DNA of 64,000 nt. Source: Negaprion brevirostris (Eukaryota). Location of the stretch: the NCBI GenBank assembly GCA_030324005.1, contig JARDVH010000137.1:19158863-19222862 (forward strand), written 5' to 3'. A model generated the notes under the pieces. It was given only the letters and a program-made list of their open reading frames with translations, was not told the origin of the DNA and made no database searches. The position numbers and the translations under genes are program-made. The first letter of the stretch is position 1; every line of letters starts with the position of its first letter. Shown here piece by piece: positions 1 to 64,000 of the stretch.

Positions 1-297
1 CTGGTAGGTCCTAAGTCAGCTGGAGAAAAATGTTCTTTGAGTGACAATGAAAGTGATTGAAGGAACTAATTTAGTTTTTGAAAACTTTTTAAATTCTAAC
101 ATGGCGCTTCAAATTTTAGGTAATGCAAATACTCGTAGCAAGGTTAACTGCTGTCTTAAAAGTCCTTTACAATGTATGATACTTGGGAACAAACCATGTC
201 TCGTGAAACACAGTATGGATTTCATTTAGTATTTTCTTAATTTCTCACAGTTTTTATGATTTCTGATGAGAACTGCAATTAATTTTGGATACTTATA

Positions 298-742
298 GCA
301 GAACCAGGGGTCACAGTCCAAGGATTAAATACATGAATAGGATGGGAATAGAGGGTTATGATCCCCAGAGGGCTAGGGGTTTTAGTTCAGATGGGCAACA
401 TGGTTAATGCAGGCTTGGAGGGCCAAAGGGCCTGTTGCTGTGCTGTAATTTTCTTTGTTCCTGATATGGGGTAAGCCCTTTAGGACTGAGACAAGGAGCA
501 ATCTGTTCACCCAGAGAGTGGTAAGATTGTGGAATTCGCTGCCATAGAAAACTGGTGAGGCCAAAGCATTGTATGTTTCTACGATGTAGTTAGATATAAC
601 CCTTGGGATGAAGGAAGTCAAAGGATATGGGGGAAAGCAGGATCAGGACTGAGTTGGATGATCATCCATGGCCACAATGAATGGTAGAGCAGGCTCAAAG
701 GGCCCAACAGCCTACTCGTCTTCCTACTTCCTATGTTTCTGT
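298..742 (+). mobile_element. CR1/HER1-type LINE 3' end with a second CR1-type 3' fragment (about 324-460) inserted
   Basis: Typical shark CR1 3' text (tttaggactgagacaaggagcaatctgttcacccagagagtggt...gggcccaacagcctactc...cctatgttt); the consensus is interrupted at ccaagg|...|ctgatatgggg. Confidence 0.75.
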
Positions 743-1224
743 AACACTTAAACAACTGAATGGATCTTGTCACTGAAATTTAACTTTATAGTTTCATGTA
801 TATGGTTTAGAAAGAATCAGGATTTCAATGATTAGGAATAAATCATTCCCATTTCCAGTTATTCCAGTGTTGGCATTGGTGTTCTTAATCCTTCATACAG
901 TGTAAACAAAGGTAATTTAGAGCATCAGTAACTCTACTGCATCATGCATTATAAACAAGGCATGATTTATTAGGTTGTCTATTATATATATGACAGTTTT
1001 TTAAAGTAACACTTTTTCTTAAATTATATCTATGCACTCTTCTTTGAACTCAATTTTTTTAATCATGGCAAATCTCCCTGTTTAAGAACATTGTACAGTT
1101 CATTTATACATTATGTATATATTTAATATGCAAGCTGTACAGTTCGTTTGTACATGTACAATATATGTTTAATATGCATGTAGATATTTTTAAAAATGCA
1201 ATGTTTGTTTTTTTTTTTTAAAAG

Positions 1225-1404
1225 CTGTACCTGAGAGAGTTACTGAGATTGATGCACCCCCGTTTTTACCAGCATTTGGTATCCCTGGGTGAGGATGGAC
1301 TCCAAATGCTGTTCTGCCATCGGTGGATTCTGCTCTGCTTTAAACGCGAGTTTCCAGAAGCAGAGGCACTTCGCATTTGGGAGGCATGTTGGGCTCATTA
1401 CCAG
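1225..1404 (+). CDS. TBC1D16: TBC1 domain family member 16, internal coding exon (Rab-GAP TBC domain, C-terminal part)
   Basis: Poly-T tract then AG at 1223-1224 and GT at 1405; 180 bp, phase 0. Translates LYLRELLRLMHPRFYQHLVSLGEDGLQMLFCHRWILLCFKREFPEAEALRIWEACWAHYQ, containing the TBC motif FCHRWILLCFKREF and matching recalled vertebrate TBC1D16. Confidence 0.95.
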
Positions 1405-1659
1405 GTTAGCTTTGCTCTTATGGGCATTTGTTTAGTCAAGTAGATTGGTGAAATGCTGATTGTGAAAGTAACAAACCTACAATAGCTTTATTTTTAAACC
1501 AAGACATTTGAGCATAGTTTGTACCAATGATTGAATTGGACTCTTTGAGTTTGGTATTTACACAGCAGCATTATGATTGTCCTTGATATAATTATAATCT
1601 TTTGCTTTTACAGGTAAAATCATAGTTAGAATCCACCCCATATATATGAGGGGATCATT

Positions 1660-1794
1660 AAAGTTAAAGTTTATTTATTAGTCACAAGTAAGGCTTACAT
1701 TAACACTGCAATGAAATTACTGTGAAATTCCCTGAGTCGCCACACTGCGGCACCTGTTCGGGTCAATGCAGCTAACCAGCATGTCTTTCAGACT
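1660..1794 (-). mobile_element. V-SINE/HE1-like SINE, 3' part
   Basis: Reverse complement of the tail shared with copies at 8318, 15876, 40069, 52804 and 59935 (ttcattgcagtgttaatgtaagccttacttgtgactaataaataaactttaactt). Confidence 0.8.
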
Positions 1795-2999
1795 GATATA
1801 TATACGTCAGAGAGATAATTAGCCATCATTTCTGACCTGTGCAGAAAGACACTATCCAGAAGTATTCCATGTGTTGATAAACCCTGTGTGAAGACAGATG
1901 TCTTGACATCAGGCCTATATTTACCTAGGTGGAACCAGTGCCCTACTACCCTACTGTAATAATTTAATTTGTAATCTTTTCAATCCATCCTTCCCACATA
2001 GTTTACAATACCCCGAGTACCTTTCAGACACCTTTTTGAGATTGAAAAGCCCAAATTTCTTCTTTCTCCCAAATCCTGCAGTTGGAGCATGGTATCTATC
2101 ACATACATCTTTGTGCTTTTTAAAGCTTAAATCTCTGAACAAAATTGGATGTAGTAATCAAGATGTCATCTAACCAGAGCTTAGTTGCAGCTCAACCTGC
2201 ACCAAACTGTAATGTTCTGCCTGTATAGTTCAGCATTCTAATTGCTTTGTTGGCTATTGTGCTGCAATAATGCTTGCTTCATAGTTGTACTAGTTGCTTA
2301 AAGGACAAATTCATGTTTACAAAGCTGTTACTGTTTCTATAAACTATATTCTGGGGTCATTGGATTGGTGGGTAGAAAATATAACGTAATTGTTCAAGAA
2401 AGGGAGAGAGGAAAAGGGGAACTACAGGTCAATTAGCTTGACATTAGTTGGGGAAATGCTGGAATCCATTATTAAGGAAATGGTAACACTGCCATTAAAA
2501 AAAATCCTGATATGGTTAGGCACAGCCAACATGATCTAATGAGGCATTTTTCAAACACTCTTCCCTATCAGAATTTTTTGAAGATTTCAGAAGATTTGGA
2601 TTTTCAAAAGGCATTCAGTTAAGTGCCATGCAAAACATTGCATGAAATAAGAGCCCATGGGATTACAAGTAGTTAAAAGATGGAAAGCAGTGAGCAGAAA
2701 TAAGCAGTTCTTTTTCAATTTAGCAAACTTAGTAATGAGGTGCTATAAGAATCTGCCCTCAATTGATTAAAATCTGTGTTAATGACTCAGATAAGAGGAC
2801 TGAATATAATGCATTCAACTCTGCTGATGAGACAAGACTAGGTGGGAAAATAAGTTGTGAGGAGGTACAAAAGAATCTGCAAAGGGATATTTGTAGATAA
2901 AGTTATTGGGTGATGTGGTGGCAGATGGCATATAACCTGGGGAAAGGAAAGGTCATTCACTTTGATACTAATAGATAAGCAGAGTATTTTTCAATGGTG

Positions 3000-3648
3000 G
3001 AAAATACTGCAGATACTGGAAATCTGAAATAAAACCAAAAAATTCTGGAAGTGCTCAGAAAATCAGGGAGCATTTGTGGCGATGATGTAATGGTATTGTT
3101 CCTATACTAATAATCCAGAGATCCAGGGTAATGCTCTGCAGTCTCGGGTTCAAATACTTCCATGGTAGATAATGAAATTTGACTTCAATAAAAAAAACAA
3201 TTTTAAAAATCTGGAACTAAATGTCTAATGATGACGATTGTCAGAAATACCCATCTGATTCGCTCATGTCCTTGAAGGAAATCTGCCTCCTTACCTGGTC
3301 TGGCCAACATGCGATCCCAGATCCACTGCAATGTGGTTGACTCTTAAAGGCCCTCTGAAATGGCCTAACAAGCCAGTCAGTTCAAGGACAATTGGGGATT
3401 AACAATAAATGCTGATTCAGCCAACGATACTCACATCCCATGAATAAATTTTTAAAAACCCTATCATAGACAACCTTCCTCCTTCTAATGGCTCAAAACC
3501 ATTTCCATCTTTATTTATTTATTTCTAATGAATGCTCATCTCAATCTGAAATGTCAGTTTTGATTCTCTCCACGGATACTCCTTGATTTTGAGTCTTTCC
3601 AGCAATTTTTGATTTTATTTTAGATTTCTAGTTATCGGTAATATTTTA
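3000..3648. mobile_element. Non-autonomous Penelope-derived inverted-repeat element (arms 3000-3078 and about 3565-3648)
   Basis: Left arm aaaatactgcagatactggaaatctgaaataaaacc is a diverged reverse complement of the right arm gattttattttagatttctagttatcggtaatatttt; decayed hammerhead-like core at 3525-3555. Confidence 0.65.
3080..3455 (+). mobile_element. tRNA-derived shark SINE with CR1-like 3' tail
   Basis: B-box-like gggttcaaat, body ggaaatctgcctccttacctggtctggcc, tail caataaatgctg...cacatcccatgaataaa shared with the LINE at 6693 and 46810; other copies at 48680 and 51045. Confidence 0.75.
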
Positions 3649-6600
3649 CTTATGAACAATCAAATGTTGGTGTTCTGAGATTTGGGTGTCCTTCACATTA
3701 GTGAAATGCAGGTACTGGAAGCATTTAAGAAGACAAATGATATGTTGACATTTGTTGCAAAGGTTTGGAGTAAGGATCTTCTGCTATTTTTATACAGGGA
3801 TTTGATGAAGCCACACCTAAAGTAAGTCTTTGCAGTTTTGATCTCCAACTATGGAAAGAATGCTTGTGATATAGTCTGTGCAATGGAGGTTTATGAGAGA
3901 TTCCTGGAATGAGAGGGCTGTCTTCCTAAGGAGTGATTGCATTGAATGGGTCTATTACTGTATGGCGTTAAGAAGAATGAGGTGATCTAATAAATAAGAG
4001 AGAGCTCGATAGGGTAGATACTTGAGAGGCAAGGGGACATAGTCTCAAGACCAGGGGTCGATCATTTAGGACTCAAATGAGGGGAAATTGTTTCACTCAG
4101 AGGGTTGTGAATCTTTGGAGTGCTGTATTTTAGAGCTCAGTCATTGATTTTTGAACTCTTAAGGGAATCATGGACTATGAGGATTGGATGTGAAGGTGGA
4201 TTTGAGATTGCAGATCAGCTATAATTTTATGGCAGAGCACTAAAGCTCGCATGACCAACTGAACATACTTTTTATGGTCCTGCGAACAGCTGAATTTAAC
4301 ACTTTATGAAATTATCTGTTGGGTAACTGTGTTTAATGGTGTATTTACATTATAGTATGTTAGCAACCAGTGACACCAACTTTGGTAATTATATGGTAAG
4401 ATTAAAATATGGTTCTGCTTCTGGGTGCAGTAACCGTTTAGAACAGATGAGATTTGTTTTTGGTCCACTGAGGGCAGCACCACCAGATAGATATTAAGTT
4501 GTGGATAGCCTGAGTGTTCAGTTCACATTCAAGCCAGCAGTACAGTTTGTCAGTCATTAGTCTGTGTGGACCATCTTGCCCTCTCTTACTTACACCCACT
4601 GCCACTTTCTCCTCCATTGCAAAAGGCCCAACAACAAAAATTTGCAGATTGCTGATTTTGGTCTTTAAACAATGATGCTGTTCTTTCTTTTCCTGGTACT
4701 GCAGTGAAAAGAATGTGAATTATATAATGACAGCAGCTTGAGAGGATGAGAGAAACTTTGTTGCTTAAAATGATTGTTTCAGATGAATGTGGGATAAAAC
4801 AACAGTGTTGCATTCCATTCTGTTGATGTTGTCCTAAATAGGATAACTGCTGTCCTTTTACACAGTGCACTCTTTTAATTTTTGATTTACTAACTCAGCA
4901 CCATTGAAATGCCAAAATAATTGTACAAAAATCAAGCTGGTCTGATTATTTTTGATTTAGATTTAATTAGTAAACCAGTGGATTTTTTTAAAAACACAAA
5001 TAAAATATTAGAAAAAGTGAAGTAAGTAGAGGATGATCCTAGCATTTTTGTTGTATTATTTCATACCAAATTGTATATGTTCACTAAAAAAATTTCCTTC
5101 CTGACATGACCATAAATTGGCTACTATTCTCCATCAAATGAAATGATCATAATATTCATTATAATAAACTTATCCATAAATTACTCTGCCAGGCCCCATC
5201 TTGATTCACCAACCAGAGCTTAAGTAGAATGAGCTGTCCATTACAATTTCTTGACAAAACTCAGTCATCTGAGCTGAATAACTAAAGTGGTAAGGGTCTA
5301 AGAATTTAACTTTCAATCTTTTGATCAGGAATTGATTTGCTTCTGTCAGTGTTTTCTTGCACTTTGTGCTCTTGCATCCTTCCCTGGATGCCACTTCCCC
5401 CCACCTCCCTTTCCCCACACACATGCACGTACGTGCATGGCATCTGATAATATTGATGAATTCTCAATTATACAATTTTTCAATCCCTTCCAGTTGGGGA
5501 AAGCAGTCTGGGTATGTTCAAGGTACTCTGTTGCAGTTCCAATGACTATTAAGTTAATATGCCAAATGGTTACCTTGATATTAATGTGTATATATGACAG
5601 AAAAGAAGCAGTTGAAGCCATAAAATGCCTTTTCTTGCTTCCATGTTAACTCTTCAACTGTTGCCTATTGTTTTCCCACAGTCGCCAGTCTTTGATACTT
5701 AGTTACTATACTTGGTTTGGTTCCATTTAAATCAAAGCAACAATATTTTTCCCCATTATTATTGGGTGCAATGAATTTTAAATATTACTCTGACAGCCAT
5801 AGTTTCTGACTAGGATGACACACATCATTGTTGTCAATCCACGGTGCAACCAAGTGTGTCAAATCTTTCCTTGATTCCAACCTCAATACCAACACTTCCA
5901 TGCAATTCTCAAGGAACATGTGCAATGTTATTCCTTTTAAATCACCAACTGTTCTCCTACACAACCAAGTCTCACATTGGGTCTGTCTATGAGAGGCTGC
6001 AGCACATTTCTTACAAGGCCCCTGTTCAGGCAGTTTACAGTATAATCAATTGTTTTTGCTTCATGGTTATCTAGATCTATCACTATTCATTTTGTCAATT
6101 GAAAATCTTTTAGATGCTGTCAAGGTTCATTCTAGTTTCATGGTTACCTAATTAATCATCCTTGGAGCAACTGCCCACTTAGAGTACCTGTAAAATGCTG
6201 TTTTGGAAGTTAGAAAGAGCTTATATTTAACAGATTCTTTCTGACAACCAGAGTCCTTGATTTCCCTGAAAGTTACCCATTCTCTTCACTACTTTGCCAT
6301 TTTCCTGCAATGTATGGTTAATTCCAAGAATGAGGAAGGAAAGCACCTATCTAGTAGGCTACCTGCATTCTTGACAAATTAATTCTGTATGCAGTGCATT
6401 TGTCTCAACAATTTGGAATTATAGAGTGCCTTTAATGTAGCACAAAAAGGGCTGGTTAGCTCAGTTGGCTAGAGTGTGGTGAAGTTTAACATCAGCAACT
6501 TGATTTCAGTCCAACTGTAGAAATGCATTCCACAATCTTGCAACCCGCTGTGTAAAAATGTTTCTCTTGTCCTCCACTTTAACAGCTTGCACCTAATTTA

Positions 6601-6692
6601 GTCCCTATATTCCCTTGTTTAGATCCCAAAATCACTAAATATGTTTCTCTCTCTAATGTGTCCAATTCCTTCACTTCATAAATTTAAACACC

Positions 6693-7640
6693 TTTTTATT
6701 CATTGAAGGGATGTGGGCTTCGCTGGCTAGGCCAGCATTCTTTGCCTGTCTCTAATTGTGCTTAAGAAGGTGGTGGTAAGCTGCCCTGTTGAACTGCTAC
6801 AGTCCATGGGTATAGATGCAACCACAAGAGAGGGAGTTCTGGGATCTTGACCCAACAACTGTGAAGGAATGGTGATATATTTCCAAGTCAGGTTGGTGAT
6901 TGGATTGGAGGGGAACTTCCAGGTGGCCTGTTCCCATGTATCTGCTGTACTTGTCCTTCTGAATGATAGTGGTCATGCGTTTGGAAGATGCTGTGCAAGG
7001 AGCCTTGGTGAGTTCCTGCAGTGCATCTTGTTGATGGTACTCACTGCTGCTACAGTTCATAAATGGGTAGAGGAAGTGAATGTTTGTGGAATGGATGCTA
7101 ATATGCTTTGTCCTGGATAGGTGACAAGATTCTTGTGTGTTGTGCAAGCTGCACTCATCCACGCAAGTGAAGAATATTCCATCACACTCCTGACTTATGC
7201 CCTATTGATTGTGGACAGGCTTTGGGAAGGCAGGAAGTGAGTTACTCACCACAGGATTCCTAGCCTCTGACTACAAGAGCCAGTCACAGTATTTATGTGG
7301 CTAGTCCAATTCAGTTTCTGGTCAATAGTGAGCCCAACATTTTGATGGTGGGGTATTCAGTAATGGTAATGCCATCGTATGTCAAGAGATGATGATCAGA
7401 TTCTCTCTTGTTGGAGATGGTCATTGCCTAGCAATGTAGGGCACAAATGTAACTTGCCACTTGTTAGCCCAAGCCTCGATATTGTCCAGGTCTTGTTGCA
7501 TTTGGACATGGACTGCTTCAGTATCTGAGGAGTATTAAATGGTGTTGAACATTGTGCAACCATCAGCGAACATCCCCACTTCTAAACTTATGATGGAAGG
7601 AAGGTCATTGAAGAAGCAGCTGAAGATCGTTGGCCTTTGG
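6693..7640 (-). mobile_element. CR1-type LINE, 5'-truncated (about 950 bp)
   Basis: Reverse complement of the 46810-47755 element; RT remnants (catcagcgaacatcccc = GMFAD on the minus strand). Confidence 0.8.
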
Positions 7641-8317
7641 ACACCTCTATCAAACAACTCTATACTCTCACTTGTTCCGAACAACCTAGTTATTAAAATA
7701 TCTTTCTATATTTGTACTTCTTTACTAGACACCATCTGAATGAATCCACACTGCTCTCTTTCTGTTGCCCCAAAATCTTCCCTTAAGTGAGGAGTCCAAA
7801 CCTAAAAACATGACTCCATTATTCGTGTTTCATGTAAATTAATCATTACACCTCAACTTAGTATTCTATTCCTCTCACCATTAAATTTTAGTATTCTGTT
7901 GGCTGTTTAAAAAAATATCCTATTTCACCATGAGGTTAGTGTTAGTTCTTGTAAACCTGAGCCCCCAAATCCCTCTGCTCTTTCACATCACCCAACCTTC
8001 CTATTCAAAGTATAATTGTTGTTGCTTTGATCAGAAACATTTACTGACATTGAATTTCATTTGCTACTTTTATGCACATTCCATTATTTTACTCATGGGC
8101 TGATGTGACAGGCTTGATGGGATGTATGGCTTGTCTCCTCCCATGCTTGCTGATGAAATTTGTCAATTCAAATTCTTTTTAATGCCATTTTCCATTTCAC
8201 TTTTTGATGCTGAAACCTTCAACAAATATCCTTCTCCACATGAATTGCAATTGTTGGCTGGCAAGGCAAAGTTCAGTGAAGGAGCAAGTGACCTAGCACT
8301 TTCAACAGAATTCCTTA

Positions 8318-8606
8318 AAGTTTTGTTTAAAGTTTACTTATTAGTCACAAGTAACTTATATTAACACTGCATTGAAGTTACTGTGAAAATCCCCTAATTG
8401 CCACACTCCAGCATCTGTTTGGGTACACTGAGGGAGAATTTATATGGCCAGTTCACCTAACTGGCACATCTTTGGACTGTGGGAGGAAACCCACGCAGAC
8501 ACAAGGAGAATGAGCAAACTCCACTTAGGCAGTAACCCAAACCGGGGATCGAACCCAGGTCTCTGGTGCTGTGAGGCTGCAGTGCTAACTGCTGTGCCAC
8601 CGTGCC
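8318..8606 (-). mobile_element. V-SINE/HE1-like SINE, near full length
   Basis: tRNA-like head (ggcacggtggcacagcagttagcactgc...gggttcgatcccc on the minus strand), V-domain and shared tail. Confidence 0.85.
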
Positions 8607-9455
8607 TTACCGCACAGCTGGAAAATACACGTACTAGAAAACATCCAAGATTGAATAGTCTTCAGCCTGGTAACAGTGTTGTTTATAAAAGACTTAAGTT
8701 ATTTGTACAAATGGTTCAACATTATAAAGCAAATTAATATTGTGTTTGATGGTTAAAACGCAGGTAAAGATCAACGTCTTGCCAGAATGAAGTAGTTTAT
8801 CTCACTAATACATACCAGTAGGACCATGTAAATTTCATTTCAATGCTCTGGTTCATATGAGCTGTAATTAGTCAAACATGTTCTTCGTGATAGTTACTTG
8901 CAAATTTTAAGGATAATTTTCTTCCCAGTCTATGTTCTTATCCTTTCTATTTTTTTTGTTTCAAGAGTTGAGTTACATGTCTTGCACAGAAGTGGAGTTG
9001 TGAAATATAATTAACATCACCATATATGAATTTAAAAGCTGGCCCAACCAGAAATGGCTGGCTTGTGTTTCGAGACAATTTTTTTACTGATTATTTAAGT
9101 TTCATTCATGAGTAAACAGCTGAAAGATTTGCTGCATGAATGAAGGGGTGTATTTGGCACTAAGGAAGAAGAAGATAATTTAGTAGTTATGTTAAAGCTG
9201 TGCACAAAACATAGAGCCGTGTCTTCTTCAAGGTTTAATAAAATCAAGACAAGTAACCTTCTCAAGGAGTTGTTTGGAAGATTGTTGTACGTCTTTCCAT
9301 GCGCCCATCATAAAGTGGTAGCAGTAATTCAGTTACTGATAAGTCAGTGAGTTGGCTATCAGTCTTGCAGATCTTATATTTGTAATGATGAATGATTAGT
9401 GTGTACCTTAGATTTTTGTCTGTTAGTGAAATCATTAAGTATATGTGTCTTGCAG

Positions 9456-9602
9456 ACTGACTACTTCCACCTGTTTGTCTGTGTGGCCATTGTTGTGATT
9501 TACGGGGATGACGTGATTGAACAGCAGTTAGCAACAGACCAGATGCTGCTTCATTTTGGCAACCTGGCCATGCATATGAGTGGAGAGATTGTCCTAAGGA
9601 AG
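9456..9602 (+). CDS. TBC1D16: TBC1D16 penultimate coding exon
   Basis: ttgcag acceptor, GT at 9603; 147 bp, phase 0. TDYFHLFVCVAIVVIYGDDVIEQQLATDQMLLHFGNLAMHMSGEIVLRK continues in frame from HYQ. Confidence 0.95.
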
Positions 9603-11064
9603 GTAGGATCTCATTGAAATATTTTTGCTTATAAACTGTGATTGAATGTATATCTTTTCAAATGGAATAGATTATGTTTAGCATACTGTTTAGATAAGTT
9701 AAAACCCCTCAATATAATCAAAGATCATGAAAAATTGAGAGGCCTATTAAGGGATTGTTCAGAAGCCTTGTTACTTCTGTGTTAATAATGTAATGATGGG
9801 TTGTTTGTTTTGTTCCTTTGCAACATAAATTCCTTGAACAATGTCTTATTGGTAATGCCTTGTTCATTGTTAATTAACCAGAATGGTGGCAGAACTAAAT
9901 AATAATAAAATAATTGTAAATATATTTTTCAGGGATCTCAGCAATGTGAACATAGTGATGCTTTGACATTATACTGATGTCCTTGTTCTTTCATTACTGT
10001 GTGTAGTGTTATTGAAGTAGGGCAGAATCCTTTGCTTCATTTTTTAAAAAATGGTGGCAAGTTTTTTTTCCTCTTTGGCAGATATTGTACACAAGACAGG
10101 GTGCATGATTTTAGAACTCAGTTCTATGCAGTGGGGAAGGTAACAGTTATTAAATTGCAATAATCACATTTTAGTAAATGTAAGTGCTGTGAGCCATCTG
10201 TGCAGATGTTTAATCTCATTTCATTTAGCTATGATATTCACAATGCATAGAAAGTGAAATTAAGTGTGTTTAGCAAATATATTCTTATTAAAAGTGTTGG
10301 GAGTTGCATCATCTGTTTCTTTTAAGTCTATAAAATGAGCAGGTTAAAATTACATATACAGACCAGATATGTTAGTTTTTCTTTGATTTAATTTTGACAC
10401 ATGTAGGGCAAGCCAAAAATTTATTACATTTAGTTTAATTGTAGCATTAAAATAATTTATCACATTTTCCCTGATTTTCCAGAATATCTGCCTGGATCCA
10501 CAGTGGATGTCCATTTTTCAAGCTGCTCTTATTTCCAGATGTCTTCCTTTCCTTTTTACTAGGGTGTAGTCCTTAATGTTTATCCAAAGTATAAAATAAA
10601 AATTTTTAAATGGCACTGCAGGCAGTTAACCGTGACTATCTTTTATCAACATTGGAATCAGTGAATAGTTTGTACCACAGTGATATGAAATTTGTATATC
10701 GATGCCCACAGGCTGTTACATGAGTCATCAAGCATTTTTTTAGTCGGAGAGTGGTGGGGGCTGGGAGAGCAAAACCTAAAACAAGAAGAATATATATTTT
10801 AAAAAGTGGGCAAGTAATAGGGTCTCTTAATACATCTCATTGCAGTAATTTAGAACCAAGTTGATACTTCATGTTCCTCATGGGTAGAATTTCCAGTAAC
10901 AACTGAGTTATTGGGAGATGAGGTGAGTAAAGACCAAAGAAAGGCATTCTAAATGAAGGAGAAGTGAACCTGAGGGTGCACTGATCTGAACTGCATTTTG
11001 GTAATTCCTCGGTTTCAGCAGTTATGACAGTGCCAGTTGCATGCTGTCTGTGCTGGAGGCAAAC

Positions 11065-11365
11065 ACAATAGGAATAGGAGTAGGTTATTCAGCTCCTGAG
11101 TCTGTCCTGCTATTCAGAACACAGTTGACTCAATTGTGGATCAATGACTACCTGTCATTGATCCACATCCCTTGATGCCTTTACGTAATAAAGATCTATC
11201 AAGTTCAGTCTTTGAAAATTTTGCTTAACCCAGCTTCCACAGACTTTTGGGAAAAGAGTTCCAGATTAGCACTACCCTTTGCCTGAAAAAATATTTCTTG
11301 ATTTTACTTAATGTCCTAGCTCTAATTTTTAGATTGTGCCCCTTCTCTGGATTTCCCCACCAGAA
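11065..11365 (-). mobile_element. CR1-type LINE 3' fragment
   Basis: ataggaataggagtaggttattcagctcctgag...gagttccagattagcactaccctttgcctgaaaaaatatttc is the reverse of the CR1 3' UTR. Confidence 0.65.
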
Positions 11366-12389
11366 GATATACTAAAGTTGAGAAAAGCTTAAAGAATAAA
11401 TTCTGTATGAATGAAACTATTTCTTCCAATTTAAACATGAGCCTTTTGTGTTTAGGCCTCAACCTGGATTTGAAAGGAAACATTGTAGTTTAAAGCCTTT
11501 TCTTCACAACAGTTTATTTCCACTTGTCTTAAGTACCAAAATATTGTTACAATACTCTTTTAAAAGACATCTTCAGTTTATATAGAGGATTGCTTGTAAC
11601 TCCATTTAAAAAAGTATTTATAATTAGTGTTCTGTTGATGTTCTAGATTTACAAAGTACAGTGCCCTATTCAGATTTGGTTAGAGCCTTGTTTCTATATA
11701 TTTATTTGGGAACATGTTTTAGCAGCCTGTTTTTCTACTTTTGCTTGCCAACCCTTGATTTGATTTGCATTTATTTCAATGGGTTCAAAATTGCAGACTG
11801 CCAAGTGCAATGGCAGAAAACCCCAAGCGAATGTTTCTACAATTGCTGTGTCTGCATATTGTCTGCAATATTTGTGTGGAAGTGTTGAACTGGATGTGGT
11901 TATTGAGGTGAGATATTTTGTTTTTAAATTATCAAAATATGCACAGCCTGTGCAGTAAATGTTGAATTCAGCTTTCCTTGAAAATAATTGTGGTTTTGGC
12001 AAAACAATCTTGTTTTTTTTGTCAATGTTGTTTGGCTATTGGTGAATTAAGGTGAACTTGGTGCTGATAAGCTAAGATGAATTATACTGCCATTTGATTT
12101 CGTTGGTTATCAGTTTTGTCAAAGGCTAACGGCACCACTTGCATCATTCTGAATTTCAAAAATTGACAGCGATTTGTAGAATTGTATAACTGCCACCATC
12201 ATGGTTTTGTTTTCTGGTGTGACAATATTTGGCTAAATAATATAGACAGTGGCTGGGATTTTACAATCTTGTCTGTCTTGGTGGTGGAAATTTATGCCTG
12301 ACGTCAGTGGACCTTGACTGGTATGTCAAACCTTCCATCCTGCCCGTTATGATTTCCGCCATGAGACTGAAAGCGTGCATGTTTTGAGA

Positions 12390-12845
12390 GTTTTGAAGAA
12401 TAAGAGATATCTATTTGAAGCATAAAAAAATCTTAAGGAACTTTCCATCACACAAAACATGTAGTTCAAGCTAAACGAAGAGATGTTAAGAATGGATGGT
12501 GGATAAATGAAGCTGATGAGCTTCAAGTATTTCCTGTGACTGCAGAATCTAGAACATGGGACCATTGCCTCAGAAAAAGGGATTTCCCATTTAGGACTGA
12601 GAGAAGGAGAATTTTTTTCAATCAAGGGTTGTCAATCTTTGGAATTCTACCCTGAGAGCAGTATGGGTGCTCAGTGGTAGAATATATTCAAGACAAAGAT
12701 CAATAGATTTTTTGGTTTTAAGTGAATTAAGGGATTATGGTGATAGTACAGAAAGGTGGGATTAAGCTACGAGATCAGCTATCGTTTTATTGAATAGCAG
12801 AACATTTCAAAGGTCCAAATGCCCTACATTCGTCATTACATCTCT
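12390..12845 (+). mobile_element. CR1-type LINE 3' fragment
   Basis: atttaggactgagagaaggagaattttttcaatcaagggttgtcaatctttggaattc CR1 3' text. Confidence 0.65.
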
Positions 12846-13799
12846 TAATCAAAACAGACATATCAAGCCCTGTGGCAATGGGGAAGTAACAAGAATAGAT
12901 ACAGGATGCTACTGACAGTCTTCAGTCATAACCCTGCGCACAGGCAGCCCCAAGGTGATGGTCGCACTCCACAGATCAGCACAGTGGTGGACCTTGTATC
13001 CTCCTGAGATGAAACAGCACGCCTTCTCAGGTTCAATGCTCATCTCACCAATCCAGTGAAGGAGAAGAAAAGGAACCCTAAATTCAGCCTGCTCTCACTA
13101 TGCCTGCCAGATTATTGCTCTTGGCTATGCATCCATTTGCTACAGTCAAAATGTAAGGACAGCTATTTATCATATGAAGCGTGGTTCATTGACCATCACA
13201 ACACCTCTAGACAACAATCCAAGACTACATCACAGAACAGCCCTCGTAGCCAGACTGCTGGGCAGATACAACATCAGCATAGCCATCCAAGGGGAAACCA
13301 GGCTCACCAGGGAGTCTTGACTTAAGGAGATTGGTGAAGGGTACACATTCCACTGGACTGGCAAGTCCAAGGATCAATGATCAGGCATGTTTGATCTGAA
13401 CTGACACACGCTTGACCCATTTCCTGCGGGGATCAATAATCAACTCTCAGTTCTTCATTTAAGTTTTCCCAGTAACCAGCATCTAATGCTCGTTAATACC
13501 TATGTTCCAACACTGACACACGTGAGGTAGAAGCATCCTATGGTGACGTCAGCAAGATAATTTATGATGTTAGCAAGATAATTTGAGGATGCCCCATCAA
13601 GACAAACTCATTATTCTTGATGATTTCGAAGTCTGAGTGGGCACAGACTGTATTACACAGAGAGGAGTGCTGGGAAACCATGTTATTGGCAGAGTAAACT
13701 CGAATGGTCAGTTTCTTCTCTCCAAGTCCAGTGAGTGTGACTTAACCATCCCAAAAAGTCTTTCAGCAAGCAGACAAACTGATGCACCTTATGGATGGC

Positions 13800-14465
13800 A
13801 CCATAAGATATTATAGGAGCAGAATTAGACAATTCGGCCCATCGAGTCTGCTCTGCCATTCAATCGTGGTTGATATGTCTCTCATCCCTATTCACCTTTC
13901 TTCTCCCTGCAACCCTTGATCCCCTTATTGACCAAGAACTTGTCTATTTCTGTCTTAAAGACACTCAATGACCAGGTCTCCACAGCCCTCTGTGACAATG
14001 AGTTCTCCAGATTCACCACCCTCTGGCTGAAGAAATTTCTCCTCATCTCAGTTTTAAAGGAGCACCCCTTCACTCTGAGGTTGTGCCCTCGTGTTCCAGT
14101 CTCTCCACTGGTGGAAACATCCTCTCCATGTCCACTCTATCTAGGCCTCTGTGTATAATGTAATTTTCAATTAGATCCCCCCTCATCCATCTCAATTCCA
14201 TCAATATAGACCCGGGCCCCTCCACAACTCCTCATATGACAACATAAGAACGTACGAAATAGGAGCAGGAGTAGGCCATCTAGCCCTTTGAGCNNNNNNN
14301 NNNNNNNNNNNNNNNNNNNNNNNNNNNNNNNNNNNNNNNNNNNNNNNNNNNNNNNNNNNNNNNNNNNNNNNNNNNNNNNNNNNNNNNNNNNNNGCCACCC
14401 TTCTTAAACAATGGCGTAACATTAGCCGTTTTCCAATCTTCCGGCACTTCCCCGGAATCCAGCGA
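13800..14465 (-). mobile_element. CR1-type LINE pieces (3' end, a second 3' end at about 14240, gap, RT-region fragment)
   Basis: ORF 13888-14073 MKGCSFKTEMRRNFFSQRVVNL (CR1 ORF2 C-terminus) and LDSGEVPEDWKTANVTPLFKKG (14394-14465). Confidence 0.85.
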
Positions 14466-14970
14466 CGTTTCAAACCGACACATGTTTGGCAATGTTATTG
14501 TGCGATATAGAGATCTCAAGGACGTACACTCTACCCTCTCCCTTGAAGGTGTAGACTGCTGATTGACCATCGGCTTAATAGGAATATTGTTTCTTTGAAG
14601 GTAGAATCTAAAACATTTCAGCACACAGTCAAGTCACAAAGGAAGCTTAATGTAACTGATCTTGAAGACATATCCAAAAGACGAACATACAAGTCACAGG
14701 AATTGCTAACATCCTGGAAGACAATATTACCTTTAATTTTTTCCAAGAATCTTAAAAGACTTATTTACAGCATCTGGGATACCAGGATTTGTTAAATAGA
14801 AGTACCAAGACTGGTTCAACAATAACGACCAAGACATAGGCAAGCTTTTCGATGAAGTACATAGTGCTCAGAGAAATCACCAGCAAGGAACACCAGATCC
14901 CATCACACAAAATGTGACAGATGGCAATTAGCTCCCAACAAATAGACGTGAGATTCTTTCTCATTGGGCA

Positions 14971-16295
14971 TGTTATGATCTTGTACCAGGCTTCCTAGAT
15001 GTTTGGTAAGATCTGGTTAGGGACCAATAATGTTTTGTTTAAAGTAGAACTACTAAGAGAATAAAACCATAAGATTCCACAGGTATTGAACAAACAAAAA
15101 ATAAACTTTATCATACAAGATCAGAAAGATAAAGCAGTTCACAGTATCTGTTTTTTTCTGCATTAAAGGTAGGTATGATGTACATGTGAATTAACAGGCC
15201 AATTGTGCTTGAACACACCATTTTTGCACAATAAATGGCAGATGCAACCAAGAAAGAGCCCACTGATTTCTCAACAATCCATCCAAGCATCAGTAAACAC
15301 TGAGTCAACTAATCTGGTTGAAATTCTGTCCCTTTCACGAGGAATTCCCATCTTCAACTTTGACAATCTAACCTTAGAATTCTTTCCAAAGATCGCTCCA
15401 ACTTTGATGGCATCAAGAGTGGCCCACCTTGCAGGGTTTCAATCTCATCTCCTGATATTTTGTTCCCCTGGATTCCCACAAGCACAACTTCAGCTTTTTA
15501 GCCAAGTGAGCAAAATACTAAATGCTGCTGTAAAGGTATACCTTTGCCCAAATGGCCCACAGCATGAAGTCACCAACCTTCAGCTGCCAGCTTGAATCTT
15601 CAGGGCTCCTCCTGAGATGCCTTTGTTTACCAGGACTTCTCCTGAGCTCTTGCTACTTAAAGTTTGCCACTTGCAGCCCTTTTTTTTGTTTAGAGCATAC
15701 CTCTCTGCTCCCTGCCTGGGACCTCTCCCCCACCTTGTCCCTGGCCTTGGACAGGGACAATGATGTTCTTCTCTTGGTCACATGATCTGCATTTGCATTC
15801 TGTTTTCCCTATCTGTACAGATCCAAGGAACTTTAAGAAACTGAATTTCACATGCATAGTTTGCTCCCAGAATGCAGTAAAGAGTAAAGTTTATTTATTA
15901 GTCACAAGTAAGGCCAGCATTAACACTGCAATGAAGTACTGTGAAATTCCCCTTGTTGCCACACTCCAGTGCCTGTTTGGGTCAATGCACCTAACCAGCA
16001 CATCTTTCAGACTGTGGGAGGGAACTGCAGCACCCGGGGGCAACCCACACAGACACAGGGAGAACATGCAGATTATGCACAGTGACCCTAGCCGGGAATC
16101 AAAGCCGGGCCCCGAGAGCTGTGAAGCAGCAGTGCTAACCACTCTGCCACCATGCCACCCACCTGAGATCAGGCCCTTTAATCACTTAGCTAGTGATGGT
16201 GTATGGGAAAGAAAATAGCAAATCAAATATGCTAAAATGTAAAACAGGTTACCTGATAATTTTTAGGAACATGTCCTTTGACTATGTTGATAACA
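14971..16295 (-). mobile_element. Probable solo LTR (Gypsy-like) with a SINE inserted
   Basis: Begins tgttatga at the point where the RTE sequence stops; possible end gataaca at 16295; unique non-coding interior; no clear TSD. Confidence 0.4.
15876..16160 (-). mobile_element. V-SINE/HE1-like SINE, full length
   Basis: Head gggtggcatggtggcagagtggttagcactgctgc on the minus strand; shared tail. Confidence 0.88.
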
Positions 16296-16540
16296 TCATC
16301 AATGTGCATTCCTGGTTCAGTGCCTTCTGCAAGCCCCATTGTATCACACAGAATAAGAGGGGGAGAAGCTCCATCTCTTTGTCTGATGGAGTACGTTGAG
16401 TACTGCAAGTAATAAAAAACAGCGTTTGCAAAGTGCAGTCAAAATGAAACCAGTTCCAATATAGTGATCATTGAACAAATGATATGGAAAAATCTGCAAA
16501 ACCGGGACATGGAAATTGCTTTTGCAAGAAAGAAAACAAC

Positions 16541-16701
16541 GGCCAGGATTTTTTCAAACCGCCCCCCCCGCCACCCGCTGCTGGCCAATGGGTTTTCTCA
16601 GCAGTGAAGGTGGCTCATTGCTGGCCCGCTGGCGAGAGTTTCCAGTCCCACTGGAGGCAGTGACCGTTTGCATTGCTCGCCAGTGCGGGAAAATCCCAGC
16701 C
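16541..16701. mobile_element. MITE (probably Harbinger-derived)
   Basis: Imperfect TIRs ggccaggatttt ... aaaatcccagcc; related end at 12251 (ggctgggatttt). Confidence 0.6.
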
Positions 16702-16787
16702 AAGGTCCCTGTTGTTAATCTTCCACTGTGCTGAAGCGACTGACAAATCATGGCAATTATTCTCTGCCAGATTACACTGCAACATAG

Positions 16788-16810
16788 ACACACACACACA
16801 CACACACACA
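16788..16810. repeat. (CA)n microsatellite
   Basis: Direct reading. Confidence 0.95.
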
Positions 16811-18800
16811 CTTAAGGAAATGACAGGCGGGGCAGGCCTGCTGCTATGGTCAGCCTGCCCCAAACTCATGATGGCTGGNNNNNNNNNNNNNNNNNNNNNN
16901 NNNNNNNNNNNNNNNNNNNNNNNNNNNNNNNNNNNNNNNNNNNNNNNNNNNNNNNNNNNNNNNNNNNNNNNNNNNNNNCTTACTTACTGTACGCTTGTTG
17001 AGAGGGTAGGCTGACTTTCGTAACAGGCAGAGCATTTCAGCAATCTTCTAAATCAATTAACCATCATGAATGATGACCATAGTGGTCCTTGCATCATCAC
17101 TTCATCATGAGTGCAAGACTTGGGCAACCAAGTGGCATCATGTAAAGCAGCTAGAAACAGTCCATCTGTACTGTCTAAGATCTATTTGCAACGTGAGGTG
17201 GCATAACAAAATCCACAAAGCTGAGGTTCTTGCAAGGCGTTGTATACTTGACATCAAGCATGCTTATTGGAGTTCAGCTTCACTGGGTCATTTATGTGGT
17301 TCCCAATGGAGGATTCGCGCATACCAAGGCAGTATTCTACAGCCAGCTAAATGTGGGAACCTACACCATCAGATATCCCAAACTTGGATATAAAGACGAG
17401 CTGAAAGCCAACTTCCAAGCTTGCAAGCTGGATCCCAGTAAATAGGACAAAAAAACAATCCTGGCAGACCCAGATGTTTTTGTCTCGAGCAGTTTTGACT
17501 TTTAAGGAGAACAGAGTCAAACATCTTCAGAACATGCGAGTGTGGCGCAAAGTCAACACCTCCATTCACCCCACTACTGACTTCTTACGCAAAATTTACA
17601 ATTGGTTATGTAAATCAAGACCTGGTCTAACATCACTCATGAGACAACATCAAAATAGGCTGTAAAACTTTTTTGCTGAATAGTCATCCATCAAAGCGAC
17701 AGAGAATCCATCATCCAGGCCCGTAGACAATAAAACAGTATCCTAACACAGTGTGTCACTCAGTCAATCTTTTTGTTAAACGAAATATTCTTCATGACAT
17801 TTATTTAAAAGACACTGATTCTAGCACTTATCCCTTTAAACAAAAAACTTACCAGTATATAGTATTAAACAAATGGTACTCTTGTAGCAACAAGTTGATA
17901 TGTAATATTTTATTTTTGTAGTTAGTAAAAAGATGTCAAATCTTATGATTTACAGCTGTTGGTAGAATGTTGTTTCCTGCTGATTTTGCTGTATGAGGAA
18001 GTAGTTCTTCTTGTGGTATTTTTGTGCATTTTTTTGGTTGTTTACGAGTTTGCAATTTTCTTTTGTGGGGAGAATAAAAATGGGATCAAATTATATGATA
18101 AACATTGTCTATAATGCACTCATATCTGAATTACTTTGCCCTAATGTGCACTGTAGTCCAAAAAGAAATAGATGCAATGACAGCTAGTGAAGGCTTAAAG
18201 ACTCATTATTAACAGCAGCTAGGCTCTACTTGTCATTCAATAGCTGAACTGACTTGGTTAGGCAAACAATAATGTTTTTAAATGTTTCAGTTGGCCCTGT
18301 TAATCTCCAGTATTGGGATAGTGAATATGTAAATTGTAAAATAATCCATTTAGGAAAGAAAAACATTCTTAAAACTTCTTTAGAAAAGTGACCTCTGCTT
18401 TATATTTCCATTTTCCTTTGCATGAGTTGGGGTGGGGTGGGGTGGGGGCAGTGGTTTGATGCTATTCAGCGAGGAGGTGCAGTGTTGTCAGAGATGCATG
18501 TAACAAAGTAAGTGACAGTACTGTCTTTCCTACCATTGGTGGTATACTGCTAGGCACAGCAAAAAAAAGTCATTTGTGGACTGTTTACCTCAGCATTCCT
18601 CTCCGCCTCAGATTGCTATTGTAGGTTTTCTGCAGCCATTGGAGAGCAATCATCACATTACGCAGAGCTTTTGTGGGAAAAGGAGGTATCTGAAATGTGA
18701 TTTTTTTTTTTTACTGTTTCCAAATAAAAGCTTTGAAAGAGACAAATCTCAATCAATCCTGTTTGTCTTACCTGACACATTTTCTTCTTTCCTCTTACAG

Positions 18801-19040
18801 GCACGGAGTCTTTTGTACCAATTTCGTCTCTTGCCCAGAATCCCCTGCAGTCTACATGACTTGTGTAAGCTGTGCGGCACAGGAATGTGGGACAGCGGAT
18901 ACATCCCAGCTGTGGAGTGTACATTAAATCACTTGGATTTTGATGGTTGCCCATATGGAGGGACCTCTGCTACACCATCTCCAAGATCAGCACATNNNNN
19001 NNNNNNNNNNNNNNNNNNNNNTTTCACTTTCCTGAGATAA
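18801..19040 (+). CDS. TBC1D16: TBC1D16 last coding exon (contains a 26-N gap at 18996-19021)
   Basis: Pyrimidine tract plus ttacag acceptor. ARSLLYQFRLLPRIPCSLHDLCKLCGTGMWDSGYIPAVEC...CPYGG...SPRSAH-[gap]-FTFLR then TAA at 19038-19040; the ending resembles the recalled human C-terminus FGFRR*. Confidence 0.9.
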   Translation, partial: ARSLLYQFRLLPRIPCSLHDLCKLCGTGMWDSGYIPAVECTLNHLDFDGCPYGGTSATPSPRSAHXXXXXXXXXFTFLR

Positions 19041-22000
19041 TCTTTCCTATATACCATATTTTTGCTGAAAACTCCAATTACTAAGCATTGTTTTGGAGGT
19101 AGTTACTTGATAGGGGCTGAACCTGATTACTTAGCAACCATATTTTTAGTAACAATGAGCTAGTGTCAATACTTCTCCTGATACAGTTTTGGGCATCCCT
19201 GGGATTGATCCAGTTGTGCAAAATAGATTTATTTAATAGTTTTCTGAACTTAGATGATTTGAGTTGAAGTGGTAAAGGTACACAAGGAGGGAGATGATAG
19301 TGACCTGAGCACTTTAACTTATAGAAATGTAAATGGACATCTTGGGAATTCCCATAAGTAGCCGAATCATAGTGTTTGATTTGAATGATTTTTTTTTAGG
19401 GAAGGAAAGTCAATTTTCAAACATCTGAAAAATTTATGACATGTTGCAAATAATGCAGTTGACTCTTGGGAAAACTCTGTAAAGGTATAAATATGCTGTT
19501 TATTTGACAATTCCTATACAATGAAGCACTTCAGTGTTGAGTTAAATATATTTTTTAAATTGCTGGTACCCAACAAACAACAGTATTGTCTGTAAATATC
19601 ACTTAACCACATCCCTATCAAGAAAATGTTATACCTGAAAATGTATTGCCTTTAGCACAAAAGTAGCTAAATGCATTGCCTTTTCACATAATGGTGTTAC
19701 CTAATTGTATACTGTCAGCTGAACTTTGGTCCAGCTGTGGATTTGTGACAGTTGTGAGAATTCAGATACTTCTTGCAAAGGTAAAGCTCGAAAGGAGCCA
19801 CCTTTGGAGAAAACTAAAACACCTCATTTACTAGATTATCCTGTTAAATTACCATGCCCTGATATAACCATTAATTATAGGACCAGAAGGCACCTTGAAA
19901 TCTTTTTAGTGTTTCTGTCATTTTACTGGACACTACTTACCATTTTGTAAAAGCAGTGTCCTTGAGCTTCTTTGATTGAAAGATACCTTTTCAATAGATT
20001 AGTAATCATGGACTTTCCCATCGAAATTCTAATAGTGCGTAATACTTATGAAAATGCTGCATGTAAAGTGTCATTTAGCAATGCTTGACAAAACAGGTGT
20101 TTACTTATGGATATCAGAGAAGTGAATGTGCCTGTTTCTCACTGCCGTCTATTAGTCCTTGACCTGATGTTTGGCGATTACATTTGTAAATCACTTCCAC
20201 TTTAAAATCGACCTGTACTTTGTCTTGCTTTCTTCCAAAGCAGCAATGCAAGTTGTTGGGAAAGGTAACAACACTTTTGCAGCAACAGATGATCAAAACT
20301 GTGAAGGTGTTTGTTCTTGTAGCTTAATTTTCAGTGAGGAGTCATAGGCAATTCCAACCATTCATTCCCCTTTTGTTTTTCCATTTGAGCAACAAATTGA
20401 CATAGCAAACATTGAAAATGAATCCTAAACCCAGTTGTACTTATCTGTGTTTATATTTTAAAAAGTGACACTGAAGTACTCTGCCAATTTTGCAAGATGA
20501 GCAATTAGCTGTCATCATGTTTGCATCCAGAAACTCAGTCAGTAGCAGGAACATCTCTGAAACTCCATTGCTCAGTCTGATTTTCCTAAATGTTTCAATA
20601 TTGTCCCTTGGTTTGAGCAGGCTCGTATGGCCTTTGGATTTATTTGATTCAGCATTGTATGCAAAATTTGTTACCCACATGTGGTCAGAGATGTTTTCAG
20701 CTCATGCATGATTGTCCTCAAAAGCAAAGCTCAAAAACTTTTGCTTTGCCAGAAGATAACCAATGTACTTCAATATGAAGCAATTGTCATGTCCTATACC
20801 CATTTCTGAATACTGCCTTGCAAACAAATGTTAATTTTGCAGGCTTGGACTTCATAAAATTAACAGCTCTCAAAGCTATATTGAAAAGAGTACATTATTT
20901 AGATTCAATTCATTTTTAAGTAAGGCTGGGCATTACAGCATAGAATTTGTCACAATTACCTGCTGCTTTTTTCCTCTTGCAATACAATTTCTATTGCCTG
21001 CTATAGCATCAGCACCATCTGTGCAAACAGCAACACAGTGCTCCCATTTTAAGCAATTCTGATTGCATGTAATTATTCAGTAGCTTGAATTTTTCCTGTT
21101 ATTAATTCTAGTAATCCCTAACAAATTTGCCCAAATCAAACATAGTGAGCGTAAACTAATAATTGTGCCATACTATCAGCTCATCTAGCTGAATTGCAAA
21201 CTGCTTACATCCACAAAGCATTTCTGACAATTGACATTTTATATCTCAAATTCCTTGATTTTTTTCCACCAACTGTCCCATTAGAAAAGGGTATGGCCTT
21301 CACTCACCGTCACAATCANNNNNNNNNNNNNNNNNNNNNNNNNNNNNNNNNNNNNNNNNNNNNNNNNNNNNNNNNNNNNNNNNNNNNNNNNNNNNNNNNN
21401 NNNNNNNNNNNNNNNNNNACAATCAGCTTTTAGCAAAACCCATTTAGAGGGATGTTTTCAGGGCCTTCTCCAAAACTGATGTAATATTTGTGACTTGAAT
21501 TTTCTGACTGTTATTTTGCTTTTCTCATTCAAAGAAATTTTTCAGTTTACCTTTATGTTCCAGCTGCTTTGATCTGAGATGTCACTTCAGTTTTGTTTAT
21601 TTCATTGCTTCATTGGATAATTTTTTTAGTACACAACATATTGCAGCCATCCATCACTGAGCAGCATAACATTCTCTGTTCTTCATCTGTTCCTCATTAC
21701 AGGAATAAGTATTGTCCGTGGCTTCAGCTGAAGTACTTGCAATGGTGCTATGAGGCCATTTTAAATACTTTTATTTTAAAGTAATTTACTCCTAGACTAT
21801 CATAAATCTTTAAAGGTGTCTGTGTTGCACAGAAGATTGTAGTTGCCAGAATGACATACCACTAAATGTGTTCCAAAGGTAATATATACTTTTATTTGTT
21901 TTTCTATTTGCTCTACTTGGCACCTGTGAGCTTTCACAGTGCAGTATCGCAGAGTATTCAGGTATTGTAAACAACAAATGGCTTTTACAGTTACACTAGG

Positions 22001-22172
22001 TAACATGGATGCCTAGCAATATGGTGCCTTGGCGAACTTGTATTTTGGCATCATTTCTTTGCGTTTAAATATATAATACCTTGTTTTTACTTGAAGTAAG
22101 TCCCATCTCTTAAACAAAGCTGAACTGACCTAAAGCCCACAACCAACCTTGGTAATTGAGATTCTGGATGGT

Positions 22173-22267
22173 AACAAAAACAGAAAATGCTGGAAAAACA
22201 CTGGTCAGACCTGCTGAGATTTTCCAGCATTTTCTGTTTTTGTTTCAGATTCTGGTATTTTGCTTTT
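22173..22267. repeat. Internally deleted Penelope-derived palindrome; perfect 25-bp inverted repeat
   Basis: aacaaaaacagaaaatgctggaaaa (22173-22197) and ttttccagcattttctgtttttgtt (22220-22244). Confidence 0.85.
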
Positions 22268-23277
22268 ATTCCAGATAGCAAGCTTGATGCACTCAGCACT
22301 CCTTTGTGCCTCAACCTCCCCAAGGTAGAAAATAGTCAGCCTGCTGTGCATTGCACATTTGATTGGTGCACTTGCCCCTGTCTTGTATCACGCCCACCTC
22401 TGCCCACCGCTCATTTTTTTAACCTTGGCCATGGCATTCCTAACCACTGACTGCTGGGTGATTGCTCACCCATAAGTCCAATCCTGTTTAGTAAGCATAT
22501 TATTTTGCAAACCCACAGAAAGTCCTTGGAGTTCCATGGACCCCAGTCTGAAAACCATTGTAGAAGGATTGATGATCCTGCAGTTGCAAATACTATTTAG
22601 ATATTCAAAACTAATAGTTTTGCATGTGTGCTTTTGCCATTCAAATAGGTTGTCAGTGAAAAAATAGACTTATCTTCAGCTTGGCAAACCTGCTCCTGTA
22701 ACCTTTATGTAACAAGCTAAAGATTTTTAGAATATTGTTTCATTTCCCTAATATTTAATAATCTTTTAAGCAGTTTCACCTTCATCTTTGGTTAATCAGG
22801 TATGGGATTGTAGCCCCAAGGTCACTGTGACATCTTCAGTCAAGTTCAAACTCCTATCAATGTAATCTAGGGCATACTTTGCAGAAGATCAGATTTCAGA
22901 TTCAAATACGTTTTGGCTGACTAAAAAATCTCCCTTTATGACATATTTTATATAAAAATGATGGTACAACTAAGCAGTTGATTCCAGAAATAATTTATTT
23001 GATGAAAAATGTAAGTTTACTACTTGGGGAGAGATTGTAATGTTCATCAGTAGATGAGAAGCCAGGAAATAACTGCAGCAGATCTGTCAGTGACATTTTA
23101 ACCCAGCTACTGTGTTTGCATATGACTTCTGGGTTTTCTGAGCAAATGGTGTCAATGGGCATGATGGCACCTGCATCATTGTATGTCAGCTGAATTATTT
23201 AAAGGGATACTGAAAAGATGATGAATTGTGGAGGTAAGGGGACACAGGAAGGAATTTTACTGAATTTCCACCATGTC

Positions 23278-23470
23278 AAGGTTGTGCCTCAATTCATAGA
23301 TGCCTCCTTGGACTTCATGCTACAGTGTGCAAGGGCCTGGAGGGAGATCCTCTTCCCTATAGACAGAAGAAAGAAACTTGCCTCAGAGAACAATTGCTGA
23401 GGTTAGCAATAGACATATGATGCCACACTCTTGAATGCAGAATAGGAAGTAGTTTAGTTATCAATTTAGA
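23278..23470 (+). mobile_element. PIF/Harbinger Myb/SANT-like ORF remnant
   Basis: KVVPQFIDASLDFMLQCARAWREILFPIDRRKKLASE resembles the PRFSDASLE..L..VR.RRE.LFP motif of Harbinger Myb-like (NAIF1-type) proteins; a convergent HARBI1-like scrap HDCFLL lies on the minus strand near 23800-23900. Confidence 0.6.
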
Positions 23471-24299
23471 TCTGGAAGGGTGAGTTTGATGGCACATTCA
23501 GCTACAGCCTGTATGTGCATACAAGTCCAATCTCGTTTTCTCTGTCTTCCAAAGCCTCTTCCTGCACATCATTCCTCACCCCAACTTGCCTTCCACGTGC
23601 ATCTATTCCTGTATGTGCACTGCCTTATAATATCCATTTGACAATTCACCACTGACACTCATCCTAATGCGGTGTCATGTTTTCCCTCAGTGACCCTCAA
23701 AAACTTACGTTCATCACCTTTTGACACATACCATCACTGTTACCTATAGGTTCTCCTTTCCCTCCTTGTTGTTGAAGAAAGCACAAAATACCCGATGGAG
23801 GCAAAGAACTGGAGATGAGTTGGTGCATGAAGATGTTGGGGGGGTGGAGGAGGGGGTGTTGACTTGATGTCAGCAAGCAGTAGAAAACAATCATGCACAT
23901 AATAGTAACTTACTGCATTCTCCCCTTGACAGTTTGAATGCACTACTTTTATGTTGCACTGTCTCATCAAGTACTCTGCAGGAAATTGTGCAAGATAAGG
24001 ACAAAGATTCCTTTAAAATGGTCACACACTCTGAAAGTACACTATTATAGCACTCTTGCAGACCACGCTTTGGCTCAGATACATACTTTGGTGGGATTGA
24101 TAAGTTATAGTTACGCACACAAATGAGCACGAGCTGATTTTGGGGACAGGGCGAGCAGTGAAGACTATCAGAGAGCACAGGATACCCAAGCTCTGCCCAG
24201 CCGGATGCATATACTGAATCCCACTGAGTTGAAGATGGAGGATAATTCTGGAGCAGCAGCAAAAAAATGTGTGAGGTATTGGAAGAGTCTCCAACTGTG

Positions 24300-25400
24300 T
24301 TATGCATGCTTGCAAATTGATTGGAGGGATCTGTCTGGAGAATGAGTGATAATCGACAATCCCTCATGTCAAGTGGGTGTATTGCTGCCCTCTTTTTCCA
24401 CCTGTCTTGCAATTCTCTCTTGTTGTTAAAAAGATCTTGACACCTTTCATAATGATGGATCACCATTTTGGTCATGAATAGGCAACTACTCCCCATCTGT
24501 TGATGTCAAAAGAGCAGTGGTTCATAGAGACTTTCCAATTATACTTGAAATGTTTATTTTGGCTTCTATGCAAGCAGTCTCCCTGGCATAGCTCCGAGTA
24601 TTGCAACTATTTGGACTGTCTTGAGTCACGCATTCTGATGACGTGTCCCATCCATTGCAGCTTGTTGCTATGGCTTGGAGAATGATCATGTTTATTCTTT
24701 TGACCTCTCACTTAATTTGCAGGATCTTTTTAAGACAGTGTTGATAATGTTGTTCTAGGGCCTTGATAAAGCATCGAGAAGTTGTCCAAACTTCAGCACC
24801 ATGGAGAAATGTGGGGAGAATTACTGCCCATTTGACTTTTGAGTTTAGTGTAAAGTCTGATGGCATGATTCTTGAAAATCCAAGGAGGTAATGTACCATA
24901 GGCTAAGCTAGCATATTAGGCAAACTTTCAGGATCTTAGGTGACTTGCCATCCCATGTGTAGAAAATGCTTGCATGGNNNNNNNNNNNNNNNNNNNNNNN
25001 NNNNNNNNNNNNNNNNNNNNNNNNNNNNNNNNNNNNNNNNNNNNNNNNNNNNNNNNNNNNNNNNNNNNNNNNNNNNNATCCCATGTGTATAAAATGCTTG
25101 CTTGGTTTTTTTTTAATGCGCTTACTACATGAGATGAATGGAGGCCAGGCCCTGCAGTGAATATCTGCCATGCCCATAAATTGTGAAAAGCATCAGTGGT
25201 GTACCTCTTCACCAATAATTTGGGATAGATAGATTCCAAGATATGGGAAGTGAGAGATATTTTCCAATGCTGCACCATGAATCACAACTGAATTGGATTT
25301 GATGATGTCGGTCTTCAAGGCAAGTCCCCTGCTCTTGTCGGTTCTTGTATGCCCAGCTAAACTTACAACATCATCCATCAGCTACATAGAATGCAAGCAC
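24300..25400 (-). mobile_element. RTE-clade LINE, 3' portion (post-YADD to the end)
   Basis: ALENISHFPYLGIYLSQ and AVILPTFLHGAEVWTT...ALEQHYQHCLKKILQI on the minus strand. Confidence 0.8.
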
Positions 25401-25621
25401 TTCACTATGGATACCTTCCCTATCAAAGCAGGCACCAAACAAGGGTGTCATTGCACTAATCTTTCTTGCAGTAACATGGCAGCTCACTACTAACAAGCTT
25501 CCTCCCAAGTGTGGTAATGACATTTTGCACTGACGGTAAACTCTTCAAACTTAACTGGCTGAAGGCTAAAGCCAAGATAACAATCTTTTCTATAGTAGAG
25601 CTACAGTATGCTGATTACACA
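25401..25621 (+). mobile_element. Inverted 5' segment of the same RTE LINE (RT motifs)
   Basis: TFPIKAGTKQGC ... DGKLFKLNWLKAKAK ... ELQYADY on the plus strand. Confidence 0.75.
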
Positions 25622-27059
25622 CGTTAGTTCTTCAGTGAGCACTATAACATAGGAGTGTGTGTCGTGATAACAGAGCTTTTGGAAAGAGTGACCTTTTTAC
25701 ATGGAGTGTCAAGTGTATGCAGGCCTTCACCAATGGTTTTCACAATTTTTATGTTGAGATGAAAAAGGATAGATACCTAGTCTTAACTCTTCGGTACCTA
25801 ACTGCTGCGCCACAAAGTTCTCTCCAGCTCGTTGCAAGCAGAGCAGAGCAGTGCACCATGAGAATGAAGATGGGGAAGGGGGTGTGGAGTAGGTAGGGAC
25901 TCTGCTCAGAGCACCTCCCGTCGGTGCCCATGGGCTGTTTGGTTTCCAAATATCTTAGCTTACCACTGCACGGATGTGCCTTCTAGCTCTGCTGAAGTGA
26001 CGGGCTGCATCACTTTTGAGTAGCAGAAAAAGAGCAGAGATAGTTGCATAAAAATATGCTTATGGATGTGTTTCACAATGTTATGTTATTAAGTTTCTGT
26101 TTAGTTTTTCGAGATATCTACAGAGTACTTACACCAACTTCCCACCTTGCCTGCTTTTGCTTGCTGCCAGCCAAATGGTGGCTTTACTTGTGATAAATGG
26201 CAAGAAAAGACCAAGACAAGCAATGGATATCTGTGAAAGGGATGTTTTGTTTGTTTTGGAGGGAAGGGTACAGTGATGTGGTAACTGGGTTCAGCATATG
26301 TTTGCCAGATGGCTACACTGGTATAACCTAAAAGATTCTGCCTTCATGGGGGGCACCCTGGGCAGCAATTTGAGCTGCTGCTGGTGCCATGGTCATGTCA
26401 TGTCCCTCCTCTCTACGTTGCTATTCCTGCAGTTCCAGTTGTCACTGATTTGTAGTGTAGGGTCATTACAAATCTGTCAAGGCACCCGAAGCTTCATCAT
26501 CTGAGTTACTTGCTCTCAGACACATCTCGTCATGTTATGGCTTTCATTCTGGTACTCATGGGTCTTATTGCTTGACATCCCAGGTGTCATCAGCATCATT
26601 TAAATCTTTGTCCTTCAGCAGCCAGCTGGTAATTCTGTTCCAAGAACTCTGGGAGGGTGAGCTGACAGTGAATGCATCACAGCAGCTGCCTGGGAATCTT
26701 GCACATTACGGCAAGTTCCACGTGGAAGAGTGGAAACTGTTACTGTTCACAAACTCATTTGGATGGCTTGATTGCCACGTGTGCAGGCAGTAATGTCCTA
26801 CATGCCTACGGGGACTGAAATGCCTTATCCACCCTGTTAATCGCTTTTTGATTTGATGTTTTAAATTTCATTTGTGGTTTGCTTTTTGATTCAGGCAGTA
26901 TCCTCAAAAAGGGCTGCCCCTTTAATTTGTCCCTCAGTTTGTTTGATTTTATCTTAATTGATTTGCCAAAATAGGACAATGATGTCCTACAAAACATTAC
27001 CACTGATGCAAACAATCAGAATGAGTGATGCTCAAGTTTGCAGCTCTGGCTGGCTTCTG

Positions 27060-27400
27060 TAAGTGTATGTGACTATCTTGGTTGGCAGAGATGGCATTGG
27101 TCACTTGTGTGATGCATTTATGGGCAACTGACTGCAAAATCGTGCAAATATTTTGTGCAGATCCCTGGAGAGAACCTGTGGAAAATAAGTTGAAAGCAGT
27201 GGTTACTTTGACAAACACAGGTACAGTCTGACCATCAGATGCCCTTGGCAGCAGGTGGTCTTCCACCACGTTGCTAATGTTTGCAACGACCTGACAGGAT
27301 GCCCCAAGCTTCTTGAGGCATTGGTATGAAGTTGTCTCTAGGATACTAATCCTGTGGCTATACATACCCTGCGTTTAGGTCATTGCCTTCTGCAAAGCTG
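27060..27400 (-). mobile_element. PIF/Harbinger transposase (HARBI1-like) remnant
   Basis: ORF 26997-27365: VPVFVKVTTAFNLFSTGSLQGSAQNICTILQSVAHKCITQVTNAI matches the LPVAVKVT.ALNFFA.GSFQ...D..ISQ..AH.CI.QVTDAL pattern. Confidence 0.8.
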
Positions 27401-27457
27401 TACCTCAGTGTTTGTCTGCATTCCAAGGTAAAGCAACACCCATTCTGAGATATAGTG

Positions 27458-27545
27458 AGAAGTCTCACCACACCAAGTTAAAGTTTTTTATTTAGTTTAT
27501 TTGGAATCACGTTTTTGGAGCGCTGCTCCTTCATCAGGTGAGTGG
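27458..27545 (-). mobile_element. Penelope-like element terminus with a degenerate minimal hammerhead ribozyme (27507-27541)
   Basis: Minus strand reads UCAC CUGAUGA A GGAGC-AGC-GCUCC AAAAAC GUGA; related terminus fragments at 28830-28880 and 57288-57357. Confidence 0.7.
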
Positions 27546-30500
27546 GTCTTAGATCTTATTCTTAGATATCCAAGTCAGATGAAAGTGGAGATCAGATGCA
27601 CAAACCTCCAGTGCAGCAAAAGTCACTTCCAAAGCAGCAGAAGCCACTAAAAGCAAACTTTCAGAACGAGCCTTGTGAGCAAAAGCCTTTCACCAGGCAA
27701 GGAGGCAGGTGTGAAATCTCAGTACTCAGGGATTTTTGCCTGTTGTATGTACAGCCCCTTCAATTGCTGCTANNNNNNNNNNNNNNNNNNNNNNNNNNNN
27801 NNNNNNNNNNNNNNNNNNNNNNNNNNNNNNNNNNNNNNNNNNNNNNNNNNNNNNNNNNNNNNNNNNNNNNNNNNNNNNNNNNNNNNNNNNNNNNNNNNNN
27901 NNNNNNNNNNNNNNNNNNNNNNNNNNNAGCTGAGCAAGCTGCACTTAAATACAAATGTCGACAGGTTGGAACTGGCTTTCCAACACAGTTGATTAAAACA
28001 TTTTTAACCACCCACCACTCCCAACCAACCTGCTGTGTGAAGTTAAAATTTCTCCACTTGCCTTTTAAAATGCTGTTCAAGTTATTGTAAAATATTGTAA
28101 AATACTTTCCCTGTCACTTTTTATGACTTTCTGTATTTATCCTTCCCAATGCAATGATTCGTTTTAAAATTATTTCTGAAATCTTAAAAGCTTTGGAAAA
28201 TCTCTGGAGATTTTGGACATTTTCAATTGAAGGTTGTAGTTTAAAAAACATACATTTGAGGTTGAGGGAATGGGGGCAGTGGCAAACGAATTTGAAATGT
28301 CAGTGTGGGTATTGATATCTTCATGTGGTCAAAATTTCACAAGTGTGCTTATCAAAGTCCTACAATTTCAACAGAACAATACTGGGCTATATTGGCATCT
28401 AAACCCTCTGGCCACACCCTAGATATCAGAAGTCATTGTTCCAATGCAGCACAATTTATTCTCATGTCCTAACTAGATTTCAGAATATTTCAAGGTTACA
28501 TGTTTGAACTTCAAAAGATTCAAACACTTCAATATCCCTCCATGATATCTCTAAATAAAATCCTTGCAAATTCTCCAGGGTTTTGTATTTTGATGTTTAA
28601 ATACTTCATTGTTAAAGTAGTTGTGGTATCAGGTGGTTCGTATGTGGGTTAAAAGAGGTGGCTACTGGAACACTAAAGATGAAATGGTCATTGTAAATAT
28701 TTAAAAATTAATGAAAGTGGTTTTATCTCACCTGCTTTAGTTTGGATATAGCAGTCACATCATTGTCTTGTGTTACAAATTAGATTCTGTTCCTTTTCAA
28801 ACCATTTATTATCAAACGTTCAAACGTTTACTATCAAATAAACTGATTGGACTTTAACCTGATGTTGTGAGACTTCTTACCCTTTTCAAACCAGCCATTG
28901 AAATTGAGGGTATTAATTTTTCTAAACTTTCAAACTGACAACAATATGCTGTTGTTTTAATAAATCTGGCAGAAGATTATTTCAAATATAGCAAGCATTT
29001 CATTCTGTTATGTTTGGTTTCCATAACGCAAAGTCCAGTTCTTTCAATAATGGTACTTTTGAAATGTTCTTTTATTGTTGATCTTATCTGAGTAAGATCC
29101 AGGGTTATTGTGTATAACATCAACTTGCTGTTCTATTACACCCCTTCCATTGCTCTCCAGATAATAGCTGCAGAACTATAAAGATTATATTGATTGCTCA
29201 AAAATGGATGAAACAATGATTTTACAGAATTTAAAGCCTGTCTAAATGTTGCTTTAGGTCAGTAAAAGGATTTAACGTTAATATTTAAAATTAAAGATGA
29301 ATTTTGCTCTCTTATAGTTGAAAGCAGTTACGTTATTGTCAAGCAGAGAGTACTGGAACACCTTCAAACTATGCACTTATATTGTACATCAAAGTGTTTT
29401 GTTGTTATGTTGGAAGTCTGACTTTACCTTTCCCGTTATGAATCAAAATCTGTTATAAACTTGTCACATTAGGGTTTCAAGTAACATCTAGAGTTAGGTT
29501 ATAGTATAAGATCAACCTTAGTGAAGGGGGGACTGGCTGCTTGTTTGTGTTAGAACATGGCTCTTTCATGTCCAGAATTTAGGTTGTTCGATGTGATGGT
29601 AGTGTGTAATGAAGGGCTGAGTAATATTCACTCTGGAAAGGTTGGCTGTTTTATCTGATGATGCCTGGCTGATGTGAGCATATTGGACCAATGCTTTCAA
29701 CAAGAAATCAGGTGCTATAAAGGTTAGAAAGATGATTTGACTTGTCATCCGTGTTTGAAACTTCTGATTGTTTTTTAAGCTCCCTGATTGAAATTTGTAA
29801 TGAGTTTATTGTTTCAAATGGCAACAGAATCAGTGAAAATAGGAATTGGCAGTGAGCCCTAAATGATGATGGGAAAAATCAGCGGGAGCATTTATGCAAA
29901 ATTATTCTGGTTTCAAAACATTTAATCTTGCGAAAAGAAGCTTTTAAAGGGATGCATCTAACAATCTGGGACCATTATTTATGTTCCTACTTTTAGTTGC
30001 TATATCTGAGCAGCAACTTGCAGTTATCTAGTGGTACTTTACATTTTTTTGATCATTAAAAACCTATCTGGCAATTTCAACATCTTGAAATGATAACAAT
30101 TTTCCTACCCATAGAGTTTGTGGTAGTATTAAAGTATGTACTGAATTACCACTTTAAATCCTGTGGATAAAATTTCAGTCAATGTGCATTTACCATATAT
30201 CAAAATGATGAATCAAGTATCCTGTTACAGTCCTTTCTATTTTTTTAATGAATGTGGATTTCATATCGTACCTAATTAACTCAGTACTGTACGATAAACT
30301 CTTCAGAATGCTGAATTTGGATGGCAAGCAGAGTGTTACAAAGAGTTTTTTTAATAGGGGAATAATAAATGATGTCTGTTTCAAGTGATAGTTATTGTGA
30401 TTTTCCAGAAAGAAATGTTCTGTGAACTCCAAACAGTACTAACTTCATGTCAGGTTATGGGGATCACCCTGTTTACCCTGGAGCCCCCAGGCTCCCATCC

Positions 30501-33500
30501 AAACATNNNNNNNNNNNNNNNNNNNNNNNNNNNNNNNNNNNNNNNNNNNNNNNNNNNNNNNNNNNNNNNNNNNNNNNNNNNNNNNNNNNNNNNNNNNNNN
30601 NNNNNNCAAAATAATACAGAATAACTCGGATCAACAAAGCACCTTTGTTGCAGAGATCACTGTGAGTGAGCTCAGCTCTGGGACAGCCAGGGGAGATGGA
30701 ATGAGAACGTCACTCCCAGGAGCTGAATTAGAGGGGTTTAGAAAGGGAATTTGCAACAGGGAGAAAGACTGAAGTCTCCCTCACTAATGGGGGAATCAGA
30801 GAATGGAGATGGACAGGGACAGATTTGGAGGGACAACTGATGAGATTCCATCCTCCATCCGGCATCTCATCCTCTCTCAGTGACGTGGACATGAATAACA
30901 TCCGGCTGTGATTATTCACCAGCCTGTTACAGACTGACAGAGTTAGGTTGTAACGAGTGAGTCAGGCAAACAGAAAACTGTCCTGTCCCCCTGACCACAA
31001 CACAACACATCCTCCCAATACTGACAGTGATCAAGCATCAATCCATCCAACTGTCCCTCCTTGGGCCAAATCATAACTTCAATGTAGCCTGGTTATTAAC
31101 CTAACAACACTATTTAAACAGTGATACAATTCCCACACTCATTTCAGTTTTTCATTCTGTTTTCGGGATGTGAGCAGAATGATGAGCTGAGTGTTTAGCT
31201 TTAATGTCCTTTTCAGAAGGTGAACTGCAGTCTGTGTGCTGGAGGTACACCCGCAGTGCTGTTAGGGAGGGGTTTAACTCACTGATGGAGAAGCACTGAT
31301 AATATTTCTGAGTTTTGCTGGTGTGTGTGACTCTGGGAGCACTTGTTGCCTTTACCCTTCCAGTGGTGGCACGGAAAATCTGGCACTGGACAGGGATGGG
31401 TGCAGTAAGTAATCTCAGAACATCAGGTGAGGGACCTGGTGTTGTGTGAGGCTTCTCACTGTGTCCTTCTGGTGATGTACATTGCTACAAGGGGCAGGAA
31501 AGCAGCAGGTGTCATGGGACCCTCTCACCTTCAACTTATACACAGTCCCTGTGTGGCTATCCATCATCTCCCTCTTCACTGTCACTAGGTCGATAGTCGG
31601 AAATTCTTCGCACGTTTGCACTGCGCGAGGTTGGTTACCAGGGCTTTTCCTGGTGTAACCGGTGTCAGACAGGGTAAACTCACTCAGGATTCAATACTCA
31701 TCTCCCTCTACAACAGCTTGCTGCCGACTACCCAGATCACAGCTTTCCCCCGATCCTCCCCAGGACCTCTCCTACCTCTCCCAGCACCCCCCCCCTCCCC
31801 AAGTTAAAGTTAAGCATGTCTAAAGTGTCTCTGCATTGTTCTTTGAAAATATGTTTGGATTTCTTTTTAAAGACTGTGAAATGTTGCAACCTTCCAGATT
31901 TAAGTACTGTATTGGTTGAGCACTTCAAAATTACAATGCAGTATTTATCTAGCTTGTAAATACCACTTGCTTAATGATCTGCTTATATAAATCTTTAAGC
32001 CAGAGTGTCCATTCTACTCAGGAATTCCTACTTTACATCTGTTGTAGAAAATCTAAATGTATTGTCTAACAGTACTACTAAACTTTTAGACTGCCTTGTA
32101 TTTTGTAAATATATTTGAAATCGTGCAGTATAGGACGGTCCAAAAGTTGAATAAAATCCCAAAATGTGTTTTGTCAAATGGAAATCATTTCTGTGTTTTC
32201 TACCTTGTTCTGTTGCCTTGGCGGTATTGCAAGGGCGTTTATTTAGGTCAGTGTGTAAATGCCGGTGTCTGTGCTACACTGGCAACAATAGGAAATATAG
32301 AAATATGTTTTTGTAAAAAAAAAAAAATTTTGATTCTGTTAATAGGCTGGATGCAATGTTGAAACATTGTGGAATTTCTGAATCAATTGAATTTTGATAA
32401 GTAGGGTAAAGATGTTCTTTATCAGATGGTTGTTAAAGATATTAAGTGAAATGACTAGTTTCAATTCAGTTCCTAATGAACATGAGTCCGCAGCATAAGA
32501 CTGTCTTAGCAACCAACTGAGCACTGTGCTCAGAACGTAATGAAGTGCATGACGTTGCCAGGTCTTACTATTACACACACCTTCTGTACATTTGCATTTT
32601 CAGTTTAGCAGCATTGCTTGAAATATTTCTAGAAACTACTGTTGTGAGCCTGAGAGAAGACAGAGTTTGAATTTGGGCTGCTCCAACTTGTGCTTTCCCC
32701 CAGCCTTAATATGGGATTTTGTCAACACTACAAGTATTATCAGATGCAAGTGCCACCTGGGGATTTATTTCTATAGATTGTTGCCAGCATGCCATATTAC
32801 ATTAGTAGGAAGACTATTACAGAGCAGGAGTCTATTTTGGTTTTATATGGGTGTTGGGGGAATTTGGAGGGTGGGAGTGAGGTTTCCAGGTGCTGTGTGG
32901 ATCTGGACCTTACACAAGTAACAATGCTGNNNNNNNNNNTACAACTCATTTTTAAATGACTTTTGTTTCGGAACACTTGTATTCCATCATAAATCTCAGA
33001 AGTTGTATATTAAAGCATCCTGGTTCTTCCAGCACAAGAAATGAATACTTTGCCCATACCCTACCATTTCTGTCTCATCATAGCTACAAAATGTATGTTT
33101 TTTTAAACTGCTTTCAATATAACTTGTTCTGTGAGCACAATTAAATAGAAGCTGTCAATGTTTAAAATTGTTAATCGGATAGGAGTAAATGTGTTGAAAA
33201 TGACCTATTGTTACAATGGGGGATTTACTTTTTCCTGAAGACTGGAAACCCTTAAGCTAAACTTGAACTTACATACCCTGCCTGCTGGCTTGATGTGTTT
33301 TACTGAAGTTTAATGAGAGACTGTTATTTTGCCCTTACTCAGGGGAAAATTTAAAGCGTGTTGAATTGTGGAAATGCAGGCAACTAGACATAGATTTGAT
33401 TTTGATGTATCTCTGTTTTAAAAATGGAACAGGTTTTTGTATTTGATCATTCTTTTTCTTTCAAGCAAACATTGTGGTCAACAGACTGTATGTCTGTCAA

Positions 33501-36500
33501 ATGTTGTATGGAGGAACCAAAAGGAAGCCAGTGGTTTTAACAAGTGGATACAGAAGCTTAAAGGAAGCCTGGCTCTTGATTCACATAAACATGTAGAAAG
33601 CTGTGACCCAATGCTAATTAAGCAAAGGAGATTTTCTTTCATGTCCTAATGCCTGTTCCTCAAATTCCTTTTTAATCAAAAACATGGCAATTTATCTAAC
33701 TTTGCTTCCAGTAAGTATCCCTGTAGGCAAAAAGAGATCTTTTTGAAGTGATTGTTTTGTTTAAAATAGCATTTTACTACATCAACTGTTTTTTATATAA
33801 AAATCTAAGTAATTGACACATCCAAACGATTTTAAATAAATTAGATAAATTGGCCTGTTGTTATTATTTCCCCTACACTTGTTTGTTTTTAAACTGGTGT
33901 AATGTGGTACTCCATTAGGAAGCACTGTGAAGTTATCTGTTTTGAAATATGTACTGTGTGTACTATGTAACTTTTTAAAACCTGGCATTTATGGATCTGT
34001 GTATTCTCTGATTAGTTAACTTATAATGATGGATGGCTCTTTTATGATATTCACCATGGAAATAATTACTTCTAGAATATGATGGTACTGCACGTTTGAA
34101 TTGCAAAATAATGGTATCAAGATTTTTTTCATTCAATTTTCCATTAGACTTTTGCACTTCAATCAGCTGTATAAATTGATATCATCGCAATCTTAGAATT
34201 CTTTGAAGAACTCATGCCAGTAAAGCTGTAATTAACATCATTTCTGGATTTATTGGATCTTGTATTGAACGTTTGCCGTTGAACTTGATACTTGCTCAGG
34301 TTTAGTTTGCTTACAGTTGCACTTCTGAAATAGGCATGGTCATTTCACAGTTAATTGTAAATTTTATGTCCTAATACCATTACCCTAACGATAGTGTATA
34401 AGAAATGTGACAAAGCTCAAGTCTAGTTATGGTTCCATGATGGAATGCTGCTCTGTTCAGAACAGTCAAAAGCAATTTTGACCAATTTCATTAATAGCAA
34501 TGGTTTGAAACACTGGTTGGTTTTAATTGGTGCTAAAACAGTTGCATCAATGAGTGAACGATCAATGTAGACTCTCTCTCTCGCTCTCTCTCATTCACTT
34601 GGTTCATCACTGTTTATAAAAGCAATGTTCTGTCTCAGTATACTCAAGTGCCTGCGGTTCAGTTTTATAGTGTGGTGTATAGTAATTGCAAAATTCTGGT
34701 ATCAGTAAAAAAAAAAAACTCCACAGGGCAGCTAATATAAAGTGTAGTATTTGAGGTATGATTTTGTTCTCAATCGTGTTCACTGACTTAATCTGGCAGA
34801 TCTTAATTTGAGTTCAGTGAAAGATCACAACCGAATTCTGTTTAAGCAGTCTTTTCCTTAAAGTGTGCTGAATTTATACTTTGACCATTTCCTGTTAGGC
34901 CCAATATTAAAGTGGTACAGAGTGGAATCATAAAACTGATGCTACAGCTGGTGCTCTACTGTGGCAGAGGTGCATAAATCAGAACAATGCAAGGGAAAAC
35001 AGTTCTAGAAATAAGGCCATATGTATTTTGATTTTCGAAGACCTTGAGGTGAGAATGACAGCAATCAACTTTGACTCAATCAAGCTGGTTTATTCAGCTA
35101 TCAAACAACAATTTTATCCAAAAAGTATTTATGCTTATACCTATGTAGTACAGTTCAGAGCATAGGTTGAGCAAACTTTTGTTCTGAGAGAAACAGAGTT
35201 AATCTCTTGTAGATGGTTCTCAGTACTGAGAAATTAACTACTACACACAAATATCATTTGCTCTCCTGCCCATCTCTCTCAACCCACCCTCCTTTTTGTA
35301 CCAGCTCAAGTAGTTACTAAATAAGGCAAGGTCCCTTTGCTCCTCCCAAGAATTTTTTGTTACCATATAAGTTGTTTTTCTGCATTTCTGATCCCAACTG
35401 GCCCATTGGTTAAGAAGTTTGCTTTTGAGGTTTGCTGAACTGGTAGTTCACTCACTATTCTTCAGCTTCAGATGTAACATTGCTTATTATCATGTTCTTA
35501 CAGTGCATTATCATGAATCCTGGCTCTTATACTTCTGCACCCAGACTTAGGAATGTGGCACAGAATGTATAAGGGGAAAGTGTTCTATTTTCAGAACTGT
35601 CATCTTTAATTTTGAAGAAAGCCACACACTAGTGAGATCCACAGAATCTGATGTAAAGCAAGCTGTATGAATACATAAAGATAAGTACAGTACTTAAAGG
35701 TTTAATGTAATTTATCTTACATGACCAACCTAATAAAACCTGCGATGGGTTATGATCTTTTTGAGCTGCCCAGTTTTGTACAGGAAAGTATGGTATGCTT
35801 TTAAGTATGTGCACTAAAGCCTCATAAACATTGATTGTCTTGAAGTTTGTACTTTCAGTTTGTCTGCTGAAAGAAGGAATGCAATCTGTTTTATTTGTAA
35901 ATTTGCATTAATGTTCATTGTGATGTTTCTNNNNNNNNNNGGTAAGCACAATTGTAAAACAAGTTCTTAACAAAGCTACTGCTCTTTCTTTGACCTACAT
36001 TTGAAAGCTGATAATAATTCATGCATATTCATTTCTGTCGTATAACCTAGTTTATGGTGTTCTGTAATATAGATTGTACGCATTTGTTGAATCTGGGAGA
36101 AGGTTTGCCAAAGGTTTTTCCATTATTCATAGTTTATGCCTCTGAATCACTACTGAGGTAAAACCTGATCTAAATGCTGAAGGGAAACTTTGTTTACACT
36201 CAAAAGTGGTTTTGTTTACAATTGAAAAGTCAATTCTAAGATTGTCCTTGCCCTCGATAGACTGGGTAAGACTGTGATATCCTCAGTTATGAAGTGACAC
36301 TTTTTGATTCAGTGATGGGGAGCTGGCCTATCCATCTGTGGTAGAGAAAGAGGAGTTAGGAGCCCAGAAACTTAGCAACTTCTCCTATGCTTCCAATCAT
36401 TTCATCCCCTTGGTCCCAATGGAGTAGCAAGGCCCTTGATTACATAGTAAAAATCATATATTTGTTATTATTAGACATGCAACTATCCTTGATTATATTA

Positions 36501-36919
36501 TAAATGATTTCAACTATTATTTGGTCTCTTTTGATCATTTTAAATTAGGACATTAATTTTAGTATTTGCATTATATGTTTTGAAAGATTAAATTTATGCG
36601 CTGGTCAGCAATAAGATTCTGGTTTTAGATGCAACTTTTAACCATGTCAGTGGCTTGTTCTCTCAAGAGATTAAAGCAACATAACTTTTACACATGCTTC
36701 AATCATCTTTAAAATGCAGAATTACTTGTTCAATCTCAGGCTTTTTCTTCCAAAGAATAATGTGAATCTTAAATTGTTTGATTTGAGAAATAAAGTGATG
36801 GAAAACTCTACTGTCTTGGTAAACTTTTTCTTAGTGTGAATTTTTCCATTTACACAGCACTTAAAATGCATTAAAATACTCCTCCTGAGGGCAGCACCAT
36901 GAAAATGTGTCTTTATTCA

Positions 36920-37430
36920 GTTTACAAAGGCATGTGCAGATGGGGGAGGTTATTCAACCTGTCTAGCTCGTTCTTCCATAGAAAACAGTGATGTCTTTTC
37001 ATCAGTCTTGAATTTGATTTCCACTAATGGCCCTTTTGTCTCGCAGTTGAAGTTTAAATTAATTTCCTATTCCGATTTCCCTCTCCCAGTAAGTTTGGTA
37101 CCTTGCATTCCTTTATGTTCCCTTTCATTCAATTCATTTCAAGACTGAAAGGCTTGCATTTTTCTAGCCAATCCTTAATTCAATCCTCTGTCATTTAAAG
37201 TCATCTTTTGGTCTCTTTTGGCATTACCTTCAGGGACTGGATGTTTCCTTCTCACCTGGATAACTAGACCTACATGCACTCCTCAAAGTGACCTGACTAA
37301 AGCACTGTACAGTGTAAACATGACTGCATCAGACTTGCCATCTGGCAATATGGCTTAGCATCCTGTTTCATTGTTTACTGGTCCCTAACTGATTCAACAT
37401 AGTCTGTTAAATTGTCTCCTGTTCTTGCAA
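36920..37430 (-). mobile_element. Old CR1-type LINE 3' fragment
   Basis: Degenerate reverse CR1 text (ggaggttattcaacctgtctagctcg...tactcctcaaagtgacctgactaaagcactgtacag). Confidence 0.45.
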
Positions 37431-38422
37431 GTGTAATATTTAGTATTTGTTTAAAATGTTACCTTTTTCTAAATGTTGTCAAAAACCTGTTATTCACATT
37501 GGTTACCAACCCACTAACTTCATATAATTTGTGTAGTTTACTGAGTCAATTTGATTTCTAAGTCAGGGTCCAGTGTTGTTCAATGCATTCCATTCAGTAC
37601 ATCTCCCCAACATCATTCTCTCAACTGCTACCTGCCACTATTTCTCTTCAGCCAATTCCTTTTCCACACTCAGGAAGCCTACTTAATTTAAAACATAATT
37701 AAAAGTTTTCTTGGCACATAGTCAACCTATGTGCAGAAGAGACACCAGAGTCGAATCTCTCTCAGCTGAAACCATGCTGACTGCCAATTATTAGTTTTAT
37801 TTTTATTGTTCTAATCATCTAGGTTGTTTATAGCAATTCTGTTGTTTTTGCAGTGAATACAATGGCATAAATGTGTTCTGTTGATTCTGACAAACCAAAT
37901 CCCCCTCTAATGGCACATTTCTAGTTGATGTGGATAAATGTACATTCTCTTCAGCTCTCTGCAATAGGAAGATTGCAAATCTTTCTGTATATTGTGTTTT
38001 CCTAAAAGCATTGCTAAAATCAAGGAATTATTTCTACAATCTCATACTACGTTAGTGCACTAATAACCTTTCTGTTTAACATCCAGTCCTGGAATTGCAG
38101 ACTGTCTATATTTGGTTCTTATTTTATTTCATATGTTAATATGTTTTGTTTGGTGTTTTTATATATTTTCCATTGGTCCTTAGAGACATTATTCTAAATC
38201 AATAAATTAGCTCAACAAATGCACAATTAGCACATGCAAAAAATTGATAGATACACTTATGTAACTTATGCCCATCTTGAATTACCCATTGTCACCTTCT
38301 TGAACCACTGTGGTCCCTTTGGTGTNNNNNNNNNNNNNNNNNNNNNNNNNNNNNNNNNNNNNNNNNNNNNNNNNNNNNNNNNNNNNNNNNNNNNNNNNNN
38401 NNNNNNNNNNNNNNNNNNNNNT

Positions 38423-38640
38423 TCCATCTTTCACCCACGGTAAATTTGAGGTTATTCAAAACTCTGTTGCCCATCCCTGAAATTGCAGCAAGTTTTCTTC
38501 TACTGTCTATCACTCAAGTTAGCTGACCTACATTGGCTTCCAGCGAAGAAATCCCTCCTTTTTTTCAAAACTCACCTTGTAATTTTCAAATCCCTTCGTG
38601 ACCTCACCCCTCATTATTTCTATAATGTCCTCTGGCATTA
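38423..38640 (+). mobile_element. L2-type LINE fragment
   Basis: taaatttgaggttattcaaaactctgttgccc...agctgacctacattggcttccag (L2 ORF2 C-terminus, LHWLP-like). Confidence 0.6.
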
Positions 38641-40068
38641 AAAACTAGTGTTCAATGAAAGGCATCATATGGGGTAAGATGCAATATCAGGACTTCTTCA
38701 GGCTCCTTTGTTGGAAAAAACGTAAAGAAATTGCTATAATCTTTAACTGGAATGATATGTAATACTGCCAAATATACCAAAAATATATACCAGTCTAAGT
38801 ACTGAAGAAATTTTTACTCTTCTGAAGAGAATTTGACTGGAATTCAATAAATTATTTATCAGAGTCAATTATTCTTTCCCATGTTTAATAGTTTCAAAAA
38901 TATAATTGGGTATAGCACCATTCAGAACATTTGGTGATCTGGTAGAATAATTAATCAATGAAGTTCTGTAGTTCTATACAAACTAAGGAATAAATATGAC
39001 AAAAGAAAGAGACAATTCAGCTTACCCGATTCCATTCCAATAAATAGAGGATGCAACACAAGTGCAACAATTTTGTTATTCATGTTTATCCTGGCAGCTT
39101 TATTTACCGAGTTGTGAACGATTGCTGGGCATATAAACAGAGGTGCAGATATGTTAATAAAAGTATACAGGGAGAACAGACTGAAGAATATTTTACCACT
39201 GTTGCATCTTAAAAATGCAAAAGATCCATCTAATGATAATTTTCATGCCCTAGAAGCCTAATGGTTTCCAGTCTTGTGTCCTTTTGGGGACTTCTAATAG
39301 AGAAATCACATGACGAAGTGGGTGGATTGATTTTTTTTATTAAAATTGAAAAATATTTTTGAAATAAAGCTACTTGTCACCTTACATTTTCAATTGCTGA
39401 ATATATAATAGATTCACAAGTCCCTGAGTCTATCTGTGTTCACATCACAGCTGGATTTGCACATTGCTGAAAAACAAATGGCCTGGTTTTCCTCATTTTG
39501 TAGATTTGCTGCAGTAAATGGAGTAAAATGTCTTCCCAAAAACAGCAGCAGTTTTATTTTAAGGCCAGCCAGAAGCACAATCTATCATATATTAATAGGG
39601 TCAACAGGGCTAGCCCTTCAAGCCATTTTCCTCAATTTCAGCTTCAAATAATTACAACTATTATATAAGTGGCAGTGGTAGCTGCAGTCAAGAATCCCTG
39701 AAGGAGGTACCACAGTGAGGAGACCATGTTGTGAGTTGTTATCAAAGGTTACTTTGCCTGCATATTATCTCATTAATACTTTTGGTGGTTCAGTCTGAAC
39801 TTTTGCTGCTGGTTTTACTCAAATTACTGCTTTATAGTGCAGCCGTGGATTTACTCATGCGGATACCACTATTTTACCCTGCGGAGAAGAACATAGAAAA
39901 TATTGGATATGAAGCTTAGAATCAGACTTTACAATTCCTCACACATTAATACCAATTCAGCAAGAGCTACAGAAGATGTCTTTTTTTTTGAATGTTAGTG
40001 CCTCAAAAGGCTGCACTCCTATCTGAGAAAAGGTAAAGATGTGCAGCTGCCTCTACACGAGCAGAATA

Positions 40069-40358
40069 GGGGTGGCACAGTAGCACAGTTGTTAGCGCTG
40101 CAGCTTCACAGTGCCAGGGACCTGGGTTCGATTCCTGGCTTGAGTCACTGCTTGTATGGAGTTTGCACATTCTCCCCGTGTTTGCATGGGTTTCCTCCGG
40201 GTACTCTGGTTCCCTCCCACATTCTGAAAGATGTGGTGGTTAGGTGCATTGACCCGGACAGGTGCCGGTCTGTGGCAACTAGGGGAATTTCACATTAACA
40301 CTGCAAATGAAGTTAATGTAAGGCTTACTTATGACTAATAAAAAATTAACTTTAACTT
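40069..40358 (+). mobile_element. V-SINE/HE1-like SINE, full length
   Basis: ggggtggcacagtagcacagttgttagcgctgc (A box), gggttcgattcc (B box), (taactt) tail. Confidence 0.88.
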
Positions 40359-41639
40359 AATCTCAACCAGTAAATGCCACCACTGTCCTGAATTTTATTT
40401 TGAAGTTGGGTACCTCCAAGCAGTCCTTGCCCATTTTTTTTCCCGTATCATTCACAATAGGCACACACAGAGCACATCTGTATTTCCACAGACTTATAGG
40501 GTGGAACTTTACGTGATTCTTTCTCAGTTTCACACTAGCCTGACACTTAGAGAGTTCCTGATTCAATTTTTGGACGTGTTTTCAGGCCCAATGTTATGCA
40601 GTCTGCAAATTTTGGGCAAGTCCATTTCTCGCTACAGAAGACAGTGGGTGGAGCTTAACATGCCCAAAAGCCTGCCGTTCTGATTGTGCAGAAAAAAGAC
40701 TAAAAGCAGCACAGCTGCCAGATCCTTCCTGGGCTGAATAATGCCTCCCCCTGGCCTCCATGGATGGACCATTAATTAGCAGCTGACTTGACCTAACTAG
40801 GGGCAGTTCCATAAAATTCCCAAGGATGGACAGACAGGCAGGCAGGTAGTGCAGGAAGAAAAGGCATCGAGAAAGTGCTTTGGAGGAAAAATGAAACTTT
40901 ATCCATTGGTTTATTTAACTTGTGTGTTATCCAGTCGGTACAAACCTTTGATTAGCAGTCTTGCCTCTGGATGATCAGTATTCACATCGACAGAGAGGGC
41001 TGTGGTTCCAGCAAAGCTTTCCCAAACAGGGAAGTGACATACAACCAGTTGCAGGCCAATTAAAGACGTGTCATGTAAGACACAGTATGATGAGAAATTG
41101 GGTTTGTCAGCACCTGCTTTTTAGCTAATGCAACTGCCCTTAGAGACCAAAATGTCTGCGGTGTATACGTATACATGGGGCAAATTGCACTGGACATCAT
41201 ATTGATATAAGAGTTGGCTGAGTAAATATCCACCCTAAATATTCAGAACAGACTGATCATGGTGACGTGGAACAGTTTATAACAGATGTGATGCCATTTT
41301 GGAATTCATGCTCCAACCAATGCCCCTCTAACCTAGTGCAGTTGGACATGTGTTCAGCAGCATGAAAGATGCCCATCCACCACCATCTAAAGAGATCATG
41401 ACTGATTTCTGATCAGTTGCTGCCTGATTGCTTCTGATTGTTGCCAAGATTCGACAAGAGTTGGTACTTCGATAGCTGTTTCAAATTGCAAAGGTCTAGT
41501 GGGAATGCAGAGGCAGGTGCTAAAGAACGTTTTCTTATTGACTTCAAAGCTTCTGCACAAACCAGTTGCTTCCAGACATTGGAAAGCTAGTCAGCAATTC
41601 CCTTGGTATAGCACGTGACTTGGAAAATAAAGAGAGATC

Positions 41640-41960
41640 ACACAGTCAGGATGAACTGCTGGAAGAGGGAGAAGAAGGAGATGTTGCCTCACCAACTCTC
41701 CTCCTGGAACCTCATTGAGGAACTAGGTGTAATGATGCCCTCCCTGCCTCCTACATTGTAAGCTCAAAACAAGACAAAAACCACATTGCCAGTGGATGTG
41801 AAGGTGACAGTGTTGATGAATGTCTTTGCATTTGGTTCCTTCCAGCTTGAACCTGGAGATATTTGCAACATCTCACATTTTGCTGTGAAATGTTACAAAG
41901 GGAAGTCCCTGAGGCTCCCTGTCAAAGAGTGCTAATGAAATGTTATATTCTCCTGCCAGA
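41640..41960 (+). mobile_element. PIF/Harbinger transposase (HARBI1-like) remnant
   Basis: From 41780: TTLPVDVKVTVLMNVFAFGSFQLEPGDICNISHFAVKC. Confidence 0.75.
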
Positions 41961-43439
41961 AAAGTATCACATAAGACACTGGTTAACAAAATTGATGCTA
42001 ATGAAATAGGAGGTGTCAGTGTTGGCTAGGATAAATAATTGGCTTAAGGAGAGAGAAAATATTGAGTCCTAGTAAATGTTTACTTTTCAGACTGGAGGAT
42101 GGTAGAAAGTGCATTCCCCAAGAGTCAGTGCTAGGACCACTGTTTTTGTTTCTATATATATATATATAATTATATATAAATGACTTTGATATTAGAGTAC
42201 AAGTGTACATTAATTACCCTAGTACACTGCCTAAGTACCTGCCTTCTGTATACCTTGATCTGTCATACTGATCCTCTGCAGTACCGCCCCAATATCTGCA
42301 CTATTACTGGCAGAAACCTACTGACACTGTTTGATTTTCCCAGTCCGATGGAATNNNNNNNNNNNNNNNNNNNNNNNNNNNNNNNNNNNNNNNNNNNNNN
42401 NNNNNNNNNNNNNNNNNNNNNNNNNNNNNNNNNNNNNNNNNNNNNNNNNNNNNNNNNNNNNNNNNNNNNNNNNNNNNNNNNNNNNNNNNNNNNNNNNNNN
42501 NNNNNNNNNNNNNNNNNNNNNNNNNNNNNNNNNNNNNNNNNNNNNNNNNNNNNNNNNNNNNNNNNNNNNNNNNNNNNNNNNNNNNNNNNNNNNNNNNNNN
42601 NNNNNNNNNNNNNNNNNNNNNNNNNNNNNNNNNNNNNNNNNNNNNNNNNNNNNNNNNNNNNNNNNNNNNNNNNNNNNNNNNNNNNNNNNNNNNNNNNNNN
42701 NNNNNNNNNNNNNNNNNNNNNNNNNNNNNNNNNNNNNNNNNNNNNNNNNNNNNNNNNCAGACACCACATCATGATTAGACCCACAAGTATGTAAAAACAT
42801 TGGCTCCACTTTGACTCCAGAAAGATGGAGCTCTGTGCAAAGCCCTGTACAAGTCAGTGTTGGACTCCTTCATGGTCTCTGATGTGAATGCAATCATTCT
42901 TGCAGGCTTCCCAATGCACCAAGCATCCTATGTGCATATCAATGAGTGTTCTTCTGTAGGCTGTCCCATCGATGTCTTCATCTGTGTCTTTTGCAGCAGA
43001 ACCTATGTCTGACCCCATGTTCCAGAGAGTTTCTTTTAATGGAATTCAATCTCTGGCATTTTATTCTTGTCTATCCAAATGTAACTAGAGAATTACTATC
43101 AATGACTTCCATTCTGACAGTTTGCCTGGTGTCCAATTTCTCATTTGCCTGCTGCTTCTCATCACATCATCTAAAAAGTAAAATTTCAGTTTATACACAT
43201 ATGCTGACAGCGCCCAACATTACCTCACCACCTCTCTCAATCCCTTCACTGCCTTCACTTTGCCAGGCTGCTCATCTGATAACCAACACTGGCTAATCAG
43301 AAACTCCCTCACTTAAAATGATGGCTTCAGTCTTTCCAGTGTTTAAGACCCTGCCAGAAAAATCTGTTCCTTAATCACTGACTAGAGAGGAACCTTCAGT
43401 CAAGTATCCATACTGTCATTAAAGCTGCCTATTTCTACT

Positions 43440-44130
43440 TCCATACTGGACTTCATTCCTGCCTCAGCTCTTCTGCTGCTATAATCTTCATCCATGCAAC
43501 TGTTGATTATTCCAATGTACTCCTGGGCATGCATTCTAACCTCCATAAACTTCAGAGGATCTGCTGTCCATGTCCTAACTTGCACCAAGTCCCATTCACC
43601 CATCACCCCAATGGTCATTGATCTATATTGACTTTCAATTAAATTTATTTTAAAATTTTCATCCTAGTTTTCAAATTTCTCCATGACCTGTAAAGTTCTC
43701 CAAATGTACAACTTTCCGAAATACCTGCTCTCCTCTAATTCCAGCCTGTGGAACATCCCTGATTTTAATTGCACCTCCATTGGCTGCAGGCCTTTCATAT
43801 GTCTATGGCCTAAGGTCTGGAATTTCCTCCCTAAATCTACCTCATGTTCCTCCTTGAAACCTACCACTTCAACAAAATTATTAGTAAAAAATAAAAACAA
43901 ATTACTGCAGATGCTGGAATCTGAAACAATGACAGAAAATGCAGGAAAATCTCAGTATGTCTGACAGTATCTGTGGAGTCACAGCCAAGCTAACATTTCA
44001 AGTCTGGATGATTCTTTGTCAGAGCTAAACCATCTGCCCTAATACTTCCTTTTGCTGATCAGTGTCTTATTTTGCTTTATAATGTCTCTAAGTGCCTTGG
44101 GGTATCTTATTGTGTTAAAGGTGCTATTTA
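43440..44130 (+). mobile_element. L2-type LINE 3' end, interrupted by a Penelope-derived element
   Basis: caagtcccattcacccatcacccc, ggcctaaggtctggaatttcctccctaaatc, tail gtgttaaaggtgctatt. Confidence 0.7.
43885..44028 (-). mobile_element. Penelope-derived element arm with a degenerate hammerhead (43988-44026)
   Basis: Minus strand reads AGCU CUGACAA AGAAUC AUCCA GACUU GAAAU GUU AGCU; arm homologous to 3000, 22173 and 56260. Confidence 0.7.
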
Positions 44131-44420
44131 GTCCATGCCTCTACATTATTGGTTAGTGATACAAGCATACACCCTGCTATCCCATTTTCAACACTGAAAC
44201 ATTGAAATCTGGGTCTTTCTATTCCTTAGCCAGGAATGGTTGTTTTCTCCTGTTTCCATGATACCCTGATGCTGAAAGAGAATGAATACAAGAGGGAGGG
44301 ACATGAATAAAAGCTATATGCCTATTGATGTTCATTGGCAATAGCTTGTGATACTGATCACGAACAGTTAATTTTGTATGCATTGTTAGTTGCGGAATAA
44401 CATTACATTCAATCATTTAA

Positions 44421-44489
44421 GCAGCTTCCAGGAAACCAAAGTCTTTGGGTTCCAGGGGGAGTATGGTTGCAAAGCTGAAACTTAAAGGA
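44421..44489 (+). pseudogene. 18S rRNA fragment (about 69 bp)
   Basis: gcagcttccaggaaaccaaagtctttgggttccagggggagtatggttgcaaagctgaaacttaaagga matches vertebrate 18S (universal aaacttaaagga motif) apart from two CpG>CpA changes. Confidence 0.9.
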
Positions 44490-44760
44490 GCGGGCCACAG
44501 AAGGAGACATATAAGACATGTTTTCAAATGCAAGGTCAAAGATTGTTTTAAGCAGCATCTTCAAAGGAGGAGAAAGGGACAGAGAGTTTTATGGCGAGAA
44601 TTCCAGAGCTTAGGGCCTAGTCACCTACAAGCCCAACCACTAAGGGTGGGTCATGTGTGGATGTAAAAAATATCTGAGTTGGAGGAATACAAGGTTGTTT
44701 TGCTGGAGGAGTTAACAGGGATGGGGGCTATAGACCAAGGATGGATATGACCATCAGGAC
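44490..44760 (-). mobile_element. L2-type LINE fragment
   Basis: gaattccagagcttagggcctag is the reverse complement of the L2 text at 43805-43830. Confidence 0.6.
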
Positions 44761-45992
44761 TTGAATTTGCCAACAAACATTTCCAATAAATTTCATTACT
44801 CTTGAGCCAGTAATTTACCAGCATTTACCAACTTACAAATTTCCTTCTACATCAAAATTGACTGCTACTCCAAGGCCTGATGTGCATATTTACAGTAAAT
44901 AGATTGTGGCATTGACAGAACAGAGCAGTTAAAATATTTCCATTTGACAGAACATTTCTACATTTTCCATTTTATACGATGTGCACAATGTAGCATTTCC
45001 TCAAACATACTTTGAGCAATGGCACAGGAGGTCCATTAGCATAGTGATTTGTTTTTATTTCATCCTCCTCTGCCTTATGTTCATTTCCCTTGTCTTCCAC
45101 ACTTGCTCAAGATTTAATTTTTTTAAATATTTAACTTAAAATAATTTGGGTGAAGCCTGTTGTCATCTGAGGGGAGTCTTGGAAGGGGGAACGTCCCACT
45201 TTTCTCACCAATTTTAGTATCTAGAGCTCCCAGATTAGCTGTAGAAAAAGTTGATGTGAAACAAAGCTCCCAACCTCAAAATAATATTCGCTATTGCACC
45301 ATTATGAATTTATGCACATCGGCCATTTTTATGCCTTCTCTGAATGAAGCTGTCACATTGGTGCTGAAATATGAATACTTTTGTGTTCTGGGGCTTGTAG
45401 TCCCTGAGTTTCCACCGAGCCATCCAGTCACACCATAAGGAGCAAAATACCTGACCTGCATTAGGCGCAAAGAAGAAGTGGGTGGCAGTTTTGGATGGGT
45501 GAGAATGCTCTACCCACATTGTGGCAAAGGGAGGAATGTACAGATCTTTGTCCCTTTATTAACCTTTTGTTGTTTCCTACTTCCAACAGTCTGTTTCTTG
45601 TTGCCATCTATTATTTGACCAACTTGCCCCTGTGGTTTTGATTTCCAGGTCATTTAAACGGATAAACATTGATTCCTTCAGATCTCCGTTCAACAAACCA
45701 CACCCCATCTCTCTCTGCCCTAATCTGACATTGAATGTTGAAATATTTCCAGTGCTGAGGTATTTTCAATGGCAAGCAGTTGAAGCAGAATCTGTCAATG
45801 AATGCAGTCAGCAGCTGGACACTTCAGCGAGGGCAAGTTGCCCAAAACTGCCACCGGCTTTGAGTTTTGAAAGCACTGTGCTCTTCAAGATTTTACTCAG
45901 GCTTTTACCCTCTAAGAATATGTGAGGCGCTTCTCTGGCTATGGTTTTATTGAGCTGTGTCAAGTTGACACAAATACAGATGGAACTGTTTT

Positions 45993-46097
45993 CATAGAAT
46001 CATAGAACCCTACAGTTCAGAAAGAGGCCCTTCGGCCCATCGAGTCTACACCGAACACAATCCCACCCAGGCCCTACCCCCATATCCCTACATATTA
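45993..46097 (-). mobile_element. HE1 SINE/HER1 LINE 3' tail (truncated by a gap)
   Basis: catagaatcatagaaccctacagttcagaaagaggcccttcggcccatcgagtct; (attctatg) tail on the minus strand. Confidence 0.8.
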
Positions 46098-46669
46098 NNN
46101 NNNNNNNNNNNNNNNNNNNNNNNNNNNNNNNNNNNNNNNNNNNNNNNNNNNNNNNNNNNNNNNNNNNNNNNNNNNNNNNNNNNNNNNNNNNNNNNNNTGT
46201 AGTTCTTACATTAATTATCATTAACTTCCCACATTAACAACAAGTTGAAAAAATATCATACGTTATTCACCATGCTACATAGAAACCAACTGTTGCTCAA
46301 TCCCCAACATCTCAGCCATCAGAACTGCATCCTTCCAATTCTTCAGAATCATCAGTCTCTTCCCTGTCATTTCATATCCACTGCCTCAAAACCTACATCT
46401 TGGCTTCTGTGATTTATGGACTAAACTCTCCAGCTTTGTTCTCCCCATCCTCCTGATTTCCACTCTGCATTAACAGCAATAAGTCCAAAATCTGCTGCCA
46501 GCATCCTGTTCTAAAGTAGGTCCTGCAATCCTGCACCCCAGCCAAATTCACTGTTAACATTATCAAGAGACAGGTAACAACTACCATCTGAAACTATAGG
46601 ACATGTTCAAATCATAGACTTTCAATTAAAATATTGCAATTCTGGAATTAATGTCTTGTGTCTAATCTA

Positions 46670-48670
46670 CAAAATATGAATCAAGAATAGGTCAACTGCC
46701 TCCTTCCCAAACATTCCCTGCCATTCAATCAGATCATGGCTGATCTGATTTTAGTCTCAAATTCACATTCCTGCCTACCCCTGATAATCTTTCACATCCT
46801 TGCTTATCAAGGGGGTATCCTAGGCCCAACCATCTTCAGCTGCTTCATCAATGACCTTCCTTCTTTCATAAGGTCGGAAGTGGGAATGTTCACAGATGAA
46901 TGCATAAAGTTTGGCACCATTCGTGATAACTCTGATACTAAAGCAGTCCATGTCCAAATTCAGAAAGAACTGGACAATATCCAGGCTTGGGCTGACAAGT
47001 GGCTAGTAATACTCATGTCACACAATGCCCATCTCCAATAGACAGGATCTAACCATCATCCCTGGACATTCAATTGCATCACCATCACTGAATTTTCCAA
47101 TACCAAACCCTGGGGTTACCATTGAACAGAAACAGAATTGGACTAGCCATATGAATACTATGGCTACAACAGCAGGTCAATGGTTAGGAATCCAGTTGCG
47201 ATGAAGTCACCTGACTCCTCAAAGTCTGTCCACAATCTACAAGGCACAAATTATAGGAGTATTATGGAATTTTCTCCACTTGGCTGGATGAATTCAGCTC
47301 CAACAACGTTCAAGAAACTTGACACCATCTGGGACACTTGATTGCTTCTTGTTCCACCGACATTCAATCCCTCCATCACCGGCAAACAATGACAGACATG
47401 TGTACCATCTACAAGATGCACTGCAGAAACTCACCAAGGCTCCTTAGACTTGGACAGCATCTTCCATATCCACAACCACTACCACCTAGAAGGACAATGG
47501 CACCAGATATCTGGAAACATAGCCATCGGAGGTTCTCTTCCAAGTCACTCACAATCCTGACTTAGAACTACATCATCGTTCTTCACTTTTGGGTCTGAAT
47601 CTTGGAATTCCATCCTTAACAGAACCAGTGCCTATGCTTCAGGGACTGCAATGGTTCAAGAAGGCAGCTCACCACCACATCCTCAAGGGCTAGTCGGGAT
47701 GGACAATAAATGCTGACCTAATCAACGATGCCTACGTCCTTTAGATTAATTTTTTAAAAATAATCTATTTGCCTCTGTCTTAAAGATATTCAAGGACTTT
47801 GCCTCAACGACCTTTTCAGGAAGAGAACTCCAACATCTCAACCCTCTGAGAGATTTTTTTAGTTCATCTCTTTCCAAAATATATGACCCTTTATTTTGAA
47901 AGAATGACATTGATTTCTAGGTCCTCCCACAAAACAAAACATCCCTTTCACATCCAATCTGTCAAGTCCCCTCAAAATCTTATATGTTTCAATCAAGTCA
48001 ACTGTTACTGTACTAAACTCCAGCGGAATATCAGCCTTGCACATCCAACAATTCCCCATAAGACAACCCACCCAATCCAGGTATTAATCTAGTAAACCTT
48101 CTCTGAACTACTAATGCATTTATATCTTTCCTTACATATGGGGACAATTACTGTACACAGTATTCCAGATGTGGTCACACCAATGCTCTGTATAACGGAA
48201 ATAATCCCTTTACTTTTGTATTCAATTCCCCTTGCAAAAAAACTGTAACATTCTATTAGCATTGCTAATTAATTGCTGCGTCTGCGTACTAACCTATTGT
48301 GATTCATGCACTAGGACACCCAGATTCCTCTACATCTCAAATTTATGCACTCTCTTACCATTTAATCTACCTCCTTTTATTTGTCCAGCCAAAATTGACA
48401 ACCTCACATGTTCCCACTTCTTATTCCATTTGCCATATCTTTGTCCGTTCACCTAATCTATCGATATTCTTTTGTAGGATATGTCCTCTTGTTTTCCTGC
48501 CAATCTTTGTGTCACCAGCACACCATCGGTCCCTTTATCCAAATCATTTATCTAAATTGTAAAGAGGTGGGGCCTCAGCACTGATCCCTGCAGCACACAA
48601 TTTGTTACATTCTGCCAACCAGAAAATGACCCATTTATGCCAACTCTTTTTCTGTTTGCTAACCAATTTC
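46670..48670 (-). mobile_element. CR1-type LINE split by the 46810-47755 insertion
   Basis: Consensus cttatcaag|aatctat is broken exactly at the insertion; CR1 RT and 3' text on the minus strand. Confidence 0.75.
46810..47755 (+). mobile_element. CR1-type LINE, 5'-truncated
   Basis: ORF 46736-47041 GILGPTIFSCFINDLPSFIRSEVGMFTDE...IQKELDNIQAWADKW (RT core). Confidence 0.85.
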
Positions 48671-48679
48671 GTTAACATT

Positions 48680-48872
48680 CGTGAACAAGATGGGCTTTTA
48701 CAACAATTGACAGTGGTTTTATGGCCATCAATAAATTATTTATTCCAGATTTTTTTTATTGAATGCAAATTCTACCATCTGCTATAGCAGGATTTGAGCC
48801 CAGGTCCCCAGAAGATTAATTGAGTTTCTTGAGTAATAGTCTAGTGACAATACCACTAAGCCATTGCCTTCT
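48680..48872 (-). mobile_element. tRNA-derived SINE, 5' part
   Basis: Reverse of the head of the 3080 SINE (ggatttgagcccagg...caataccactaagccattgcc). Confidence 0.7.
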
Positions 48873-49239
48873 CCTGACTGTTGAATCCTAAACTGGCCAT
48901 TAATACACTGTCCCCAGCACTAAGCACTTAGCAGCCAATCACCTATCAGAAGTACAGTTCCTATACTATCTTAAACCTTAAGAATAAAATAAATCTTAAA
49001 CATTCATTGATATTCACCAGATATTCATTGAACAGCTAGTGATGATATTATTTGCATCTTGTCTCTCATTTTGAACTCTTCATTGACAAGTTCCGAGCAG
49101 CTGACCAATGTGCCTCTCTGACTCCCAAGTAAGTGCATAGGCTTCGAACCGTAGCACCCTTACAGATCCAACATCTCTCCAACTCCCAGGTAACCTGCAG
49201 AGACTTTCCTTGCATACTAAATAATACAGTGGCTTATTA

Positions 49240-49462
49240 TTTTGATTTGATTTATTATTGTCATATGTATTAACATACAGTGAAAAGTATTGTTTCTTGC
49301 ATGCTAAACAGACAAAACATACTGTTCATAGAGAAGGAAGTGAGACAGTGCAAAATGTAGTGTTACAGTCATAGCTAGGGTATAGAGAAGGGTCAACTTA
49401 ATGCAAGGTAAGTCCATCCAAAAGTCTGACAGCAGCAGGGAAGAAGCTGTTCTTGAATCGGT
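49240..49462 (-). mobile_element. Rex1/Babar-like LINE 3' end
   Basis: tttgatttgatttattattgtca tail and gggaagaagctgttcttgaatcgg (reverse of RFKNSFFP). Confidence 0.65.
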
Positions 49463-49902
49463 TATACAAAGTTATATAATTTAAATTATATAAAATTATA
49501 TAATTTTGTCAAAGGGTTACAAATGCTTTTTTCACATAGATGTAAATTCTCATGGAATGTTGATCAATTGTGATAGGTCATTAATTCTGGTATTGTTATC
49601 AACCAGTTAACTTCAACCAATGGCTATAGCGTGCATTAGAAGTATAATCATTTGCAAGCATCACCTCNNNNNNNNNNNNNNNNNNNNNNNNNNNNNNNNN
49701 NNNNNNNNNNNNNNNNNNNNNNNNNNNNNNNNNNNNNNNNNNNNNNNNNNNNNNNNNNNNNNNNNNNNNNNNNNNNNNNNNNNNNNNNNNNNNNNNNNNN
49801 NNNNNNNNNNNNNNNNNNNNNNNNNNNNNNNNNNNNNNNNNNNNNNNNNNNNNNNNNNNNNNNNNNNNNNNNNNNNNNNNNAGCCACTATATAAAGCCAT
49901 AC

Positions 49903-50869
49903 TGTTATGATTGAGTGAGGAGGGATTGAATGGCTCCCTCTCTTTGCCCTTTCCTCATTTGACTGCAATAAGTTTTTTTTGCTTGAAATGGGTATATTTG
50001 CCATTTCAGTCAATTGTCAACTGCTTCTGTGCTCGGGGCAGGTTTTCATGAGTTTAACAATACAAAAATTAAGGTTTATATACACAAGCACTTGAAGTCC
50101 ACACACAAATACAGATTACAGAGTGGGGAAGGATAGATTGTTCAAAAAAAGAATCTATAGAAGTTGAAGGAATTTGCAATTTGTGGTTTGGTGACTTCAG
50201 GCTGAATCCAGTGGTATAGCTTTCACTCAGTGATCTTCTGCTTTCAACATTGAGGTGGTTATGAATGATCTATTTGTTCTTCTGCAGCCACCACTGTGGA
50301 GCTGAGTTTCTTCTTTAAAATCTCTCAGAGTCAAACAATAGCAGACAAGTCTCAAAAGCTGGTAAATTGGGTGGACAGAAAGAGAGAGTAAGGAAGGGTC
50401 TCTCTCAGCTTCTCAGCTGCTTGTCCTCAGTTTGGTTAAGAAAACAAATGCTTCAAACAAGCAAATGATTGACGTTTATGTGACCACTTCTCCAACTGAC
50501 CAATAATTCAAACATAATTGTGTATTTCAATTGTAACTTGATTAGAACAGGCTTGGGGATTTCCTTCCTTATCCAGGGTCACATTGCTCAAGTGATTAGA
50601 TTTGATGGCTTGTCTATGCCCAATTGATTTTCTGGATGTTGTGCTCATGGGGTAAGAAATATGATTAATTCACATTCCTCAATGTTTTTGATGTGTTTTC
50701 CCAGACATGCTATCTCCATCTCAATGGGGTTGGAAGGTGCAATGTAGATTAATCCCAATTAGGTAACTATCTTGGCTGTTGATTAAGTAACTTCAGTTTG
50801 TGTTTTTTTAAAAAGTCTGTTTTTCATTAAAGAAAAGCCTACCAACTGGATCAATGGGAATAAGCAACA
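49903..50869 (-). mobile_element. LTR (3' LTR of a minus-strand Gypsy-like element)
   Basis: TGTT...AACA termini, immediately followed by ccaccccttt, which reads as a polypurine tract aaaggggtgg abutting TG on the minus strand. Confidence 0.55.
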
Positions 50870-51044
50870 CCACCCCTTTACAGAATCTCAGCCCAAGTCC
50901 AAATCAGAGTGGAACAGACAGTTCTGCAGAGTCTGACATGGAGATTACATCCAGTGAAATCAAAGAAAGAAGAAAAAAACTTTGTGTTATACCAATTTTG
51001 CAAACCTTTGAATTTAATGTATTTTTGCTTGACTATCAGATATC

Positions 51045-51415
51045 TTTTTTATTCATTTATGGGACATGGGTGTCACTGACTGGTCAGCATTTATTGCCCA
51101 TCCCCAGTTATCCTCGGAGGGCAGTTGAGAGTTAACTACATTGCTGTGGCTCTGGAGTCAAATGTAGGCCAGACCAGGTAAGGACAACATATTTCCTTCC
51201 CTAAAGGACATTAGTGAACCAGATAGGTTTTCCCGACAATCGACAATGATTTNNNNNNNNNNAAACTCTACACAGATAGTGACCCAAGCCGGGAATCGAA
51301 CCCTGGTCAACTTTCACCATCTGCCATGGCAGGATTTGAACCCAAGCCCTCAGAACATTTGTTGAGTTTCCGGGTTAATGGTCGAGCAATAATACCACTA
51401 GGCTATTGCCTCCCC
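51045..51415 (-). mobile_element. tRNA-derived SINE (3080 family) with an HE1 fragment and a gap inside
   Basis: Reverse complement of the 3080-3455 element. Confidence 0.8.
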
Positions 51416-52803
51416 TCCCCATGCAAATTAGCAGATATAATCTAGTGTAATATTATGTATGTTACTGGAAGTCAATAATGAGTTACAAGATCAATATATA
51501 CTCAAATAGTTCTGAAAACATCAGCAAACTTTAACAGAAATTTGGGTTGGAATTACTTCTTCAACATCACAACCAACTATTTGTTAGTAAACACAATTTT
51601 ATAATTCATATTAAATTTAATATCAAATGAGAGGTTCAGTTGTCCCAAGTCCTGATGACAGAACCTGAAGGCAACTGAGATTATGTACAGATACTAAACC
51701 AGTACAAAGTTTATCCTACCTCCACACACATCAGATTACCAGTAATTAAATAATTAAAGTCATTTTAAAACTTTAACACAGTCTCAGGGCTTCAATGACA
51801 CTGGGAAGTGTACCAATAAAACTTAAATACTGCAATCGTTACATAATCAGAGCCTAAAGGTTAAGTTACTAGCTGTTAATACACTTTAACTCATACAACT
51901 TCACATTTAGTTGCAAGTGTAAGTTATCTCATTTGATGTTCTTGGGCGATTGTACCACCTGGGTTTGTTGTCATGAAAATTCTCCTGTTAAAAAAATACA
52001 TATTCTTTTAAAAGGTGTTGCGATTGCGATTCCTTTCAGCGGTACTTGTGACCATCTGAGAAAATGATCTGATAATGAAAGAAAATAAGAGGCAGATTTG
52101 TGTGATTGTGTGTCAGTTTCATTTGTTGCAATGTGATGACTAGTTTTTTTAACTATTAATCAAAAGATTCTTCTTAAACTGACAAAGTAAAGGCTCATAA
52201 TAGAGTAGTGTCCAAGGAGTGTAACAAATAAGAAAGAATGCAAGATATGTCCAGCATAATTTTTATTCCACCTGACCCTAGCAGTCACCAAATGTGTAGC
52301 TCAGTGGGAAACTCTAGGTTTGATCACCAATCTGTGCTGATTTGATAATCTCAACCTTGCCAGCACAACAATTGCTGTAAAAAAGTACTCCAGGGTTAGG
52401 GAATGAGAAATTAGTCAGAGTTTCTGTTCCAGGTTGTTATCTTGGAATTCCTGTCCAGGTTGCGAGCTTATGAATATTGAATGATGAAGACATCAGGTTT
52501 TGTCCCATTCTCAGAAAGATGGCCATCNNNNNNNNNNACGTCAAGATTTACATCTGAATATTAGTCAGCAGATGAGGTTCTGGAGGGTGACTGGTCTGAA
52601 AGGTGACATTGCCCCTCCATTATTCCTGAGCCTTTTCCATGCCCTATGTCTCCTCCAGCACCTTCCTACCACTAATTAACTAAGGACGATGCCACAAAAT
52701 ATCCATCGGTATTATATGATCATATGTTTTCTTGACTTTGCTACAAAAATGAACTTAATGATCTAATAAGATCTATATATAAAATTGTGATTTCTTACAA
52801 TAC

Positions 52804-52873
52804 TCACAGTAATTTCATCACAGTGTGAAAGTAAGCCTACTTGTGACTAATAAATAATTTTAACTTTTACTTT
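52804..52873 (+). mobile_element. SINE 3' tail fragment
   Basis: gtaagcctacttgtgactaataaataattttaactttt. Confidence 0.7.
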
Positions 52874-52898
52874 AGACTGGTATCATCTGCAATATTCA

Positions 52899-53203
52899 TC
52901 GTAGAATCCCTAAGTGCAGAAGGAGGACATCTGGCCCATTGTGTCTGCACCAACCACAATCCGGGGCCCTATCCCCATAACCCCAAGTATTTGTCCTGCT
53001 AATCCCCCTGGCACTTAAAGCTGATCATGGCCAATCCACCTAACCTGCATATCTTTGGAGTGTGGGAGGAAACCGCAGCACTCAGAGGACACCCACACAG
53101 ACATGGAGAGAGCATAGAACTCCACACAGTCACCTGAAGCCAGAATTGAACCCAGGTCCCTGGTGCTGTGACGCAGCAATGCTAACCACTGCGCCAGCCT
53201 GCC
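52899..53203 (-). mobile_element. HE1 (V-SINE) with CR1/HER1 tail
   Basis: tRNA-like head, V domain (ccaatccacctaacctgcatatctttggagtgtgggaggaaacc), tail agaatccctaagtgcagaaggagg. Confidence 0.85.
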
Positions 53204-53219
53204 ATCCTGTAGGTTCCAG

Positions 53220-53348
53220 GTCAGGTGATGAAGGCCATTGACTTGGAACCTTACCTCTGTTTTTCTCTCTCTACAGATGCTGTCAGCCCTGTTGAGCACC
53301 TGTTTTTATTTCAGATTTCCAGGTTCTGCTGTATGTTGCTTTATTTTG
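53220..53348 (+). mobile_element. Penelope-derived element arm, decayed hammerhead core
   Basis: gtgatgaaggccattgacttggaac...ctctctctacagatgctgtcagccctgttgag...tttcagatttccag. Confidence 0.6.
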
Positions 53349-54906
53349 CTCCTCCTCGCATACTTTTCTTTTTGGTCTTTATCGTTCGTTGACAGTTGAA
53401 CTTAGCAGGTACCACATGAAAATACTACTCCACGTCATTTTATCAGCCTAATCACTTCAGTTCATTGTGTGAGAATGGAAATAGCTGAACCGCTAAGCTG
53501 ATGCCACCTCCTTATTAGTTTCTGCTGTTCGCATCTGATGTCATCTGAGCAAGATATTCACTCGAGAATGAAAAAAAGGCATAAAGTGTAATTATTCTGA
53601 TACAAAAACTCTTTATATCAGCTTCCGCATGAGAAAATCTAACAAATGTTCGAGCAACTGAGACATCCAACAAACGTCGAGCATTCAACCCAAGCTACCC
53701 GAACATTAATGGTACCATTAATCCCTAACATAAGGCAAGTAAGCACGTACCCCTTTTGAAATATTTTTAAAAATGAGCTATTTTATGTTTACAATTTCCA
53801 CCTGGGGCTCAGTGTGAAATGCAACTTGAACAGCTTGTTGGCTGTCGGGACTTCATTGACTTCGTTGAATCTTGGATTGTGTGGTCAGTGTTATTCAAGG
53901 TCCAATTTTCCTATCACGTGCCCCGCCCCGCCCCCTTGTCATTTAATCATGCAGAAGTGAAAAAAAGGTTTGTTGAAAAGTGAACTGTGTGTGATTTTAG
54001 CAAAACACTTACCCGCGCCACATAGTGCAAATAATTAGCAAAGTACCTGTGGCCCCCAAATGAACAACCGACCAATTTTACACCGGGTAGAATGGGTAGA
54101 ATAGCGTCTGGGATTTAACGCTTTGTAGCATTGAAGTTTTTATTTCCAAAAAAGATGCGTTCAATCTTTGGACCCCCTTTTCCCCATTTTTCATTACATT
54201 TGGTGGGTTTACGAATGTTCATGGTGATGAGTACTGGTGTCACAGAGTAGGTACATCTCATGATTTTCAGACTAATATTTGGACTCAACTTGTACCCTTG
54301 CCCCTCGAAGGATCCTTCATTCTTCCGTGTATGTTGCAATATATGCGAGAAGAACTGTTCACATGCAAATTATGGATAAAAAAATCCTGTAATTGTTTGT
54401 TAGCATACATCATGCTTTAACCTTGGTTAAAAAGAACTGATTAATGGTATCAAGTCTGATGAATAATCTGAACCCATTCTACTTCTGGTGCAGGGTTGAG
54501 GATGATCCAAAGGACTGCTGTTTACATGGAAAAGGAGTTTGGAAACAAATGGGCGAACGTCAAAGGCTGGAGGCCATTGATATTTAGTATGTCAGCCTCT
54601 CGTTCCTGTNNNNNNNNNNNNNNNNNNNNNNNNNNNNNNNNNNNNNNNNNNNNNNNNNNNNNNNNNNNNNNNNNNNNNNNNNNNNNNNNNNNNNNNNNNN
54701 NNNNNNNNNNNNNNNNNNNNNNNNNNNNNNNNNNNNNNNNNNNNNNNNNNNNNNNNNNNNNNNNNNNNNNNNNNNNNNNNNNNNNNNNNNNNNNNNNNNN
54801 NNNNNNNNNNNNNNNNNNNNNNNNNNNNNNNNNNNNNNNNNNNNNNNNNNNNNNNNNNNNNNNNNNNNNNNNNNNNNNNNNNNNNNNNNNNNNNNNNNNN
54901 NNNNNN

Positions 54907-55001
54907 CCCACATACACAAAACCACCCCTACCCCAAACACACACTCACCAACAGAACCACCCTGCCCCAAACACACACTCACTAACAGAATCACCGTGCA
55001 C

Positions 55002-55032
<31 letters not shown>

Positions 55033-55203
55033 CCCCCCCCTCCTTGTTCCAAACACCCACTAACACATACAACCACCCTGCCCCACACTCGCACACACAT
55101 CCTACCCTGCCTCAAACACACACACTCACACACATACACAACACCCACTCCCTGCCGCAAACACCCCCACACACACAGGATCAGCCTGCCCCAAACACCC
55201 ACA
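54907..55203. repeat. CA-rich low-complexity or minisatellite region (unit about caccctgccccaaacacacac) with (CA)n
   Basis: Direct reading; next to a 297-N gap. Confidence 0.85.
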
Positions 55204-55939
55204 ATGTACCAGTGGGCTGGGGATACAGCCGGGGTTGTGTGACACTGTGCTATGTGTGGGTGAGGCTGGGGAGCTCTATATCGGGGCGGGGCGGGGCGGA
55301 ATTCTACTTTCCACCGACAGTGGCCCCAGAAAGAGCCCGATATGCTCCCGGCGGTGGTGCCGGAGCCCGGGCTGTGATCTGACGCAAATGGAAAATGTCT
55401 TCAGAGCTTAAAGAGGAATAATGTGCGTCAATGTCTGGTCTCATGCGAGCAGCACGGGCCACACCGAGCATAAGTAAGCCATTATTATAGATGGGTGCGC
55501 CGTCTGATGTTGAGTCAGAACTTGCTGCTGAATTTGAACACTCTGAAATGAACGTTGTAAATAAAATCATGGCAACAATAGCATGTATTGATAAAAAAAA
55601 GAGCACATGGGGGTGTAGAATGAGTGAGACACTATTTTCGGATATCAAACGTGAATAATTCCAAAAGAAAGAGAGAGAGAACTGTTGAAACCAAATATTC
55701 TAGGATGTTGTGGAGTGAAATTTGAAATTCAGAATAGGTATGTTCTCTCTGTCTGCTTTAATTTGGCTAAAGGTTTAATTCGAAACGACAGGGAGAGGGT
55801 TTAAACTCGGCGAGGTGAACGAAATTTGCCTATGTCAGCGAGTGCACGGACCGGGCCAAGTCTGCTTTGACCTATGTGGACATACGGTATGGTGGGTGTG
55901 TAAATTGGGAATTGGTGTTTCAGAGACCTCCCCCCCCCC

Positions 55940-56056
55940 TTCCCCGCCCCTCAGTGCTAAGCCGCTAACTCTCTGCCGGAGATCAGAGAGATTGGCATCT
56001 GTACGCGGCTGACTGTTACTATAAATACACCACATTACAGCAACTGCGTCAGTCAA
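55940..56056 (+). promoter_or_regulatory. Candidate Pol II core promoter (GC box, CCAAT, TATA, Inr)
   Basis: ccccgcccc 55942-55950, ATTGG 55991-55995, TATAAAT 56020-56026, TCAGTC 56049-56054 (A at 56051 lies 31 nt after the first T of TATA). Confidence 0.45.
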
Positions 56057-56259
56057 TGCTGTGCACGAACAGCCAATAACACATTTCCACGNNNNNNNNN
56101 NNNNNNNNNNNNNNNNNNNNNNNNNNNNNNNNNNNNNNNNNNNNNNNNNNNNNNNNNNNNNNNNNNNNNNNNNNNNNNNNNNNNNNNNNNNNNNNNNNNN
56201 NNNNNNNNNNNNNNNNNNNAAACACTTTCTTCATAACGAGATCAAAGAGAATGAAGCTT

Positions 56260-56382
56260 AAAGACAACAACGCTGGAAAATCTCAACAGGTCTGGCAGCA
56301 TCTGTAAGGAGAGAAGAGAGCTGACGTTTCAAGTCCAGGTGACCCTTTGTCAAAGCTAAAAGGCATAGAAAGTGGGAGATAG
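56260..56382 (-). mobile_element. Penelope-derived element arm carrying a minimal hammerhead motif (56319-56357)
   Basis: Minus strand reads AGCU UUGACAA A GGGUC ACCUG GACUU GAAAC GUC AGCU. Confidence 0.75.
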
Positions 56383-58127
56383 AGAATGAAGCTTTATTCC
56401 TGCCGCCATCTGATCTGACAGAAGCCGGGTGCAACTGTCCTTTCCCCAGAACCAAACTGTTGCTCCTGAGATTTCTGTTCACTGCCACCTCGGGGGGGGG
56501 GGGGGGGGNNNNNNNNNNCACTGAAACCTCACCCCCCCCCACCCCCATCCCATTCTCTCTTTTCCAATAAACCGATCAGGGAAATCCAGCCTCCACCCTC
56601 TGTATCCCTGAAGCTGCCTTCAAGGAAGAGGCTTCGTTAAAACAGCTCACTCCAATGTTACATGGAGTAATCTGGGGTTGGCTGCTGGAGATAATGAACT
56701 ACATTAAAGAATCCGGATCTGGGATGCAACAATGGAAGTGTTGTCCCGAGATTAATCTTTGAGAAGTCAGACCTAAAATCGGCCGATTTATTTGAAGAAT
56801 GTTACATTTGCATCCACGTGGGTTATCGTCAGATATCACAGCGGCTCCCAACCCAACATCTTGTGAACTGAGGTCTGGCGACGCAGCTGCAACCATACAG
56901 CTGCTCATGTGCGCTGAGAAAGTCTATTCTCGGCGTGTTTCACTCTGACTGGTATCCATAGGGGCTTGCAGGGGGGACGGGGCGAAGTTTGAGTTCAGTG
57001 CAATGTTACCGAGATGTCGCCTTGAACTGCAAATCCAACATGAGGTGTGTATTGTGTTGGGTATTTGCATTGGACCCAGTGAGGGATGGACAAGATGCTA
57101 TTTGCTCCGGTGAGAATGCTGGTTCGACAGTCTGCCTGGTTCAATGCTGGTTGAACCTTCTCCTCGAAGCTGTAATTCAGAGACCTGAGATTCCCTTTTA
57201 ATCCATTCTCAAAGATAAGAAACTGGATTCACTTTAGAAACCCAAATGCACCTGTAAATCCGTTCCCAATGTCCATAAGGTTAAGCCATGATGTGGAGAT
57301 GCAGGCGTTGGACTGGGTGGGCACAGTAAGAAGTCTCTGGTGTTGTGAGACTTCTTAACATAAGGTTACGTTATAGGTCAATAATTCTAAGTCTATTGAC
57401 AGGATTACAACACTTGAGAAATATAACTGCATTTCCATCGATCAACCTAGGAACTGTCCCCAATTGATCGTTGTTGGAGAGAATAGCTACAGTTTCACAA
57501 ACAGACTGTAAAATAGCCGTATTCCCAAAGGGACAACTGCAATAAGGGTTGGGACTACCTTTAGGGTTCTGAATTAGCCACATCGGTTTAGGTTTTCGAA
57601 TAATACTTCATAAAAGATACCGTCAGATCAAAGGGGACAGAAAGAAACTTAAATGAGGATGTGAAATGGAGGCACCAGTTGCTGTGCAGATGGTGTTGGG
57701 GAGGTCCCAAGAACTGCGGCGTTTCCGGTTTAACTCACGATGCAAGGAGATTTTAACCGAAAGTGCACGCAGGCTGGAGTCAGTGCCTGGGCTGCCTCGG
57801 AGTGTGCTGGGGTGCGGGGAGGGGGACACTGTCACATTCTAAACCAGCAGGGACTTGCAGTTTTGCAAACGATCCTTTGTTAGTATCTCCACATTTAGAA
57901 CAAAAATGTTGAGGTTTGTGCAGAATGCAAATAAGCATTAAGCCCTGCTCGGTCAACAGCCCAGCTGAGGAGCTTGGAAATGTTTCTCAGTGATAGAGAA
58001 TCCGTGACACTAGACCAAAATGGCGGATATTGAAAGTTAAATATAATCAAATCCTTCGGTGCTGACATTAGACACAACTGGTGTCCCGATGCTTAGGTCA
58101 AGATTTGACATACATTGAACTTGTTCT

Positions 58128-58420
58128 GTTTTTTAACTCACTGGTGGGATGTGAGAATCGCTGGTAAGACCAGCATTTATTGCCCATCCCTAATTGCCCT
58201 TCAGAAGGTGGTGGTGAGCTGCCTTCTTGAACCGCTGCAATCCATGTGGTGTACATAGACTCACAGTGCCATTGACCCACCCACCATGAAGAAATGGCGA
58301 TATATTTCCTGTCGTGCGCCTTGAAGGAGAATTTGCAGGTGGTGGCGTTCTTGCTGCCCTTGACGTTCCAAGTGGGAGAGCTCAGGGTTTGGGAGGTCTT
58401 GTGGAGGAAGCTTTGTCAAG
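58128..58420 (-). mobile_element. CR1-type LINE 3' end
   Basis: Same text as 6693-7000 (cagcatttattgcccatccctaattgcccttcagaaggtggtggtgagctgccttcttgaac). Confidence 0.8.
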
Positions 58421-59934
58421 AAGACTCCTTGTGTACAAGTGAATTTGAGCAAGCTCGCCTCCTTCTGCAGATGTTAATATAAATAAAGTGTCTCCCTTAA
58501 CATCAGAGTCTTAATACTGGAAAGGACAGGCAGTAGAAGATTGAAATTCACTGCACAAGAAACTCAGCTCTCCCCATGTTCACGTCAAAATGTTTTTAAA
58601 AAGTAATTGTCAGACAATACTGCCAATTATAGCCCAGATTTCACGGAGAAAATCGTGTCTGCGCCCAGGCACATTTTAAGAATCGCGTCTATCGCTAATC
58701 TTTTAATTAAAACAAATGCATCCAGAAGCCATTTGTTGAAGAAAATTAGCATACTACCTCTGCTTAATTGCCCAGTGTGTTGTGCATCATGTATTATTTT
58801 TACGATCAGAACTGGACACGTATTGATTAGTAATCAATATCTTTTAAATCCTAATCATGGACTTTATTCCCCATGATGTGCCAGTGATGCACATTGCATG
58901 GTAAATGCGAATGATCCTTTTTTTCCCTCTGATTTACACTTTTCATTTTTATTGTGCCACTAGGGCCCTTTAGCTATTTAATAATGTTGACAAATGTCAA
59001 GTATACATATTTTCAACCACCGTATTAATCAAGCGTACAGATGATGATTTACAATGAGCGCGTCGAGAGAACAAGGGGAAAAAAGACTCAGATATCAACA
59101 ACTGTCTGCCAGGAAATGATTGTTGATTGCAAATGGAGAAGAGTTTCGTTGTTAAGGTCAAACCGCTCAACCACAGCGAGGGGCAGGTGGCTCGCTGTTT
59201 GATCTGTGTTAGTAAAATTAACGTGAACTCTGAGGACTGGGGTCGAAAATGAAGGAAACTGCTGATCAAGGTGGCACGCGGTCTGAAAGGGCAGAAGGCT
59301 GAATTTGAGGGTTAAGGTCTATAACCTTCAGCATTTACAGAAGAATTTGCTACACTATTGATTAGTTGCAAAATGGCCATGAACTAAGCAACAGACATGG
59401 CTATTGGTAGGTTGCTATAGCACCTATCTCCCATTGATTTATTGAAAACCTCTGTTTTGTCGATTTCAATGCTAATAACACGACTGCAGTTGACTTGAAC
59501 AAAAGAATACCCCCTCGCAAACTAAATGCATGAGAATCGGTATTTCCAATCACCTTGGCAAACTATATTGTTAGGCAATTGAACGATGGACTTCTGAGCA
59601 AAACCGATTCCTGCGGCAAAGGCGTTCACCATGAAGTCCTGTTTCATTTATTCGGTGGAGATCGCAACACTTCGTCAGCTTGTGATTTTCCTTGTAGTCC
59701 TACCTGCAGTAGGATGGTTGCATAGCTGACCCCAGGGAGGACAGTTTTGACCGGTGCTCTACCGAGAACTCAGCTGAAGATTAGTCACTCAAATCACAAA
59801 ATAAACTCAAGTCATTTGGATTAAAAGTCAGCAGTTGTCCCCGAGTGTTCTTAGCCACTGCGATACTACGCCCTTCCCGCCCCCTCAAATCTCTTTTGCA
59901 GGTGTCGGGTGGATGAATATCGGTGTACGGTCAA

Positions 59935-60088
59935 AAAGTCCGAAAAACGTGCTACTTAGGTGCATTGTCTATGCTAAATTCTCCCTTAGTGTACCCCGAC
60001 AGGCGCCGGAGTGTGGCGACTAGGGTATTTTCGCAATAGCTTCATTGCAGTGTTAATGTAAGCCTACTTGTGACACTAATTTCAAAAA
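59935..60088 (+). mobile_element. V-SINE/HE1-like SINE, 3' part
   Basis: caggcgccggagtgtggcgactaggg...gtaagcctacttgtgacactaa. Confidence 0.8.
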
Positions 60089-61600
60089 AAGGTTAAAGGA
60101 GTCAACAATGCATCAAACTTAATTGCCAAGAATCGGTTTCGAAGTTCTTCCAAAACCAGACAACAATAGAACCCATATGCACCCCCAAGAATTCTAACAC
60201 ATGCAACCATTAGCATGCAATCAAAAGATCATCGTTGGAACTTTAATGCATTTGGTGTCCAAAGCTGTTAAAAGTAGTGGAGGGATTATCACCAATTACA
60301 TCTGGATGCAACCATTACACTAGTTGCTCACCCCTTTATCGCGCATTCACTCAGGACAGGCAAAGAAAATGGGCTGGTTTACGAAAAGGCAAAGATTTCA
60401 TTCGGACAGTGGATCACTATAGCCACAGTGACCTCCTCTTACCAGATCTAGCTCGCACACCTTATAGAACTGAAAGGGTCTCGTACAGTATGTTGTTGGG
60501 TTGATGGTCTTTTGCTCGAATGAAATATGAATATTAGCGCTCTTGTTAGACTTGTGTCGCACACAGAACCTGGAACGAAAGTATTGTCCAGTCCTTTATG
60601 CGAAAACATTGGAATTTAGCTGGCTGGATAAATCGGAGAGTGGCAGTTCAACTGAGCGGGGGGGTGGGGGGGGGGCGAATACTGTATCTGTTGCAACTAA
60701 AAGCCGCATTACGNNNNNNNNNNNNNNNNNNNNNGCTTTGCCTTTTCTGAATTTATCAGGTTACCTCCTTGACAAGCTCTAGGTCCAATTTGCATATGCT
60801 AACGTACAAGACATGTACAACACATACCGCTAATGATCAAATGAAATACAAGTGCTCAGAAAATGGCGGTTTCTATCTTGGCTGTTTTGCTGTCTTCTCT
60901 GTTAGTTGCCTAATGGAGGAGCTGTCTGGAGTGGTGGTGAAAAAATAAGATGTCGAGAGATCACATTTTGATCTGGACACTGATGTACTTGAGACTGTGT
61001 ATGACAGAGTTGCTCAAACATATAAAATGCGTCAAAATGAAAGATTCACTCGAGATTTCACGTGTCTCGTTTACTTGATTTTAAATGGGATAAATGCTGA
61101 TTTGTCCCATTGTGGATATAAGGGCTGTTCTGTGGATCTGGAAAGATCTTGAAATTAACCCCTTACGACTCGCTTTCCATAAACTTTCTTGTTAATAAAA
61201 GGTCGAATGAATCGAGCAATTGGAACAGCACATTCGGTCTCGTGTTTCTAGCCATCTTGAAAAGCTGCATGCATCATCAGAACAGGTAACATGACCCATA
61301 TTTGTCGGATGGTGACACACTGATTGCTCAGGTCAGCAATTGCTACTGGAACCTTATTTTTAACAGGAATTCTTCGAAGCCGAATAGCTTATTAAATAGT
61401 TCGCAGAAAACTGCTGTAGATTGGTGGTCCTGTGTAATGTCGGATTCAGGACTCTCCGTTATAAACTGGGTATGAAAAACATTGGTTAAATAATAGGTTT
61501 AAGAACGTATTGACCACAAAAACATACATTCCAAAGATTATCAGATGTTTTCGGTCAATAAGTTCTTTCTGACGTGTTTTCAAATCAGCTTGAACAAACG

Positions 61601-61640
61601 TTGGATTCTAATATTTGGTGTTGGATTCTAATATTTGGTG
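61601..61640. repeat. Perfect 20-bp tandem duplication
   Basis: ttggattctaatatttggtg x2. Confidence 0.95.
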
Positions 61641-64000
61641 TTTCATACGTCCCCTTTACTCGGCGCCCTACATGTAATCTCCTTTCCTCATGATTACACA
61701 TTATCAAATAGTACAGCCATTGAATCCAAAGACCTATTCTCATTAAGTTCGGGTAATTTGAACGATAGTTTATGAATGGGTTTTCACATGGAACCAATGG
61801 AACCACTAAATAGTCATATTTAGATGTTTTGCAATTGGCTTGACGTCTGGACTCCTTCCTAAGAGAAACCCTTCCCCATGAACTCGTTTCCCTCTTTCAT
61901 TATTTGACCCATTGCTATTACCTGCAAGAAAACATGGTAGTCAGGTTATCTTTTGACATCGAAGTGAGATTATTTTTTTCATTTCCCCCGTCGCCGTAAT
62001 TTTGGAATTGGTGTTTGCTGACTGGTTGATCCATTAACTAACTAAACAAATAGCAAGCTCAATATGACTCATTCCAACAAACAGTTGTAGCAATTTGTCC
62101 CATGTACCTGAAAAAATATCAGCCAGATTCTCATTGGTTTGGGCAAGGCATCATGAGTATTGCCCATTACTGCTTCCATCGGGTGTATTAACCGTTATCT
62201 AAAACAACATTTTTGGAATAACATTGGACAGCTGGCGAACAAAGTTCCGACCAACCTTTGAACTTGAGTATGTATGCACGTGAACCTTCACAATGGAAGG
62301 AAGTTTATGAAGTTTCCGATACTCCACAGAAAAATTCATTACAGAAATTGCTATTTAAAACAAAACGTTCTATGTTGGCCATTATCCACGCTCTGAAGAT
62401 TAGCTGAGAACATCGGAGATCCAATCACACCATGTAACATCGATCCAAGACCTTCAGAGAAAATGCTCATAATTGATGTTTTCACTACACAGTAGTAGCC
62501 ATCCGTCATTACATAGTGTTAAAATAGCAACATTGACTGAAATATGGAGTATTTGATGCATTATTATTTTATGGTAGACTGTAAGATGGTCAATATTGTA
62601 AACCTTCTGTTGGTCATTGATGAGTTGAATTCTGTGAAAATCTGATATATTTCATAACGACTAACTCAAAGCACAGATATTTTGTAATATAGTTATTGTA
62701 TATGGATCCAGATATCATATAGCTTCAAATTAACTTAATCCTCACATATGACAAAAGATTAATCCATAGTCACCAGTTGCAACTTGAAGCAATGCAATTC
62801 TTTGCACTAAAGTAGGAGGAATTTCAATGTTGATATCTAAAAGTTTGACATTCTACAAAAGCTATCATCTCATGAAGCACTATGATGTATTTGTCTGAAC
62901 TTCAAGTTGCCTTCCAGGAATGCAACATTCATTTGTTTGTCCTCTGACATCCTTGTACAATGTTACAAATTGGACAAGTGAACAATAGTGCATCAGCCAG
63001 AATAAATAACATGGAATTTAATGGTATTTGGATCCTTAAACATTCCTGAGGAAACGCACACACCCCATGCCAAGGCTGTTGTACCTCAGGGCATTGATAA
63101 TGCAGATGGAAAATTATACCATCTGTTTTATCGTAATGACTGAAACTGGGCAACTGTTTAATATCCACACTGCAAAGCTCTCTTTAATGGTTCAAGTTCC
63201 CCATGTACAGTGGCAATGATTGTATTGTCACTCTAAGATAAGAACACAAATGAAGCATTTAGATGTTCCTTCCATGCAAATGGAAAATATTGCTTAGAAT
63301 GTGATTTACAATGCTAACAAAATGCCATTAGTTGGTGAACAATGTGTTGAATTGATGCTCAAACATGCAGGGTGGAGTAACATGCTGCTCAATTACTTGA
63401 CCCAGCAGGTTTTCTTAGAGAATGAGTTTGGATCCATACAGAAAAAAAAAAATTGTGTTTCATTGTGGGATTATCAGCATCCACTGTAGAAATTGGGGAT
63501 GCTGGTACTTTCCAGTTGGTCTATCTGCGTAATGATGGCAACACTTTGCTCTGCAATTTTGAGCCAGATGTCATTATCTTCACTATTGGCGTTATGATTT
63601 CACCAGTTTGAGGGCATCACTTTGAGAGTGACACATAGATGTGGGAATTCATCTGGGAATTCATAACAAGGAACTTGGAATTCATAATCTTTATGTCAAC
63701 ATGTAGGAATTTACAAGAAATGATGTCCTAAAGTGTAGGAATGAATAAAACGAGGTCAAAAACGTACTTGTGTCAGAAATTTTATACTAATCCCAGAACT
63801 CTTTTAAAATGTGGGCAAATCGTTGGTGCAAAGCTAATCATTGAGATTTAAAGAAAGCTGGCCACTGTCACTTCTCTGGAAAAACATTAACATGTCTTCT
63901 AGTAGAATCATATTGGTACTTTTCTAACCTACTGCTTGATCAGTTCAGAGGTCAATAAATACAGAGAAGGAATCTTCAATTGCAAATCCAAGAAACATTA

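Follow-up and report, generated by a model that had tools for sequence, protein, structure and literature searches.

The hammerhead motif and its carrier insertion

In the window, the 64,000-nucleotide stretch of Negaprion brevirostris DNA analysed here, the minus strand at 56319..56357 carries a minimal type I hammerhead motif of 39 bases, recognised by reading the strand and from genome-wide counts. It comprises a U3-A8 core, an extra A, a 5-bp stem II, a palindromic 4-nt helix III stub and C17. The anatomy proposed in an earlier note was confirmed: from 56357 to 56319 the minus strand reads AGCU-UUGACAA-A-GGGUC(ACCUG)GACUU-GAAAC-GUC-AGCU. Stem I is formed by 56357-56354 and 56322-56319, stem II by 56345-56341 and 56335-56331. 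Core positions U3, A8, G12 and C17 correspond to 56353, 56348, 56330 and 56323, respectively, the extra A (between 9 and 10.1) lies at 56346, the palindromic 15.1-16.1 segment occupies 56327-56324, and cleavage is predicted between 56323 and 56322. The Watson-Crick 3-8 pair, G12-A13-A14-A15.1, U16.1-H17, stems I and II, the extra nucleotide before 10.1 and the palindromic 15.2-16.2 are all present. Together with the location of the motif in the end repeat (pLTR) of a Penelope-like element (PLE), this supports the class assigned in that note, a PLE-type minimal type I hammerhead.

A general minimal-hammerhead pattern had 8584 matches in the 2.69-Gb genome and its reversed control 145, whereas a subfamily-specific pattern had 709 matches and its reversed control none; the motif is therefore not a chance occurrence. 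An Rfam scan of 52000-60000 returned no hammerhead model at E<=10. The isolated 39-mer folded no better than shuffled sequences (z -0.22), and in its best fold the core is paired with the cleavage triplet (-8.1 kcal/mol vs -6.6 for the hammerhead fold). The predicted self-duplex of helix III amounts to only -3.1 kcal/mol.

Copies of the family were sampled by a 30-base anchor located downstream of the cleavage site, a choice blind to the core; the first 91 of its 2422 matches are referred to below as the anchor set. The window copy differs from the subfamily majority in one loop base and at 11.1, where the closing pair of stem II (10.1-11.1) is G.U instead of the majority G-C (C at 11.1 in 55/76 subfamily copies of the anchor set). 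The G10.1.U11.1 form is predicted to be weaker than the subfamily form.

The motif is carried by a 5'-truncated PLE end repeat of 121 bp (56260..56380, minus strand), which belongs to subfamily A (see below) and extends from -23 to +97, if the first base of stem I (56357) is taken as coordinate 0 and the cleavage site as +35. Identical 14-bp target-site duplications flank it at 56381..56394 on the 5' side and at 56246..56259 on the 3' side. Upstream of the motif a pyrimidine-rich spacer (56358..56380, minus) separates the position of the family's TATA box, located at -30 and cut off in this copy, from the putative transcription start at 56357. The sequence downstream of the hammerhead (56260..56318, minus) ends at the first of two clusters of 3' ends seen in the family, near +100 and +136, about 35 nt apart.

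Sixty related loci share from 1 to >1400 nt of upstream sequence, and copy length varies continuously between about 100 bp and the roughly 3.3 kb of ORF-bearing units. In these units the ORF is flanked on both sides by the repeat with its motif, the two motifs lying about 3.3 kb from each other. The long copies are frameshifted; their translations contain readable motifs that we take to be those of a reverse transcriptase (RT) and of a GIY-YIG-type domain. Among 12 ORF fragments searched against Pfam, two matched RVT_1 at E 9e-5, below the cut-off of that family, and none matched a GIY-YIG family; HTH_animal and GIY-YIG are present among the Atlas neighbours. By eye, the ORF appears to begin about 180 nt after stem I, and inspection of the ORF-bearing copies led us to consider a possible splice acceptor just after the hammerhead, with a short intron before the ORF. 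Inverted 5' arms were found in 26/82 anchor-set copies. The related copies display 5' truncation, partial tandems, inverted 5' arms and an optional 30-40-bp tail, all of which are listed as features of endonuclease-bearing PLEs (PMC8557442), and two neighbouring 3' ends are described as a PLE tail trait (PMC11167929, PMC8557442). Because its relatives are continuous with the RT and GIY-YIG-type ORF and show these features, the window copy is best regarded as a truncated PLE end and not as a separate short element.

The insertion is likely inactive. A single unit stands between the target-site duplications, and no dimer partner is evident: the closest relative detected on this strand of the window (at 44026) has decayed (the sequence has gaps at 56092-56219 and 56509-56518). 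That relative belongs to a subfamily-B copy (43917-44029, minus) with C3-A8, likely a product of CpG decay, and a broken palindrome. Further decayed or tail-only PLE-end fragments were noted at 53223-53337 (+), 22204-22252 (+), 3001-3037 (-) and about 3526 (+), the one at 22204 with a short inverted arm. Beside the element, the relatively CpG-rich segment 55250-56090 may represent a promoter region or else a further repeat; CCAAT-, TATA- and CRE/AP-1-like words were seen by eye near 55990-56080, and a 131-aa stop-free frame (55304-55699, minus) gave no convincing Pfam match.

Subfamilies, the 3-8 pair and the decay of inserted copies

The earlier note regarded U3-A8 as a trait of a subfamily and not as decay of the window copy, and the copy counts bear this out. 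Fifty-five anchor-set copies reach position 3: 45 have U3-A8, three U3-G8, one C3-A8, one C3-G8, and five are gapped or carry other states. U3-A8 was also counted by eye in 95/100 of the first 100 of the 709 subfamily-pattern matches. Decay of a CpG in single copies was ruled out as the origin of A8: position 8 is G in just 4/55 copies, whereas the CpG at G12 is split between G (37) and A (30) in 76 anchor-set copies. A8 was thus already present in the parent.

For subfamily assignment 453 distinct copies were pooled from all loci, a pool enriched for subfamily A by the queries used. Core to tail is covered in 314 of them, and the 282 with enough tail were clustered on downstream columns only. 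Three clusters were obtained, A (n=197, U3-A8), B (n=58, C3) and C (n=27, mostly C3-A7-G8), and the core states follow the clusters. The core type of B is C3-C7-G8; its 7-8 states include C7G8 in 20, U7G8 in 16 and C7A8 in 13 of the 58 copies, and the C3-A8 copies of this subfamily, that at 44026 included, are accounted for by CpG decay. Non-CpG divergence is 6.3% in A, 9.2% in B and 14.6% in C, an order of ages that is biased by the retrieval of many A copies by similarity. Since its divergence is the lowest, A is likely the youngest and U3-A8 the derived state; B and C are likely older sister subfamilies.

Five hammerhead positions distinguish the majority of A from that of B (3, 8, loop 2, 17 and 1.1), and both majorities fit a hammerhead descriptor, which was written after both majorities were known. 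With five random changes the fit was kept in 0.8-2.3% of trials (300,000 trials per setting), and it was kept with both 3 and 8 hit in 0.05-0.2%. The differences suggest selection on the fold of the parent element, on the strength of one event (n=1).

Two candidates raised by single loci were searched for. A U3-G8 intermediate subfamily, hinted at by L204 and L240, was not found (0/41 matches), nor was a second U3-A8 lineage in subfamily C, hinted at by L109. By eye, 41 of the 53 subfamily-C copies are C3-G8, six C3-A8, five U3-G8 and one U3-A8, and about 0.8 doubles are expected by chance. Positions 3 and 8 mutate independently within this subfamily. Covariation as a repeated signal, which the earlier note had envisaged, was therefore not borne out: there is one compensatory event.

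At L140 (G000:C1:21143683-21143715) the hammerhead is of another minimal family: stem II is longer, the bases are C3-G8 and C17, and a TATA-like motif upstream is spaced about as in the present family. At L136 (G000:C1:20354720-20355590) a hammerhead-bearing copy is followed within about 20 nt by a hammerhead-like repeat of a different family. A single subfamily-B copy (L067:3745-3777, minus) has a double change in stem II from G.U to C-G, which may be due to chance. L066 (G000:C31:76515500-76520500) contains two subfamily-A copies, 98% identical and equally oriented, whose separation of 1 kb includes a gap of 100 N, with two more fragments besides, possibly an assembly duplication. In contigs of organism D (run X8) about 95% of the depth at window position 56323 has U, not C, at position 17. 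The dominant subfamily thus differs between organisms.

Once inserted, the copies decay at about the rate of their flanks, with no sign of selection on individual copies. Mismatches at conserved non-CpG positions of the anchor set amount to 40/520 (7.7%) in the core and 138/1446 (9.5%) in the flank (P 0.25). The core is intact in 14/55 copies, the palindrome being kept as well in 4/55, and the window copy has lost the G10.1-C11.1 pair. Of the selection on self-cleavage suggested in the earlier note, the part that concerns the parent is favoured by the differences between subfamilies, while constraint on inserted copies is not visible.

The U3-A8 pair and the fold might also serve a structural or protein-binding role, or reflect drift in a ribozyme no longer needing to cut, so that cleavage would not be under selection. 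The copies described here contain sequence upstream of the cut site, and the best fold of the monomer sequesters the core. In a study of an anole PLE, mutating the hammerhead left in vitro insertion unaffected, and none of the RNA-seq reads started or stopped at the cut site (PMC11167929); Naiad PLEs are described as thriving without canonical hammerheads (PMC8557442). However, the anole motif was cleaved after addition of protein (PMC11167929), U3-A8 hammerheads are active in vitro according to earlier work cited in PMC3088659, and the 3-8 pair is a feature of the active-state core (PMC3884650), the restoration of which is what selection on catalysis would predict. We consider a non-catalytic role improbable.

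The 5' ends of the copies

Ends were mapped in 82 anchor-set copies, after removal of nine with a gap in the flank from the first 91 of 2422 matches. In 27 of them, or 27/55 of those reaching stem I, the 5' end falls within 0..+4. Per exposed position this corresponds to 27/243, compared with 27/2823 in +5..+44 and 25/2879 upstream. No excess was found around the cleavage site, where the ends are at background rate (4/386). Three of the nine ORF-bearing copies reaching stem I begin at 0 and six run on upstream. Contigs of four other runs, one possibly from the source sample, have 159-251 loose ends with unrelated flanks at 56357.

An exact match to TATA starts within -33..-28 in 44/178 copies of subfamily A, 5/52 of B and 3/25 of C. 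At the other 75 offsets it occurs 8, 3 and 1 times, respectively. In most copies element sequence is missing from that upstream region. The -30/-31 spacing is kept in the three subfamilies despite diverged spacers. The ribozyme is likely the 5' end of the element RNA, which would mostly be copied uncut, and the simplest reading of these DNA ends is that transcription starts at stem I and that reverse transcription runs off the uncut RNA.

The accumulation of ends at stem I could instead result from fold-back, a polymerase stop or an endonuclease cut at the palindromic 5' strand. An inverted arm is present on 16 of the 27 ends at 0..+4, the palindromic stem I blurring their junctions, and junction palindromes and self-priming have been described for PLEs (PMC3846280). 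Against this, the non-inverted copies alone also pile up in 0..+4 (11/175 positions vs 18/1950, P 8e-6), their flanks being unrelated (mean identity 0.25), and the TATA spacing is conserved in three subfamilies with diverged spacers. We regard an origin at the palindrome as unlikely, though with enough in its favour to be weighed seriously, and prefer a transcription start at stem I. Our literature search found no paper tying the PLE transcription start to the hammerhead. A TATA box in a pLTR is in itself not new, since a putative TATA and initiator have been published for a rotifer pLTR (PMC3846280). The Penelope element of D. virilis differs in this respect from subfamilies A, B and C with their TATA at -30: a TATA-less internal promoter was reported for it (PMC2377424).

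The same ends bear on the proposal of the earlier note that the insertion is a non-autonomous, retrozyme-like element, propagating itself by self-cleavage and circular RNA, with the ribozyme under selection in the short copies. There are indeed many short copies whose ends are fairly fixed, a third of the mapped copies beginning at 0..+4 and nearly all ending near +100 or +136. A preprint derives animal retrozymes from PLE pLTRs (10.64898/2026.07.22.740005), and non-LTR retrozymes resemble the window copy in that a short non-coding repeat, akin to such pLTRs, harbours a type I hammerhead (PMC7229834; 10.64898/2026.07.22.740005). As described there, retrozymes consist of units repeated in tandem, head to tail, every unit having its hammerhead, whereas the window copy is the solo truncated end of an ORF-bearing element; no head-to-tail units were found at it, and the fetched loci are dispersed singles or inverted pairs. 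The sequence of the short copies passes without a break into that of the ORF-bearing copies, which reach about 3.3 kb; core and flank decay alike, with few cores intact and without visible constraint after insertion; and no 5'-end excess occurs at the cleavage site. These observations largely refute the proposal, which we consider very improbable.

Known hammerheads and the role of the motif

Natural covariation from C3-G8 to U3-A8 has been reported, with several examples active in vitro (Perreault et al. 2011, PMC3088659). The compensatory 3-8 change is the same as here; in the text consulted those examples were not placed in Penelope elements, unlike the motif of the window. About 1,300 minimal hammerheads with U3-A8, related to Cercyon PLEs of Schistosoma, were described subsequently (Cervera and De la Pena 2014, PMC4209133), with low cleavage by dimers and none by a monomer, and U3-A8 is accepted there as a core variant of PLE minimal hammerheads. 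The novelty of the pair implied in the earlier note is thus not upheld, natural U3-A8 having been reported in 2011 and in PLE minimal hammerheads in 2014. With the Cercyon-type hammerheads of Schistosoma mansoni the motif shares type I topology without helix III, the palindromic 15.2-16.2, a 4-bp stem I, the extra nucleotide between 9 and 10.1, U3-A8, occurrence mostly as single dispersed copies and, in the family majority, G10.1-C11.1 (PMC4209133). Stem II has 5 bp here and 7-8 bp in the schistosome families (PMC4209133). Because host and lineage differ from those of schistosome Cercyon, and because C3-G8 sister subfamilies share the genome, U3-A8 likely arose independently here. The searched part of the PMC4209133 supplement contains no shark term, and our literature search, whose coverage of relevant work was incomplete, found no paper on shark PLE hammerheads.

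A further parallel is PAc, the Poseidon PLE of Anolis (Frangieh et al. 2024, PMC11167929), whose hammerhead cleaved only with protein and was partly rescued by a 3-8 swap. PAc and the element described here both have an ORF with a C-terminal GIY-YIG-type motif, a hammerhead at the pLTR-ORF junction and two neighbouring 3' ends corresponding to an optional tail, and in neither, as far as the consulted part of that study goes, do ends occur at the cleavage site. They differ in that PAc has C3-G8 and an ORF starting inside stem II.

Taken together, the motif is in all probability the minimal hammerhead of a Penelope-like retrotransposon in a short 5'-truncated and likely inactive insertion, its U3-A8 pair being fixed in the subfamily, having likely arisen once in the parent and being predicted to keep self-cleavage as a dimer or with the help of protein. 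G8 would have changed to A by a CpG-type transition and C3 to U with restoration of the pair, no order of the two being implied, and the target of selection would have been the autonomous element's RNA and not the inserted copies.

The role of PLE hammerheads is described as unclear (PMC8557442). A tentative proposal, which we hold with less assurance than the identity of the motif, is that the PLE mRNA begins with the hammerhead as its 5'-terminal module. Transcription would be driven by a TATA promoter in the pLTR and set in with the first base of stem I. Reverse transcription, primed about 100 or 136 nt downstream, would run off at the uncut 5' end and yield the thousands of copies of 100-140 bp. 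The window copy, which reaches -23, may stem from a template continuing upstream, e.g. the 3' pLTR. Since the U3-A8 repair suggests that cleavage was kept by selection, it might act as a switch instead of generating the template: cutting could take off the first 35 nt together with the cap or, in concert with the second hammerhead at a distance of 3.3 kb, free a unit-length RNA able to circularise and to yield copies extending upstream of the start.

By sequence, the motif is real and of a published ribozyme kind, with a published core variant, in a PLE fragment that is likely inactive. The published class gains a further natural U3-A8 lineage, and the C3-G8 and U3-A8 sister subfamilies form a natural test set in nearly the same sequence context. 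The compensatory repair in the parent lineage speaks for an importance of catalysis, and the copy ends for RNA that was mostly uncut when copied. If true, a transcription start at stem I would offer a direct experimental handle on what PLE hammerheads do.
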